From a virus (lineage: Duplodnaviria > Caudoviricetes): 64,000 nucleotides of DNA. The position numbers and the translations under genes are program-made. The DNA is taken from IMG/VR virus record IMGVR_UViG_3300028832_000100; one strand, 5' to 3'. Every line of letters begins with the position of its first letter. Within the stretch, counting starts at the first letter, position 1. Shown here one piece after another: positions 1 to 64,000 of the stretch. The notes beneath the pieces were generated by a model, which was given only the letters and a program-made list of their open reading frames with translations, was not told the DNA's origin and searched no databases.

Positions 1-364
1 AAGTTTTTCCCAAACCGGGAACATCGAGCAACAAAAACTTTTTGTGACTTAAACCAAACTCCGCTCCCTCAATTTGATAATCATATGGGTTTGACTTTAT
101 TCCATCCAGATCCAAACTTTCTTTTTTATAGGAAACTTTTTCCATTTTATAGTTTGTAATCTCAATGTCATCATACTTACAAAGTTCATCTACAAGATAA
201 GCAAGAGAGGTGGTCGGTACTTCCCATGTCTTTTTCTTCTCATCAAAATAACTTACTTCACTACCCTTAACAATATTGACAATTTCTTTTCGATAAGGGA
301 ATGAAACAGTTAAAGAAGTAATTCCGGGCATTTTTCTTGGCTTGCCCTCTTTTATCTCAATCAT
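1..364 (-). CDS. SNF2-family helicase, N-terminal part (runs off window)
   Basis: Manual translation from ATG at 364: MIEIKEGKPRKMPG...PYDYQIEGAEFGLSHKKFLLLDVPGLGKT, i.e. Q-motif plus SNF2 motif I. Absent from the ORF track because it is truncated. Confidence 0.8.
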   Translation of the reverse strand, partial: MIEIKEGKPRKMPGITSLTVSFPYRKEIVNIVKGSEVSYFDEKKKTWEVPTTSLAYLVDELCKYDDIEITNYKMEKVSYKKESLDLDGIKSNPYDYQIEGAEFGLSHKKFLLLDVPGLGKT

Positions 365-660
365 CCCTCAAACAATTCCAATTTCTTCTCTTTCTGTGAA
401 ACATAGTCATTGTTAAAATCTCTCACCGTATCCACAACAGATTCAAAATTGATCCTTGCATAGACCTTCATGGCTGTCCCACATTCATCGCAAATGTAGT
501 TTTCTGACAGGTTGAGAGAATTTCCACTGAATGAAATAATCTTTCCAGAATAATCTCTTGTAATGTCTTTGACATCTCCGAAGAAAAATTTCGGATAAAA
601 GATTTCAGCAGGAAGATATTCCCTATCGCATTTCGGACATTTAATCGTTTTTACTTTCAT
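361..660 (-). CDS. Small zinc-ribbon protein
   Basis: CPKC...CDEC; SD GGAG; ATGA overlap with the helicase. Confidence 0.6.
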   Translation of the reverse strand: MKVKTIKCPKCDREYLPAEIFYPKFFFGDVKDITRDYSGKIISFSGNSLNLSENYICDECGTAMKVYARINFESVVDTVRDFNNDYVSQKEKKLELFEG

Positions 661-693
661 TGTTGTAATCTATCTCCTTGTTTTTTTATTTAT

Positions 694-722
694 AGTATAC
701 CACAAATATGCTATTTTGTCAA
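694..722 (-). promoter_or_regulatory. SigA/sigma70-type promoter
   Basis: TTGACA-17 bp-TATACT with extended TG. Confidence 0.8.
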
Positions 723-725
723 CTA

Positions 726-1055
726 TCAGAATAAATTTTCTTCAAAATTATCATTCCTAACTTCTACATTATTTAATCTGTCTATGTATTTAGGATTCCT
801 TTTAATAGTATCAGAAACAACATCAATGATGCTATCAATATATGGAAAAATATCTTCCTTTTTCTTGATTGGCTTACTACTCTACGAAACAAGCAATCCT
901 GTGAATAGTTCTGTAACATGCCAAGATCCACTTTTGTAAGTTACTCCAAACATAAAACCAGATGGGTGATCTATTATATATCCGTCTACAATTTTTGCAT
1001 AAGGCTTCTTTTCTTCACAATCAAAACAGCAGATTTTGTATGAACCTTTTTTCAT
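726..1055 (-). pseudogene. 109-codon hypothetical gene with one in-frame TAG (882-884): amber mutant or readthrough
   Basis: MKKGSYKICCFDCEEK...LLVS*SSKPIKKKEDIFPY...EENLF(TGA); own promoter and SD-like GGTAGGTG. Confidence 0.55.
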
Positions 1056-1087
1056 ATAACTACACCTACCCCTTTTATGGTACTATT

Positions 1088-1116
1088 ATTATATCACTTA
1101 TTTCTCAATTTGTCAA
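1088..1116 (-). promoter_or_regulatory. SigA/sigma70-type promoter
   Basis: TTGACA-17 bp-TATAAT preceded by TG; perfect consensus. Confidence 0.85.
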
Positions 1117-1120
1117 CTAC

Positions 1121-1157
1121 AAAAATAAAAAAAGAGAGCCAATTTTAATCGGCTCTC
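1121..1157 (-). terminator. Rho-independent terminator ending the structural operon
   Basis: GAGAGCC-loop-GGCTCTC followed by TTTTTTTATTTTT on the minus strand. Confidence 0.8.
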
Positions 1158-1213
1158 GTGAGGGGAACATCCCCATCAGTTGGTGGACCATGATCTTTCG
1201 ATCAGCCCATGTA

Positions 1214-1732
1214 TTATAATGGAATCCATTGCATATCAATGGAGTTTCTATCTATTTTGTATCTATACTCCTCTTTTATTGTTATGTCATCGTTTGCATT
1301 AACATCAAATAACGGTAAACTGATGCACCCTTCTGGTATACTTGATGTTGATCCTGTAAATCCAATGTCATAAAAAGTACCGGAATCATCCCCCGCACTC
1401 ACTTCTTCAAGGGGTGACAACTCCTGCGTTTGATCGGTATTACTTAACTTTATATAAGCATAAACTGTACCAGCACCGGATAATCCGGATGCATCATAAG
1501 CATACTTAAAAGTTGTTCTGAAGAAATATCCATCTACTACAAATTCAAGTGTATTAAGACTGGTTGTTGATGTTTCTGAATTTATACTTGTAATAACATA
1601 TCCAGGCTTATCAACAATGTTTCTCGTCATTTGAGTAGTGTTATATTCAGTGGAAATTCTTGAAAATGGATAGTCCCCACCTCTATTTGCCACTGGATAG
1701 GCATGAATGTCATTACTTGCTATATATCCCAT
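1214..1732 (-). CDS. Putative virion structural protein (baseplate/fibre-associated)
   Basis: Last gene of the baseplate operon; S/T-rich composition. Confidence 0.4.
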   Translation of the reverse strand: MGYIASNDIHAYPVANRGGDYPFSRISTEYNTTQMTRNIVDKPGYVITSINSETSTTSLNTLEFVVDGYFFRTTFKYAYDASGLSGAGTVYAYIKLSNTDQTQELSPLEEVSAGDDSGTFYDIGFTGSTSSIPEGCISLPLFDVNANDDITIKEEYRYKIDRNSIDMQWIPL

Positions 1733-1738
1733 ATTCTA

Positions 1739-2374
1739 TTATTCACCTACCTGTTCTTCTTGTTGTTCTTGTGTTTCTGGTGTTGGCTGTTCTGTTGTGG
1801 ATGTAGTGTTTTGTAATCTCATCTGCCACTGAATGTACAGAGATTGACCTTCTGATAAACTTTTCAGGTTTACCAGGGATTGCCCATCCTGCAGATTGCT
1901 CAAAATATCTATTGTAGCCAATTCCGAACTTGAGCCGTCACCATCTTGGTAATAACTATATAGAGAAACCGTTCTTAAATAATTATCCTCTGCGCTGCTT
2001 GCACTATTCAAACTAAATGATTGATATGGTATAGAACACGAAAAAGCAGAATACCATCCGTTTACACTGGTTCCGTGGTATGTTGGGTTAATACCATTAA
2101 ATGTCACAGGTATTCTTGAATAAAGAGCATTAGACAATGTTTCTCCCTCTGATGCACCTCTTTGTGCCCCTAAAAAATGCGGAACATTAACCGCTTCCTC
2201 CATATTACCACCCAATAGGGATGCAATAACTTTGAATAGCCAAACAGTTCCTTCATTGTGTCCAACAAAGTTCTGTAAGATTCTTCCTCTTTTATCTTTA
2301 ACCTGTATCTTTACAATACCACTATATTGAATTGATGTTGAATTATTGCTCTTCATTGCTATTGCTTTCCTCAC
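1739..2374 (-). CDS. Putative baseplate/tail-collar protein
   Basis: Position after wedge genes; G-x-V-x-I...HN N-terminal pattern. Confidence 0.4.
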   Translation of the reverse strand: MRKAIAMKSNNSTSIQYSGIVKIQVKDKRGRILQNFVGHNEGTVWLFKVIASLLGGNMEEAVNVPHFLGAQRGASEGETLSNALYSRIPVTFNGINPTYHGTSVNGWYSAFSCSIPYQSFSLNSASSAEDNYLRTVSLYSYYQDGDGSSSELATIDILSNLQDGQSLVNLKSLSEGQSLYIQWQMRLQNTTSTTEQPTPETQEQQEEQVGE

Positions 2375-3200
2375 TTTGTTGTTCTGATGCGTTTTGAGAA
2401 CTTGGTGGTATTTGTGAGCTTGACGGGATTATCGTATTAGTATCGAATGCACCAACCAAATCATTTTCCACATCGGACACAACTGCTTCTTTCGGACTTG
2501 GTATGGCAGTGCTTGGTTTAAGTGATCCAATATCACCGACATACATACTACTTTCAACATCTTTAGATGCTGATTTGTTATTTATTGAAGAAACGGATCT
2601 TATTCCAGATGGGTTGTGACCATCTTGTCCTGATGTATATACTTTTTTACCTACAAATGCTACCATAGAATCATCAATGTGATATGTGTCATAAATAGGA
2701 TCAGTGAATTTGGAATATACTACCGCAAAATCAAAACCTGCAGGTATAACATATTTTAATACCTCTTCCAATGCATATTTGTATTGCATTTGAAACTGAA
2801 TAAGTATTAAAACTTGATGAGTAGTTTTATCTATACTTACAATAATTTCTGTATCTCCGCTTGGAATATTCTCTGCTCTCAATACAGATGCAACAGCATA
2901 TTCTATCCCTCTTATGCTTCCTTTATTCTTAACGGCGAATGGAAATGCTGCAAGGATGGGTCTTAATACCTTTGCGTCAATATCCACTTTCGGAAAGAAT
3001 CCCACCTTTGTGGCGTAATGTATCAAAAGAGAATCATAAATATTTAATGGTCGAATTAGATTTATAATAGATGATGCGTCAAACATTACACCACCGTGTA
3101 TGACATCCATAACTCTTCCCATTAACTGGAAATCTCTGGATTCATTAACATACACTTGTGGTACATTATTTTGCATCCTAAATACTGCCATGAATGTCAC
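2343..3200 (-). CDS. Baseplate wedge protein (P2 gpI / T4 gp7-like)
   Basis: KNKGSIRGIE and YVIPAG motifs; follows the gp6-like gene. Confidence 0.6.
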   Translation of the reverse strand: MTFMAVFRMQNNVPQVYVNESRDFQLMGRVMDVIHGGVMFDASSIINLIRPLNIYDSLLIHYATKVGFFPKVDIDAKVLRPILAAFPFAVKNKGSIRGIEYAVASVLRAENIPSGDTEIIVSIDKTTHQVLILIQFQMQYKYALEEVLKYVIPAGFDFAVVYSKFTDPIYDTYHIDDSMVAFVGKKVYTSGQDGHNPSGIRSVSSINNKSASKDVESSMYVGDIGSLKPSTAIPSPKEAVVSDVENDLVGAFDTNTIIPSSSQIPPSSQNASEQQSEESNSNEEQ

Positions 3201-3206
3201 CCCCTA

Positions 3207-6200
3207 TTATAATCTACTTGAATTGATAACCGAAACATTGCAGTTATTCATCTGTGCAATGGTGAATCTGTTAAACGGATTGTTGGAATCCCAGAATGAA
3301 TCTGCTGTCATTGGATCTTCTACTGCTGTCGCTTCATTAACTCTGTTTGTCCAATTGTAAGCAACTGCCGGCGAATATGGAGACACAAGCATTGTACTCT
3401 TTATAAAACCCTCAACACCGCTCATAATAGTGTTATTTTCGGTTTCGTCGCTCAATATCTGTGTATATCTTTCTACGATATTAACATTTCCTATGAGCAA
3501 TTCTTCTGCTCCTTGTGGGTTTGTTATAGTGACGGAGATTGTATTTCCCAATGGACTTCCTGCCGGATTATTTATGAAGGCATAATATGTTCCGGGACTG
3601 GTTATTGATGACGGATTTGAAATAGCTCCATACTGACTCCTTATCTCCGAGACGCCACTTATCGTAACTGTTTCTCCGTCCTGCTTAAATATGGTAAATA
3701 CAACTTCATTTCCCCAACTAAGAGAACTGTCTGTTCTACTAATAGATAGTGCAGTAGATGTCCCGTTTCCTTCTATTATGTAATAACCACTTGAGTCCGT
3801 ATTGGGCAAACCACTTGCTAACGTGTAAGAAATAGCATCAAGTTCCGCTTCAAAAGTACCATCTTCCTGCATTACTCTTACATCAATATTTTCTCCACCG
3901 GCTAATACAAGGTTTGCATTGAATTGAACAATACTGCCGGACGAAACATCTGCATTTGTATTACCATTAAAATAAAATGATTGACCCTGCAGAAGTTTTT
4001 GTGGATTTAGTGCGGTTGAGTTTATATTTAATCTTGACCAAACCTGGTAATTTGTTGTCCCCATAGAGGAATCAAAACTTGCAATTTCTATCGGTTGGTC
4101 ATCTATATCTTTTAACTCTAAATCTGCTATGGATTGTTCTGTGTTTTTAATATCGGAAGAAACAGTACCTTTAATATTGCACCCTTCTCCAAGAACTGTC
4201 ATATTCATTTCTTGAATGTACAAATCCATCTCTTTGTACTGCCAATATATATCCTCAATGTCCCCTGTGAGTATTGTTTCTGCGGTTATTTTTGAAGATA
4301 AGCCAGATGATATTGCTCCTGTGTAACTACTGGTCGGTGTTAAATGTCTTGTTAGCTTTGTACCACTTCCAAGAACAGCAATACCTTGTGAGAAGTCTTC
4401 GGATTTAGAATACAGAAAATATTCACCCTCTTCCAGAATAATATACTGGTCTGCCTCGGTGGTGATGGCTTCATTGTATTCTGGAAATAGTGTGTTTTCT
4501 GCATTATTTCTAAGCCAGTAGCAAGGCATCCTGTATTCTTTTACGCTCGGGTTCATTTGAAGATGTACTTCGTTTATTTTATTCAAATAAATAGCCCCGG
4601 TTGCTTCTAATCCCTTCCAGTTGTCACCAGATGTGTTTTCTAACAATCTATTAGATGAGCAAACTGTTCCCGGTGGTATGTCGTAGGTTTTTTCTTCACC
4701 GGAATCTGTGTCTGTCCATTTCAATGTAATTTGGATGTTGTTGCTTGTACCAACATTGCTTTGTATCTTGAAATATGTGTTTGGATTTATTCCATCAGAA
4801 GGTGCACCACTCATTTGATAGTATATCATGTACGAATATGTATATGTGACTATGTATTCTGGTCGTGAAACAAATACATACTCGTTCTTTTTTATATCAT
4901 AACCAGATGATACACTACCAGATGTGATCTCAACTTCTGTCTTGATTTTGCTAATATTGTCAAAAACTTTAATGTTTTGCTGACCGAACTTGTATACAAA
5001 TCTATCGTCAAATTGATACATCTGCACATTTCCATTAAGAATAAGGCTTTGAAGAATATGCTTATAGAACTTGCTGGCTTCATCAGTACCGTCACTGGTA
5101 TATTTTAGATCTGTTGCACTATCGAAAGAGCCGGATGTATCATTACCCCACATAATCTTTGCTGTATAGGTCGGCTCGTTCAGAACAACACTCTTAATTC
5201 TTGTATCAGCGTTATTTATAGTTTGAATGATATCGTCATAAGAGATTGGCTCACCAAAATTGACTTTTCTAGCATTATACTTTCTATATAGTGCTGTTTT
5301 TATATTGGTTTCAATCTCTCTTGCATCTTGGTTGGAAACCTTATAATAGGTAATTACTTTACCGTTTACATCGTAGAAGTTTTTAATGCAAAATGGGTAG
5401 TCGGTACTTCTTACGTTGTCAACATAATCATGTTGAAGTGATTTCAACTCCTCTATACCTTGCTCGATTACCTGATAGTTTTGATTTACGCTAAATGAAG
5501 CATCATAAGAAACCTTTTTACTGCCCCCATCGTATGGAGAAAGAATATACAGAGCAAGGTTAAATGCGTTTCTACCATCTTCATTTACAACGAGTTTCTT
5601 ATCAATAGAGTCTTGATCCATTGTAACAACATGATAAGAGTATTCTATGTCGTTTGTCCTGTCTGCTGCTACGGCATTTGAGGCAAGATATTTTCCGTTT
5701 TCTTGAAGATTATAAACAGCATTTTCATAATCTCTACAGGTAACAAGAGTATTAAATGTCCCTACCGTTTTCTTATAGTTTCTATAAGCGTCTTCCAGCA
5801 ATTCTGGATCTTCACCATCAACAGCGTCAAATGGGTTAAAGACAATTAGGTTTTCTGTCAAGTTCTGATCGGTTCCACTATCATCTGTTATTTCTACATT
5901 AGTGTAGAAACTATCAATGACATTGTTCTGAATGTTTCCACTTTCACCCATTGTAACGATATATTTTATTTTCAAGCCGGATTCAATAATATCGCTTATG
6001 TCTTCCGGGAATTGAATGTAGCAAGTTCCGGAGTTCGGAAGGACACCGAAGGAGTAGACTCTCTGCCCTGTTTGGTAACTCTCTATATTGGAAACCCTTT
6101 TCCAAGCATCCCATTGTAAATCTGAATCTTCTGTTTGGGCTTGGTTGGTATTTGCTACGAATATACCGTTCTCTGCAACCATTGTGTCTGGTATGTACAC

Positions 6201-6782
6201 TCTGAGATCATCGTCAAGATTGTTAAGAGAGATAATATCGCTGCCACCAATCACAAGGTTTTGAATAACACCCTGCAACGATGGGGAAGTATATACTTCA
6301 TTTTTGGTCATTATTACGGACGGATCTGTAAGAGTGTAAACATATTCCCCTGTTGAATCTGTGACCATTGTAAAACGTGGTATTTTAATTCCGTTTGAAA
6401 AGTTTTTCCCTGCTCCACCTATGGTAAGGTCTCCATTGTACTTATAGGAGATCTGTGTAGAAGCAGCTCGATACCACTTCATTTCGTATCCGAGGGAGTC
6501 ATAAATCTGTCTTGCATTTCCGACCTGTGATACTGAAAGTGGAAATGTTTCAAGAATATTCTTATCAATATTATAGTTCTCTTTGTCTGCAATAATGGCG
6601 TTTTCTTTCAAAAGGACAACACCGGGGTCAGACTCGTTAGAGATAGTAGGGTCCCACTTCGGAGAAATGGACTTTACAAGGTCTAATTCCTCGTTATAAA
6701 TGCTATTAAAATCTTTATTTGTGTAAGATAGTCCACTAGAAGGATTCGTGTATATTACATTTTTTACATTGCTTGATGGCAT
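3207..6782 (-). CDS. Baseplate wedge subunit (T4 gp6 / baseplate-J-like)
   Basis: YTNKDFNSI...ESDPGVVL N-terminus and TLVTCRDYE motif; 1191 aa. Confidence 0.75.
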   Translation of the reverse strand: MPSSNVKNVIYTNPSSGLSYTNKDFNSIYNEELDLVKSISPKWDPTISNESDPGVVLLKENAIIADKENYNIDKNILETFPLSVSQVGNARQIYDSLGYEMKWYRAASTQISYKYNGDLTIGGAGKNFSNGIKIPRFTMVTDSTGEYVYTLTDPSVIMTKNEVYTSPSLQGVIQNLVIGGSDIISLNNLDDDLRVYIPDTMVAENGIFVANTNQAQTEDSDLQWDAWKRVSNIESYQTGQRVYSFGVLPNSGTCYIQFPEDISDIIESGLKIKYIVTMGESGNIQNNVIDSFYTNVEITDDSGTDQNLTENLIVFNPFDAVDGEDPELLEDAYRNYKKTVGTFNTLVTCRDYENAVYNLQENGKYLASNAVAADRTNDIEYSYHVVTMDQDSIDKKLVVNEDGRNAFNLALYILSPYDGGSKKVSYDASFSVNQNYQVIEQGIEELKSLQHDYVDNVRSTDYPFCIKNFYDVNGKVITYYKVSNQDAREIETNIKTALYRKYNARKVNFGEPISYDDIIQTINNADTRIKSVVLNEPTYTAKIMWGNDTSGSFDSATDLKYTSDGTDEASKFYKHILQSLILNGNVQMYQFDDRFVYKFGQQNIKVFDNISKIKTEVEITSGSVSSGYDIKKNEYVFVSRPEYIVTYTYSYMIYYQMSGAPSDGINPNTYFKIQSNVGTSNNIQITLKWTDTDSGEEKTYDIPPGTVCSSNRLLENTSGDNWKGLEATGAIYLNKINEVHLQMNPSVKEYRMPCYWLRNNAENTLFPEYNEAITTEADQYIILEEGEYFLYSKSEDFSQGIAVLGSGTKLTRHLTPTSSYTGAISSGLSSKITAETILTGDIEDIYWQYKEMDLYIQEMNMTVLGEGCNIKGTVSSDIKNTEQSIADLELKDIDDQPIEIASFDSSMGTTNYQVWSRLNINSTALNPQKLLQGQSFYFNGNTNADVSSGSIVQFNANLVLAGGENIDVRVMQEDGTFEAELDAISYTLASGLPNTDSSGYYIIEGNGTSTALSISRTDSSLSWGNEVVFTIFKQDGETVTISGVSEIRSQYGAISNPSSITSPGTYYAFINNPAGSPLGNTISVTITNPQGAEELLIGNVNIVERYTQILSDETENNTIMSGVEGFIKSTMLVSPYSPAVAYNWTNRVNEATAVEDPMTADSFWDSNNPFNRFTIAQMNNCNVSVINSSRL

Positions 6783-6783
6783 A

Positions 6784-7167
6784 TTATACTATCTCACTCC
6801 CTGTTAGTGTAATGTTGTACATATCTGTTTGGTAGTCAATCAAATTTTTTGCTTTTATGTTTATAAACAATTTTGTTCTGTCGGATGTTACTTTAATATC
6901 TTTTCGTTCTACCAATACCTGCGGCATAAACTGCAATATTGCAGTATAGATGCTGTCTATAACAATATCTCTAAGTACACGGTTATTTTGATCGAACATA
7001 AACTTTTTTAGATTTGTTCCGAAATAAGGATCACCAAACAAGGAGGTCTTGTCTGATAGTAGAAGCAATTTTAGGTTGCTTGCTGTTGCTTCGTGATCGC
7101 TATACACTTTTGTACTTCCTCTATTGAACATAGATGGAAATGCAATAGACTTAATCATATTATACAA
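6784..7167 (-). CDS. gp25-like baseplate protein
   Basis: NLKLLLLSDKTSLFGDPYFGTNL pattern. Confidence 0.8.
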   Translation of the reverse strand: MYNMIKSIAFPSMFNRGSTKVYSDHEATASNLKLLLLSDKTSLFGDPYFGTNLKKFMFDQNNRVLRDIVIDSIYTAILQFMPQVLVERKDIKVTSDRTKLFINIKAKNLIDYQTDMYNITLTGSEIV

Positions 7168-7666
7168 CCTCCCCGTTTATTTCATCTATCTGTGCTGATA
7201 TTCCTTCCAACTGAGCTGATAATTGATCCAACTGATATTGAATATTGTTTTTAATGCCAATTAGACAAGATATAGCAACTGGTGTTACATTGCCGATTCT
7301 TGTGTTGTATGGAAGATCTGCACTTTCCGATCCATCATCACTGTAAAAACTCAAACTCTTTGCCACGATCTGTGGTCTTGTTTCGGTTATATTTTTATCA
7401 TTGACTGTAGATGGATTTAGGTTTGTCAATAATTGACCGAGAATTACCGGATTGTTATAATTGTCATTCTCAAAGGCAATATAAACAACATCTCCGATGT
7501 TTATTAAATTTGTAAAACCCGGAATACCACAAACAGTGGCTTTCGCTAAATCTTCCTTACTTGTGCTATTGGCTGTTCCCTCTATACCATTTATAATTGG
7601 TATTCTTACATAAAATTTGTTTGGCTCATTTGGAACAGCACTCTCTACAAAACCTTTCAGAATCAC
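7160..7666 (-). CDS. Baseplate spike, gp5-like OB-fold
   Basis: VRIP...IGDVVYIAFENDNYNNPVILG. Confidence 0.7.
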   Translation of the reverse strand: MILKGFVESAVPNEPNKFYVRIPIINGIEGTANSTSKEDLAKATVCGIPGFTNLINIGDVVYIAFENDNYNNPVILGQLLTNLNPSTVNDKNITETRPQIVAKSLSFYSDDGSESADLPYNTRIGNVTPVAISCLIGIKNNIQYQLDQLSAQLEGISAQIDEINGEVV

Positions 7667-8925
7667 ACTTCTTCACCTGCAATTCTTGTTAATGAAAGGG
7701 TGGTTTTGTATCCACTTTCATCAATCGTATCATTCTGTGCAGTTATGATATATGTCCCAGAAGATATATGCTTTCTTCCGTAGAATATGGTGTTAATCTT
7801 TAAGTATGTCATAAGCAATGCAGGTCTTAACAAACCCTTAATGGTTAGTTTTGCAGTTATAGGGTATTGTGTAACTCTTGTCCACCATGTCTTATCTGCC
7901 TCTGTAGTCTTATAGAACATCGACTGCCTACTAATAAGTGGCGAGTATATATATTCCAAAACACCGTTGTCATTTATTCTGTAATTGTACTCACTTTGTT
8001 CGATCTTTTGTGAGTAATCATATAGAATAGAATATTGTTGGTTATTATCTATGGTGAAAGAAATCACATTGTTTGGAGAAGGATAACCAATATCAATCGT
8101 ATAAGTATCAAGAGAGTTAATATCAGAAATACTTCTCGCTACTTTCTGTACCTTAAAATAAGGACCGCCAAACTCTCCTGTTGTACTGTCGAAAACAGAT
8201 ATAATATACTTATTTCCTGAAAGCAAGGATTTATTATCTGTAGAGGTTAAACTTGTCATACAAGAAATGAGATAACTCATATAATCTAATACAGAAATAT
8301 TTGACTGTGCCTCTATGACTACTTTTTTATCGTCAGTTGCGATCAAACCTCTGGCTTCAACAAGTTCTCTATCTCTCATTCCATAGAAAACATCTAATAG
8401 CCCATATCTATTATCATACAGGATCTCTGTCAATACCTTGCTCGGCTTTTCATTTCTTCTTGGAAAGAAATATGTACCTGCGGTCAAAGATATTGCATCG
8501 CTCGTACAGGCAATATTATATGAAATCTTGCTTCCCTCAAAACTGAAGGATGAGCGAACATCGCTCATTACGGCTGTTTCTTTTCTGAATATAAATGTTG
8601 GAGATGCTAAATCACCATAACTTAATGTGATCTTACGGTCGGAAGACGCTTTACTGAAAACTTTCTCTAAAAAGTTTGGATCATCCCCTCCGCGAATAGC
8701 ATAATCCATATTCACATTGTAAGTGTTTACCGCTCCATTTATCTTATTTATGGACAAACTTTTAATGTAATTTGGGTAAGAAGCAATTATCTTTTTAGAA
8801 TAACCCTCATTGTCTGTAACACTTTTAGTTTGTTTATCATAAATTCCGAAAGAGTACCCGCCTATTTCCACATTGATAAAAGGAACTTCCACACGGTTTG
8901 TTGTGCTTAATAAATTAAGTGCCAT
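7663..8925 (-). CDS. Baseplate hub (gp27/gpD-like)
   Basis: C-terminal SGTYIITAQNDTIDESGYKTTLSL; synteny. Confidence 0.65.
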   Translation of the reverse strand: MALNLLSTTNRVEVPFINVEIGGYSFGIYDKQTKSVTDNEGYSKKIIASYPNYIKSLSINKINGAVNTYNVNMDYAIRGGDDPNFLEKVFSKASSDRKITLSYGDLASPTFIFRKETAVMSDVRSSFSFEGSKISYNIACTSDAISLTAGTYFFPRRNEKPSKVLTEILYDNRYGLLDVFYGMRDRELVEARGLIATDDKKVVIEAQSNISVLDYMSYLISCMTSLTSTDNKSLLSGNKYIISVFDSTTGEFGGPYFKVQKVARSISDINSLDTYTIDIGYPSPNNVISFTIDNNQQYSILYDYSQKIEQSEYNYRINDNGVLEYIYSPLISRQSMFYKTTEADKTWWTRVTQYPITAKLTIKGLLRPALLMTYLKINTIFYGRKHISSGTYIITAQNDTIDESGYKTTLSLTRIAGEEV

Positions 8926-8945
8926 AAAGCTCCTTTCTCGATGTC

Positions 8946-9266
8946 TTACATTGTTGCAAATGATATATTACTGATTGTCGGTATTTTAATAAGTGTTCCA
9001 ACCTCTATCTCCGAAAATGGGTCTTGAATTCTGTTAAAATCACATATCACCCAATATAGAGTAGGGTTGTTATAATATTTCAGTGAGATGCTGTCAAATG
9101 TATCTCCTAAAACCGATTTATGAATGACATATGGTGTATTGCTCTTTATGTAAGCAGTGGTTCCATAAATGTATTTTTCCGTTTCGGTGTCATAAAAATA
9201 TGGAAAACCTGTGTATCTGGAAATATAGTCATACTGTCTATATGCCTTATTTGTGAGTTTATCCAT
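8946..9266 (-). CDS. LysM-like baseplate protein (gp53/gpX-like)
   Basis: GDTFDSISLKYYNNPTLYWVICDFN. Confidence 0.75.
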   Translation of the reverse strand: MDKLTNKAYRQYDYISRYTGFPYFYDTETEKYIYGTTAYIKSNTPYVIHKSVLGDTFDSISLKYYNNPTLYWVICDFNRIQDPFSEIEVGTLIKIPTISNISFATM

Positions 9267-9836
9267 TTACTTATACAACGACCTTTCTAATGTTCTTGCC
9301 AACCCACGGAACGAACCTGTCTTTGTCACCGTTTCCGCATCATATGGATCAACCTCTGCTACTGTAAACTGAATCTCAATGGACGCATACTTATTGCTCT
9401 CTAAAAGAGGAAGTCCGTAAGTAACGGTAATTCCACCTGTTAAAACACCTTTGATAAATATGTCGCTTCCAAATCTAACAGCAACCATTGGTGGATCTAC
9501 CATTTTATTCTCGATTGCATATCTTGGAAGAGAAGCTGCCTGTAATTGCTTGATTATTGTATCAACATAATCATCACCAATTTCAACTGCAAGATTGCTT
9601 ACATTTACATTAAGTGCCTCAAACATATCTCTTCTTAAGGTTAAATTTATGTTTATAGTTCTCGGACCTGAATAACTATATGAGAAGATTGGAGCTGTTC
9701 TCATCATTATGGGTGTTTGGGCGAATGTTGTTGCCATTGCGTCACTCACTGTTTCTGGCACTGTTGGTAATACAACAAAGGCATCGAGATGATAAAGATA
9801 GATGTAATTGTCAATTAAATTTATATTCTCCATCAC
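9267..9836 (-). CDS. Tail tube initiator-like baseplate protein
   Basis: YSYSGPRTI and PPMVAVRFG motifs; synteny. Confidence 0.55.
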   Translation of the reverse strand: MMENINLIDNYIYLYHLDAFVVLPTVPETVSDAMATTFAQTPIMMRTAPIFSYSYSGPRTININLTLRRDMFEALNVNVSNLAVEIGDDYVDTIIKQLQAASLPRYAIENKMVDPPMVAVRFGSDIFIKGVLTGGITVTYGLPLLESNKYASIEIQFTVAEVDPYDAETVTKTGSFRGLARTLERSLYK

Positions 9837-11125
9837 ACATCCTGACCTTTCGTTACAACCTCTTCACCGAGAACATCAACATACCCACAAACATCTGCTC
9901 TTACATTCGGGACTTTAGTACTACCTATATCCTCATTCATAATCAACGAGAATATATAGTTTCTAATAGAATCATTCCACACACCCTTTGTGTATGTCCC
10001 CTTAAAGACTTTATTGAAATAGTTCCTGTGCGCCGAAGATGTAATATACTCTTGTACCCTTGCTATGTTCTCATCAATGGTGTCTGCTTGTGATATAACA
10101 CTCAATAGTAGGTATTGCGGGAGTGTGTCTGTAAAAGCGTATGTTTCTCCATCATTTATCCAATTAAACTTTAACGGACTTAAAAGATCATACCCACCAT
10201 AATTTGATGGACTACCCCTCCCATTAGTATATTCTGGAATTGGGTAGGATCCTTCTACATCTCTTTTAAGAATGTTTGAGTAGTTTCCTTCCAATACCAC
10301 GATAGATGATGTATTAGACACAGGAACTTTTATCAGCAGTCTTAATATTCTCTCATATTGAGAACAATCATCCGCTGTATCTTGAATATTTGTTGCGGAT
10401 GTATTTTCGGATGCGCTTACTTCTCCCCACTCTATCGATGGCAATATTTCCGGTTTACTAAATTTTGAATAATACCTTATCCAAGGAGATGCATCACTAT
10501 TTATATTTGATTTTTCCCATAGTATCTTTGATTTGTCTGATATATATCCGTTTCTTCCGTAGAAGCATGGCAGAACTTCAAACCCTGTATCTGAATCAAT
10601 GTATATGGAATATTCTTTACCAAACTTGATAGGTACGGAACAAACTTTATACCCGTCTGCGCTGGATTTCTCAACAATAGGAACGAGTTTTTTCTTTTCA
10701 GAATCGAAAGTGAAAGTGAAATTGACATCATCTACAAACACACTGTTGAAACAGTTGTAAAAGGGCATCAAATTCATGTTATAATAAGCATTAAATGTCC
10801 TAATATACTCTCCAAGCCAGTAGTGATCCATAGGTGTATATGCTCCTGAATCTCCTATTCTTGTTGTAGTTAAATTAGGATATTTTGCACCATACACAAA
10901 TGGCTGAATTTCTGTAAAAGAACTGTTATCTATTTTTTGGTGCGATCCGCTTTTATCACATCTATATAGTTTAGAATTGTATATATAAAGTCCACCCTTT
11001 TTGGTAAACATCTTTCCTGATGTCACAGATGGACTAAAGAATGGGATAATTGGAATGTTAAACCTTGAAAGGAGATATTTTACATATTTTGTTATGATTG
11101 TATCATCATATATTTTGGTATACAT
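9833..11125 (-). CDS. Hypothetical virion protein
   Basis: 430-aa ORF between tape measure and baseplate genes. Confidence 0.45.
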   Translation of the reverse strand: MYTKIYDDTIITKYVKYLLSRFNIPIIPFFSPSVTSGKMFTKKGGLYIYNSKLYRCDKSGSHQKIDNSSFTEIQPFVYGAKYPNLTTTRIGDSGAYTPMDHYWLGEYIRTFNAYYNMNLMPFYNCFNSVFVDDVNFTFTFDSEKKKLVPIVEKSSADGYKVCSVPIKFGKEYSIYIDSDTGFEVLPCFYGRNGYISDKSKILWEKSNINSDASPWIRYYSKFSKPEILPSIEWGEVSASENTSATNIQDTADDCSQYERILRLLIKVPVSNTSSIVVLEGNYSNILKRDVEGSYPIPEYTNGRGSPSNYGGYDLLSPLKFNWINDGETYAFTDTLPQYLLLSVISQADTIDENIARVQEYITSSAHRNYFNKVFKGTYTKGVWNDSIRNYIFSLIMNEDIGSTKVPNVRADVCGYVDVLGEEVVTKGQDV

Positions 11126-11140
11126 TTTTATCTCCTTTTA

Positions 11141-13033
11141 TTACCAAGATGGTTCTCCAACGGCTTTGCCAACCATCAATCTACCGCCAATTATTACGGT
11201 TCTTAACATATCTCTTATTTCACTGACATTTTCAGACATTGCTTTTTCATAGGCTTCCATTTTAGCAGTATTGTCCCTTATCTCCGGAACGATTTTAGTT
11301 TGATCCTCATCTGCACCTGTTGTTTCTTCAGACGCTTTATCTTTTGCAGAGGTTACTGTTTGTTTATACAGGTCGGAATAACTCGCATTTCCCGCAAAGC
11401 CACTTTCGGAAGTTCCTTGACCGAAACCTCTTGTGGTAATGGTAGTTCCACCTCTTGGGGTATAATCCGCGCCTCCCCAAGAAGACAAATTCATTGTCTT
11501 ACCCATCAACCCACCAATAATCGACGGTATTGATGTCATCAAGGATGTTCCTATCAACCCGATCTTAACCAACTGATTTACATTCGCGTTTAGGTCAACA
11601 CCTGTACCAAGAGCTGATACGAATGGAATGTTAATACCGCCTGTTGCTTTTTCTACAAGGTCGTTTATCATCCATGTGGTGTACATTACTGCATTATTAG
11701 CAATCCCACCACCAATATTTGCAATTGTGTTATCAAAAACATTCTTGATCTTTTCTGACAAGTGCTGTCTGCTTCCAACCTGACTTAACTGATAGGAGGT
11801 CTCTTCAAGCATCCCGCTATAACTTAATGCAGTTCCAGAAATCGATCTTAATGTTTCAGCATCTAAGTTTGAAATAGCAGCCAGGTCTGAAATAGATAAA
11901 CCAAACAGACTTGCATAACTACTCTTAACAACATTGCTTGTACTCTGCGCTATTGTTTGACCATACTCTACAATGCTTCTTAAAATTCTATTCAAATCAG
12001 AAGCAGTTAGCCCACCTGTCAGAGTAGATCCATAGGAAACACCTGCTCTACCACTTGCCATTACAAGAAGTGATTGCAACGCTTGATTTCCTGCCAATGA
12101 GGATATATCACCTGTTCCAAGTGCGTTGATTCCTTTTGCTAATGAAGAAAGAGTAGACTCATTAACACCAACAGATGCCAATGCACCCAACCACTTTTGT
12201 ACAACAAATTCAAGTTCTGCTGCTTCTTTTTGATTTTTAAGTGAACTCACACCAAGAAGAGCCGCTGATACTGCATCAAATGATGTTGATAGGTAAGAAG
12301 TGTCTCTAAATTCAGCGTTTAAGAATCTGGTTAGAGCGGCTTCCATGCCCAAACGAGCAGCGGTAGAATCTGCCTGTTGAATACGGATTAACTGCAGTAG
12401 AGTTCCATTAGCAGCATCAAAGGTTGTTGCAATGTCCTCTTTTACCGTCTGTAAAAATGCTCTTTGTTCTACATTATAGGCAATACCCTTTTCAACAAGA
12501 GAACCTAAATTTTCAAGAACCTTTGTTTGCGAAACATATGGACTTGATCCGACATTTTTTCGGACCATATCATACATTTTTTGGAAAGTGTTATTACTGC
12601 CTTGTATTCTTGCATTAACAGCAGATTGGTATTTTGTAAGAAGATCTGCCATCTGCGTAACGCTTTGTTCTGCTTTTGCATATGCTGCTTTCGTGGTGTT
12701 CTCCACTGCAAGTTGCAAAGATGCAGATAGCCTATCTCCGAATTTTTCGGCATACTTTGCTTGATCTTCCAACATCTCCCTACGGAGTTTTCTTTCTTTT
12801 TCTACATTTTCGGAAGCAAGCTTTGCACTATATGTAGACAGAGCTTTAGCGTACTCTTTTTCAGTTATGAACTTCTTCTTTAATAAGTCTTTTAACTGCT
12901 TATCGTACTCTTTAAGGCTCTGGTTGTCGCGCTTTCTTTGTCTTTTTTCTTCAGACGAAACTGCGTCGGAGGATCGACTGAGTTCGTCGGCAAGGCTACC
13001 ACTTCTACCTGGTCTATCTATTGTTGCCATCAA
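11141..13033 (-). CDS. Tape measure protein
   Basis: Ala/Ser/Leu/Gly-rich helical protein downstream of tube and chaperones. Confidence 0.7.
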   Translation of the reverse strand: MMATIDRPGRSGSLADELSRSSDAVSSEEKRQRKRDNQSLKEYDKQLKDLLKKKFITEKEYAKALSTYSAKLASENVEKERKLRREMLEDQAKYAEKFGDRLSASLQLAVENTTKAAYAKAEQSVTQMADLLTKYQSAVNARIQGSNNTFQKMYDMVRKNVGSSPYVSQTKVLENLGSLVEKGIAYNVEQRAFLQTVKEDIATTFDAANGTLLQLIRIQQADSTAARLGMEAALTRFLNAEFRDTSYLSTSFDAVSAALLGVSSLKNQKEAAELEFVVQKWLGALASVGVNESTLSSLAKGINALGTGDISSLAGNQALQSLLVMASGRAGVSYGSTLTGGLTASDLNRILRSIVEYGQTIAQSTSNVVKSSYASLFGLSISDLAAISNLDAETLRSISGTALSYSGMLEETSYQLSQVGSRQHLSEKIKNVFDNTIANIGGGIANNAVMYTTWMINDLVEKATGGINIPFVSALGTGVDLNANVNQLVKIGLIGTSLMTSIPSIIGGLMGKTMNLSSWGGADYTPRGGTTITTRGFGQGTSESGFAGNASYSDLYKQTVTSAKDKASEETTGADEDQTKIVPEIRDNTAKMEAYEKAMSENVSEIRDMLRTVIIGGRLMVGKAVGEPSW

Positions 13034-13049
13034 TCTACCTCCTGATTAG

Positions 13050-13334
13050 TTATTTTTTCCTTTTTGTTGCTTTTTCTAATTGTTTTCTATTTATTTCTAT
13101 TTCTTCTAAAATCAAGTCAATTACACGGTTTCTCTCAGTTGGGGTCATTTTTCCAACCTCCGTATATGGAGTGTTTGTATTTTTAGAAATAAAATATCTT
13201 TCTTGTATTATTTTGTTAAACATTGTAACTGCCCACGGTTTTCCGTCTTGGTCAGTCTTCGGGTCCATAAAACTCAGAGGTAATGCGAAACGGACTGCGG
13301 AAAGTATTACCGCATGCCTCACATTCATACTCAA
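13050..13334 (-). CDS. Tail assembly chaperone, second part (probable start ATG 13268 or a frameshift product)
   Basis: YTEVGKMTPTER motif; overlaps the preceding chaperone, directly before the tape measure gene. Confidence 0.5.
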   Translation of the reverse strand: MSMNVRHAVILSAVRFALPLSFMDPKTDQDGKPWAVTMFNKIIQERYFISKNTNTPYTEVGKMTPTERNRVIDLILEEIEINRKQLEKATKRKK

Positions 13335-14010
13335 TGCTTGTATTTATTCCGATTGCTGCAATTAGTTTTTCTTGCGCTTTAGTGATCTTATTTGTATCAG
13401 CCATTGGAAGATTTCTTATGAAAGTTTCCAATTTGAATGGATCAAGTCTTTCTCCGTCAATTGTTTCGATCATTGCACAAATAGAAAATAGGAGTGATTG
13501 GTCTGTCTTGGAATCTGGGAATTTCTTTTGAAAGTCTTTCTTCCGTATTTCTATATTATCATAATCTCTTGGAGTTTGAATTTTTAGTTTGACTTCTTTT
13601 TTAGATCTCGGAAGCGTAACAGACAGCATGGAATCTATATCCTCTGGAAATGGTAGAATCTCCATCTCATCGAGGTTTATTGTCTTCGCTACCCTCTCCC
13701 CACAGAATGGGCAAAACGAATCTAATCTATAATTAGGTCCGTATGTTGCGGTACGCAATTTGTGAAGTAGATATTGATAATCTCCAAGACACATATCATA
13801 AGATGATATTCCAATCTTTTCTCCAACAATGCAGTCATCAATAATGTCACAAATCAATTTTAGAGGTCTTTCTGATTTTGATAAGCGACGCATTTCTTCT
13901 TCTGTCGTCATGGATCTAATTTTGAACTCCGGGTTTACTTTTCTGTCAAAATAAACCTTTCCACCACTTGGCAATACTCCTTGTTCAAAAATGGTGTATT
14001 CTTCTGCCAT
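13252..14010 (-). CDS. Baseplate hub assembly/tail chaperone (T4 gp26-like)
   Basis: LPSGG, IRSMTTEEE, CPFC and CEAC zinc knuckles. Confidence 0.7.
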   Translation of the reverse strand: MAEEYTIFEQGVLPSGGKVYFDRKVNPEFKIRSMTTEEEMRRLSKSERPLKLICDIIDDCIVGEKIGISSYDMCLGDYQYLLHKLRTATYGPNYRLDSFCPFCGERVAKTINLDEMEILPFPEDIDSMLSVTLPRSKKEVKLKIQTPRDYDNIEIRKKDFQKKFPDSKTDQSLLFSICAMIETIDGERLDPFKLETFIRNLPMADTNKITKAQEKLIAAIGINTSIEYECEACGNTFRSPFRITSEFYGPED

Positions 14011-14082
14011 ATAAATTTTCTCCCAATAGTAAAATTAGGGGACTAATAATGTTATATTGTCCCCTAATAATATATACAATTT

Positions 14083-14667
14083 TTATTCTTCGTCAGAACC
14101 CATTGCTCTTGCACTATCGAATGAGATTGTAGCAGTAACGGTTCTTGCGTCACCATTCTCTACATTAAGGGCATCTTGCTGAATTGAAGAAACCCAACAA
14201 CCTTTCATAAGCCACTGACGAACGACTTTTGAATAATCAACATCATACTGAATCAAGTAGCAATCTTTTTTATAGGCTGTCATCTTTCCAGTAAGCTGTG
14301 TGTCAGGGTTGTAAGCTAATCTCTGCCATGATTGAAGAACAGATAAACCATCGGCACCGATGAAGTCTCTTATAGTGATACTACCATCCTCGAAAGTGGG
14401 AAGACCAGCTACTTTCATAACAGAATTTCCTCTGCGGATTTCAACAGGTGCGATTGTGTAGTTAGGAATATTTGCTGTTACAACCGAGAAGGTAAGAACT
14501 TCCTGACCATTTGTAATATAATCGTTTGTAGCATTTCCAAGTGCACCAGGCTTTAGAAGACTGTCAAGACCAGTCACAACGAATTGGAATGTATTACTTC
14601 TTTGTGGCTCGTAAAGAGCAGCATTGTCTGAAAAATAATATGCACCTACATTAGTTACTTCTGCCAT
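14083..14667 (-). CDS. Tail tube protein (gp19-like)
   Basis: YEPQRSNTF, KVAGLPTF, WQRLAYNP, W-x-MKGCWVS. Confidence 0.85.
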   Translation of the reverse strand: MAEVTNVGAYYFSDNAALYEPQRSNTFQFVVTGLDSLLKPGALGNATNDYITNGQEVLTFSVVTANIPNYTIAPVEIRRGNSVMKVAGLPTFEDGSITIRDFIGADGLSVLQSWQRLAYNPDTQLTGKMTAYKKDCYLIQYDVDYSKVVRQWLMKGCWVSSIQQDALNVENGDARTVTATISFDSARAMGSDEE

Positions 14668-14680
14668 TTTTCTCTACTCC

Positions 14681-16345
14681 TTACTGAATAAGTGTTATTT
14701 GACTGTCTGTAAGTTCTACAGTAATATCAAAGTCTTCTACTGCTTCCACGCAATACAGAGTTACTCTTGCCACGAGTGTTGCTTTTTTATCTGTTGCAAG
14801 TCTTACAATCTTATAATTAGAAAGACCGTTGTTACCAACCATTTGGTCAAGAAGTGGTGTGATCTGCGCCTTAAAGTTGATCCACAAAATGTTGTTATTC
14901 TGATCGAAAGTGCAACGCTTCGCAGCTACCCAAATTGTTCTCTTAACATCATTAGCAAGTTGACGAATATTCATAAAGGAACTTGCAGTAAGATCACCTT
15001 CAAGGAAGTTATTCTTCAATGTTCTATTACCCCAAACCCTAATTCCGTATGGTTTGACATTAATGATCGGTATAAGCGAAACATCATTTCTTGGCTGAAG
15101 AACTTCACTCATTGCATTTGTAATTCCGGTATCCGTACTCTTAAGATTAGGAATTACACCTCTTGTAACACCGGCACAAGCATACCAGTTAGCATTTGTA
15201 ATAACAGAATTAGCAAATGCACTTAACCAGGCAAATACTGGTGATAGAGTTTCTTCCTCTTTTGTCGATGGAGAATAGAATACAAGGTCTTTACAAGCAG
15301 GAACACCGCAATAGATACCAGGTTCCTCACCTCTACTATTTTTAGGAAGATAGGTAATCCATGTTTTGATATTTTCTCTAATATCCTCAAAATCAGGAGA
15401 AGCTGTTTTGTAGAAATCAAGGATAGCGGTGATATCACCACGGCTACTTGCAATATCAACCAGATTGTTTGCAATAGTATAATATGAGCTTCCAGTATTC
15501 ATAGATGGATAACCACCAGTTGTTATGAACTTGAATACATATTCGCCTTTATCCTTTAGTTTGGATAGATTGCTCTCTGTGCTAATGTATGTAAATAGCA
15601 AATCTGGTGTAAATTCATCATCTGTTAGTGGTGCGTCTATCGTGAGATAGGTTGGTTCCAAAAGATCAAAAGATGTAAAGGATGCAGCTAATCCGTTCTC
15701 TGAATCAACCACGGTAAAATTAATTAGTCCGGTTTTATCCACGAATGAACCTGTACCTCTAATATACAAAATACTCGGATAGGATTCTGCAACCTCTGGG
15801 TCAAAAGTAAAAATCGTTTCAAGAGGGGCAACACTACTTATATGATCTGTTTCGCTAGAATCTCTACCAACTTGTATAGTATAATATATATGATCTTCGG
15901 TTTCATCTGTATATGTAGCTATTAACTTGAACCATGTTAGGTTAGAATATATGCCTGTGTATAGAGATGTAACGGTGGCTGCGGTGCCATGACCGACTTC
16001 TGCTTCAATAGATTCTGATCCGTACCAATAAGCACTTGGACTAACCCTTTCATAAAGAATTGGTAAACCAAGTCTTAACAAGTCCGATGCAAATACATAA
16101 GACTTTTCATACTCCCCTTTAATCACCGACCACGGGATAAGTGAGGAAACTGTTGATTCTGCAGTGTTTCTATACACATAAGGAGAATCACCAAAAATGC
16201 TCTTAAACTCCTCCAATGTGTTACAAAGTGTCGGTTGATTAACCGGACCGGTTACTGCGTAGCCGGGAACATATACTGCATTTGTTGTTACATCTGACAC
16301 ACCAGCAGTAGATGTATCAACTTCTGTGATTTTAATTTGTGGCAT
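14681..16345 (-). CDS. Tail sheath protein (gp18-like)
   Basis: GPVNQPTL, WYACAGVTRG, RVWGNRTL, MNIRQL. Confidence 0.9.
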   Translation of the reverse strand: MPQIKITEVDTSTAGVSDVTTNAVYVPGYAVTGPVNQPTLCNTLEEFKSIFGDSPYVYRNTAESTVSSLIPWSVIKGEYEKSYVFASDLLRLGLPILYERVSPSAYWYGSESIEAEVGHGTAATVTSLYTGIYSNLTWFKLIATYTDETEDHIYYTIQVGRDSSETDHISSVAPLETIFTFDPEVAESYPSILYIRGTGSFVDKTGLINFTVVDSENGLAASFTSFDLLEPTYLTIDAPLTDDEFTPDLLFTYISTESNLSKLKDKGEYVFKFITTGGYPSMNTGSSYYTIANNLVDIASSRGDITAILDFYKTASPDFEDIRENIKTWITYLPKNSRGEEPGIYCGVPACKDLVFYSPSTKEEETLSPVFAWLSAFANSVITNANWYACAGVTRGVIPNLKSTDTGITNAMSEVLQPRNDVSLIPIINVKPYGIRVWGNRTLKNNFLEGDLTASSFMNIRQLANDVKRTIWVAAKRCTFDQNNNILWINFKAQITPLLDQMVGNNGLSNYKIVRLATDKKATLVARVTLYCVEAVEDFDITVELTDSQITLIQ

Positions 16346-16347
16346 TT

Positions 16348-17004
16348 TTACTTCTCCTCATTTGTTGTAATAAGTATCGGTTTGTCTATTTCTACCTTGA
16401 CCTCTCCACCTTCTATATGGTAAGGTTTCTTAATAGGAACAGAGAATAAATAAGCATTGCTCACTCTTAAACTGATAGTCCATCTTGTAAACTGACCGGG
16501 GACTAATCTTTCCGGTATATCTGAATTATCTGTTATTGGAGATTCCATATCTAATGTACACTGGTGAATGTAATGTGCATCATTATAGGGAATGTCTATC
16601 TCCATCTCTGGGTGGTTAATTAGATTGAATGTAAAATTTCTTAAATACTCGTCTGCTTCCTCAGCATATCTCGTATAAATATCAATTTGATACCCGAGAT
16701 CAATAGGAATTGCATTGAGTGTGCTTACATTGCAATAGATTAACCCATTTTCGTCCTCTTTGTGTTCGCCTTTAAGTCTTTTACCACTAAAGGACAATGT
16801 GTTTTTATTTGTGTTTTTTATCTCAACATCTCTCCGTCTTCGTATTGCTACGAGCGGAAGGGCTATTGGTTTATCGTTGTTTATGTCTGCTTGATATTCA
16901 AACAGTCTTCTTGTTTCATCTGGTGATGTTATCTTAATTGAGTCATCTCTAACCCATTTTCTAATCTTGTTAGCAAGTGCCTCATCATAATATCTCATTG
17001 CCAT
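16348..17004 (-). CDS. Tail terminator/sheath stabilizer (gp15-like)
   Basis: LPLVAI, PIDLGYQIDI; upstream of sheath. Confidence 0.6.
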   Translation of the reverse strand: MAMRYYDEALANKIRKWVRDDSIKITSPDETRRLFEYQADINNDKPIALPLVAIRRRRDVEIKNTNKNTLSFSGKRLKGEHKEDENGLIYCNVSTLNAIPIDLGYQIDIYTRYAEEADEYLRNFTFNLINHPEMEIDIPYNDAHYIHQCTLDMESPITDNSDIPERLVPGQFTRWTISLRVSNAYLFSVPIKKPYHIEGGEVKVEIDKPILITTNEEK

Positions 17005-17435
17005 GATTGTTCACCGCCCTCTTCCAAGAATTCATCATACAGATCATTTACATTTTCATCAAAGTATTCTATTGTTTTTGTCCATACAGGATAAGAAGAT
17101 AATTGAAGATTTCCCTCATCTATTAACTGAACCATTCCTGCAAAGGTTAATTGTGAGTTTGGTATATATGCGTTCGGATCAATGAATATCCTATATACTC
17201 TTTCATCTACATGGGAGTAGGTTAAATAGTTCATTGCTCCTACTAATATATTGCATGATGATATTCTTTTGTTCAGTTTTTCTCCAATACTTCCATCACC
17301 GTTAAGATATGCATCAATCCTGTCTGTTTGATCTTCGTTTATACTATCTATAAAATAGTCTATCATTTGTGGCATGAGCCATTTTATGAATTCTGTAAGA
17401 TCTTCACCAGAATTATTATTCAAAACTAATTCCAT
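16995..17435 (-). CDS. Hypothetical protein (neck region)
   Basis: Coupled ORF in the operon. Confidence 0.45.
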   Translation of the reverse strand: MELVLNNNSGEDLTEFIKWLMPQMIDYFIDSINEDQTDRIDAYLNGDGSIGEKLNKRISSCNILVGAMNYLTYSHVDERVYRIFIDPNAYIPNSQLTFAGMVQLIDEGNLQLSSYPVWTKTIEYFDENVNDLYDEFLEEGGEQSWQ

Positions 17436-18270
17436 GTTCTTTTGGATTAAATTTTATCTTTTTTAACAGGGCTATCAATTGATCTTTTTCCTCTTCTTTT
17501 AAGTTAGAAGTGTCGATAGCGGTGTTCTCCCTGTCTCTTTTAAAGGAAGCACTTTTAGGACCGATTCTCGTCAATTCATCTGTTAAGTATTCTCTTGTTA
17601 TCCCCTGTTCATTCCCGTGTTTTATTATATTCCCTATCTCTTTCTCGGCATCTTCTCTTTTTAGAGGATTGTCTCTGTGTTTATTTACTCTATCTAATCC
17701 AGTGGTTAGTGCTTGAATCGTGTTAAGAAAGAAGGTCTTTGTCTCGTCTCCTTCTGTAATTTTTTTCCAAACATTGAATATCGCTTGATCGAAAAGGGCA
17801 TTCTCACCGCTATAAGCGACACTGCTGTCCTCTTGAATACAATTTATATAAAAATCTGATAGTTCACTTTCAAATGATCCATACTTTTTAGATGTATCTA
17901 AAAAGGCGACAAATGGATTATCATCGTCAACGCCTTCTTCTACGATAGAGTCTTCAACTATCTCGTTGTTTAAATAATTTTCCTTGTCTTCTCCATACTT
18001 GCTCAAAAGATATGCTTTTCCATAGGATCTTCTTTGCACGGGGTCTTCTGAATTATTAAATATTTCAAACCACTCATCTGCACTTTTGGAAGATGGATTT
18101 TTTTCTGCTTTCAATGCATAAGCGGTATCCCTACCCGCTCTTGCACCGGACTTCTGTATAGGGGAACCTAACCCTCTATTAATAGCACCAGCAGTACCTT
18201 TAATAGCATTTTTTATTGCATTTCCTATTTTACTACCATTTTTCGGTTCTGCCATGTCAATCTTCCTCAT
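17416..18270 (-). CDS. Hypothetical protein
   Basis: 284-aa coupled ORF. Confidence 0.45.
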   Translation of the reverse strand: MRKIDMAEPKNGSKIGNAIKNAIKGTAGAINRGLGSPIQKSGARAGRDTAYALKAEKNPSSKSADEWFEIFNNSEDPVQRRSYGKAYLLSKYGEDKENYLNNEIVEDSIVEEGVDDDNPFVAFLDTSKKYGSFESELSDFYINCIQEDSSVAYSGENALFDQAIFNVWKKITEGDETKTFFLNTIQALTTGLDRVNKHRDNPLKREDAEKEIGNIIKHGNEQGITREYLTDELTRIGPKSASFKRDRENTAIDTSNLKEEEKDQLIALLKKIKFNPKEHGISFE

Positions 18271-18781
18271 CTAATAGGTTGAAGTTTGTATGCTTATAAT
18301 TTAACAAGGATGGCTCAAAAACATCCTTATATTCTGGTACAATTTCACAAGCGATAGAAGCAGGATATATCATCGAAACTTCCATGCTTACTACACGGAA
18401 TAATCTGTCGGGAGTGTTATCAATACCACTTGGTATTGAAACTAATGCGCCAACTTGAATACCCGGTGTGTCATAAGCAAGATGTATCATAGAAGAATTT
18501 TCTTGTAATTCTGCTACCCAACCCATCTTCTTTAATGTCTTCTGCGTTGGATGCTCGTCAAATATACAACCAACTCTTATTGGGTCATAATGGGTTGTCT
18601 TAATTTCTGTGTAATTTGTGTAGTGCTTTCCGGGTTTTACTTGATAATACAAAATCTGTATTCCAAGCAAATCCACCATTTGCTGAAACCATATTCTATG
18701 AAGTTTTATATCAGGGGTGAGTAGTAATCCGAGATTTGGATTATGCTGTTCGTTCAACATCTCACCCCTCCCCTTCTTCAT
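18257..18781 (-). CDS. Head closure/neck protein (gp14-like)
   Basis: Position; TLKKMGW and QVGALV motifs. Confidence 0.45.
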   Translation of the reverse strand: MKKGRGEMLNEQHNPNLGLLLTPDIKLHRIWFQQMVDLLGIQILYYQVKPGKHYTNYTEIKTTHYDPIRVGCIFDEHPTQKTLKKMGWVAELQENSSMIHLAYDTPGIQVGALVSIPSGIDNTPDRLFRVVSMEVSMIYPASIACEIVPEYKDVFEPSLLNYKHTNFNLLDEED

Positions 18782-19583
18782 CTTCTATACTTACTTGATC
18801 TGAATCCTTATCCGACTTTCTAAATCTATATGGATTTCCTTTTTGGAACTGTGTAGACTTCTTTCCATACTCATTAGATTTATCAATCTCACCCTTATCA
18901 GTTGCAAGAGCATCGTCATCGAAGACATCAAGTTGAATATCTCCTTCATACTCTTTTTCAAACAGAGCAGGATAAATAACAGTTTGATAAAGTTTCTTAT
19001 AATGAACACTCATGTACTTAATGTAGTTGTTTAGAACACTTGCTACTTTAATAAGCCATGAATGGTTTGATAGCGCAAGCATAATGTGCTTACACCCTGC
19101 GCCTAATGTGTTATTTGGGTTTGTTATGTTTGATGGTATATCTTGCCTCTCACCATATATAATGTTGTCTTTAGACAGGAAAAAACCGAATCTGTAAAAA
19201 AAATCGGGGCAGCTGCATCGTAAATAAACATTATCTCCATTAAATGCTCTTACAACAGATCGGATAATATCTCTTAATGTTATTACATCTCTTCCGTCAA
19301 GTTGTCTGTGGAGTTCCTTTAAGAACCCGCCAAAACTTATGGTAACAACATAATCTGCGGTTTCTCCTTGAACATCTATCCCAACGGTCAAAATGTCTTC
19401 TTTGAAAACCGAGTTCATGTTAATACTGTTAAAGTTTTTTACAGATGTTCCTATTTTGGATTTGACACGCTTTTCATATCGTGTCTTCCCATCTTTTTCT
19501 TTTTCTGCTCTCCTTGAACGGCTCACAAGTTGTGAACGAGTATCTTCAAGTATTCTTTTCACAACTTGCAACCCCCTTGACAA
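18762..19583 (-). CDS. SWIM zinc-finger protein
   Basis: CSCPDF...GCKH. Confidence 0.7.
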   Translation of the reverse strand: MSRGLQVVKRILEDTRSQLVSRSRRAEKEKDGKTRYEKRVKSKIGTSVKNFNSINMNSVFKEDILTVGIDVQGETADYVVTISFGGFLKELHRQLDGRDVITLRDIIRSVVRAFNGDNVYLRCSCPDFFYRFGFFLSKDNIIYGERQDIPSNITNPNNTLGAGCKHIMLALSNHSWLIKVASVLNNYIKYMSVHYKKLYQTVIYPALFEKEYEGDIQLDVFDDDALATDKGEIDKSNEYGKKSTQFQKGNPYRFRKSDKDSDQVSIEDEEGEG

Positions 19584-19607
19584 TATATACCGTCCCTAAA
19601 CAGAATA

Positions 19608-21437
19608 TTATTTCTTTCCAACAAGAACTCTTCCGTAGATTCTCTTTGCGTTTCCGTCCTTGTTTTCTTTTGCATTGTATTTATAAGTTAAACTTTCTGC
19701 AATAAATTTGCTTCCATCTACCTTACCAGTAAATGTAAATGCTCTCTTGCAGTTTGAAATACCTTTGTTTTCTCCGAGGATCTTAACCTTTCCTGTCTTT
19801 GTCTTGCATACTGACTCAAACATAAAGGAAGTATCTCTGTTCTTACCTGACTTAAATCCGATTACACCTTCAACGATGAGTTTTCCATCTTCAAGTTTGC
19901 AACTTTTTGACTTGAATGAATTTACATTCTCATAAACTCTCTTCAAATAACTTTCTCCAAGTTCATCGATCTGTTCTTCATCAACCTCATCGATGTCATC
20001 AAGACTAATTTCATCAGACTTGATTTCCTCAATGGTTTCGTCAGAAGCAGGAACAATCATTTCGTCTTTTGACTCTCCTTCTTCTTTCTTCTCGGTTTCA
20101 ATACGGATTTTTTCTTTGTCGGTTTCGACCTCTATTTTTTCAACAGATTCTTCAACCTTCTTATCTTTTTTAGAACATTTCTCTGACTTGCAACTTTCTT
20201 CAAGTGTGCCAATATAAGAGAACACTTCTTCCTTTTCCTCGTCTGTGTCATAAACACCGGCACATTCTTTATCTACAAATTCAAGTGCAACATCTGCGCC
20301 AGAGCGACCGACCTTTTTCTTGAACTTTTCCCACTCATCTGCAATGGTGGCAAGTTCTCCGTAAGACAGACCTTCTTTGATTTCTTTCTTCTCGTCATCT
20401 CTTTGAGCATCAGCATCGTCAATCGTTTTCTTCAATGCTTTCCTTGCTTTTTCAACACGGTTGTCGCGCTTTGCATCAATACGATCTGTTTTAGAAGTCT
20501 TATCTTCTTTTACTTTCTTAAATGTTTTCTTTACAGACTTTCCACAGGATTCTTCCATGCTCTGTGGGTAATCAGAAGCAATTTGATTTCTACTGTCTGC
20601 CTTAAACCCATGTTGCTTCAAAAACTCTTTTACATGACGGAGAGTGGTGGCAGACAAATCCCACTTCGGTAGAAGAGTAACTTCACCCTTTTCAATTATT
20701 GCAACTGGTGTATCATAAGAGTAAAGTGTTTCCTTATCCCCTTGAACATCTACCTGTGCTTTCCCACCAAAAGACTTTCTGCTATCAAATTGAGTGTTGA
20801 GACCATAAATTGGAGATTCTTTAAGACCGTTTTTCTTTAACTGATAGTCTCTATCGGAATCAGCATCATCTTTCTTACGCATGAATCTCGCTCTTGCTCT
20901 TTCTTTTTTGTTATCTGCAATAGCGTCGATATCGTCACGAGTTCTAGGAGTTACTTTTCTTCCCTCTTTGAGAGATTCTCCAAGACCTTCTTCATCGGTG
21001 AAGTCATCTTCTTTTTCGGAAACCTTGACTTTTTCCTCGTCGCCTTTTTCTCCCTCTTCTGTCTTGTTTTCAACTTCCAACTCAACATCAGAATAGGGTG
21101 CTACTTCACCAATAACTTCAAACCCACCAACATCATGGCAGTAAGGACATTCCACTGAAATATCAACAAGGTCAGAATCTTCATCATAAGTAATCTTGTC
21201 CTTGTCTGCGTAGTGCATGGTATGGCAAATCGGGCAGTTGAGAATTACTTTTCCAACATAGGAATCTTCAATATCCCCTTCGTCATCTGCTTCCATGTCA
21301 ATGACTTCAACAGTTTCATCTGCAATGTCATCATCAAGAAAATCCTTTAACTTTTCTGTGCCTTCCTTTGAGAGTTCAAAAAGTTCTTCATCAAGGCAAT
21401 CAAGTTTTTTGAAGGCTTCAGCTATATAATTAGCCAT
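19608..21437 (-). CDS. Acidic multi-module protein with Zn ribbon; putative processed internal head protein
   Basis: CPIC/CPYC; repeated ESLKE/LEES-type motifs; LYSYDTPVA...SATTLRHVKEF module. Confidence 0.55.
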   Translation of the reverse strand: MANYIAEAFKKLDCLDEELFELSKEGTEKLKDFLDDDIADETVEVIDMEADDEGDIEDSYVGKVILNCPICHTMHYADKDKITYDEDSDLVDISVECPYCHDVGGFEVIGEVAPYSDVELEVENKTEEGEKGDEEKVKVSEKEDDFTDEEGLGESLKEGRKVTPRTRDDIDAIADNKKERARARFMRKKDDADSDRDYQLKKNGLKESPIYGLNTQFDSRKSFGGKAQVDVQGDKETLYSYDTPVAIIEKGEVTLLPKWDLSATTLRHVKEFLKQHGFKADSRNQIASDYPQSMEESCGKSVKKTFKKVKEDKTSKTDRIDAKRDNRVEKARKALKKTIDDADAQRDDEKKEIKEGLSYGELATIADEWEKFKKKVGRSGADVALEFVDKECAGVYDTDEEKEEVFSYIGTLEESCKSEKCSKKDKKVEESVEKIEVETDKEKIRIETEKKEEGESKDEMIVPASDETIEEIKSDEISLDDIDEVDEEQIDELGESYLKRVYENVNSFKSKSCKLEDGKLIVEGVIGFKSGKNRDTSFMFESVCKTKTGKVKILGENKGISNCKRAFTFTGKVDGSKFIAESLTYKYNAKENKDGNAKRIYGRVLVGKK

Positions 21438-21508
21438 TTTACAAAATACCTCTCTTAAATAAATATATTTTCAATGGCTACTATTATAGCCAAAAATGAA
21501 GTTCATAA

Positions 21509-22222
21509 TTAGTCTACTGGATATGGTAAAGACATATTGGTATCAAGGAACTCTCTCAATGCCGTAAGTTCTGTATTTCCTTCTTCCAACATTGTTTCCC
21601 CGTCTTGTGTCCATAAAGCATTGGATTGAGTAAATCTTGTTCTTATTCTTCCAAGAGCAATTTTACATCTTGCTAATGACATTCTATGAATAATATCAAT
21701 CCAGAAATCAGATGTAATCTGTGACACATCATCAAATCTCGGTATATATTCTATTGTTATCGCTTGCGGAAAATCATAAGAGCAATTTACATATAATTTT
21801 TCAGAAGGTTTATCATACCGATATGTCAAGTCTGTTGAAATTGTATTTCTTATCTGTAATGCTATGTTCCATGCAGCATAGTTCTGTGCAAATGTTTGTA
21901 TGCCATAAGTACCACCATTACCCGAAAGCATCTGCCATTGAGCAAGATACATGGGATCCATTGGTGTTCCTAACTCACCTTCTCCACCAACCATATATCC
22001 AACGGCACGATAAACGGCTGCAACGGAACTTATCTCATATTTTGAAACATCAATACAAGGACTATATGGGACAGTAACTATTGCTGTTGTATTTATATAT
22101 CTCTGTACTTCTCTTAATGAGGAAGATATCGCTAAGGCAAGCGCAGAGTCGTCAATCTCTAAGGTAAGAACACCACCGGATAACTCAAATTTTATTTCTT
22201 CCATGAGAGCAGACATATCCAT
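21509..22222 (-). CDS. Neck/head-tail adaptor (gp13-like)
   Basis: ALGRIRTRF...DGETMLEEG C-terminus; directly after the capsid gene. Confidence 0.7.
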   Translation of the reverse strand: MDMSALMEEIKFELSGGVLTLEIDDSALALAISSSLREVQRYINTTAIVTVPYSPCIDVSKYEISSVAAVYRAVGYMVGGEGELGTPMDPMYLAQWQMLSGNGGTYGIQTFAQNYAAWNIALQIRNTISTDLTYRYDKPSEKLYVNCSYDFPQAITIEYIPRFDDVSQITSDFWIDIIHRMSLARCKIALGRIRTRFTQSNALWTQDGETMLEEGNTELTALREFLDTNMSLPYPVD

Positions 22223-22359
22223 CGGTAATTCCTCCTTTTAATTATCAGTCAGAAGGGCGTTAAATGAATAACGCCCTTCTTCATATTTTTGCTCTACAAT
22301 TCTATACAATTTTAGCAAGAATATTTCCCTGCTTATTGTATGTTCTGATACAATTTCTA

Positions 22360-25300
22360 TCAGCCAGCAGTAGCAGTGTATACAGGACTTGCGTTAGTAC
22401 CATATACACGAGAAGCACCCTCAACCTTACCTGCAACAAGAAGCAGAGGATTGAGAACCTTCAGATCGTACATTGTGGACCCAATTGTATTTATTATAAG
22501 TCGCTACCTTATAACGGGAATCTTCTTCCCCTCTTACTTTCATAAGAGTTTAGACTATATCTTCATCCTTTTCAGGATGCACACCATTTCGGATTTGCTT
22601 AAATCCTACTCCCATATTTGGGATAGTCGTTGAACCTTCAGATCAAAGATCAGCTTGGCTGCTGATTGCCCATTGCATCTTTCATTTAGGTTTGCGCCTT
22701 GTGAAAATCCATTCTATTGTTTCTACTTTCGTAACCATTTAGGTTAGAATGGCTTTAGGGGTTTCCAGCAATTAAATGTGTTATTTTTACTACACATTAC
22801 TGTGTAGCAGACCTTTACGCTGACTTCTTATGCAGCGTATTCCAAGCCTTGAGTAGTTCCACCGTCGCTGTACTGCAACAGCTGAGTGGGAACAACTGGC
22901 ATATCGTTTATGTTTTATGTGGATCACTACACCACATATTGCTTATTAGCAACTCTATATTTCTATAGAGACCAGACTATATTATCATCTTTTCAGATGT
23001 GTAACCTTTCGGATTCGTTTGAACCCTACACCGCGCTACCGGTTAGTCGTTGAACCTTTTCCTATTCGGAACTTGGCTGCTGATTGCCCAATCCAAATAA
23101 TTTTCAAACATTCGCACTTATCCTTTCAGATTATGCTGTAGTTTATTTGGCTCTAAGGGTTTTCCAGCAATTAGTTACATTATCAATTGATTATTTCTAA
23201 TCAATGCCACTATAGATTGGATTGTTTTTAAGCAACCAATTCTAATGGAGCGTACACAGCTGCACTACTCATCATGTCCTCACCGTTAAGACCAAATGCA
23301 AACTTACCGGATGCAATGGAAGGAGATACAAAGATCTTGATTCCATTATAGGTCTGTTTTCTTTTCTATCAATCGTTACTTGATAGAGATAATTTCTTAT
23401 CCTCTTACTTTCATAAGAGCAGAGACTATATCTTCACCCAACGCATTGGGTGCAACCCATTTCGATACCACTTGATATCTACTCCAGATTTGGTCTGGAT
23501 AGTCGTTGAACCTTTTCCTATTCGGAACTTGGCTGCTGATTACCTAATCATAGCAACTTCTTAAAACTATCACAATTTGGCTTGTTTCATCCATTTGTTG
23601 TAGTGTACTACGCTCTAAAGGTTTTCCAGCAATTAGAGTTGTCTATTATTCTGCACATCTCTGTGCAGCCTGGCTATAAAGTTTAACCAGCAAGATATGG
23701 ACCGTTTACACGGGAGATTCCTTCAGCGGGTTTGAATCCACTAAGGAAGGAAATAACACGAAGAACATCAGGAGCGATCAGCATGTAGTTAGGACTGACT
23801 ATTGTGTTTACTGAAAATCGCTACTTTTCAGCACGATAATATACATGCTTGATATTATCGTCACATACTTTCATATGTGTACAGACTATATCTTCACCCT
23901 ATTTAATAGGGGCAACTCACTTCGATTTCGCTTGAAATCTACTCCATAAAGGATAGTCGTTGGGGCTGTAACTACTTGAGTTCCCTGCCTGCTGATTTCC
24001 CAATCCTCTAACTTTTCAAACCTTCATATCTTCATCGCTGAAATACTGTGGTATAGAGGCTATAAGGGGTTTCCAGCATATCGAGTTGTTTATTTTTACG
24101 CTACATCACTGTAACGAGAAGCTATAAAATTTAACTTCTGAGTTCTGTTGTAAATAATGACACGACCTGCTTCGATGATATCTGCAAATGACTCAAAGTG
24201 CTGAGCCATAGAAATACCAACAGGAACAGTGCGGTCAAAAGTAAGGGTGGCAAGTTCATCAACAGATGTTGCTTCCTCTGCAGTCTTCACAAGAAGATTG
24301 ACTACTTCAGTGTCAATTTCCAAATATGTTACGAATAAGTCAATTTCGCTTATTCTCTATAACTTATGTATTTGTTATAGTTCAGACTATATCATGTACC
24401 TATATTGATTTATCCTTTATAGGTACCCATGCACTTCCACCTCTTTGAGGTGTACTCTACTCATTTATTCATCTGAATATTTCTTTCAGATTATACTTTC
24501 GATAGTCGTTGAGCGTTATTTATTTAGATGATACTATGTACCATCCTTGATTTATATAAGCATCAATATTAAAATCTTGAATCATTCTGTATTTAGGAAA
24601 TATCACATCGTGTGACATTTTTCTTCTTCCTAAATGTGAAAGCCTATCAAGAAGTTTCTGATTTTCTGACTGGGATTTTCCAAACATTCCATTATTTTCA
24701 CCAGACGACAATGCACTGTGTAGCATCTTTAATTCATCTGACTGATGCCAACGATTTCCATAATTACTGTTTTTAGAACCAATTCTTTCGGTTCTAAACT
24801 TTTTCTTCGTTTCATCAGAATGTTTGCGACCTTTGAACATCGGTCCTCCCGGTCCACAATCTCCACCCTTACGTTTGTTGTATCCAACCAATGGGTTTCT
24901 TGAATCTAATTTATCAATCCAGAAGATTTCCTTCTGATTTAATTCATCTAAACTGTCTGCGGAATCTATCATCTCAACAGACAATCTTTCTTCAAGTGGT
25001 ATATTGTCTTGCAAGCATTTCTTTCTTATTCTTGAAATAAGAAGACCACTTCCAACGTACTTAATACCAACAAACTTGCTTGAGTGGTGTTTTCCAACGT
25101 AAATTTTTCCGTTAGATAGATCAGTTGTTTTATAAATATATCCAAACATTTTATACCTCCGAAGTACAAAACATAATAAAAGTGCGGTAATCTGAAATTT
25201 CGGAGATTTCAGAATTGGTAGCTACTCCCTTGTCCCGCACAATATATGATACAATTTTATATTGTGCTTTATATCAAGTTTTCAATAAATCTTCGCTGCT

Positions 25301-27355
25301 GATTGCCATGCAGATGACACTAATCTGCAAGGTTTTCCAGCAATTCACATGGTTTTCACTAATATATTGCTATATTAGGCTACAAAAAGTTTATAGTTCA
25401 GTTCTGCAACAGCACGTTCTGCCAGCTGCTCTCCAAGATCAAAACCATAATCCTGCTTTGCCTGCCATGCAGCAATGTTTGAATAGTACACGGCAATTCT
25501 ACGCGCTTTTGCAAGCAGAGGCATAGCCTTCATCTCAGCAGTGAGAATAGGAAGATCGTTCTGAGGAATGACAACATTATTATAGTTGTAATTGAATACA
25601 ACATTACCAGTGATTCCGCTAGTAAGAGTGATAGCAGGAGTGCCAGTAGAGTAAATCTGTTCAACACCGTTGTAAGCAACACCCTTGGTAGCAGTATTAC
25701 CATAAACGATAGTACCTGCTTCGGATGCGCCAGTAATGTTCTTCACAAAACGACCAGCGACACCTTCGAGATGTCCGTTGTTAGGATCAACTGCTTCGGT
25801 TACATAGTTAGTAACAACTGTAACAGCTGCTCCATCTGCATAACTGTAGATTTTACCGTTACCATCATCAAGGTAGTTAGTGGTGCCAACCTTGAAGGAA
25901 ACGGTGCCGGGGACTACAGGACCCCAGTTAAGAGCGATTGAGGTAGTAGAATCTGCAAAACTCTTGGATTCTTCAACCTTAGATGCTGTGAAATCGGTGT
26001 CAACCTTTCCACGAGCAAAAGGATTCTCAATCAGATCACCAACGCTTGTCTTACCTTTATTTGAGCCATATGAGTATTCAAGATAGTTTACCAATTGTGT
26101 TACGAATACTTCGCTTATAAAAGTATTCTCTGCATATTTCTATGCAGTTCGGACTATATTATCAGCCAAGATTGTTTTGTCCTCTCTTGGTTGCCAGCTC
26201 TTTCCATTCCACTTGGAATGTACTCTACTCACTTCTTCACAAGAATATTTCTTTCTTGCTATGCTTTCGATAGTCTCTGAACCTCCCACTATACAATGGT
26301 TTGGCTGCTGATTGTCCTTTCGGAGTTTCCAGCAATTTAACTGGTTTTTGTCATTCATGTTACCATGAAAGGGTTACGTCATGCTACATAACCACTCATG
26401 CTCGACATCGGGTAAGTAATTACCAAATCACATTTATCTTGCGTGTAAATCGTTTCCACTTACACTCTTATCATCACTGATAAGATGAGACTATATCATA
26501 GTCCAAACTTGATTTATCCTTATTTGGATTCCATGCACTTCGACTTCACTTGAAGCCTACTCTACTCATTTATTCTCTATTGTTTTTCTCAATAGATATA
26601 CTTTCGATAGTCGTTGAACCTTCCTGCCAAATTAGGCAGACTTGGTTGCTGATTGTCTTAATGGCTAATTTTTAAGACTTCCCAGCAATTCACATGGTTT
26701 TTTCTGCAAACATTACTATTTGCAGCCTCTGTTAAAAGGCAATAAGATTTGGTACGGTAATATTTACCAAATTTAGTGCAAATTTCTTAACATTTTTATT
26801 GCAATATGCACAATTATGCATATTTCTTGATATTACTATCAAGATTAGACTATATCATCATCCAATATTGCTTTTACCCTTTATTGGATGCCTCGCGCTT
26901 CGGAAACTTTTGCTCCTACTCTACTCATTTACTCATCATCATTTTTCTTGATAACTACATTTTCGATAGTCGTTAAACCTTCCGTTCAAAGAACGGCTTG
27001 GATTTTTGTTGTCCTACTGATTGCACTATTTCAATAGGAGTTTCAAAAAGTTCACGAGGTTTTCTACATAATATGAATTTAAGGGCTAACTTCTTAAATT
27101 GTTCTCATATCTGTAGGATCTCAATAAATATTACTATTTATTGCTCCTTTATATGGGAAAGAGTCCCATGTCGGAACGCTGGGTTCCAACGGAGTTCTCA
27201 AACTGCTCAGTGAGAAACTTGGAAGTGTTGTCAAGAAGTCTTGCAACAGCAATCTTCTTGGCTTCAGTAATGCGAGTACCGTTGTGTGCCTTCATGTGAA
27301 CACGGTCGGCAACAGCAAGACGGTTCTTGTACTGTTCAAATAGTTTGTTAGCCAT
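22360..27355 (-). CDS. Major capsid protein (T4 gp23-like), 527 aa, 9 exons: 27355-27160, 26790-26736, 26430-26388, 26091-25393, 24320-24134, 23798-23686, 23353-23245, 22904-22845, 22481-22360
   Basis: Spliced frame is 1584 nt with no internal stop and restores gp23-type motifs across junctions: PNLIAF|DLVITYPMSSMSGY|V, AELNY|EIDTEV, KF|SPNYMLIAP, GPYLAG|TYNG, AVYAPY|MP, QGW|STMY. Follows the prohead protease. Confidence 0.93.
22482..22844 (-). ncRNA. Group I intron 8 (363 nt)
   Basis: P1 AGGCU/GGUCU with a UACGCUG/CAGCGUA loop hairpin; all core motifs; terminal G. Confidence 0.88.
22905..23244 (-). ncRNA. Group I intron 7 (340 nt)
   Basis: P1 CCAU/GUGG with an extended P1 loop hairpin; all core motifs; terminal G. 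Confidence 0.88.
23354..23685 (-). ncRNA. Group I intron 6 (332 nt)
   Basis: P1 CUGGU/GCCAG; all core motifs; terminal G. Confidence 0.9.
23799..24133 (-). ncRNA. Group I intron 5 (335 nt)
   Basis: P1 GAAGU/GCUUC; AUGCUGGAAA, AAUCAGCAGG, CCAACGACUA, AAGAUAUAGUCU; terminal G. Confidence 0.9.
24321..25392 (-). mobile_element. Group I intron 4 (1072 nt) containing a GIY-YIG homing endonuclease
   Basis: P1 CUAU/GUAG; core motifs present, ORF lies between Q (AAUCAGCAGC) and R (CUCAACGACUA); terminal G. Confidence 0.92.
24520..25149 (-). CDS. GIY-YIG homing endonuclease with NUMOD3-like repeats
   Basis: GYIYKTT...KIYVGKH, E-x-FWI, GYN; MFKGRKHSDETK and NGMFGK repeats; SD GGAGGT. Confidence 0.9.
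   Translation of the reverse strand: MFGYIYKTTDLSNGKIYVGKHHSSKFVGIKYVGSGLLISRIRKKCLQDNIPLEERLSVEMIDSADSLDELNQKEIFWIDKLDSRNPLVGYNKRKGGDCGPGGPMFKGRKHSDETKKKFRTERIGSKNSNYGNRWHQSDELKMLHSALSSGENNGMFGKSQSENQKLLDRLSHLGRRKMSHDVIFPKYRMIQDFNIDAYINQGWYIVSSK
26092..26387 (-). ncRNA. Group I intron 3 (296 nt)
   Basis: P1 GGUUAU/GUAACC; AAUUGCUGGAAA, AAUCAGCAGCC, UUCAGAGACUA, AAUAUAGUCC; terminal G. Confidence 0.9.
26431..26735 (-). ncRNA. Group I intron 2 (305 nt)
   Basis: P1 GCCUU/GAGGC; AAUUGCUGGGAA, AAUCAGCAAC, UUCAACGACUA, GAUAUAGUCU; terminal G. Confidence 0.9.
26791..27159 (-). ncRNA. Group I intron 1 of capsid gene (369 nt)
   Basis: 5' exon CUCU pairs with GGAG (U.G at splice site); P3 CCUCGUG/CGCGAGG; R UUAACGACUA; S GAUAUAGUCU; terminal G. 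Confidence 0.88.
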
Positions 27356-27377
27356 AGTTTTAGTTTTTCCTTTTTTG

Positions 27378-28970
27378 TTATTGAATAAATTTTTGCACGA
27401 ATGACTCATCAATCATGTCATCAGAAGAAATATTATTTGCTTCTCTTTCAATCATGCTGTCATTCGATTCGGAAATTCTCATCCTCTTTTGAGTTAATGA
27501 GAAGGGCAACTTGCTAACATTCAATGCGTGTTGCTCTACACTTTCACAAATTCTATCAATATCATTGAAGGAATAATTTTGGGGTAACTGTCTCTTAATT
27601 TCAGAATCAGACACCCCTAAATGTAGTGCCTTCATACTGATGTACTTGTTTACGGCAGTCTTTGCTACACGCTTGTACTGTTCAACAAGTTGTGTTTGTT
27701 CGTTGATTTTTTTCTCGTACTTCTCTTGAAGTTGAGATAGGTTTTCTTGGTATTCTTTGTTCTTAATGGAAGAATTCTTTTTCATATCAGAAATACTCTC
27801 CACAAGGGACTTCTTCTCTCTTTCAAAAGATTCCTTCAAAGAAATATTCTCTTTCCTTGCTTCATTCAACCTGCAATGAAGTTCGTTTGAAGATTCTTTC
27901 TTTTCATCCAAACTTTCTTGAATACGCTTTGCGGAAGCTCTTTGCATGCGAATTTGACCTTCAAGATCACGAGAACTGTTTTCCAATTTTCTAATCTCTT
28001 GGTCTTTTTCTTGCAAATCTTCTGTAAGTTTCTGAACCTCTGCTTTTAACTTTGATTCAGATTTTTTGGAATCACTCAATGTAACTACTGCACTCTTGTA
28101 CCGACTAACTTCTTCTACAAGTTTGGTTTCTTTTGCATAGCAAACTGATAACTGCTCTTGGAGAGAAATTATCTGTTCCTTAAGTTTTTCGTTAGCACCC
28201 AATGCTTCCTGCAATTCCTTGACTGTTGTTGCCATGACATCATCACCTGCAACGACTTCTTCAGAATCGTTTTCTTTATTACTGTCTTCCTCTATATTAT
28301 CGACGTTTTCGGTGTCGTTAATATCAATATCCAATTCTTTTAGTTGCTCTTCCATAACCCTCTTATCATCAGCACTTGCATGTTCCAACGATTCTTTAAG
28401 AGCTTGTTTGAGTGACTTCTTATTTGATAAAGACTCTGTTACATATTTCAGTCTTGCTTCTTTCACTGCTGGAACAAGAACGGCATCCCAACACTCACAC
28501 TCAAAAGTAGATGGCTCAACAGATTCAGATCCGTCCATCTCCTCATAAGTATCTCCTGTCCCTCTGCTTGAAACACCGATGTGGCTTCCATAATCACAAA
28601 GAGTTTTCAAAATTCTTCCACAAGGAGTGTCAAGAATATCAAAAACACCATGAATTTTTCCATCACTACCCTTTTTAGGCATCTCTGCCATACAGATAGC
28701 AATCTTTTCCGGATCAACTTCGGTTCTTTCTGCTGGATGACCAAATTCACCTACAAAGACTTTTTCTCTGATTTTCTCTTCTGTAAGTGGATCACTGAAA
28801 AACTTTTCCCACAATTTCTCGCTATAAAAACGATTGTTTCTTGTGGGGTTTTTCATATCAGCAATAACACCTACAAGTCTACCTAAAATTCCTCTGCTAG
28901 CCTGTTCTTCGGCTGACAGTTTATTGTATTCCATTTCTTTTACTGCATTGTAACTTTCTAACATCTGCAA
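27378..28970 (-). CDS. Prohead protease (gp21-like) fused to a coiled-coil scaffold
   Basis: NNRFYS, GEFGHP, LDTPCGRIL, GVSSRGTG, WDAVLVPA, then about 300 aa of coiled coil. Confidence 0.9.
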   Translation of the reverse strand: MQMLESYNAVKEMEYNKLSAEEQASRGILGRLVGVIADMKNPTRNNRFYSEKLWEKFFSDPLTEEKIREKVFVGEFGHPAERTEVDPEKIAICMAEMPKKGSDGKIHGVFDILDTPCGRILKTLCDYGSHIGVSSRGTGDTYEEMDGSESVEPSTFECECWDAVLVPAVKEARLKYVTESLSNKKSLKQALKESLEHASADDKRVMEEQLKELDIDINDTENVDNIEEDSNKENDSEEVVAGDDVMATTVKELQEALGANEKLKEQIISLQEQLSVCYAKETKLVEEVSRYKSAVVTLSDSKKSESKLKAEVQKLTEDLQEKDQEIRKLENSSRDLEGQIRMQRASAKRIQESLDEKKESSNELHCRLNEARKENISLKESFEREKKSLVESISDMKKNSSIKNKEYQENLSQLQEKYEKKINEQTQLVEQYKRVAKTAVNKYISMKALHLGVSDSEIKRQLPQNYSFNDIDRICESVEQHALNVSKLPFSLTQKRMRISESNDSMIEREANNISSDDMIDESFVQKFIQ

Positions 28971-29089
28971 TACTCCTGTACCGTTTTTTAGTCGAACCGA
29001 CTATTTTAGAATTTTTTTGTCAGACAAAAATCTGAACAGTGTCTATATAATAATTTAGCAGAAAATTTTTTCGCAAATTCTTATATTTT

Positions 29090-29416
29090 TCTGAAATATG
29101 AACAAAATATGAATGAAATTTTCAAAATGTTAAAAAATCGCTTTAATAACTAGATACTATCTATATATACAATTATTTTTACTAGATATTATATAATATA
29201 TATTATAATATATTTATTATTTACTAGTATATGCGTACACAAGAAATTTGTGAACAAATTGTGAACAAATTATTAAAAATCTATGAATAGTGAACATTCT
29301 ATTACAAATTTGTGAATAAATTATTAACAGTCCGTTATGAACAGATTTCTAAATTGTGAACAAATTATGAATAATATATGAAAAATTTATGAATCATGAA
29401 CAAATTGTGAACAAAA
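29090..29416. repeat. Cluster of (T/A)TGAACA / TTGTGAACAAA direct repeats around an AT-rich core
   Basis: Roughly a dozen or more degenerate copies, often 10-11 bp apart (e.g. TTGTGAACAAATTGTGAACAAAT). Confidence 0.75.
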
Positions 29417-29947
29417 TTAAACTCTGTATATACTCTCGATTGCTTTTAGATCCGCTTTTATAAGGTTAAGCAATCGTACACAATTCGTAAGGTCATAGTT
29501 TTTGAAATAAAGACTTAACACCATACTGATCTCATCTGCTCTTGCATGTCTTAAAAACATTTGTCTGTTGGATGCCTTCTTACTGAAAAGAAGTATCTGT
29601 AAGAGCATTGAAGAAAGTGTTGTTAATATTTCTTCTGGTGATGAATCTTCCTTTACAATATTTCCATAAAGTTTTGATTTTTTACTGTTATAACTTTTTC
29701 TTATCTTTTTATAAAATTCAGTTACATCTAACTGTCTGTTGTCATTTATAAATTTCAGACAACTCAAATCAACATCTCTGCTAACAACGGCTCTTGACAG
29801 AACTTCTTTTGTGTCAATTCCTTTATCAGCAAGATCTTTAAGCAACAATAAACAATCTGACTTTGTAATCATATCTATATTTCTCCATTTCGCATTGCAA
29901 ACTTGGTTTTTCATTTTAATAACTACCACAGACAGCAAATTTGCCAC
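29417..29947 (-). CDS. Hypothetical protein (probable start MITKSD near 29872)
   Basis: ORF between portal and protease; SD GGAG before the internal ATG. Confidence 0.55.
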   Translation of the reverse strand: MANLLSVVVIKMKNQVCNAKWRNIDMITKSDCLLLLKDLADKGIDTKEVLSRAVVSRDVDLSCLKFINDNRQLDVTEFYKKIRKSYNSKKSKLYGNIVKEDSSPEEILTTLSSMLLQILLFSKKASNRQMFLRHARADEISMVLSLYFKNYDLTNCVRLLNLIKADLKAIESIYRV

Positions 29948-30010
29948 CCTGTTGGCATTTTCTTGTGTTGGGGGTACAAGTATGTACCCCCAATCATTTA
30001 ATCGCTAAAA

Positions 30011-31990
30011 TCAGCCAAATTCAGGGCTGTTATTATTGGTGAAGTCAATACCTATTTCTTCTCCGCTTGGAAGAATGGTTTCTTCTGCTGAAACAGTAGG
30101 TTCTTCAGCCGTGCTTGCTTCTTGTGGCTCTGTTTCTTCCGGAGTCACACCACCACCTATTTCATCTGCAAGACTCATTGGAGCGGATTCTTCATTATCA
30201 AGACCAAGACCCTCTTCATCTCCAATTTCATCTTGAGGTGTTTCATTTTCTTGTTGTGGGTTTTCTTCTTCCTGCTTTTCTAATTTGTCTATCTGTTCTT
30301 GAATAAGCGAAATAACTTCATCATCCACCATTGCAGTAGAAAGAAGTGCTTTCACAATATTCAGTTTTATAGCAGGATCTTCAATATCACTAACAAGATC
30401 AACTGTATCTCTAATGACACCCAACCTACTTGACATATTTTCTCTTCTATCAAGTTCTTCTTGTGTAATAGGAGGCATCATTCTAATTTGGAACTTGTTG
30501 ATATAATTATCCATTTCTTTATCAAGAAGCATAAGATTTACCATGTCGGTTAATGCTTGAATCATTGCATTTTGCAAAGATTTAACAGTTTTTGCATATC
30601 TTGAAGAAAGAATGGTCAAAGATGCACCGCCATTAAATCCGGCACCATCTTCGGTAAATCCAAAATACTGTTTGAGAACCGACAGAGATCCAAAAAGTCT
30701 ATCTCTGAAATATTCAATGTCAATCAGATTTTTAGGATCATATTCACCACCAATATTTTGAATATTGATAGCACCAACATTGTTCTTTGTAGTCCAATAA
30801 ACATTATTGTCAATAGGACCTGCATTTGTATACTCTTGTAAATACTTTCCTGTGTTAAGAGCGGTTTTCTGCTCTAACATATTCTTCAAACGAATAAGGA
30901 GCGGTTGAGCCGTTTCTTTTGGCATCGATCCAACATCAACAGTAATCAGCTTGATTAGCTGTGACTTTGTAACACGGTTGAGCATAAGAGAGTTTTCAAG
31001 CAACGAAAGAGTTCTCCATGCAGGATAGGCATCGTAAAGAATTGATTTTCCTCGCTTTACAATATAACTTGCATTAGCTTCTGGATTGTCAGTATCTTCC
31101 AAGAAAATCTTTACTTCTTCAGGAACACGACTGCTATCATAATCAAGACAAGCATGAACAAAATCCGTTGCTTCATGTACTGTCACATCCGACTTCTTAA
31201 ACCCGTATCTCATTTGGTTTGATAAAACAGGGTTATCGTTCTTATAAACAGAGGTAGAAACATCTGCTTTAATAAAGCCACAAGTCTTACCAAAACGATC
31301 CAATTCAAACATTTCTGCCGGATTTGGAACAAGTTCTACATAGTGACTATAATGGTCTTCTTTTGAGTATGCTTTTATTCTTACATCCTCATTAAGATTT
31401 TTCTTTTTCTTTCTTTCTTCCTCTTTTTGAAGTTCTACAAAAGCATTGAAAGAATCTAATTCATCTTCTTTGTTTATGCTCTTGAATAGAGGATCTTCAT
31501 GGTCGGATTCTCTATAAAGTCGAAGATAAGCATCTCCATATTTACAAAGATTTATTATCCACTTTGTAACAAACTTATCTACATTGATTGTATCAAGCAA
31601 ATAGGAAACCATCTTTGCACAATTTGCATCAGACGATTCTGCCCACACAATTTTTCCTTGATCGTTCGGTTCTGTTGCATCTTCTGCATAAGTACGAACA
31701 ATGGAAGCAATAATTGGATCTTCGCACATTGTATCGAGCATTTGATACAGTTGATCTCGTCTTTGAGAAAGTTGGGTGAAAGATTGTAGAGCACCAGTAT
31801 CAAGCTTTCCACCCTCGTTAGCAATAATAATGTCATTGAAAAAATCACTGTCTAAATCTACACCAATATTTATTGGGTCAGTAGGTTCTGTTACAATCTT
31901 TTTCCCATAAATATTTTGATTTTCATTTTCAATATCATCTTGCTTATTTAGTTGTTTTTGTTCAAATTCAACATTTATGTTTGAGTCCAT
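30011..31990 (-). CDS. Portal protein (gp20-like)
   Basis: CKYGDAYL, YGKSIL-like RGKSIL, LLENSLMLNRV, VDVGSMP, DIEYFRDRL. Confidence 0.9.
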   Translation of the reverse strand: MDSNINVEFEQKQLNKQDDIENENQNIYGKKIVTEPTDPINIGVDLDSDFFNDIIIANEGGKLDTGALQSFTQLSQRRDQLYQMLDTMCEDPIIASIVRTYAEDATEPNDQGKIVWAESSDANCAKMVSYLLDTINVDKFVTKWIINLCKYGDAYLRLYRESDHEDPLFKSINKEDELDSFNAFVELQKEEERKKKKNLNEDVRIKAYSKEDHYSHYVELVPNPAEMFELDRFGKTCGFIKADVSTSVYKNDNPVLSNQMRYGFKKSDVTVHEATDFVHACLDYDSSRVPEEVKIFLEDTDNPEANASYIVKRGKSILYDAYPAWRTLSLLENSLMLNRVTKSQLIKLITVDVGSMPKETAQPLLIRLKNMLEQKTALNTGKYLQEYTNAGPIDNNVYWTTKNNVGAINIQNIGGEYDPKNLIDIEYFRDRLFGSLSVLKQYFGFTEDGAGFNGGASLTILSSRYAKTVKSLQNAMIQALTDMVNLMLLDKEMDNYINKFQIRMMPPITQEELDRRENMSSRLGVIRDTVDLVSDIEDPAIKLNIVKALLSTAMVDDEVISLIQEQIDKLEKQEEENPQQENETPQDEIGDEEGLGLDNEESAPMSLADEIGGGVTPEETEPQEASTAEEPTVSAEETILPSGEEIGIDFTNNNSPEFG

Positions 31991-32024
31991 TCAAAATACC
32001 CCCATACATAATATATATACAATA

Positions 32025-34097
32025 TCACCAAACGAAAATTCCATCACTTCCGAATGTTGTTTGAACAGGTTGTGCAATACCCATTCCAAAATCAGTAAAA
32101 TTAGAATTATTATTATTCTTATTCCTATTACTGTCTTGTTTGAATTTACTCATTGGATCATTCAATCTTATAAGTTCTCTTTCAAAAGCAGCATTTATGT
32201 CTTCTTGGGTTAAAATTGATTTACTCTCACTTATTCCAATAGAAAGATCCATGTTCTCTCCATAGTTATAAGCAAATTCATCACCATTTTTAGAAGCATT
32301 CCACAATGCACCAACAACAGAGTCAATTGCGTCTTTGCTCCCCTTGGTACCGGAATCTTGATGATTTATGTGACCGTCTGACTGCCTTTCAAGACCTAAT
32401 ACTTCTTCCGTCAGAAAGGGGCAATCATCATAAACTTCAAGTCTTCTTTCATATAATGTAGATTTGAAATAAGCATAAGGCAAGCATTGCTTTGTTTCAG
32501 AATCCAATCGGTCAACAGATATTATACTGGAATTGAAATTATCTGCCAACAACTGTTGCTGTAACTGTGCACTCTGGTATGTGTCGCTTGAAACACCAAC
32601 AACATTAAATCCTTGCTCTCTTAGCCATCTTACAAAAGATCTGTTTTTATCAAAACTTATTTCATACCCTTTTGGAGCAGCAACGCTTACAGTAAAAGCA
32701 ACTCTAAAAAACAATTCTCTTGAAGTTTCTTCTCCGTCTACCTTGGGCTTTTTACCCGTTATATACACACCACCAATACCTGTTTTGTCACCAGATTTTG
32801 ACATATCAAGGTGAATAAATAATGGTAGTGATTTCATCTTGTCAGTAACTTTACTTAAATCAAAGAAATCATAGTATTGAACTAAATCATCTTTTGCATT
32901 ACCAACTGTTATAATTTCTTTTGTAAATGGATTTTTATAAGAATTATTCTTAATCTCATTCCATCTAACACCAGAAATAAATTTCAATGTGGATGCCGTT
33001 GCAATACCGGCAATATCCATCAATGCACCATCTATATTTTCAAAGAAGTTATCCCAATACCCTATTGGCACAGGTAAGATAGAATATCCCCTCGCTCTGT
33101 ATTCATTAATTAATTCATCACTACATTTTCTTGGTAGCACTTCATTAGCCAAAAATTTATTTCCGATTGCAACATAGAATTTTTCTTTGCTGTCTTTTCT
33201 ACTATCTACAATCCATTGTGGCTCATCTACAATCAGTGTCTTGCTATTTTCATTCTTTTTCTTTGTTTCTATATAATCTTCCAAAAAAGACTGCTCATTA
33301 TTTTTTGAAGAAACAATAATATTCAATGTTGGTAAATATGTTTCATCTCCGCGCTGTCTCATATATCTTGATTTCATACGAGCGTCAATTTGTGAAACAA
33401 GTTGCTTATATTTTTTCTTCAATTTTTCAGTGTCATTGGTTAATCCCCAGTTCACTTCATCACTTAGATTTCCGAATAGGGCACGACCAATGACTTGATT
33501 ATTACTTGAAGCAACAATCAATTCAATATGTTTATCTGGTACAAACATTAGATTGGTTGATCCTGTCATCTTGCCATGACTCATAAACCACTCGCTTGAC
33601 AGAATCATTTGATTCATCTTATCAAGAGCAACGCCTTTAGCATTCTCTATCGTGATATTCATAAGAGAAATACTTATTTTATCAATCGGTTGCATCCCAT
33701 AATACAAATATGGGTCTTTTAAGCAAAGCAATCTATAAAGCAAATATAATAAACAAACTACTCCAATTAATGTTTTACCTATACCGATAGCACCAGTGAG
33801 TATTAAAGTGTTATATGCCGTTGTTAGATTGTCCGGAAATATTTCTTTTAACTTTTCTTCCCAGTAAGGAAACAATGTAAATCTTCCTTCCGGGTCATAT
33901 AAGCCATTTCCTAAATATTTTTTATCATGTAAGAAAGTAACAACATCAACAGGTATTTCTTCAAAATCAGAATATTTCAAATCATTCATCAATGAAGAAT
34001 TTCCAGTTTCGCTTAATTGCTTTAATATTTCTAATGCGACTTTTTGTTCTTCCTCTGATAAATTTTTTAGTTCTTGTAAATCATTTGTCATAGGCAA
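32025..34097 (-). CDS. terL: Terminase large subunit
   Basis: Walker A TGAIGIGKT, Walker B LSDEVN, nuclease HLDMSKSGD, SKDAID. Confidence 0.92.
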   Translation of the reverse strand: MPMTNDLQELKNLSEEEQKVALEILKQLSETGNSSLMNDLKYSDFEEIPVDVVTFLHDKKYLGNGLYDPEGRFTLFPYWEEKLKEIFPDNLTTAYNTLILTGAIGIGKTLIGVVCLLYLLYRLLCLKDPYLYYGMQPIDKISISLMNITIENAKGVALDKMNQMILSSEWFMSHGKMTGSTNLMFVPDKHIELIVASSNNQVIGRALFGNLSDEVNWGLTNDTEKLKKKYKQLVSQIDARMKSRYMRQRGDETYLPTLNIIVSSKNNEQSFLEDYIETKKKNENSKTLIVDEPQWIVDSRKDSKEKFYVAIGNKFLANEVLPRKCSDELINEYRARGYSILPVPIGYWDNFFENIDGALMDIAGIATASTLKFISGVRWNEIKNNSYKNPFTKEIITVGNAKDDLVQYYDFFDLSKVTDKMKSLPLFIHLDMSKSGDKTGIGGVYITGKKPKVDGEETSRELFFRVAFTVSVAAPKGYEISFDKNRSFVRWLREQGFNVVGVSSDTYQSAQLQQQLLADNFNSSIISVDRLDSETKQCLPYAYFKSTLYERRLEVYDDCPFLTEEVLGLERQSDGHINHQDSGTKGSKDAIDSVVGALWNASKNGDEFAYNYGENMDLSIGISESKSILTQEDINAAFERELIRLNDPMSKFKQDSNRNKNNNNSNFTDFGMGIAQPVQTTFGSDGIFVW

Positions 34098-34162
34098 CTT
34101 GATTTTCCTTTATATGCAAAACAGGACAAGAAGTGAATCTCGCCCTGTCAGGTCATTTGTTT

Positions 34163-35437
34163 TTAGTCGTTTATATACAGATAGTCAGAAAGTTCATCTA
34201 CTGCTTTTTCTTCAAAACTATCCATAATCTCTTTATAATATTTTTTTGATAAATTTTCTATATTGTCATAAACATAGGAAACTTCATCATATAAACTGTA
34301 TGCTTTTTTTCCTACTTCTCCCCAATCTTCTTCGGTCATAAAATCCATAAGGATATTTACAACATCATCTTCTGTTGTTTCAAGATCCCAATCGTATGTT
34401 TTTTCATCGTAGTTATTGTCAATTTTATCGTAGTGAACAAAAACTTTCCCGTCACCAGAAAAGGTAATCGGCGGGTTTTCATCATCCCACTCTACTCTAT
34501 TCCATTTGTCGTGAAAATCTTCTTCAACATCTGTATCTTTCATATATTTATTTCTGAACATTTTTTCAGCTTCAATATCAAAATCACATTCAAAAGGCTC
34601 TTCTTCTACATCTTCTGCAACAGATTGTTGATTTCCAACCCCATTTCCATGATATTGCATAGAGTTAAAGATTGCGTTACCTATCTCGCAGTTTCCTGCA
34701 TCTTTCTTTACAAAGATTTTTTTATCTTTTACAGATTCCACTGTAAGTTCTTTGTCTTGAATTTCTCTTTTATGATCTTTCAATTTTTCTAACATCCCAT
34801 TATTTCTGAATTCTTTGAATACGAGGTTTCCTTCTCCAAACTCCCCATCGGTGGAAAGTGCGGACTTCCTTAACAAGTAAAGGTCATCTATTGTTTTCTG
34901 AACCTCTTCCGAACTATCAGACTCAATAGCAGAAGTCACTTCCTCAAATTTTTCTTTATATAGTTCGTTTGTGTCTGGATCAAAATCAATATCAATATTT
35001 ATCTTCTCTGGGAATTTAACCCATTCATTATTCATTAGTGAATAAATACCATTCGTAATTGCAGAAGAACTTCTGCTTTCAATATAAACCTCTACAGGAA
35101 TACCTTTAACTGTAATCTTATGCTTTTTGTTAAAATCAGACTTTGCATAATTATATACAATTGTCAGAAGACCATTGCAATCAATATCATCCATATTTGC
35201 AATAATATGAACATCTATATCACTGTTGTCCGAATAGTTATAAGAAGCATTTGATCCTACAAGCCATAAGTCCATCACTTCAATAGGAATATCATTTTCT
35301 TTAATGTCCTCTATGAAAGTATTTGCAATGTCAATAAGACCTTCTCTTACATCTTCTTTTAACAGATCTTGTTCATCAAATAGTTTTGGATTTAATGTGT
35401 TGTGCGTTTCTAATGACTCATTCAAATTTTCTTCCAT
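34163..35437 (-). CDS. Pol-beta superfamily nucleotidyltransferase with acidic C-terminal modules
   Basis: LVGSNASYNYSDNSDIDVHI and PVEVY. Confidence 0.8.
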   Translation of the reverse strand: MEENLNESLETHNTLNPKLFDEQDLLKEDVREGLIDIANTFIEDIKENDIPIEVMDLWLVGSNASYNYSDNSDIDVHIIANMDDIDCNGLLTIVYNYAKSDFNKKHKITVKGIPVEVYIESRSSSAITNGIYSLMNNEWVKFPEKINIDIDFDPDTNELYKEKFEEVTSAIESDSSEEVQKTIDDLYLLRKSALSTDGEFGEGNLVFKEFRNNGMLEKLKDHKREIQDKELTVESVKDKKIFVKKDAGNCEIGNAIFNSMQYHGNGVGNQQSVAEDVEEEPFECDFDIEAEKMFRNKYMKDTDVEEDFHDKWNRVEWDDENPPITFSGDGKVFVHYDKIDNNYDEKTYDWDLETTEDDVVNILMDFMTEEDWGEVGKKAYSLYDEVSYVYDNIENLSKKYYKEIMDSFEEKAVDELSDYLYIND

Positions 35438-35469
35438 TCTGTTGTCTGATATACTCCTTTTTGAAATAA

Positions 35470-35626
35470 GTCAACTACCAACTACCTAAAGATAGATTGG
35501 CTTGCAACATGGTTGCAATTTTTCTCGCTCAATGCACCTAATGGCGCAAGTATCAACGAGCTATCCCCACCGTTGCAGTGGTTCTCTGGCGACTAAAGTC
35601 ACCAGATATCTTTGTTGAGGTTATAT
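35470..35626 (-). mobile_element. Non-autonomous IS200/IS605-like element / TnpB omegaRNA-like RNA, copy 1
   Basis: 157-bp repeat; left hairpin TGGTGACTTTAGTCGCCA, internal GGGGATAGCTCG...CGAG, right hairpin ending TTTAGGTAGTTGGTAGTTGAC. Confidence 0.7.
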
Positions 35627-35644
35627 AGACATAATGTTATTCTT

Positions 35645-35680
35645 ATATTAGGCTGTGAGTGTTTCATCACAGCCTAATAT
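35645..35680 (-). terminator. Strong intergenic hairpin
   Basis: ATATTAGGCTGTGA...TCACAGCCTAATAT inverted repeat. Confidence 0.55.
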
Positions 35681-35688
35681 TCTGTTTC

Positions 35689-36171
35689 TTATCTTTGATA
35701 TACTCCAACCCTACCGGCTGAATGAAATGTAGCTGACCAAGTTGGTGATCCTCCGGAGTATGACACTGTTTGTGATGAAACATCCCCATCTTGATTGCTA
35801 AAGGTGGATTCTGACATAGATTGAATTCTTGGTTCAGCAAAATCTAAGGTGATAGAAGCTTCTAAACCCGGTATAATCTGCACACTTCCTAAAAATACAG
35901 GATCTTCACCCCCTGCCGAATCAAAAGAGAAGGATTGATCTTCCTGCCCCTGTTGTTGCACAATTATTCTTCCATCTGGTACATTAGATTGTTCATCTGT
36001 AAAGAATTTTATAGAAATCTTTGCGTTAGACAGAACGGTATTAAGTGCTTGCTTTTGTGTTTGAAGTGCTTCTACCTGTTCCTCTGTAGTAGCAGCCTGT
36101 TCTTTAAGACCACTGAGAAGATCAGCCATATTTTTTGTAAGTGATCCATTATTCTTCTTTGTTATAGCCAT
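35689..36171 (-). CDS. Hypothetical protein, paralog A
   Basis: Collinear with 36193..36678 (MAI-x-KK...GRV-x-x-YQ). Confidence 0.65.
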   Translation of the reverse strand: MAITKKNNGSLTKNMADLLSGLKEQAATTEEQVEALQTQKQALNTVLSNAKISIKFFTDEQSNVPDGRIIVQQQGQEDQSFSFDSAGGEDPVFLGSVQIIPGLEASITLDFAEPRIQSMSESTFSNQDGDVSSQTVSYSGGSPTWSATFHSAGRVGVYQR

Positions 36172-36192
36172 TTTTACTTACCTCACAATGAA

Positions 36193-36678
36193 TCAAATTT
36201 GGTATATTGAAACTCTACCATTTGAGTTAATGGTGGTTGCCCATGTTGGTTCGGATCCAGTGAACTCTACCATCTGAAAATCTACGTCTCCAGTTATTTC
36301 TTCGTAGATGCTTTCCTCGACTGCGCCTACTCTACTATCTTGAAAGTCAATTGTAAAGCTAAATGGTTGTCCGCACACAACAGACACAGAACCAAGGACA
36401 CTAAACGGGTCCTGACCGGTGGTTAAGGGGAAAGAAATTGTTTGATCTTCTTGACTCTCTTGACTTACTGTAATTTGACCTTCAGGAACGGATCTGCCAT
36501 CCTCAACGGCAAATATAACACTTACTTTTGCATTGGAAACGGTTGTGCTAAGGGCTTGCACTTCTTCTGTTAATGTTTCTACCTGTTGTTCTGCGGTAGA
36601 AGCTTCTTCTTTAAGACTGAAAATAAGGTCTGCTGTGTTTTTGTTAATAGGACCGCCACATTTTTTAATAATTGCCAT
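36193..36678 (-). CDS. Hypothetical protein, paralog B
   Basis: Tandem duplicate of 35689..36171. Confidence 0.65.
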   Translation of the reverse strand: MAIIKKCGGPINKNTADLIFSLKEEASTAEQQVETLTEEVQALSTTVSNAKVSVIFAVEDGRSVPEGQITVSQESQEDQTISFPLTTGQDPFSVLGSVSVVCGQPFSFTIDFQDSRVGAVEESIYEEITGDVDFQMVEFTGSEPTWATTINSNGRVSIYQI

Positions 36679-36690
36679 TTTATTTACCCC

Positions 36691-37014
36691 TCACTTGTTT
36701 AATGCTGATACACCTAATTGCATCAGCAAATCATTCTCTTGTGCTTGACACTTCATTGCTTCATCTAAAGCTGCTTTCATGTCACCATTGCATTTAGCAT
36801 CTGGTATTCTTTGAACTGCTTTTGCTGTTGCTGTTGCTAGTGCGTTTGTAGATCTTTGTGAAGATAGAATTGCAAGAAGAAAACTCTCCACTCTTTTTTC
36901 TCTTGCTTCAATACTTTCCTCTCTTTTGTTTAGTTTCTTATTGAAAAATACCATAAACAAAGAAACAAGGAGAGAAGGAACTCCTGCTGAACATAATACT
37001 TGCCACCACGACAT
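36691..37014 (-). CDS. Holin-like single-pass membrane protein
   Basis: N-terminal TM helix, coiled segment, CNGDM motif. Confidence 0.5.
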   Translation of the reverse strand: MSWWQVLCSAGVPSLLVSLFMVFFNKKLNKREESIEAREKRVESFLLAILSSQRSTNALATATAKAVQRIPDAKCNGDMKAALDEAMKCQAQENDLLMQLGVSALNK

Positions 37015-37052
37015 TTTTGGTTTACATCACCTTTCTGTTTATTAAATAGTTT

Positions 37053-37209
37053 GTCAACTACCAACTACCTAAGGGTAGATTGGCTTCCAAATTTGTTGCA
37101 ATTTTTCTCGCTCAATGCACCTAACGGTGCAAGTATCAACGAGCTATCCCCACCGTTGCAGTGGTTCTCTGACGACTAAAGTCACCAGATATCTTTTTTG
37201 AGGTTATAT
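37053..37209 (-). mobile_element. Non-autonomous IS200/IS605-like element / omegaRNA-like RNA, copy 2
   Basis: Same length as and near-identical to 35470..35626, with unrelated flanks. Confidence 0.7.
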
Positions 37210-37236
37210 GTTAAAGAGTTTTGACTCTGTTGTTTT

Positions 37237-39345
37237 TTATGAAGTAGCGGTACATCTGCAGTATATCTCGTTCCCGTTCCCGACCGTTATAGGGTTTGTT
37301 TGGGTCTTTGCATCTGCGATTGTGGCATACCACACAGCGTTGTAAGTTCCGGAAGTATCCGTTGTTGGAAGTGCATCACCTACTGGATATGTTGCAAATC
37401 CTATTTTATATGCCATTGACGAAAACGGTGATCCGGTATAGTTTGCAAACGATTGAAAAGGTAATAAATATGCACACCCGCTATCAACACCAGAAAAAGT
37501 ATCTGGAAATACTACAATTGGGTTAGCCCAATTGAATCTCACTATTTGTAAGCCATAGCAGTATTCAAATTGTCTATTACCAGTAACTGTACCCATGCTG
37601 GTTACTGAACTTGGAATATTTATTGAATATAGATTTGTGCAGTTAGAAAAAGCTTGTGTTCCTATAGAAGTTAGCCCGTCTGGAAGTTCTATGTTTGTCA
37701 ACGAAATGCAGTTCGTGAAAGCACCTTGTCCGATAATCCGTAGTGATTGTGGTAGATGTATCGAATGCAGTTTTAAGCAATCGTAAAAGGTATTTTGTTG
37801 AATAAAATCAATGCCTGTACCGAGCGTTACCTCCTCCAGTGAAGTATTTCCATAAAATGTGCTCGGAAGTATGGATGTTGTGTTGTTTGTAATTGACACA
37901 CTTCTTATCTTTCTGCTATTTGTAAAAGCAGCCGGAAGAGATGTTACCCCACTCGGAACTTGTATATCTGCACTTATATTTGTTCCATTGAATGAACTCG
38001 ACTCTATATTTGTGCATCCACTATTTATTGAGAAATTATCTACACCATCTAACGGGCAACCCTGCAGACATGAAGTACCAAAATTTGTGATATTATTTAA
38101 TCCAACAATGTTGGAAAGTTGTGTGCAACCTGAAAACATACCGGTTGGCAAAACAGAGGTTAACGGCTTTAATACAGCATATATTAGAGATGTGCATGAA
38201 CTGAAAGCGTTACTACCGTAAGTGGTGGATTGATAAGTAGACACATAGAATAAACAAGAACTTCTAAGTGATCTACAACCTGAGGCAATGCCTGTCGCTA
38301 ATCCTTGTGCAGATACCCTTGACGAAAATGTTATATATTTTAGGTTTATACATCTACTGAAGCAGTAAGACGAGTACATATCGACCCAGTTATCTGTCCC
38401 AATGGAAACATATTTCACCCCGCTGTTATAAAAGCAATATTCCGCTATACGACCTGTTTGTCTCTTGCATACAAATGCTTTCAATGCATAACAATTATAA
38501 AAGGTATTTTTAGGAGTTGCTGTGCTGTCATACTGTGGACAAATAACCTCGCTTACACTTACTGCATTGGCAAGTCCATAGTCACTATAGTAAATATATT
38601 GTCCGAAATAGACTTTTTTCAGAGATGATAAATAAACAGAGTTTGCATCCGTGTCTCCAGAATACCTGGTGAACAGACCACATCTATGTCCACTACTAGA
38701 TAAAGACACTGCACCGTTCAGAATCTTAACAGATATTATATAATCTCCAGTAGAGCTATATTCATGTGTGTTTGAGAATGTAATGCTTGACCCCGTGCTA
38801 TTCTCTATTACTACCTGTTGTGACCCGTCTCCCCAGTCCAAATATCCTTGCGTGTTCGGATATACGTTTAGATAAATTGTCGGTGTTAATGCTTGACTCT
38901 CTGTAAGACTTATATAAAACCTACTTGCTCCATCATCGGTTGTGTATAATTGACCAACCACAACCATAGCATCGGGGCAGTCAGTTAAATAATCTTTTAT
39001 CTCTTGTAATGTCCAGTTCCAACCAAGAGCAGTCAAACCTGTATGAGACGGGTTGGCTGGCAATTCGGTCAGAGCAAGTGCTTGTGCTGTTGTGTATTGG
39101 TACAACTCTGTTCCTTCGTAGTCTATAAAAAGGCAACCAGAATCTTCTGACGAAACATATGCAAGAGAACCTGTTATTTTTTGTCCATTAACATAAGCGG
39201 TTTTTCCAGATAATATATCAGCAGAACTCGCGTTTGCATCACTTGTATCTACAAAATCGACATATTGATCTGTATCGGTATCTATGGCTTCTATTTTTTG
39301 AACATCCGTATATTGAACGCCATCTATGGTTAGATTCTTGCTCAT
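37237..39345 (-). CDS. BspA-type leucine-rich-repeat protein with PKD-like domain; putative tail fibre/adhesin
   Basis: IG-x-x-AF-x-NC-x-x-L repeats; DWGDGS; ADILSGKTAY anchor. Confidence 0.8.
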   Translation of the reverse strand: MSKNLTIDGVQYTDVQKIEAIDTDTDQYVDFVDTSDANASSADILSGKTAYVNGQKITGSLAYVSSEDSGCLFIDYEGTELYQYTTAQALALTELPANPSHTGLTALGWNWTLQEIKDYLTDCPDAMVVVGQLYTTDDGASRFYISLTESQALTPTIYLNVYPNTQGYLDWGDGSQQVVIENSTGSSITFSNTHEYSSTGDYIISVKILNGAVSLSSSGHRCGLFTRYSGDTDANSVYLSSLKKVYFGQYIYYSDYGLANAVSVSEVICPQYDSTATPKNTFYNCYALKAFVCKRQTGRIAEYCFYNSGVKYVSIGTDNWVDMYSSYCFSRCINLKYITFSSRVSAQGLATGIASGCRSLRSSCLFYVSTYQSTTYGSNAFSSCTSLIYAVLKPLTSVLPTGMFSGCTQLSNIVGLNNITNFGTSCLQGCPLDGVDNFSINSGCTNIESSSFNGTNISADIQVPSGVTSLPAAFTNSRKIRSVSITNNTTSILPSTFYGNTSLEEVTLGTGIDFIQQNTFYDCLKLHSIHLPQSLRIIGQGAFTNCISLTNIELPDGLTSIGTQAFSNCTNLYSINIPSSVTSMGTVTGNRQFEYCYGLQIVRFNWANPIVVFPDTFSGVDSGCAYLLPFQSFANYTGSPFSSMAYKIGFATYPVGDALPTTDTSGTYNAVWYATIADAKTQTNPITVGNGNEIYCRCTATS

Positions 39346-39476
39346 GCTTGGTTACCTCTTGATAGTCTAAGTACATTACCTGTTTGTGTTGTTTTTCTTC
39401 CTCTACCTTTATCGTTAAGTGTTATTGTGTGATTTTGAAATTTTATAACCAGCTTGCCAAGAGCTAATCTCACCAT
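39342..39476 (-). CDS. Small hypothetical protein (44 aa)
   Basis: Manual ORF filling the gap; ATGA overlap with the LRR gene. Confidence 0.3.
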   Translation of the reverse strand: MVRLALGKLVIKFQNHTITLNDKGRGRKTTQTGNVLRLSRGNQA

Positions 39477-39499
39477 TAATAATGATCGTCTAAAAACAC

Positions 39500-39925
39500 T
39501 CATGTTCCTACTATTATTCCTATATTGTTGAGTATACTAAACTGATAAGTTTTGTTTATTTCAATGGTTGGAAACTCATCGATCCATGTTATTCCATTTG
39601 GGAATGTGACTGTCGGAGCGGTTGAGCCGGATAAAAATTGACCCTTGTACTCACACTCACGACCCGAAATTGCATTGCCAAAAGTTATGGTAAGGCTTGT
39701 GATTGTCCCTGTAAAATTATAAAACACATTTGGAGACAATGCTTGTGAAACCACACCATTGTCGGAGATGGTAACTAACCTACTATTATCTGATTCGCTT
39801 GCCCAACTATCAATAATTTGTGCATTTGATGTTGGGTCACTGCTGTTCATTGCTTCTCTCCAATCTTGAAAGATTGTAGAAGAGCTATCTGTTAATTCTA
39901 GATTTAGATAGGAAGATTTAGGCAT
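39500..39925 (-). CDS. Tail fibre-associated protein
   Basis: TVTFPNGITW...KTYQFSILN C-terminal motif. Confidence 0.55.
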   Translation of the reverse strand: MPKSSYLNLELTDSSSTIFQDWREAMNSSDPTSNAQIIDSWASESDNSRLVTISDNGVVSQALSPNVFYNFTGTITSLTITFGNAISGRECEYKGQFLSGSTAPTVTFPNGITWIDEFPTIEINKTYQFSILNNIGIIVGT

Positions 39926-39946
39926 AGCCCTTAATTTCTCCTTTTA

Positions 39947-40378
39947 TCATGTAATTGAGAAATCCAGTGACCCTACTTTTAACACAACAACACTGTTTGC
40001 TGTCGGAGTAATTGATGTCTCAGCCCCACCGCTATTTAATATCCTACCAGATGCTAACAAAGTCCCACCCGTAGCTGCATCATATACCACGGCATAAGTG
40101 AGTATTCCCCATGAACCTGTAGCCGCGTTGAAGTGTATCTCTTTGTCATTTGTGATCTTTGATTCGGACGGGTTTCCCATCATTTGTGTAGCAGATTGAC
40201 CCGCGATTCCTACCAAAACTCTTGCATACCCATTTCCGGAAGGTTCTGTTACGTTTCCCCCCGACTTGTTTGGTTGAGTTGATGATAGACCCAAGTAACA
40301 GGTGGATCCGATTTGTGCACTACTTGTTTTTCCAAACATTGCGCTTAATATACGGTTTGCTGCATAATCTGTGATCAT
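39947..40378 (-). CDS. Phage tail fibre/structural protein
   Basis: YLGLSST...EPSGNGYARV...ATGSWG...YDAATGG. Confidence 0.65.
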   Translation of the reverse strand: MITDYAANRILSAMFGKTSSAQIGSTCYLGLSSTQPNKSGGNVTEPSGNGYARVLVGIAGQSATQMMGNPSESKITNDKEIHFNAATGSWGILTYAVVYDAATGGTLLASGRILNSGGAETSITPTANSVVVLKVGSLDFSIT

Positions 40379-40381
40379 TTA

Positions 40382-41308
40382 TTATTCCTCCACTAATCTT
40401 AATTGTTGAAGTGTACTTTCATCCATATTATACAAGTAAAGAGAATCAAAATCTCCTAACTCGCTCAATCTATACATGGTTACTTTCCCAAGTCCTTGCA
40501 GTTGTTGATCTGTTGAATTTATTGATGTAAACAAGCCAGCAGCTTTCAAACAATTTGCATATGCAGAAATGGATTCAAACTGGTTTATGGATATCTTTAA
40601 TATGTTACCCAATTCCACATAGACGCTATCACTGAAGTTCATACTAGACACCGATCTTGCAAGTATAGCCTCTGTAATAATGACTTTGATAGCATCTTGA
40701 ACATTACTAATGGCGTTCAGGTTCGGTATGTAACAAACTTCACACAGTTGGATATTAACATTTTCAGAAAAGTTTAGCGTATCTTTCACCGCTATATATG
40801 CGTTAGTATCTAACGATACTACGATGGATGATTTTAAGTTAAATTTAGAATCTATATTTATATTGGCAGGACTTATGACTTGAGGAGTTGCCGACCCGTT
40901 GAGAAAAAAGACATCATTTATAGCGTTGTTAATACCGTCCATATCTATCATAACAGCGGTTCCATCTAAGAGATTTACCTCTTGTACCACTGCTATTTTT
41001 GCCTCCATGAGATCGGCAATCATATTCCCAATGGAATCTGACTCCCCTTGTATCTCAACCATTAAACCACCGCAAGATTCTGGTGTTGTTGAAGCTATTA
41101 AATTTGAAAGTGCATCAATATTTATCACTTCACCTGTCATCGCATAAATGCTATCAATGACAGATCCTAAATTTGATAGATCATTTATCCACATATAAAC
41201 ACGCTTATGTGTTGGTTTTTCCCATAGAAGGTCACTTCCTTCGTAGAGTTTGAATAACTCCATACCGTCTTTATACATGGCAATAATTGTACTATAATCG
41301 TAACTCAT
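40382..41308 (-). CDS. Hypothetical structural protein
   Basis: 308-aa coupled ORF. Confidence 0.45.
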   Translation of the reverse strand: MSYDYSTIIAMYKDGMELFKLYEGSDLLWEKPTHKRVYMWINDLSNLGSVIDSIYAMTGEVINIDALSNLIASTTPESCGGLMVEIQGESDSIGNMIADLMEAKIAVVQEVNLLDGTAVMIDMDGINNAINDVFFLNGSATPQVISPANINIDSKFNLKSSIVVSLDTNAYIAVKDTLNFSENVNIQLCEVCYIPNLNAISNVQDAIKVIITEAILARSVSSMNFSDSVYVELGNILKISINQFESISAYANCLKAAGLFTSINSTDQQLQGLGKVTMYRLSELGDFDSLYLYNMDESTLQQLRLVEE

Positions 41309-41547
41309 GCTAATGGATCATATATATAGTAGAAATCAGAGCCGGGGTCTACCAATGCATCATATTCTTCTTGTGTTACAAGATGTATTGGTATTCCACT
41401 CCCACTGGTCTGAATACTATCTATTTTATCAGCGTAGGAACGGAAGGTATCTTCTGTAGAAACGAGGACATTCTTGTGTATAATAGCTTGTCGAATATCC
41501 TCTTTTGTTTGTTCTAGATAGTCTAATTTCTGCTTAATTGTTGACAT
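41305..41547 (-). CDS. Small tail fibre-related protein
   Basis: KLDYLEQTKEDIRQAI...FRSYADKI and TQEEYDAL motifs. Confidence 0.55.
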   Translation of the reverse strand: MSTIKQKLDYLEQTKEDIRQAIIHKNVLVSTEDTFRSYADKIDSIQTSGSGIPIHLVTQEEYDALVDPGSDFYYIYDPLA

Positions 41548-41553
41548 AACTTA

Positions 41554-42111
41554 TTAGATGTTAATCTCTTTTACGTAAAGTGTTATAATTGTTGTGAGAT
41601 CACTGCCATCGAATGGACCGTCGATTATATTACTTCTTTGCGCTGGATCAGATATTCTCAATGTGTCTTCTGCAACAGTATCATTATAAATAATGTCAAA
41701 ATCTATTACATTGTCACCAGCATCAATAACAGAAGTTGGCAGTCTTACTGACCCGTATTCACCGCTTTGCCAAGACGATTGGAAAATACCATAGAAATAT
41801 TGAATTGGACAATTGTAAAGTTGCATCTCTGCCCAAACAACATACATAGTGCTGTCTTTGAATGTGAATGACTCGTTATCTGTCCACTGCCACTCGCCAA
41901 GGCTTTCATTGTATCTGTACTGAGCGACCTGTATGAATTGATGTTGAATAATTCCTGATACTTCTAGTGCATTATTGTTGGAAACAGCAAGAAATGCCTT
42001 ACATTTATCTGTACCATCTACTGGTACAAAGTAGATACTACCTTCCTCCAGGTTGTTTGAAGGAAGGCTATCTACCTTATGAAAAATTACTTTTGGATTA
42101 TTGTTCGCCAT
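41554..42111 (-). CDS. Hypothetical tail-associated protein
   Basis: KVDSLPS...GSIYFV motif. Confidence 0.45.
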   Translation of the reverse strand: MANNNPKVIFHKVDSLPSNNLEEGSIYFVPVDGTDKCKAFLAVSNNNALEVSGIIQHQFIQVAQYRYNESLGEWQWTDNESFTFKDSTMYVVWAEMQLYNCPIQYFYGIFQSSWQSGEYGSVRLPTSVIDAGDNVIDFDIIYNDTVAEDTLRISDPAQRSNIIDGPFDGSDLTTIITLYVKEINI

Positions 42112-42313
42112 TTTCTATTTCCTTTTCTGGATCAAAAATAGGCTCATCAGTTTCTTCATAGCTATATCTGCAAGGATAAATGTCAATCGGTTTGTCGTAA
42201 AGTGTGCCGGTTTCGACTTGAAGCAATTTTACACCTTTGTCAGAGTATTGCTGAATCAAATTCTCATGCTCAACCCCTTTGTCATCTGTCCAAGGATAAA
42301 TCGGTTTAATCAT
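42098..42313 (-). CDS. Small hypothetical protein
   Basis: YSDKGVKLLQVETG; SD present. Confidence 0.5.
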   Translation of the reverse strand: MIKPIYPWTDDKGVEHENLIQQYSDKGVKLLQVETGTLYDKPIDIYPCRYSYEETDEPIFDPEKEIENGEQ

Positions 42314-42328
42314 AGTGTTTTATCTCCT

Positions 42329-43987
42329 TTATTGAATTGCTTGAATCCTGCTTGCAAGAGATGCCCAGTTCGTAGCTGCTTGATATGTTGCTACAGAATC
42401 TGCCGGAACGTAAATAGGGCAGTCATTTGTACTGTCAAAAGCATTGGCTTCAGCGAGAGTAGGAGGGGTCGTAGCCCTAATGGTTATCCCTGTAAGAGAT
42501 GTACAATTCTTAAATGCTTGGCTTTTGATTTGGGAAATTCCGGTTCCGATGTCAATACTTGTAAGCTGTCCATTCTGAAGGAATGCAGCAGTGCCTATGC
42601 TTGTTACGGTATTCGGAATCTTCAACTCCACAGCAAGCCTTTGACAGACCGAAAAAGAATAATCTCCTATTGTTACAAGTCCTTCAGATAATGTTAAAGA
42701 TGTCATGTACTGGCAGCTATAAAATGCGTATTGACCAATAGAAATTATGCTTGACGGAATAAATAGACTTGTTATCGAATTATTATTTGTAAAACTGGAA
42801 TTTCCAATATACTTAACAGGATTACCATCTATGCTGCTCGGGATTGCTATGGCAGTATCAGTACAAGTTCCGATTCCTGTAATGGTTGCTTCATTGCTGG
42901 AAACAGTGTACGCCAAACCTTCCGACGGAATTGGGAAAATTCTGCTTGCTATTGCGCTCCAGTTAGTCGCGGTTTTATAAGCGTTTAATGATGCTGCAGG
43001 GACATAGATTGGGCAGTTATTATTGAGATCAAATGCATTGGCGTTGTCCAGTGCAGGCGGTGTCGTTGCATGAATTGTTACGGAAGATACCCTACTGTAT
43101 CTAAAAGCATAATATGCTATTGATGTAACACCGGTTCCAATCTCTACGGTTCTTGCTGAAGTATTTACACCATTTGCAAATGCATGACCTTCGATAGTCG
43201 TTACGCTATTCGGAATCTTAACATTTATGATAGCAGTTCCTCTAAATGCGCTGCTGTTTATTGTTTGTACCCCTTCAGAAATGATTGCTTCAGAAAGATT
43301 ACTACAACCATCAAAAGCACGTATATACACGTCAGAAATTGTTGATGGGATATAAACTCCTGTAATGGCTGTATTATACTGAAGGCACTCATCTCGCATG
43401 CTTGTAACAGGATATCCATTATAAGTGCTTGGAATAACTATAAATGTATCGGTACATGTTCCAATCCCCTGTAGTATGGCTTTGTTGCTTGTAACAGTAA
43501 AGGAGAGACCTTCTGATGGAATCGGTTGAATACGAGAAGCAAGAGATGACCAGTTTGTTGCCGTTTTATAAGCGTCAAGAGATTGAACTGGTACATAGAT
43601 TGGACAATTATTGGTACTATCAAAAGCGTTTGCATTACCAAGTGTCGGAGGATTCGTCGCATGAATCGTGATGCTCGTAAGCCCTATACAACCGGTGAAC
43701 GCCAAATTCTCAATGCTCGTGACGCTGTTCGGTATCGTGACGCTTGTCAGCCCTGTACAACCATAGAACGCAGAACTTCCAATGCTCGTAACTCCTGTCA
43801 AATCTTCTGCTGTAACAGTTGTAATACTGCGGTCAACAAGCTGTTGCAATTTATTATACGTACCTGTAACTTTTCCGTCAGCAGTATATGCTGTTTTACC
43901 GAGAAGAATATCAGCAGCCGTTGCTGTTGCGTCAGATGTATCGACTCCTGCTTTTAATGGAAGTGTTTTAGTTTTTAGTAAAGTCAT
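42329..43987 (-). CDS. BspA-type LRR protein with triplicated module
   Basis: TIPNSVTSIG repeats; three copies of AT-x-PP-x-L...NAFD...CPIYVP...Y-x-x-ATNW. Confidence 0.85.
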   Translation of the reverse strand: MTLLKTKTLPLKAGVDTSDATATAADILLGKTAYTADGKVTGTYNKLQQLVDRSITTVTAEDLTGVTSIGSSAFYGCTGLTSVTIPNSVTSIENLAFTGCIGLTSITIHATNPPTLGNANAFDSTNNCPIYVPVQSLDAYKTATNWSSLASRIQPIPSEGLSFTVTSNKAILQGIGTCTDTFIVIPSTYNGYPVTSMRDECLQYNTAITGVYIPSTISDVYIRAFDGCSNLSEAIISEGVQTINSSAFRGTAIINVKIPNSVTTIEGHAFANGVNTSARTVEIGTGVTSIAYYAFRYSRVSSVTIHATTPPALDNANAFDLNNNCPIYVPAASLNAYKTATNWSAIASRIFPIPSEGLAYTVSSNEATITGIGTCTDTAIAIPSSIDGNPVKYIGNSSFTNNNSITSLFIPSSIISIGQYAFYSCQYMTSLTLSEGLVTIGDYSFSVCQRLAVELKIPNTVTSIGTAAFLQNGQLTSIDIGTGISQIKSQAFKNCTSLTGITIRATTPPTLAEANAFDSTNDCPIYVPADSVATYQAATNWASLASRIQAIQ

Positions 43988-44004
43988 GTAAAATCACCTC
44001 ACCA

Positions 44005-44301
44005 TTAATACTCAATAGCTTCTACTTCTACCTCACCGGTTCCTTTTACATAAATAGTATCTACGAAATAAATACCATTCAGTGTATAGCCCGCATTAAT
44101 GAAGCATATTTCTCCCATGTCTGGAAGAATTTTAATAGACTCATTTTCTTCATCATTGTCTTCAAAAGAAACATATATTTCAGCTTCTGAGAAATTTTTT
44201 ACGAAGAATGACTTTGATCTTACATCAAATGTAAATGGTTCCCAGTTTCCTGTTAGTGTTTTTCTTATTACTTTTTGTTTTATAGTAGGTTGTGTTGACA
44301 T
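44005..44301 (-). CDS. Hypothetical protein
   Basis: ORF in the operon. Confidence 0.5.
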   Translation of the reverse strand: MSTQPTIKQKVIRKTLTGNWEPFTFDVRSKSFFVKNFSEAEIYVSFEDNDEENESIKILPDMGEICFINAGYTLNGIYFVDTIYVKGTGEVEVEAIEY

Positions 44302-44323
44302 TTGTTGTTATGTTTCCTTTCCT

Positions 44324-45577
44324 TTAATATGTAAACAGCATTCTTGCTCTCAATGGTTTTGCAGCAATATCGTTGTAGCGTTGAATTGTATGAGTTCCGA
44401 GACTACTATTATAGACTACATCAAGGAAGAAAGAGTGGAAAGTGTCAGTGGTTTCTTGGAATGTAACTATCTCTGAACGTGTATCACCCGCATACTCAAA
44501 TTCAACAAGGCATATCCCCCCGACATTTGTAAAGGTGATTGTGCGGTCATTATCACTACTACTGCCATCAACGTGGACTGAATCTACCCAAAAATAGTCT
44601 GTGAAGTATGACGGAGAATGAATACTGCCGTCTCTGTGAACCCAGAACGGGTACGAGGTGGATTGGGAAGCTTTACTTTGATTTATCAGCACCAGTTCTG
44701 GATAATTTATTCCATCACTTGAGCCACCAAGAGACCACTCATATACTGTTCCACTGTTTGGGTTATCGGGTGTGTCGTCGTAAATTACTGTAAAATCAGA
44801 AGCATAAATGCTACCGGTTGAAGATACCTTTTCTGCATCTATATTTAATGTTTTTGATTCGGGTCCGGATGATACTGGACACCCTATTTTAGGGGTGGTG
44901 TTACCGAAAGTGATTTCACCGTTTTTTATTGTTATGTTCTGCCCCTGACCGACTACCCCGGGAATATATATTGTGGATCCGTTTGCACCGGTCAGACTTG
45001 TAAAGTAGATATTTGGATAATTTGTAGAACCTGAAGTATTACTACCGATTTGTCTAACCTTTAGAATACCGTTAGTAGAATCAGTTGCTGTAATATTTCC
45101 AGCGGTATCAATGTTTCCAGTGGTAGTAATGTTTCCAACGGTATCAATGTTTCCATTGTAGCCATTTAGCGAGATAGTGGGGGATTCTACCTCTGTATCT
45201 GTTCCCTCGTACAGTTTTATGCTACCCTGGTCCACTACTTGAATTGTGTCTGTATATCCAAAATCTTGATTACCCAAAAATGTAGCAGTTTTTGAAAAAG
45301 TGGAAAATCCTTGTATTGCAGCATTCCCTTTTAGGTAGGAATCTCCATAAACATGAAGTTTATCAAGACTTTCACCAATGTTGAAATATTGGTCTGAATC
45401 GGCTTTGAAGTAAAATCTTCCCTCATTAGGACTAACCGATGTATTTGTTACAAATATAATACTGCCTATATCTGCTTTATTTCCGTCTGTGATTGAAGGT
45501 GGAGTGGATGATGTGTTAAGCGAACCAGTACGGAATTTTATCTGCGTATTGTCATATACATTTGGCATACTGTGCAC
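44324..45577 (-). CDS. Putative tail fibre protein
   Basis: GNI-x-T repeats; T/S/G/N-rich. Confidence 0.55.
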   Translation of the reverse strand: MHSMPNVYDNTQIKFRTGSLNTSSTPPSITDGNKADIGSIIFVTNTSVSPNEGRFYFKADSDQYFNIGESLDKLHVYGDSYLKGNAAIQGFSTFSKTATFLGNQDFGYTDTIQVVDQGSIKLYEGTDTEVESPTISLNGYNGNIDTVGNITTTGNIDTAGNITATDSTNGILKVRQIGSNTSGSTNYPNIYFTSLTGANGSTIYIPGVVGQGQNITIKNGEITFGNTTPKIGCPVSSGPESKTLNIDAEKVSSTGSIYASDFTVIYDDTPDNPNSGTVYEWSLGGSSDGINYPELVLINQSKASQSTSYPFWVHRDGSIHSPSYFTDYFWVDSVHVDGSSSDNDRTITFTNVGGICLVEFEYAGDTRSEIVTFQETTDTFHSFFLDVVYNSSLGTHTIQRYNDIAAKPLRARMLFTY

Positions 45578-45583
45578 CTCCTA

Positions 45584-45745
45584 TTAAGACCATGTTCCCC
45601 AATAAGGAAATATGTTTTCTTCTTTTACATTAACTGAAATAGTACATTTTTTGTTATCCACTGTAACTGATGCTGTGTCTGTATCCTTACCCTCGTAGTA
45701 GACTTTTTCTATCTCGTTATTCAGTTTTCCATATAAGTAATCCAT
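45584..45745 (-). CDS. Small hypothetical protein (53 aa)
   Basis: Manual translation MDYLYGKLNNEIEK...PYWGTWS; SD GAGG. Confidence 0.5.
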   Translation of the reverse strand: MDYLYGKLNNEIEKVYYEGKDTDTASVTVDNKKCTISVNVKEENIFPYWGTWS

Positions 45746-45749
45746 TTGT

Positions 45750-46121
45750 TTAGTCCTCTATGTAAAACTTTCTTTTTGGAATGATTGTGTCAATTATCTC
45801 TTCTCCACTATCATTCAGTCTTCTTAATTTAACTATATAATAATAGAGACCGTTTTCAAGGTGCTCAGTATCTTTAGTGTTAAAAGTAACTACCAAGTCC
45901 CCATGCTCGTTGATCTCTCTGTTATCTTTGTCATAAACCTTCCTTACAATCGCTGTTTCAAAAGGTTGACCAGGTTCACATATCCCAAGATACACGATAT
46001 CATCGTCTTGTAAAGTATATCTTACGGGCGATATTTCTGTGCCTGCATTGATGAATAGAGGGATAGAAATATTGTCACCCCTTGATAGAGTTACTATCCC
46101 ATCTTTTGAAATACTAAACAT
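45750..46121 (-). CDS. BppU-like beta-sandwich tail/baseplate accessory protein
   Basis: LSRGD...DT-x-x-L-x-x-G-x-YYY...TIIP...F motif. Confidence 0.55.
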   Translation of the reverse strand: MFSISKDGIVTLSRGDNISIPLFINAGTEISPVRYTLQDDDIVYLGICEPGQPFETAIVRKVYDKDNREINEHGDLVVTFNTKDTEHLENGLYYYIVKLRRLNDSGEEIIDTIIPKRKFYIED

Positions 46122-46137
46122 TTCTATCCCCTCTCTG

Positions 46138-46644
46138 TTAATAACTAGTACGAATAAGAAATTTATAATCTCCTACGGACAAACCACTTACCGAGTAGCA
46201 AAAATATGATTCTTCATCATATGAAAGAAGTCCTTGCTCTGTAATGCTTACTGGAATATTTCCTTCCAGATAAACCACACTGGCAATCGGTTTCCGGATG
46301 CAAATCCACAGTGTTTTTTCAGAATCATCGTTGGATACCTGTGCAAGTGCCTCTCGTCCAGCAAACCCTATCTGACTTAATGACAAGAACTCATTGTAAT
46401 CATGCTCTGTAAGACCTGATATGTCCGAAGCGAATGAGAATCCTACTCGAAGTACCTCATATTCCTGTGATAACTCTACCCATTGACCTTTCGATCTACC
46501 AAAAACAGCATTTGGAATATCAACATCTTTTACATAATCTTTGAATAGGGAAGGAGATACTTCCGGTGTTACTGTTAGACTTGTTTTTACTTCTGAAAAA
46601 TTAAACATTTCTTTCTCCTTCCTTATTTCACCAAGACAACACAT
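46138..46644 (-). CDS. Hypothetical protein
   Basis: ORF in the operon. Confidence 0.45.
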   Translation of the reverse strand: MCCLGEIRKEKEMFNFSEVKTSLTVTPEVSPSLFKDYVKDVDIPNAVFGRSKGQWVELSQEYEVLRVGFSFASDISGLTEHDYNEFLSLSQIGFAGREALAQVSNDDSEKTLWICIRKPIASVVYLEGNIPVSITEQGLLSYDEESYFCYSVSGLSVGDYKFLIRTSY

Positions 46645-47165
46645 TCGTCTGGCTTAAAGATTGTTTGTTTGATCGTTATTTCTTTCTTACTGTTAGAATC
46701 ATTTTCATCATAAAGAGGATTGTCAAGTGTTCCTACAATAGAAAGGTCAATAAAGTATCTTCCTTTTGCCATTGCTTTTGAAAGGTCATCATAAATGAAG
46801 ATTGCAACATTTACTGTTCCATCTTCATTGCAATGATAAACAGGATTGGCAGTATAGATACATTCATATCTGAAATTGTAGATATGGAAATGTAATTCTT
46901 GCTTGCCATTACTCATATATGTTGCGATTGATTCTCTATAAGCAGAACTGTCATAAGTAACATCTCCGCTCAAAGTAAAATTCAGTACAACATTATCACC
47001 ATACATCCAAGAATAACCAATCAACTCACCCTTTGCATTATACTCTTCAAGAGGTTTTACAGGCGGATAAGTGCCAAGTTGAGGTGGCTTCTTATTGATA
47101 TTATTTGGAATGTAAGTGCTTGGAGTTGCATTAAAATTTGTAAACATATCCATTATATTATACAA
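46623..47165 (-). CDS. Hypothetical protein
   Basis: ORF in the operon. Confidence 0.45.
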   Translation of the reverse strand: MYNIMDMFTNFNATPSTYIPNNINKKPPQLGTYPPVKPLEEYNAKGELIGYSWMYGDNVVLNFTLSGDVTYDSSAYRESIATYMSNGKQELHFHIYNFRYECIYTANPVYHCNEDGTVNVAIFIYDDLSKAMAKGRYFIDLSIVGTLDNPLYDENDSNSKKEITIKQTIFKPDECVVLVK

Positions 47166-48840
47166 ACTCCTTATCTATTTTTTCTTTGCCTACATCAATT
47201 TCTTCATAAGTTGGATTTAATTGAATTAGTAGACCTTCAAGTGTTCCGACATTTGCAGTTTCATCTGCAATGGTATTTTTCAAAGGTTCAAGGTATTCAT
47301 CAAACCCTTCAAAATCAAATGTAGCCAGAGCACTGTTATATTGGTCAATTAAATTCCATTGCTGTTGGATTAGATCATGCAATACGGATGAAAGACCGCG
47401 AACTCTATCTTCTTCTGTTGGCTCTGTTTGTTTTACTTCCATTTCTTCCATATCTTCCTTTAATGATTCATCTTTCCTGTCCCAATAAGAAAGTGCAACT
47501 GCATATCTTTGTTTTCTGTCTGGATATTCATCTTTTGTTACAGACATAAATCTGCTAATAAAATCTTTTTTAGATTCACCCTTATTAGGATATACTTCTG
47601 TAATGACACTTTCTTGGAGCGATTCATTAGACTGTTTTGGAATATCTCCGTCTGTGCAGTGGATTGTGTAGTTGCCGGTATCGTAGTTCCAATACGACCC
47701 ACTTCTGATCGTGTTCCATTGATCAATTGTGCCTTGATAGGTGATGCTCATAAGCCCTGTACAATAGTAGAACGCCAGACCGCCAATGATCATAATGCTA
47801 TCCGGGATCGTTACGCTCGTAAGCTCTGTACAAACGGCGAATGCAGAAACTCCAATGCTCGTGACACTATCCGGGATTGTGACGTTTGTAAGCCCTGTAC
47901 AACCGGGGAACGCACGCTCTCCAATGCTCGTGACGCCATCCGGAATCACCAAATCGGTTACCAATTCCCCATTGAGATAGAGATTATGTGCATAATACAA
48001 TGGGTTTGCAGAGGAGTTTCCAAACGAAATGCCGCACCATGCCGCAAGATCGGTAATATAAACGCTCGTAAGCCCTGTACAACCGGAGAACGCATCATAT
48101 CCAATGCTAACAACACTGCTTGGGATTGTGATGCTCTCAAGCCCTGTGCAACCAGAGAATGCACCTTGACTTATTGCTGTGACGCTGTCCGGGATTTCAG
48201 CATTTTTTACATCCTTACTACACTTAATTAAAACATTATCTTTAATATAAAGACCATTGGTGTATGAAATTGGCTTATATACACCCTTTATTTCAACCCC
48301 GTCAGGAATATAGTCTACCTCTTTATCTGTCTCGTCAAAGATTTCGTAATTCTTTCTATTTTCAGGATCGCTTGCGAGTGCGTATTTACGGTTATCTTTC
48401 TTGCTAATGAAAAAGTAAAACTCTATTCCTTTGTCTGTGTATTGTTTCCAATACTTATTTTCATTTTCGTCTTGAATCCAACCGGATTCTTTACCGGTGA
48501 TGCACCATTTTGTGTTAGAACCGTACTTTTTAGCCGCTTCAAATGTGTTTATCTTATAAACTTTGTAATAATCGTTTTCAGCAACTAAATCAGCACCCTT
48601 TTTGGCTTCTTTATCTATTTGGGAGCGTGTCGGTGTTTCTTCGAGGGCATCCAATGCTTTTGTAAGCTCTTCCGGCTCTTTCTTTATCCAATAGTAGAGG
48701 TCTTTTTCCGCTCCCTTAAGACGGTCTTTTAATTTTAAGAATCTGTTTGCTTCTTCTTCACCAACATGAGCAATTAGTTTGTCTGTATCTGCTTTTGCTT
48801 CTGTTAGTAAATCTTCTTGAAGTAATTTTTTTATTTTCAA
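47158..48840 (-). CDS. Multi-module protein with an internal BspA-type LRR block
   Basis: TKWCI N-terminal module, LRRs, then ESLQESVITE and ESLKED linkers. Confidence 0.7.
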   Translation of the reverse strand: MKIKKLLQEDLLTEAKADTDKLIAHVGEEEANRFLKLKDRLKGAEKDLYYWIKKEPEELTKALDALEETPTRSQIDKEAKKGADLVAENDYYKVYKINTFEAAKKYGSNTKWCITGKESGWIQDENENKYWKQYTDKGIEFYFFISKKDNRKYALASDPENRKNYEIFDETDKEVDYIPDGVEIKGVYKPISYTNGLYIKDNVLIKCSKDVKNAEIPDSVTAISQGAFSGCTGLESITIPSSVVSIGYDAFSGCTGLTSVYITDLAAWCGISFGNSSANPLYYAHNLYLNGELVTDLVIPDGVTSIGERAFPGCTGLTNVTIPDSVTSIGVSAFAVCTELTSVTIPDSIMIIGGLAFYYCTGLMSITYQGTIDQWNTIRSGSYWNYDTGNYTIHCTDGDIPKQSNESLQESVITEVYPNKGESKKDFISRFMSVTKDEYPDRKQRYAVALSYWDRKDESLKEDMEEMEVKQTEPTEEDRVRGLSSVLHDLIQQQWNLIDQYNSALATFDFEGFDEYLEPLKNTIADETANVGTLEGLLIQLNPTYEEIDVGKEKIDKEFV

Positions 48841-48939
48841 GGTTGTCTTCTCCTTGTCAATCTTATGTGAATATGAACAGATAGGTTTCCACCCAATTTA
48901 TGCTGAATGGAAACCTATATTTAGAATAATTCTTATTCT

Positions 48940-50718
48940 TTATTTAAGCAATCCCCAAGGATCGTCTTTAGTTCTTTTTCCTTCGTCTTTTGAAATATCT
49001 ACAATGGTGTAATGATCTTTCCAAGTCTTATCTTTTCCATTGTCAGAAATAAAAGTTTCTGCTTCTTCTTCTGTTTCAAAAGTTGCTGCTCTATCAAAAG
49101 AACCTACATTATAATCTTTTGAAACATATTTTCCGTTTTCGTGCTTTACAGCATACTTACCTTTTTTAGCTTCTTCTTTGAGAGATTCTTCTTGAAAATC
49201 CTTGAAAATATGTCTGTAATAGGGTTCTCTTTTAAAGTTTGAAATCAATTCTTTAATAGAGGGAAATAGATCAATAGTCCATTCCTTGAACCATTTATCT
49301 GGGTCTTGAGAAGCTCTTTCAAATTCGGACTTACCCATTAAAGCATATTTATTCTTGTACTTTGCAACAACCCAATTACCAGGCACCTTGACATTTGTTG
49401 CTTTCAAAACTGACTTTTCATCAGATTCTTTGAGAGATTCATTGGTGTCATCTTCGTCCTCATCATCGTCTTCGTGACCTTCAAAGTGCTTACTATCAAA
49501 GTCATTCATACGACAGATAAATTCAAGGTACTCTCCAAGTTCATCTGTACCCATGGCTTGAACGATCTGCTTGTTTACATCGTCTTCACCCCATGCTTCA
49601 CACAATTCTTCATACAGATCCATTTCTTCACCGGGCTTTACTTGCCACCCATAGTTATCTTCTGTGAGTTTCTTTGATTCAGTTACTTTATCTTTCTTGT
49701 TAGGAGTGACCAAGAAGATAAGGTTTCCTTTTTCACCGACAACTTCATATCCTTTATTCACTAATTCTCTAAGCTTTTTAAGATATCCCTTTTGTGATTT
49801 GTCAATGGTTTCCTTTTTATAGTAACCCTTGTTTTCTCCGCTCCCGCCACGCTTGTTGGCAACAGGTCTGCCAGTTTCGTCGTAAGTAACTCTTACATCT
49901 TTCAGAGGAGCTGGTTTATTAGGGACAGTGATTACAAGAACATCTGCATCCTTATCTTTTCTTTGAGAATAAGTAACACCCTCATCTGCATATCTACTAA
50001 TAATGCTAATAGCAGGATCAAATGTAGTAATATATCTTGTTCTTTTTGCTTTTGCTTGTGATGCCTTTTCTGGATCAACAGTAATAGTAATGATGTTTTC
50101 ATCAGAACCACCAACAGAACCAATTTGATTTACTGCATATCCAACACCACTGTTGCTAGAGAACTTTCCCCAAATATCATACTTGTCACCGTCAGCAGTC
50201 AACTGCGCGTAGATTTCATCAAAGAGGTCGTGATAAGTTTTACTGTCTGATGCTTTTCTTCTTGTCGGAGCGGTAATCTCTATATAATCATCTTTGATTT
50301 CTACGCTTGCTTCTGGATATTTTTTAGCCATTGAAACAGCAGTCTTTTTGTCTTCTTCATCATCAATATAGAATTTCACAATACCGACAGTTTCATCTCT
50401 ATTGTATGAAGTCTTTCTTTGATAATCTGGAAATTCGTGAGCGATTTCCCTGTACACATCAGTAAACTCATCTACATACTCTTCTGTGTCTTCTTCAAGA
50501 GATTCAGACATATGTAATTTCTTCTTCGTAATGGATTTTACTTCTTTGTTTAATTTTTCGGTATCTTTAACAAAGTCTTCTGCTTCCTTGTCAAGTTCTT
50601 TGTTCACTTTGTCAGATTGCTCTTTGTGTGCTTCAGTTGCTTCAATAGTTTTCATAACATCTGGTGTAACAGTGCTATAAATTTCTTCTGCAAGTGTTTT
50701 ACCTTTGCTTATTTTCAT
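48940..50718 (-). CDS. Acidic multi-module protein (putative processed virion protein)
   Basis: ESLEED, ESKKLTED, ESLKES, ESLKEE linkers. Confidence 0.55.
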   Translation of the reverse strand: MKISKGKTLAEEIYSTVTPDVMKTIEATEAHKEQSDKVNKELDKEAEDFVKDTEKLNKEVKSITKKKLHMSESLEEDTEEYVDEFTDVYREIAHEFPDYQRKTSYNRDETVGIVKFYIDDEEDKKTAVSMAKKYPEASVEIKDDYIEITAPTRRKASDSKTYHDLFDEIYAQLTADGDKYDIWGKFSSNSGVGYAVNQIGSVGGSDENIITITVDPEKASQAKAKRTRYITTFDPAISIISRYADEGVTYSQRKDKDADVLVITVPNKPAPLKDVRVTYDETGRPVANKRGGSGENKGYYKKETIDKSQKGYLKKLRELVNKGYEVVGEKGNLIFLVTPNKKDKVTESKKLTEDNYGWQVKPGEEMDLYEELCEAWGEDDVNKQIVQAMGTDELGEYLEFICRMNDFDSKHFEGHEDDDEDEDDTNESLKESDEKSVLKATNVKVPGNWVVAKYKNKYALMGKSEFERASQDPDKWFKEWTIDLFPSIKELISNFKREPYYRHIFKDFQEESLKEEAKKGKYAVKHENGKYVSKDYNVGSFDRAATFETEEEAETFISDNGKDKTWKDHYTIVDISKDEGKRTKDDPWGLLK

Positions 50719-50724
50719 TTGTAA

Positions 50725-53631
50725 TCAAATCCCCTTTATATCAACTTCATCATCTTCCGCAGAACCATAAACAGTATCATCTACTTTATTCGTTCCATCA
50801 TTAACAGAAACATTTACAGATACGCTTGACTCATCAAGTTTCTTTTCTTCTTCGACAGGTTCTTCTGGTGTGTCTACTAACTCAATGTCAACACCATCAG
50901 GAAGATCGTCTTCACAAGAGCAGTTTTTCTTGTCACCAAGTTTTACAACTCCATCAAGCATTTCATCAGGTGTCTTTTCAAGAACATAGTCAACAATATC
51001 ATCATCGTCAATAGAACCGTTTTCTAATGACTTTCTGATTTTTCTTTCGTTCTCTCTGTCTTCTTTAGTAGGCTTTCTAACAGGCTCTCTATCAATATTT
51101 ACAAGTCTTCTTTGAATATTTCTTCTGCGAACAGGATTTACAGAATCATCCGTAGGATATTCGTCGTCAATAGAATCGGTAGGATATTCATCATCTGTAA
51201 TTTCTTCCCCATACCAAGAAATGTCATCATCTACATGATATGACTCTCCGAGGTCACTATCAAAATACTCTTTTGATCTTTCCTTGTCAAGTTTTCTCCG
51301 CTCCTGCGCTAATGACCATGCACTTTCACCACATTTCGAGCAATATTGATCTCCATCCTCTGTGTACTCTAATCTCTTTCCACAAATAGGACAATAAGTC
51401 ATATCACCGCCGTAAATACCTGCAAGTTCAAAATCATCATATTCATCATCCCATGATTCATTGACTTTTTGTTTCGACTCAACAACAGCATTCTCTATTT
51501 CTCCAATGCTTTCTTCTTCGCCTTTTTCAAGTTGACCTTGTGCTTCAACTTCACCAGATTTAATCTTTACAGTGTCGGAAGAAAGAGTTTCAAGTGCTTT
51601 CTGAAGTTGTCCTACATGAACGTTTTCTTCCTCAACAATGTCTTGAATGACAGGAATAATATCTTTATACTTATCACCAGATTCATTAGAAAGAATGGTA
51701 ATGATATTGTTATAAAGAGAAATCGTCTTCCACTCATCCTCAATCGCTGTAATGATGTTATCAGCAACGAAGTTTTCTTCACCATTTTCAGGAGTTAAAC
51801 TTTCTTTCAAGTTATTTTCAAATCTCCTCTCCACCTCAGCAGCTACCCTATCAAAGACTTGATTGTCGAGGTTTTTACCTAGGAGCGAACCAATGTCACT
51901 ATTATTCGATAGAGCGTTTCTTACCTTACCAAATGTTACTTCTTTGTCAATATCTTCTACTTGGTAATCATCCGGGTAGGTCTTTTTGTACCAAGAGTAA
52001 ATCGTTTCGTCCGCACGGTTCTTGCTTTCTTCAAGGGATTCTCCCCACTTCGCTCCACGCTTTTTATTTGCAAACATTGCCTTTCTCTGTGCGTCTGCTT
52101 CTTTCTTTGTTTTGAAAGTACCGTGAGTACCTTCTTTACCTTTATTAGTCCATTTACCAGACTTTGTTTTTACAGTGTCTTCTTTAACAGATTTATTGAT
52201 GGACTCCTCAATTATTTCACCAGTTTTATTGTTAAACTTGTATGTTTCTCCATCAATTTTTACTAAATCTACATCAGCAGCCATGCCAATCCACTCATAC
52301 TTACGTGGCGATCTTCTGAATTTTTTATTATAAGATGCAAGGTACTTCTTCATTTCTTGTGGAACGAATGGTTTTCTGCCATACTCCACTATCTTTATAT
52401 CATCATACAAGGATGAGTCTACTTCTTTTGCATATTCTTCGGCATCTTCTTTTGAATTATCGTTGTTCAAGGAAGAAAATCTCTTGATAGTTTTATAGGT
52501 ATTATCACTTAAATCCCTACCATAAACAGAATATCCAAAATCTTCTTTGAGAGAATCTTTTGTTAATGTGGATTCGTCAGAAGCGTTGTCTACAAAATCT
52601 AAATTGTTTGGATGTGCCAGAAATGAATTATCTTTGAATCCCATAAAATCTCTGGTGTCATCTGCTTCAATATCAAACACCTCTAAAGTACCCTGCCACC
52701 CTTTGTCTTTAATGATGCCGGTTCTTCCAATGTTTCTCTCACCGCCAGATGTCCATCCGTCATTGTTTACATATTTTACTCTATCCCCTTTAATAAAAAC
52801 CCTATATGGTTTCCTCTGACTAAGTGGTGCACTCTCTGATACATTCTTTCTTCTCTCTTTAATCTTATCAAGAAGATGATCCTTTGTCAGTGGTTTTGCT
52901 TTCTTTAAGAAGACAAGATTTTTATCATCATTATACATATTGTGTATAATTTCATCAAAAGACGCAACATCAAAACCAGATTCACCTACTGTTGATTTGT
53001 CATATCCCCAAGCATTTCTTCCACCGTTAGAAATGAAAATGGGTTCTCCGGCATCATAAAGTTTTCTTGCCTCTTCTTTATCTATTTTGCGAAGGTCTTC
53101 TTTTATATTTCTATTTCTCATCATTTTTGAATTTCCTCTACTTAATACTTCCTCTATCAGTTTTTCTTTCAACTCTATTCCTTCTTCATCTTGCTTTATG
53201 TTAAGAAGATTTAATGAAATATTCGTTTTAGACGGATTTACTATTTCTTTGTACTTCAAACTCTTAAACACATCAATGGCATTTGCATTTATAAGTTCTT
53301 TTACATATTCGTCATTATTCATATTCATTTCACTACTTTTGAACTTTTTGTGAATTGAACTATTCCAGTTTTTCTTACTAATATAATTTGGAAGAAGAAT
53401 TATGTTTCTAACTCTGTTGTCTTCGTGAACACCATTTTTGTGATGAATAATAAATTCGGTACTATCTGGATAATATTTACAGTATAAACCTAATAGGTCA
53501 CAAATAAACTGCCGAAGAGATGTTTCCCCTCTATATTTAGATTCGTTAAGAAACATCTCTTCCTGTTCCAATAAATATTCTGTATTATTTTGCAAGGTTG
53601 TACTCTTTGTAAAGTTGCTTCTTTTCTGCAT
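50725..53631 (-). CDS. Large polyvalent-type protein (HNH-like, ferritin-like, Zn-ribbon modules)
   Basis: HHKNGVHEDN; EDEWKT...EEENVHVG; CPICG...CSKCG; many x-x-ES/ED linkers. Confidence 0.6.
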   Translation of the reverse strand: MQKRSNFTKSTTLQNNTEYLLEQEEMFLNESKYRGETSLRQFICDLLGLYCKYYPDSTEFIIHHKNGVHEDNRVRNIILLPNYISKKNWNSSIHKKFKSSEMNMNNDEYVKELINANAIDVFKSLKYKEIVNPSKTNISLNLLNIKQDEEGIELKEKLIEEVLSRGNSKMMRNRNIKEDLRKIDKEEARKLYDAGEPIFISNGGRNAWGYDKSTVGESGFDVASFDEIIHNMYNDDKNLVFLKKAKPLTKDHLLDKIKERRKNVSESAPLSQRKPYRVFIKGDRVKYVNNDGWTSGGERNIGRTGIIKDKGWQGTLEVFDIEADDTRDFMGFKDNSFLAHPNNLDFVDNASDESTLTKDSLKEDFGYSVYGRDLSDNTYKTIKRFSSLNNDNSKEDAEEYAKEVDSSLYDDIKIVEYGRKPFVPQEMKKYLASYNKKFRRSPRKYEWIGMAADVDLVKIDGETYKFNNKTGEIIEESINKSVKEDTVKTKSGKWTNKGKEGTHGTFKTKKEADAQRKAMFANKKRGAKWGESLEESKNRADETIYSWYKKTYPDDYQVEDIDKEVTFGKVRNALSNNSDIGSLLGKNLDNQVFDRVAAEVERRFENNLKESLTPENGEENFVADNIITAIEDEWKTISLYNNIITILSNESGDKYKDIIPVIQDIVEEENVHVGQLQKALETLSSDTVKIKSGEVEAQGQLEKGEEESIGEIENAVVESKQKVNESWDDEYDDFELAGIYGGDMTYCPICGKRLEYTEDGDQYCSKCGESAWSLAQERRKLDKERSKEYFDSDLGESYHVDDDISWYGEEITDDEYPTDSIDDEYPTDDSVNPVRRRNIQRRLVNIDREPVRKPTKEDRENERKIRKSLENGSIDDDDIVDYVLEKTPDEMLDGVVKLGDKKNCSCEDDLPDGVDIELVDTPEEPVEEEKKLDESSVSVNVSVNDGTNKVDDTVYGSAEDDEVDIKGI

Positions 53632-55681
53632 AGTCTATTAAATGATATTTATATTGTGTGTCTATAAAAGCTTTAATATAGTCAATATTTGTCACATTTT
53701 TCAAGTGTGTTCTTATTTCATTGACCATATTATCAGAATCTAAATTGGTATAAATTTTTGTGTCTTCTTTGAGAGATGGTTTTACAGCAAATGTCCAATG
53801 TGAAGTATTCACTCCATCAAGCCCATCCCCATCATCCGAGGTCACAAACTCATGGTCTGGGTCTTCCGCGACACCAACTTCATAAATTCTATATCCTTCT
53901 TGATTAGGCTTTCTATTGATGCTTACAACAGTACCTTTTTTGAAAGAATCACCGATTCTTGGAAATTCATTTATACTGATTATTTGTGCATTTCCAATAA
54001 ATTTAAGGTCATCTGTTTCCTCTTTCAAGGCACCTTTTTCCATCTTATTAAGCCTATCATAATAATCAGGAATTTCAAAGAGGTGGTCAAGAGCAATTCT
54101 TTCTGCTTTCTTTTCATCATCAGTATGCTCTTTCTCTACTTTAATACCTTTTTGAAGTTGTGCTTTAATATCTTCTACTGATACATTATGCTTTTTAGCA
54201 ATATCTTCAACAGACATATTATTGGAGATTCCTTCTTTCATAGAATCAGTAACTACACCTTTTCTGGTCTTATTTCTTAAAGAACGATAATCAGAAGGGA
54301 CTTCTGTATAGCCAGCATCCTTGATTAAGTCAACAATGTCCTCATACTCTTGACGATTCTTTAATTCAATATCCGCTCTACCCATAGAGAATTCACCACG
54401 TTCAAATGTCTTATCTCTATTGTTAATGCGAAGTTCTTGAATAGTATAATTATAAGGATTTCTTACAATCATATTTTGAATGTCATGTGAACCGAGTTTG
54501 AATCCACGAGGAAATTTTGTTCTTTTTTCTTCTTTTAGAGCATCATTTATAATAGACCAATCATATCCACCTATAAGCCAACCGCCTACTTCATCAGAAA
54601 CCGCATCTGAAATTTTGTCATGGAAGTATTCATCATCATCCTGTGGATCATCGGATGGAATATGATCTGTTTTGATTTCTACAACAATCTCATTTGGGAG
54701 CGATTCTTCAATTTCTTCAATCTTTTTCTCGCAGGCTTCTATATAGTCAGCGTGATTAGCAAAATCTTCTTCATTAAAATATTCTGCTACATCCTCATCT
54801 GTGATGTCCCAATCCATATTGAATACTTTTACTTTTACGGTGTCGTCTTCTATTCTATTTGCATCTTCTTCAATAGCAAACTTATCCTCTACAACATCAT
54901 CGATGATATATTTTCTGTCAGAAATCTTTTCTGCTTTATCCCCATATTTTTTAAGGATTCTTTCTGTTTCTTTTCTGTTCTTTGCAATATATGGGTTTGA
55001 TCCAGACTTAAATCTGAAAAGAACCCACTTATCTTCTACTGACTCACCAATAGGTTTAGGATCTCTGTGCATATAAAGAACAGCAATGGCATCATTACCA
55101 TTACTCATAATCTTATAGTAATCAGTCATATGCTTCCAATCAGCATCTTCTGGAAGGAAGTGTTCAAACCACATTCCCCATCCTTCATATTCAGGATCAT
55201 TCTTGAAGTCTTCAAAACTTCCTTTATAAATATCAAAAGTTCCGCGAGGAGTTCTTAATTTTTCTTGTGTGATCTTTTCGCCAACAGACTCATTCGTATC
55301 TTCACATTTATTTGCTTCATCAAGACCAATGTTGGAATCTTCTTCCTCATCTTCTAATGAATAGGAATCAAACCACTCTTGTGCGCTTTCTTCTGACTCT
55401 GATTCCCAGTCATAATATTCAGGATCTCCGTAGTCTACATCGGAAGAGAAGTAGAATCTATGCAAACCTTTTTTTGGATTCTTATACCACATATATGCAT
55501 CTCTGAAACCGTCCTTGTCATAGACATCCTTGCTTGCCACATATTCCCATCCATGACTTTCAAGAGTTTCATTGTCAAAGTCATCTTCGGTCATGTCAAA
55601 ATGATCTGCTGCTTCTTCCTCACCGGGAATATCAAAATCTTCATTTAATATATATTTCTCTTTACTCATTTTATACCTCAA
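53585..55681 (-). CDS. Large acidic multi-module protein
   Basis: GIKVEKEHT...IALDHL-x-E-x-PDYY module (DUF5661-like); LKEE/LKED linkers. Confidence 0.6.
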   Translation of the reverse strand: MRYKMSKEKYILNEDFDIPGEEEAADHFDMTEDDFDNETLESHGWEYVASKDVYDKDGFRDAYMWYKNPKKGLHRFYFSSDVDYGDPEYYDWESESEESAQEWFDSYSLEDEEEDSNIGLDEANKCEDTNESVGEKITQEKLRTPRGTFDIYKGSFEDFKNDPEYEGWGMWFEHFLPEDADWKHMTDYYKIMSNGNDAIAVLYMHRDPKPIGESVEDKWVLFRFKSGSNPYIAKNRKETERILKKYGDKAEKISDRKYIIDDVVEDKFAIEEDANRIEDDTVKVKVFNMDWDITDEDVAEYFNEEDFANHADYIEACEKKIEEIEESLPNEIVVEIKTDHIPSDDPQDDDEYFHDKISDAVSDEVGGWLIGGYDWSIINDALKEEKRTKFPRGFKLGSHDIQNMIVRNPYNYTIQELRINNRDKTFERGEFSMGRADIELKNRQEYEDIVDLIKDAGYTEVPSDYRSLRNKTRKGVVTDSMKEGISNNMSVEDIAKKHNVSVEDIKAQLQKGIKVEKEHTDDEKKAERIALDHLFEIPDYYDRLNKMEKGALKEETDDLKFIGNAQIISINEFPRIGDSFKKGTVVSINRKPNQEGYRIYEVGVAEDPDHEFVTSDDGDGLDGVNTSHWTFAVKPSLKEDTKIYTNLDSDNMVNEIRTHLKNVTNIDYIKAFIDTQYKYHLIDYAEKKQLYKEYNLAK

Positions 55682-56314
55682 TCAGTTTGTTTGATAAGCA
55701 TAGTATTCAATGTAGCCATCTTCGTCTGCAAGTTCATGCTCCGCTCCATCATAACCTGCAAGGAAGTGACCGCGACCATCCCATTTGATACATTCATCTA
55801 CGATCTTTTGAATATCATAAGAATTGGTTTCTTTAACAAGTCTTGCTACTTCTTCTTTGCCAAAATTGTCCTCAATATATCCAACATAGTCATCTACTTC
55901 ATCGAAGAGTTTTTCTGCAAGTTCATCTTGAATACTACTATAAAGATCATCATTTTCCAGATCTTCACCAGTTGTTCCTTCTTCTACAATATCAAGACGA
56001 ATCGCTTCTTCTGCCATGCGATCTTTATCATAGTCAAGAGTATCATAGACATAATTTTCTATATCTTCTTTTACAATATCATAAAAGAAATCTTCATCAA
56101 CAGCATTTTCATAAATCCAATCTTGAAATTCTGGGGTGAACCCTTCGATCCCAGCATCATCAATAAAAGATTCAATATAATCTTTTGTAGCTTCGTCTGC
56201 TTCTGCTTCCGTAAATACTTTATACTCTGCATCTTCGGTTTCAAAGGTATCATCGTCATACCCTTGTTTAACTTCAACTCCGAGGTATTTTTCAAGTGCT
56301 TCTTGTTTAGTCAT
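55682..56314 (-). CDS. Highly acidic early protein
   Basis: Directly behind a SigA promoter; DGRGHFLAGYDG motif. Confidence 0.6.
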   Translation of the reverse strand: MTKQEALEKYLGVEVKQGYDDDTFETEDAEYKVFTEAEADEATKDYIESFIDDAGIEGFTPEFQDWIYENAVDEDFFYDIVKEDIENYVYDTLDYDKDRMAEEAIRLDIVEEGTTGEDLENDDLYSSIQDELAEKLFDEVDDYVGYIEDNFGKEEVARLVKETNSYDIQKIVDECIKWDGRGHFLAGYDGAEHELADEDGYIEYYAYQTN

Positions 56315-56344
56315 TTTTATAAATCTCCTTTGTGATTTTTATAT

Positions 56345-56373
56345 ATTATATCACAAGTTTTTTCTTTTGTCAA
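56345..56373 (-). promoter_or_regulatory. SigA/sigma70-type promoter
   Basis: TTGACA-17 bp-TATAAT with TG. Confidence 0.85.
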
Positions 56374-56401
56374 TAGTTTTGTAAATTTTTTCAAAACATT
56401 T

Positions 56402-56998
56402 TTAATCATCGTCACAGAACAAGAATTTATAAATGTCTGCTTTTGTCAGCCAACTTATACCAAAAAAGAATAAGGCAACGGCTTCAATAAGCCATGTCTT
56501 AATGTAAAAATCTGGCAATAAAAATAATAGGAATGATCCTAACATTCCAATACCGCAAACTATATAAATAATATTTCTGATTTTCTTTTTCTTTGTAGGA
56601 TATCCGTCAGACTTTGTAAATAAGAACAAGGAACTGAGTGATAACAGCGCAAAGAAACATGCTGCACAAACATTGTGAATAATTCCACTAACTTCTACTG
56701 GAAGATTGAATGTACCCACTCTTACAAATAATTCTGTCTCACAAGGGAACAAACAAATACCAATGCCAAAAATACCAGAAGCAGTAAATATAATGTCATC
56801 AAGAACAGAATACCCCTTATAACAAATAAGGAGTATTCCGGCTGATCCAAGAACTATCATAAATACTGCAACGGCATTGGTGTAATATGTGGAAGAAATC
56901 GAAGGTGGAAATCCACCTGTAATAAGAACAACCAACCAAGGAAGAAAAATACCAAGCCAACCAAGAGTTGCTCTAAGTCTTTTTGTATTTACACCCAT
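56402..56998 (-). CDS. Multi-pass membrane protein (DUF998-like)
   Basis: About 6 hydrophobic helices; SIS-x-x-YY and H-x-x-x-A-x-x-FF motifs. Confidence 0.65.
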   Translation of the reverse strand: MGVNTKRLRATLGWLGIFLPWLVVLITGGFPPSISSTYYTNAVAVFMIVLGSAGILLICYKGYSVLDDIIFTASGIFGIGICLFPCETELFVRVGTFNLPVEVSGIIHNVCAACFFALLSLSSLFLFTKSDGYPTKKKKIRNIIYIVCGIGMLGSFLLFLLPDFYIKTWLIEAVALFFFGISWLTKADIYKFLFCDDD

Positions 56999-57019
56999 AA
57001 TAGTTACATCTTCTTTCTA

Positions 57020-58063
57020 TTATTCTTTTCCTTTATTGGCATTATTGTACCATTTCTCATAAATATCATCATAAGAAATTCCAGTAATATCAGAAAGTTT
57101 ATCAAACAGTCTTTCTCTTATAATAGAATCCTTAACACCGATGACTTCATACACATCCGCTCCGTCATTGATTGCTTTCAGAAGATCATCAAAGGTTGCT
57201 TCTTCATTGATTTCATATCCGGCTTCATCGTTGGGAAAAGCATCAACATACCAAGTTCTTAATTTGATTGTTGTTGGAGCGGTTTGTTCCTGCTCATCTG
57301 CCTCAACCTCAATTTCATCTGCCTCATTCAGAGATTCATCTACATCATCTTTTTCATAGATAACTTCTCTTTCGGTATCAAAACTGTCAATGTCGAAGTC
57401 TCCGTTGGAATCATAGTAGTATTTTGCTTTCTCTACATAAGAACCAACACCGTGCTCTTTACACTCTTTCACAGCTTCTTCTTCTGTGTCATATTCATCT
57501 ACAAGGTCGCTATCTTCATCATAGACAATATATTGAGTATCAAAGTTTTCACCTTGTACTGCTTTATCTACATACTTGATGATTCTTTCGTCTGTAACTT
57601 CTGCATCGATAGCAGCAACAAAGTTTGCATTATCGATATAGAAATAATTGTAATCAGTTCTCTTTGCATTCTTCAAAGAATCTTCAACAGAGCAAATTGA
57701 ACCGTCCCAAGTAGTATGTGACCAACCGCCACCATAGATAAAATCAATAGATCCACCATTAAGATCATCAATAACAATTTCTGTAAGTGCATCCAGATCT
57801 TTTACAAGTTTATCTGCACTGATATCATAATAGTTATTATATGTAAGAAGTGCTTTCTTAACAACAAAGTCAACATCTTCAATTTCTTCTGTACTATACA
57901 TATAAGAAGATGCTCTTAATGAACCTGCCTTACCTCTCATGTCGCAATCACAAAGAATAAGAGGATCTCCGAGATAATCTTTTCCGACAACCTCTGCTTT
58001 TGTAACTTTACCTTCTACATAAATATCTTTTGATGTAATTTTATATCCTGCTCCTGCACCCAT
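57020..58063 (-). CDS. Acidic multi-module protein
   Basis: MGAGAG start; DESLNEA linker; C-terminal WY...P-x-D module also seen in 50725..53631. Confidence 0.55.
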   Translation of the reverse strand: MGAGAGYKITSKDIYVEGKVTKAEVVGKDYLGDPLILCDCDMRGKAGSLRASSYMYSTEEIEDVDFVVKKALLTYNNYYDISADKLVKDLDALTEIVIDDLNGGSIDFIYGGGWSHTTWDGSICSVEDSLKNAKRTDYNYFYIDNANFVAAIDAEVTDERIIKYVDKAVQGENFDTQYIVYDEDSDLVDEYDTEEEAVKECKEHGVGSYVEKAKYYYDSNGDFDIDSFDTEREVIYEKDDVDESLNEADEIEVEADEQEQTAPTTIKLRTWYVDAFPNDEAGYEINEEATFDDLLKAINDGADVYEVIGVKDSIIRERLFDKLSDITGISYDDIYEKWYNNANKGKE

Positions 58064-58093
58064 CTTTTATATACCTCCAAGTAATAATCAATC

Positions 58094-58468
58094 TTATTCT
58101 TCCTCTGCAAAGATGTCAAATAATTCATCAGGAATATCAAGTTGATTGTAGTCGTCTTCCATTGCATCTACAATCTCATCTGCATAATCTCTACAATCCA
58201 TTGCAAGTCCGATTGTATCTCTGGATTCCAGATTTCCGTAAGCATTGAAGTGAATATAATCATCTCCCCAATTTCTAATATCTCCGAAGAATGTTGCTCT
58301 TGCTGCTTCATAGGGATCAGTAAAATAAACATGGAAGAATTCTTCATCAAAAGGTTGATAGTCAAGATTATCTAAATTTCCATTGTAAGAATTGATCTCT
58401 TGAACTAACGAGATAATGTCTTCATCATCCATATTCTTGATAAATTCGATTGCTTTTTCCTTATTCAT
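58094..58468 (-). CDS. Small highly acidic protein
   Basis: D/E-rich; FNAYGNLES motif. Confidence 0.6.
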   Translation of the reverse strand: MNKEKAIEFIKNMDDEDIISLVQEINSYNGNLDNLDYQPFDEEFFHVYFTDPYEAARATFFGDIRNWGDDYIHFNAYGNLESRDTIGLAMDCRDYADEIVDAMEDDYNQLDIPDELFDIFAEEE

Positions 58469-58489
58469 TTTTTCTGTTTTCCTTCCTAA

Positions 58490-58798
58490 TTAAAATTGAA
58501 TTGTTAATTGTTCTTCTACAATATTTGATACAATCTTTTTTGATTTCTTTGTTGTTTGTTTTTCTGTTACTCCGAAATCATTTATTCCTTCATCGTCAAT
58601 ATCTATTTGATAATCTTTTAATTTCATATCTTTTGATATTTTCTGTATTAACAGGAATCTTGCTTGTTCTTTTGTGTATGCTTCTACTTGATAATAATGA
58701 TATGTTTTCTTTATTGGTTTGTAGAAGTATGTTTCTCTTATGTATCCAGAGTATGAATATTTATGCTTCATCTTTTTCCTATCTGCATAGAAAAACAA
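58490..58798 (-). CDS. Hypothetical protein
   Basis: ORF; probable start at MKHKY. Confidence 0.45.
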   Translation of the reverse strand: MFFYADRKKMKHKYSYSGYIRETYFYKPIKKTYHYYQVEAYTKEQARFLLIQKISKDMKLKDYQIDIDDEGINDFGVTEKQTTKKSKKIVSNIVEEQLTIQF

Positions 58799-58843
58799 TT
58801 CATATAATTTTAGCAGATTAAATTTATTCTTATTTTAATAAAT

Positions 58844-59182
58844 TTAATTTTTCCTTTCTGAATTATAGTAGTTCTTTTCTAACGGCACTAAAACTATAAT
58901 GTTATCATAGTCATATTTTAATAATTGATAATTACCTTCTCTCATTCTATCTACATATTTATAGACAGAATTCATTATAGCCGTTCCGGGATATTGAAAC
59001 AGTACAAGAGATACTTCTTTTGGTCTTTCTTCTAAAAACTCTATCTTTCTCCGCAACAGTTCCTTTCTCATTACTTCTTGTAATGAATAGTTTGCTATGA
59101 AGATAATTTCTCTTTTTAGCATACAATGTCTGAAAATGGATCGTGAATCATTATCCCTTGTAACATAAACTTTTACTCTCAT
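58844..59182 (-). CDS. Hypothetical protein
   Basis: ORF with SD AAAGGA. Confidence 0.5.
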   Translation of the reverse strand: MRVKVYVTRDNDSRSIFRHCMLKREIIFIANYSLQEVMRKELLRRKIEFLEERPKEVSLVLFQYPGTAIMNSVYKYVDRMREGNYQLLKYDYDNIIVLVPLEKNYYNSERKN

Positions 59183-59242
59183 ATCTTTTTCCTTTCTGAA
59201 AGATCTTTCTCACTCAATACTACTTGATACTATTTCATCGAG

Positions 59243-59425
59243 TCACTTGACAAAATAATATCTATCCGCACATTCTTTTATATCTCTTACCCCATCGCAT
59301 CTTCCCTTTTTATAATGGTAGCATTCTTCACATGGTTTTCCTTCTTTATATCTGTTCTGGCAAACTACCAGTGCTCTCAAGAATTCTGGTAAGGATAAAT
59401 TTTCCCAATACTCTTTATCAATCAT
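59243..59425 (-). CDS. Small Cys-rich protein
   Basis: SD AGGAG; CEEC...C motif. Confidence 0.5.
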   Translation of the reverse strand: MIDKEYWENLSLPEFLRALVVCQNRYKEGKPCEECYHYKKGRCDGVRDIKECADRYYFVK

Positions 59426-59618
59426 TTCCTGTTCTCCTTTTGTAGCGTATCCTGTATATTATTTCCGACCAATTCTTGGATCATTTTTATTTGTGAACAT
59501 TTCTTCACTTTTTGTTCACATTATGTTCACATTTATACTTATCATTTTTTGTATATATTGCACAAATTGAACTTTGCAAAAATGAAATTAAGCATTTTTT
59601 GAACTTTTCTCTATAAGT

Positions 59619-59647
59619 ATTGTATCACCTTTTTCTAATTTTGTCAA
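59619..59647 (-). promoter_or_regulatory. SigA/sigma70-type promoter
   Basis: TTGACA-17 bp-TACAAT with TG. Confidence 0.75.
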
Positions 59648-60169
59648 CTATGAATTTTTAGACTCATTTTTCAGATCTGTAAAAATTGATGATCTTCATA
59701 GATGCACCTAAAACGCTCTACAATCAATTTCTGTGAAAAAATGTATCGGTAATCGTCATTTTCTGTAAAATCGTCTTGTAGGTGGCAAATTTTGCGTCTG
59801 TGATGTGTTGTTGATTTTCTGCCATTATTCAAGGTGTGCATATACCCATACATACGCGCATACGCGAATTCCTATTATATATCGGCAGAAAATTTTGGTA
59901 TATAATATGTATCTTATTGATATTCGTAAGAATATATACATTAGACTACTTATTTATTTTTCTATTAGATTATTTATTTGTTTTATAAATTTAATAATTT
60001 TGACTATTTATTGGAGTATGAAAAAATACGGAGTATTTTTTCTTTTGTTCCTATTATATACCAACAATGATTTTGATTTTTGTAATTTCAATGGAAATTC
60101 AGCAATTCCCTTCTTATAAATTATATAATGGCTCGTTAAAAAATTATCAATTTTGTGCATTTTGACAAA

Positions 60170-60252
60170 AATGTGAACATTGTGTGAACATTGTGTGAAT
60201 TTTTGATGAATATAAGATATTTTATGAACAAATTATGAACAAATTGTGAACG
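60170..60252. repeat. TGTGAACA-type direct repeats (same motif also at 59490-59532)
   Basis: ATGTGAACATTGTGTGAACATTGTGTGAA and TATGAACAAATTATGAACAAATTGTGAAC. Confidence 0.7.
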
Positions 60253-60254
60253 AC

Positions 60255-60287
60255 AAAAATAAAGGGCTGTTGACTTACAACAGCCCG
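60255..60287 (-). terminator. Rho-independent terminator
   Basis: GGGCTGTTG-TAAGT-CAACAGCCC then TTTATTTTT. Confidence 0.8.
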
Positions 60288-60291
60288 CTGT

Positions 60292-60813
60292 TCATTCTTC
60301 CTCTTTATCGTCAAATAGATCAGAATATTCTTTATTTGTATCTGTAACTGGGCGAATATTATCAACCCTTAATTCTTTTATTGTTTTCTGTGCTTGACTA
60401 AGTACTTTTATTAGATATTCCTTAATATCATCAAAAAGTTTTTCCATCATCTCATCTTGGTTTTTAATAACTTTTTGAGATACTTCATGATAGACTTGAT
60501 CGTAGATTTCTTTTCTTACTTTTTCTTCAATTTCTTGCCTTTTTTCTTCTGTAATACTTCTTATCACACGATCTTCAATTTCTTTCCCAAATTCTTCTTG
60601 TGCTTTCTTTTTAGCAAGTCTTTCTACTTCTTTGAAATGTTTTTCACATTTTTCAGAAGCAATTTCAGTTGCTTTTCTTTCAATTCTTGCTGTTTCTGAC
60701 TCTTCTAATTGTCTGATTCTTCTTAAAAGGTCATCTGTTCTGGGATCAGTGATGTATTCTGTCCTACATTCACAATTACAAGCCCCACAGTTACTTCCAT
60801 CACAGCTCGGCAT
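60292..60813 (-). CDS. Coiled-coil protein with Cys-rich N-terminus
   Basis: MPSCDGSNCGACNCEC then E/K-rich helix; overlaps the rSAM stop. Confidence 0.6.
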   Translation of the reverse strand: MPSCDGSNCGACNCECRTEYITDPRTDDLLRRIRQLEESETARIERKATEIASEKCEKHFKEVERLAKKKAQEEFGKEIEDRVIRSITEEKRQEIEEKVRKEIYDQVYHEVSQKVIKNQDEMMEKLFDDIKEYLIKVLSQAQKTIKELRVDNIRPVTDTNKEYSDLFDDKEEE

Positions 60814-61864
60814 TTTCTTTTTTCTCCTTAATTTCTAATGTTTTTCTATACATATATAATAGAACTTTTCTAATGATGTCACAAGTATATTTCATGTTTT
60901 CTTCCTTGTTGTGCAGTTTACACCCGCCACCACAAATGTCTGAAACAGGACAATCTTTACATTTTTCAGGCAAAGAATAGTTATAACCAATCTTGTATGA
61001 TTTTTGCTTTTTAAAAGTATCAATAATGTTATTGCAAGAGAATAGATTTCCTATCGGCTGTTCATTTATCATAGTCTGACATGGAAATAGATTACCTTCC
61101 ACATCAATAGTAATGAGTTTTTCTCCTGCAGTACATCCATCATAATTTGTGTCTAACTTTATGTTGTTAAACTTAAAAGAGTGATAAATGTCAAATCCGT
61201 TATACCCGATAACATCAATTACTCTCTTCATTTTATTGCAAATTGTATCATATTCCATTTCACCGCAGAAAAAATGATCCAAGTAAATACCCCACCCAAG
61301 TTTTCTATCTGAAATCCACTTTGCCAAAATGTCTACATCATCAAAACTGTTTTTATCTACAACTGTTGAAATATCAATATTCCTTATGCCAATAGACAAA
61401 AGTTTATCGATATTCCTTTTTACAATTTCAGCAGAGCTTTCTCCATTTATAAACGGCTTTGAGTAAGAGTATCCATCCAATGAAATTCCAAAACCAATCT
61501 TGTCTTTATATTTACTGAAAAAAGATAGCATATTGTCTGTTAAAATTGTTAAATTTGTGATAATACTTATAAATCCTTTTTCACCACATTCAGATATAAA
61601 TTCTTCTGCAAATGGTTTCCAATCATCGAATACAAGAGTTGGTTCCCCGCCAGCAAGTCTATAAACTACAAAATCCAATTCACCACTATTAAGCATTTTT
61701 AGAAAGGTATCATTAATTTTTTCATAAGTAGTTTTAGACATTTTGCGATCATCCCATTTTACATAGCAATATGGGCATCTAAGATTGCATTGATTTGTGG
61801 TAAAAATCCATGGGGACATGTATCTCATACTACTCAACTCACCTCGTTTTCTGCTTCTCTGCAA
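60800..61864 (-). CDS. Radical SAM/SPASM domain protein
   Basis: CNLRCPYC, GGEP, ISLDG; SPASM CTAG...PCQ...CKDC...CGGGC...C. Confidence 0.9.
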   Translation of the reverse strand: MQRSRKRGELSSMRYMSPWIFTTNQCNLRCPYCYVKWDDRKMSKTTYEKINDTFLKMLNSGELDFVVYRLAGGEPTLVFDDWKPFAEEFISECGEKGFISIITNLTILTDNMLSFFSKYKDKIGFGISLDGYSYSKPFINGESSAEIVKRNIDKLLSIGIRNIDISTVVDKNSFDDVDILAKWISDRKLGWGIYLDHFFCGEMEYDTICNKMKRVIDVIGYNGFDIYHSFKFNNIKLDTNYDGCTAGEKLITIDVEGNLFPCQTMINEQPIGNLFSCNNIIDTFKKQKSYKIGYNYSLPEKCKDCPVSDICGGGCKLHNKEENMKYTCDIIRKVLLYMYRKTLEIKEKKENAEL

Positions 61865-62304
61865 GGAATAAGATCATCCACAGATTTAGCATTTTTCAAA
61901 ATTTCTTCCAGTCGATCTATTTTGTTAATGTGTATAGTGCTTCCTCCTACAACCATAAGACTTTCCACCTTATCTGGATTTCTACTAATGAGAATGATCG
62001 GTTTATTCAAAGCACAAGCATATCCACACTCCCAAGCAGATCCGTTTCCACTTTCATGTCTTCCGTTTGATACAGCAACAACAATATCACAAATAGTAAG
62101 TTCTGAAATATCCATCCCATATACAGCATTACCCCAATCTTTATTGGACATATTCCAAGCATTGGGAATCTTATGTTCATACGGTTTGAATACCGTGTTT
62201 CCATTCTCCTCGCAGATAGACGCTACAGCGGAGAGAAATATTTTCTTATTTTCTGCTACTTCTTTATTTGCATCCGCGAAAGATCCAGCAAGATAGATTT
62301 TCAT
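61834..62304 (-). CDS. Nucleoside 2-deoxyribosyltransferase family protein
   Basis: KIYLAGSF, D...CDIVVA, GSAWECGYA-x-ALNKP. Confidence 0.85.
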   Translation of the reverse strand: MKIYLAGSFADANKEVAENKKIFLSAVASICEENGNTVFKPYEHKIPNAWNMSNKDWGNAVYGMDISELTICDIVVAVSNGRHESGNGSAWECGYACALNKPIILISRNPDKVESLMVVGGSTIHINKIDRLEEILKNAKSVDDLIPCREAENEVS

Positions 62305-62483
62305 TTTGTTTTTACCTTTCTTCTATCCTTGTAGTCCAAAATCAAACAAATCAGAGCATATACAATTATCACAGGTAAGCACAGAACAAATACAACCATT
62401 GTAAATACTGCAACAGCAATAATTTCTATAAGGTAGATAATGCAAAATAGGATAGTTTCTAAAAAATACAAAATGCCTTTCAT
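62301..62483 (-). CDS. Small membrane protein
   Basis: Hydrophobic; ATGA overlaps on both sides. Confidence 0.55.
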   Translation of the reverse strand: MKGILYFLETILFCIIYLIEIIAVAVFTMVVFVLCLPVIIVYALICLILDYKDRRKVKTK

Positions 62484-62803
62484 TTTTCTTCCTCAGAGTT
62501 CAGTGCTTCTTGCAGTTCTTCCTTCAATTCTTCTATCTCTTGATCTTTCTCATAGATTTCACCTTGGAGATCGCAGATGTCTTCTTCAAGATCATCAATT
62601 TTATTCTTATAATCTTCTATCTCTTCTTCGACAAAGGTATTAATATCTTCTCTCTCCATAGAGTTTTCTAAATATTGCAATATCTTATTTGCAATATATC
62701 CATACTCTGTTTCATCACCTTCAGAAATGTGGTTTTTAGAGAATGCTTCTAACGCTTCTCTCATCGACATTCCATTATATAGGCTAAAATATTGTTTACT
62801 CAT
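62480..62803 (-). CDS. Acidic coiled-coil protein
   Basis: Coupled ORF. Confidence 0.55.
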   Translation of the reverse strand: MSKQYFSLYNGMSMREALEAFSKNHISEGDETEYGYIANKILQYLENSMEREDINTFVEEEIEDYKNKIDDLEEDICDLQGEIYEKDQEIEELKEELQEALNSEEEK

Positions 62804-63138
62804 ATCTTACAAACCTCCCGACGAAGAAACTCCAAAAGTTCCGAATCCCACCTTCTATAAGAATCTCCCCATTCTGTTTTAGGGTATTGAGTGGTTTTTC
62901 CATTTAATGACACTGTTGCTTCTGTAAATATTCTTTCATTTTCAATGTAAATGATAAATTTCCACTCCTCGGTTGTATTTTGGTCACTAATTTTTGCATT
63001 TACAGTTATTTTTCGTTTTCTTTTTGAAAATCTATCCTCTTCTTCTTTTTTTATTTCTCTACATAATTTTAAAAAATCTTTTATGAATTGATTTTTATTA
63101 TCATATTCTCTTTTAATGCTTTCACAAATATCTATCAT
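62800..63138 (-). CDS. Hypothetical protein
   Basis: SD AGGAG; coupled ORF. Confidence 0.55.
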   Translation of the reverse strand: MIDICESIKREYDNKNQFIKDFLKLCREIKKEEEDRFSKRKRKITVNAKISDQNTTEEWKFIIYIENERIFTEATVSLNGKTTQYPKTEWGDSYRRWDSELLEFLRREVCKI

Positions 63139-63150
63139 GTATTTTACTCC

Positions 63151-63684
63151 TTATAAGTTATTAGTCATATAATTCTTTTCTACCAAACAGTAAGATTGCG
63201 GTGGTCTTTTAATGGGTTTAGGAACATAGCAATCATTGTCATAGATACATGAAGACGATTCATACCCACTAACTTTGCAGGAATGACATTTTTCATCGTG
63301 GAAAAAGTCACTTAACGGTTTCGGTTTGTCATAACGCTTAAAATCAGAAATGTGCCAACAGTAAATTGTTTTGCCATTTGCATAGATATTTATATCAACC
63401 CGGTCAAGCATAGTCTCAAGTAGCAAATCATCGTCTATTCTGCACCCATCGAAATCATACCCAATCGAGAATATTTTATCGCAAGTAAATTCACCGATTA
63501 CACTTCCTGTTCCATACGCTGTTCCAAGCAGGTTCTTTCTACCGGATTTCGTACAGTAAATATAGCAAGTAAACGGTGGTTTCAACCTCGGCTTTGTTTT
63601 TCTTACTTCGTAAGTTTTTAGTCCGTCCTCAATCAAAAAACACCACTGTGGTTTAATGCTTATCAGAACCGCATTGTTCATCAT
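63151..63684 (-). CDS. ASCH domain protein
   Basis: VLISIKPQW...GLKTYEVRKT...VIGEF...RPPQSY. Confidence 0.85.
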   Translation of the reverse strand: MMNNAVLISIKPQWCFLIEDGLKTYEVRKTKPRLKPPFTCYIYCTKSGRKNLLGTAYGTGSVIGEFTCDKIFSIGYDFDGCRIDDDLLLETMLDRVDINIYANGKTIYCWHISDFKRYDKPKPLSDFFHDEKCHSCKVSGYESSSCIYDNDCYVPKPIKRPPQSYCLVEKNYMTNNL

Positions 63685-63880
63685 AGTATCTCCTTATTTC
63701 ATACAAGTATTTTACAGCATCCGTATTTCTGCTGTACAAGTTGTCAAGTAGCTGTTTGTCTATTGCTGTTATGATTTTGCAAATAAGATTCTCATCATTT
63801 TTTGGTTGATTGTATTCTTCTCCAACCTGCATTTTATCGGTCTTAATAACCCCTTGTTTCATATATGATTTACAAGTCAT
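63653..63880 (-). CDS. Hypothetical protein
   Basis: Short ORF overlapping the ASCH gene start. Confidence 0.35.
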   Translation of the reverse strand: MTCKSYMKQGVIKTDKMQVGEEYNQPKNDENLICKIITAIDKQLLDNLYSRNTDAVKYLYEIRRYYDEQCGSDKH

Positions 63881-64000
63881 TTCTTCTTTATTTTATGACA
63901 CGAATTTCTTTGCAAACAAATTTTAGAACTTTGACGTTTGGTTAGATCGCCGATTTTAATTTTCATAGCAATTCACTCTTTCTTGACTCGCACCATTGTC

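Follow-up and report, generated by a model that had tools for sequence, protein, structure and literature searches.

The only major capsid gene found in the analysed DNA of an uncultured cattle-gut myophage (a window of 64,000 nucleotides from a contig of about 146 kb) consists of nine exons separated by eight group I introns. It is encoded on the minus strand between positions 27355 and 22360, and its joined exons amount to 1584 nt coding for 527 aa without an internal stop, with introns taking up 68% of the locus. We regard it as very probably a working gp23-type capsid gene that has been colonised by eight mobile group I introns and depends on their removal, the introns being present because they are selfish mobile elements that have accumulated there. 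All exon and intron sizes given in the initial annotation of this DNA were reproduced exactly (Table 1), and recomputation returned identical coordinates, intron share and a stop-free joined frame of the same length.

Table 1. Exons and introns of the split capsid gene and the surrounding head genes (positions refer to the window).
Feature	Position	Strand	Details
Capsid exon 1	27160..27355	-	196 nt; ATG at 27355; homologue alignment
Intron 1, group I	26791..27159	-	369 nt; without ORF; Rfam 63.3 bits; P1 U.G
Capsid exon 2	26736..26790	-	55 nt; homologue alignment
Intron 2, group I	26431..26735	-	305 nt; Rfam 83.0 bits; P1 U.G
Capsid exon 3	26388..26430	-	43 nt; homologue alignment
Intron 3, group I	26092..26387	-	296 nt; Rfam 74.7 bits; P1 U.G
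Capsid exon 4	25393..26091	-	699 nt; contains variable insertion domain; homologue alignment
Intron 4, group I	24321..25392	-	1072 nt; endonuclease ORF inside; partial Rfam match; both halves align to other introns; orthologue at same site in L091
Intron-4 ORF, putative GIY-YIG-type homing endonuclease with NUMOD3	24520..25149	-	209 aa; NUMOD3 23.4 bits; phrog_314 1.2e-22
Capsid exon 5	24134..24320	-	187 nt; homologue alignment
Intron 5, group I	23799..24133	-	335 nt; Rfam 55.7 bits; P1 U.G
Capsid exon 6	23686..23798	-	113 nt; homologue alignment
Intron 6, group I	23354..23685	-	332 nt; Rfam 85.8 bits; 72% identical intron at same site in L090
Capsid exon 7	23245..23353	-	109 nt; homologue alignment
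Intron 7, group I	22905..23244	-	340 nt; long P1 loop; Rfam 78.9 bits; P1 U.G
Capsid exon 8	22845..22904	-	60 nt; homologue alignment
Intron 8, group I	22482..22844	-	363 nt; long P1 loop; Rfam 87.5 bits; P1 U.G
Capsid exon 9	22360..22481	-	122 nt including stop; homologue alignment
Prohead protease (S77) fused to scaffold-like coiled coil, upstream gene	27378..28970	-	Pfam PF03420, 48 bits
T4-type portal gene, uninterrupted	30011..31990	-	Pfam PF07230, 125.6 bits
Neck/head-tail adaptor gene, downstream	21509..22222	-	phrog_211; syntenic gene of relatives gp13-like

Seven of the eight introns are matched over the full length of the Rfam covariance model RF00028 (model positions 1-253) with 55.7-87.5 bits (E 2e-11 to 6e-21), which exceeds its gathering score of 50 bits. 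The eight matches anticipated in the initial annotation were therefore obtained for all introns but intron 4, which as one unit stays below the threshold with a partial match of 19 bits (P3-P6), because a 209-aa ORF is inserted into it, but is recognisable in halves that align to the other introns in nhmmer searches (E 1e-11 and 5e-44). Every intron follows an exon U and terminates in G, as described earlier, and each of the eight can be drawn with a P1 helix that places the U.G pair at the splice site and comprises 4-6 base pairs with the exon and 1-3 within the intron. The eight introns belong to two lineages, and their core stretches most resemble introns from phages of staphylococci and other Firmicutes. 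No further introns beyond those of the capsid gene were found in the 64-kb window with the Rfam covariance model and nhmmer. As had also been claimed, the portal, protease-scaffold, sheath and tube genes are all uninterrupted ORFs; for the terminase, which had been listed together with them, a 690-aa ORF at 32025-34097 matched no family in Pfam or PHROG.

All introns except intron 4 lack an ORF. The product of the intron-4 ORF is a putative homing endonuclease, as judged from a NUMOD3 match above the Pfam cut-off and its similarity to phrog_314, a family annotated as 'homing endonuclease'. Its N-terminus contains the motif GYIY...KIYVG, and the match to Pfam SegE_GIY-YIG is weak (E 0.13). A full-length orthologue with 55% identity is present in a distant relative (L091), where it resides in an orthologous intron at the identical site (nt 993 of the coding sequence). 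The intron at nt 1293 likewise has an orthologue at the identical site in another distant relative (L090).

At 31% identity (E 2e-67), the joined 527-aa protein aligns from end to end with proteins annotated as capsid proteins in Bacillus phage HSE3 and Listeria phage LIS04, and its alignment with seven intact metagenomic homologues is free of gaps at all eight junctions, so that the in-frame joining of a gp23-type gene proposed in the initial annotation holds throughout. Neither at the junctions nor between them does the joined protein show gaps or inserts that would call for core-less mini-introns. Assignment to family and fold comes from a relative with 85% identity and from homologues with 47-66% identity rather than from the spliced protein itself: these relatives score 72-89 bits with Pfam Gp23 (PF07068; cut-off 24.4), namely 71.9 bits for the long exon of the 85%-identical relative (P0001), which shares about 82% identity with the window protein across that region, and 89.1 bits for an intact homologue (P0004). 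A search of solved structures with P0001 as a single sequence retrieved a Gp23 entry only at E 0.65, and a profile search was therefore needed; the family profile (A1) matched T4 gp23 chains with E values of 3.5e-9 to 1.6e-8. The predicted model of a homologue, built from a 12-sequence alignment, is poor (pLDDT 58.9), and its matches, limited to phage capsid chains with those of P1, S6 and T4 leading (TM 0.32-0.46), point only faintly in the same direction. The gene also lies in the expected head module, the order of portal, S77 protease-scaffold, capsid and neck genes being the same in the relatives, and the earlier identification as a gp23-type major capsid gene is borne out by these matches and this position. 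The gene does escape standard annotation, as had been stated: gene callers return fragments, and the sequence collection lists just the 239-aa ORF of exon 4, for which Pfam gives no match when it is searched alone.

The capsid protein is under purifying selection. Compared with the 85%-identical relative (L003), dN/dS across the joined frame is 0.09 at a dS of about 1.3, with values of 0.06-0.18 for seven individual exons, while dS is saturated for exons 1 and 2. The same relative provides the intron-less alleles that had been sought for comparison, as its gene is continuous at all eight sites; it carries two introns elsewhere in the gene, at nt 213 and nt 273. Among relatives, the number of introns varies from 0 to 5 or more at no fewer than 14 resolved sites, two of which are common to this phage, in a catalogue that is incomplete and partly approximate in position, since automatic junction finding fails for exons shorter than 117 nt or with recoded TAG. 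The junctions of the present gene lie in conserved blocks, with a local conservation of 0.864 versus 0.671 overall, a value reached by 28 of 20000 random sets. More than 2000 proteins of this capsid family are encoded on available contigs. A megablast search of 50,697 phage records revealed no close cultured relative, the sole match being one of 41 nt to a short unannotated stretch in Escherichia phages.

The anatomy of the introns, together with the selection on the joined frame, suggests that they are self-splicing. Each intron would fold into a ribozyme core, whose internal guide would pair with the last exon bases and present the U.G pair at the 5' splice site; attack by guanosine and subsequent exon ligation after the terminal G would then release the intron. 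A stop codon occurs in frame 3-38 nt inside every one of the introns and would halt ribosomes running into it, and the 527-aa protein would be encoded only by mRNA freed of all eight. Homing is the probable route by which the introns spread: they occupy the most conserved blocks of what is presumably the best-shared and most conserved gene among related phages, where homing and recombination during co-infection may move them.

An assembly artefact, such as mis-joined intron cores or mixed strains, or a decaying pseudogene with a working capsid gene elsewhere would also yield a fragmented locus, and we consider either highly improbable. It is true that in introns 2, 6 and 7 contigs of the source run break within the repeated core, but every exon is flanked by intron within a single contig at an even depth of 14-21, and the exons are collinear and in frame with the homologues. 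The source-sample contigs tile the locus without differences, each containing whole exon-intron boundaries, and samples of a second study show the same multi-intron stretches in contigs that cover introns 5-7 and introns 6-8 and are about 95-98% identical. No precise intron-removing joints in DNA were listed in four sequencing runs, where most joints are short-sided and resemble repeats or other organisms. Decay is at odds with the low dN/dS of the exons and the intact ribozyme cores, and although the search for another capsid gene covered 64 kb of the contig of about 146 kb, no second copy was found there and the split gene occupies the canonical position between protease and neck genes.

Another explanation would regard the intron load as adaptive, either by delaying or gating capsid synthesis through splicing or by protecting the gene through site immunity, broken protospacers or an attack of the intron-4 endonuclease on intron-less co-infecting relatives; we judge this unlikely. 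Insertion of an intron destroys its own homing site. A doubtful but specific version holds that the eight-intron allele is kept because it pays, being immune at eight conserved sites to endonucleases circulating among phages of this family, while the putative GIY-YIG enzyme would cut the intron-less genes of co-infecting relatives and repair with the intron-rich copy as template could drag neighbouring ORF-less introns along. If true, the capsid gene would be a weapon in phage-phage competition, beyond a dumping ground for selfish elements. Such a role would fit with a single gene holding all eight introns of the 64 kb, with an endonuclease ORF that is intact here and full-length in a distant relative, and with the intron-less L003 allele matching 43 of 50 nt around the intron-4 site; moreover, the intron endonuclease of phage PhiPA3 is described as aiding competition between co-infecting phages (PMC11620839). 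However, seven introns are devoid of an endonuclease, and selfish homing alone predicts clustering at conserved sites. Relatives with 0, 1, 2 or 5 introns occur and most of the sampled capsid genes of the family are intact, indicating that the intron load is dispensable. As to broken protospacers, only about 16% of 32-nt coding windows cross a junction and the introns themselves contribute 3.4 kb of additional target DNA that is partly conserved, as calculated by simple arithmetic, and any CRISPR shielding would therefore be small. Nothing in the sequence speaks for the timer or gate on capsid synthesis envisaged in the initial annotation, nor for a shield against rival nucleases. Selfish accumulation in a working gene thus remains by far the preferred reading.

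Eight introns are twice the highest published count found for one phage gene, as the openly accessible literature yielded at most four intervening sequences per phage gene. Intron-riddled capsid genes have already been described in gut phages, and the present gene thus has precedents. Fungal mitochondrial cox1 genes can contain at least a dozen group I introns, many of which encode LAGLIDADG maturases; they resemble the capsid gene in being a highly conserved sink where mobile group I introns gather at conserved sites and vary in presence among relatives, but belong to an organelle without the problem of bacterial-type coupling of transcription and translation. Staphylococcus phage Twort reportedly carries three group I introns in orf142 (Landthaler and Shub 1999), and splicing is reported to have been shown experimentally for Twort, whereas it is deduced from sequence here. 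Three introns plus an intein are found in nrdE of Brochothrix phage A9 (PMC3653736), and both of these cases concern large Firmicutes phages with multiple group I introns in a single gene, but in genes other than that for the capsid and with three introns instead of eight. The cultured Bacillus phage SP-15 (KT624200.1) has a capsid gene of the same family (SP15_032, matched by exon 4), annotated as a two-piece join, and its intron shares a related group I core with introns 5-8 and also bears an endonuclease (SP15_033); unlike in the present gene, it is a single intron, located at another site (about nt 920 in the numbering used here) and with an endonuclease of the Phage_endo_I type. The Jug jumbo phages of the gut average 18.5 group I introns per genome in essential genes, about half of which are confirmed by metatranscriptome reads (bioRxiv 10.1101/2025.08.10.669567), but these are distributed over many genes of two to three pieces each, whereas all eight of our window are in one gene. 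A parallel in gene and habitat is the crAss-like zeta-group cMAG OLRF01000054, a phage of the gut in which multiple group I introns divide the major capsid gene into five fragments, core genes including that for the capsid being typical intron locations (Yutin et al., bioRxiv 10.1101/2020.07.20.212944); this phage differs in having four intervening segments, three of them with intron domains, and in being a podophage of a lineage unrelated to the gp23-type myophage. The benchmark of the initial annotation, by which three introns in one gene were considered remarkable, is outdated because of this five-fragment gene and the intron density of the Jug phages.

Since standard gene callers miss capsid genes of this type, virus detection and classification based on capsid markers are affected. 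For the biology of the phage, the gene indicates that eight splicing steps, presumably obligatory, are tolerated by a bacterial virus in the late gene that it expresses most heavily, despite coupled transcription and translation. At an efficiency of 90% per step, only about 43% of the transcripts would be usable, so that splicing must be highly efficient unless the phage bears a real cost. With eight introns in one gene, at least 14 resolved insertion sites across the family, and completely different sets in close relatives, these capsid genes offer a compact natural system for following intron gain, loss and homing.

The major capsid gene of this uncultured phage is split by eight group I introns, and this observation of the initial annotation is confirmed. 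Cutting and joining the sequence as proposed bears out the claimed nine exons (196, 55, 43, 699, 187, 113, 109, 60, and 122 nt) and eight introns (369, 305, 296, 1072, 335, 332, 340, and 363 nt), the introns occupying 68% of the locus (3412 of 4996 nt) and the joined exons forming a frame of 1584 nt (527 codons and the terminal stop) without an internal stop. As also claimed, T closes all eight upstream exons and G all eight introns, and a U.G pair in P1 can be drawn at every 5' splice site, the internal guide sequence pairing with the terminal 4-6 exon bases and its G facing the splice-site U; the P1 loops of introns 7 and 8 are long. An early in-frame stop is a usual feature of phage introns, and here one lies 3-38 nt past the 5' splice site in each case. 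Eight hits to group I covariance models had been expected; seven introns match the Rfam model RF00028 over its full length (55.7-87.5 bits, E 2e-11 to 6e-21, minus strand; gathering score, 50 bits), whereas intron 4 gives only a partial match (19 bits, P3-P6), because an ORF of 209 aa is inserted into it. Without this ORF, the other introns can be aligned to its 5' part as well as to its 3' part, P7 strands included; the two halves were also recovered, at E 1e-11 and 5e-44, by a profile made from the introns, which detected nothing further in the 64-kb window. The ORF product carries an N-terminal GYIY...KIYVG motif, NUMOD3 above the Pfam cut-off, and a match to a homing-endonuclease PHROG (1.2e-22).

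As judged from the alignment and pairwise identities, the introns belong to two lineages, one consisting of introns 1-4 and both capsid introns of the relative L003, which have a long insert after P7 in common (52-66% mutual identity), and the other of introns 5-8 with a different common layout (56-64%). Phages with introns similar to stretches of the cores include those of staphylococci and of further Firmicutes.

Coordinates of the features in the window and in related contigs, with the capsid introns seen in further family members
Feature	Sequence	Coordinates (strand)	Remark
Capsid gene	window	27355-22360 (-)	
Intron-4 ORF	window	25149-24520 (-)	
DUF3800-XI RNA motif (Rfam)	window	1162-1209 (-)	57.4 bits; gathering score 37.8
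AT-rich, ORF-poor gap	window	29000-29400	GC 0.19-0.20; surroundings ~0.38
ORF next to gap	window	29417-29947	
Capsid introns	L003	3490-4659, 4720-5979	at nt 213 and 273
Capsid-intron endonuclease ORF	L091	8842-9477 (+)	five in-frame TAG
Doubled capsid segment	L090	5836-6519	residues ~449-487 encoded twice
Intron core between the two copies	L090	6080-6400	
Intron-like core	L045	925-1206	
Intron-like core	L046	2141-2422	
Intron-like core	L080	1959-2229	
SP-15 capsid gene	KT624200.1	25479-27996	L094 2980-5497
SP-15 group I core	L094	3782-3993	
Capsid introns seen	L091		2
Capsid introns seen	L093		at least 2
Capsid introns seen	L090		5
Capsid introns seen	L092		at least 5
Capsid introns seen	L095		at least 4 in first ~335 codons, partial contig

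Alignment of the joined protein with the annotated major capsid proteins of Listeria phage LIS04 and Bacillus phage vB_BceM-HSE3 runs from end to end (31% identity and E 2e-67 for the latter), and none of the eight junctions shows a gap when seven intact full-length metagenomic homologues are aligned. Its family comprises at least 2177 proteins at E <=1e-5, and PF07068 (Gp23) is found on 120 of 120 members among the matches listed, a Pfam re-run on two relatives giving 71.9 and 89.1 bits (cut-off, 24.4). The proposed gp23-type, HK97-fold identity is supported by a profile of twelve intact members, which matches T4 gp23 chains of solved structure (E 3.5e-9), and by a low-confidence structure model of one intact member (pLDDT 58.9), whose Foldseek matches are capsid proteins of phages, with P1, Staphylococcus phage S6, and T4 gp23/gp24 in the lead, and related shell proteins of the HK97 fold, a few encapsulin or virus-like-particle shells appearing at low ranks. 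The gene order is that of the relatives, with a T4-type portal and an S77 protease-scaffold gene upstream and a neck gene downstream; the AT-rich gap separates the protease-scaffold gene from the adjacent ORF. Sheath and tube are uninterrupted, as had been stated, and no gene was identified as terminase. No second capsid copy, such as the intact gene that the initial annotation had named as speaking against its proposal, was found within the 64-kb window.

The search for intron-less alleles in relatives led to the IMG/VR contig L003, the closest relative found (capsid 85% identical in protein and 77% in DNA), whose gene is unbroken at all eight sites and carries two introns elsewhere, so the two alleles have no intron position in common. 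Its introns are separated by an exon of just 60 nt, their ribozyme parts are 81% mutually identical, and the endonuclease ORFs inside them, of 289 and 311 aa, bear no relationship beyond a NUMOD3-like stretch. A group I 5' splice site needs a T at the exon end; at site 213 in exon 2 and site 273 in exon 3, the window phage has CTA and CCG, respectively, and L003 the synonymous CTT and CCT. The dN/dS between the two alleles is 0.09 overall, with synonymous sites near saturation (dS ~1.3), and 0.06-0.18 in the seven exons with estimable dS, that of exons 1-2 being saturated. The joined frame is therefore what selection sees, for which this is strong evidence. The junctions sit in conserved blocks of the protein, mean local conservation being 0.864 versus 0.671 for the whole protein, a value that only 28 among 20000 randomly drawn sets of eight positions reached.

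In a ranking of IMG/VR loci that favours intact genes, nine of the best 80 have one or two introns in the capsid gene. Capsid ORFs of fragment size are common in metagenomes, and contigs fetched from such loci (L090-L093, L095) carry further introns. In window-gene numbering, the resolved family sites include 123, 194, 196, 210, 212, 213, 251, 273, 294, 993, 1180, 1293, 1402, and 1462; others, near 150 and 900-920, are located only approximately, and nt 123-294 alone hold ten. Orthologous introns occupy two window sites in relatives with capsid proteins only about half identical, namely site 993 in L091 (intron 65-77%, full-length endonuclease 55% identical) and site 1293 in L090 (72%). Eight is the largest complete count in this small sample of intron-bearing loci. 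L091 and L092 translate only with TAG as Gln, and the in-frame TAG codons of the L091 endonuclease ORF, a full-length orthologue of the window's intron-4 ORF, imply that the mobile-intron gene has the recoded code of its host phage. The doubled segment of L090, lying on either side of an intron core, looks like a duplicated 3' exon stretch beside an intron near site 1402. Intron-like cores of the same family also lie 6-7 kb upstream of intact capsid genes in three relatives (L045, L046, L080); other genes in these phages can therefore carry such introns.

The window derives from a bovine gut metagenome. Contigs of the likely source run tile the locus with no differences and similar depth (14-21); their ends fall in the repeated cores of introns 2, 6, and 7 and at one point of exon 4, but intron sequence flanks every exon inside one contig. 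Samples of a different study contain contigs through introns 5-7 (23115-24314, 29 differences) and 6-8 (22552-23677), which makes a chimera or one-off artefact very unlikely.

Of the initial interpretation, the structural part is correct and the functional part lacks support. Splicing as a timer or gate on capsid synthesis found no support; relatives with 0-5 introns exist, so the intron load is optional. A shield against spacer-guided nucleases would be weak: a junction falls in only about 16% of 32-nt windows, and with the introns the locus gains 3.4 kb of new DNA that is itself partly conserved. That an occupied site is immune to its own homing endonuclease is normal in homing, but eight introns are not required to account for this. 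It appears quite improbable that the load confers an advantage in phage competition like that published for the PhiPA3 intron endonuclease (PMC11620839).

We infer that the introns are removed by group I self-splicing and originated by selfish homing and recombination. In the sequence, eight complete cores lie in sense orientation, the junctions are exact, the joined frame is conserved, and one endonuclease gene is intact. By established group I chemistry, guanosine would attack at the U.G site of each intron, and exon ligation after the terminal G would complete its removal; ribosomes entering an unspliced intron would halt at the early stop, and capsid protein would be made only from fully spliced mRNA. 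The introns probably spread among co-infecting relatives into the most conserved sequence these share, with endonuclease genes lost later from many of them. The L003 allele is a plausible target of the putative intron-4 endonuclease, because 43 of 50 nt around site 993 are identical.

Colonisation of phage core genes by multiple group I introns is already known. Twort orf142 contains three introns, as does Brochothrix A9 nrdE, which has an intein in addition (PMC3653736); Cluster J mycobacteriophages have one spliced intron in the capsid gene (PMC3706429). A crAss-like phage has a capsid gene in five fragments, and the same study states that the usual place of introns is in core genes, that of the capsid among them (bioRxiv 10.1101/2020.07.20.212944); Jug gut phages average 18.5 introns in each genome, of which RNA reads confirmed about half (bioRxiv 10.1101/2025.08.10.669567). 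In Bacillus phage SP-15, which is in culture and whose capsid belongs to the same family, the capsid gene contains an intron with a core related to window introns 5-8; GenBank gives this gene in two joined pieces with an endonuclease gene between them. Within the searchable literature, the published count of intervening sequences found for one phage gene does not exceed four. The eight-intron capsid gene is thus not the first multi-intron phage core gene; it is an extreme case, and a clean, well-bounded one with informative relatives.
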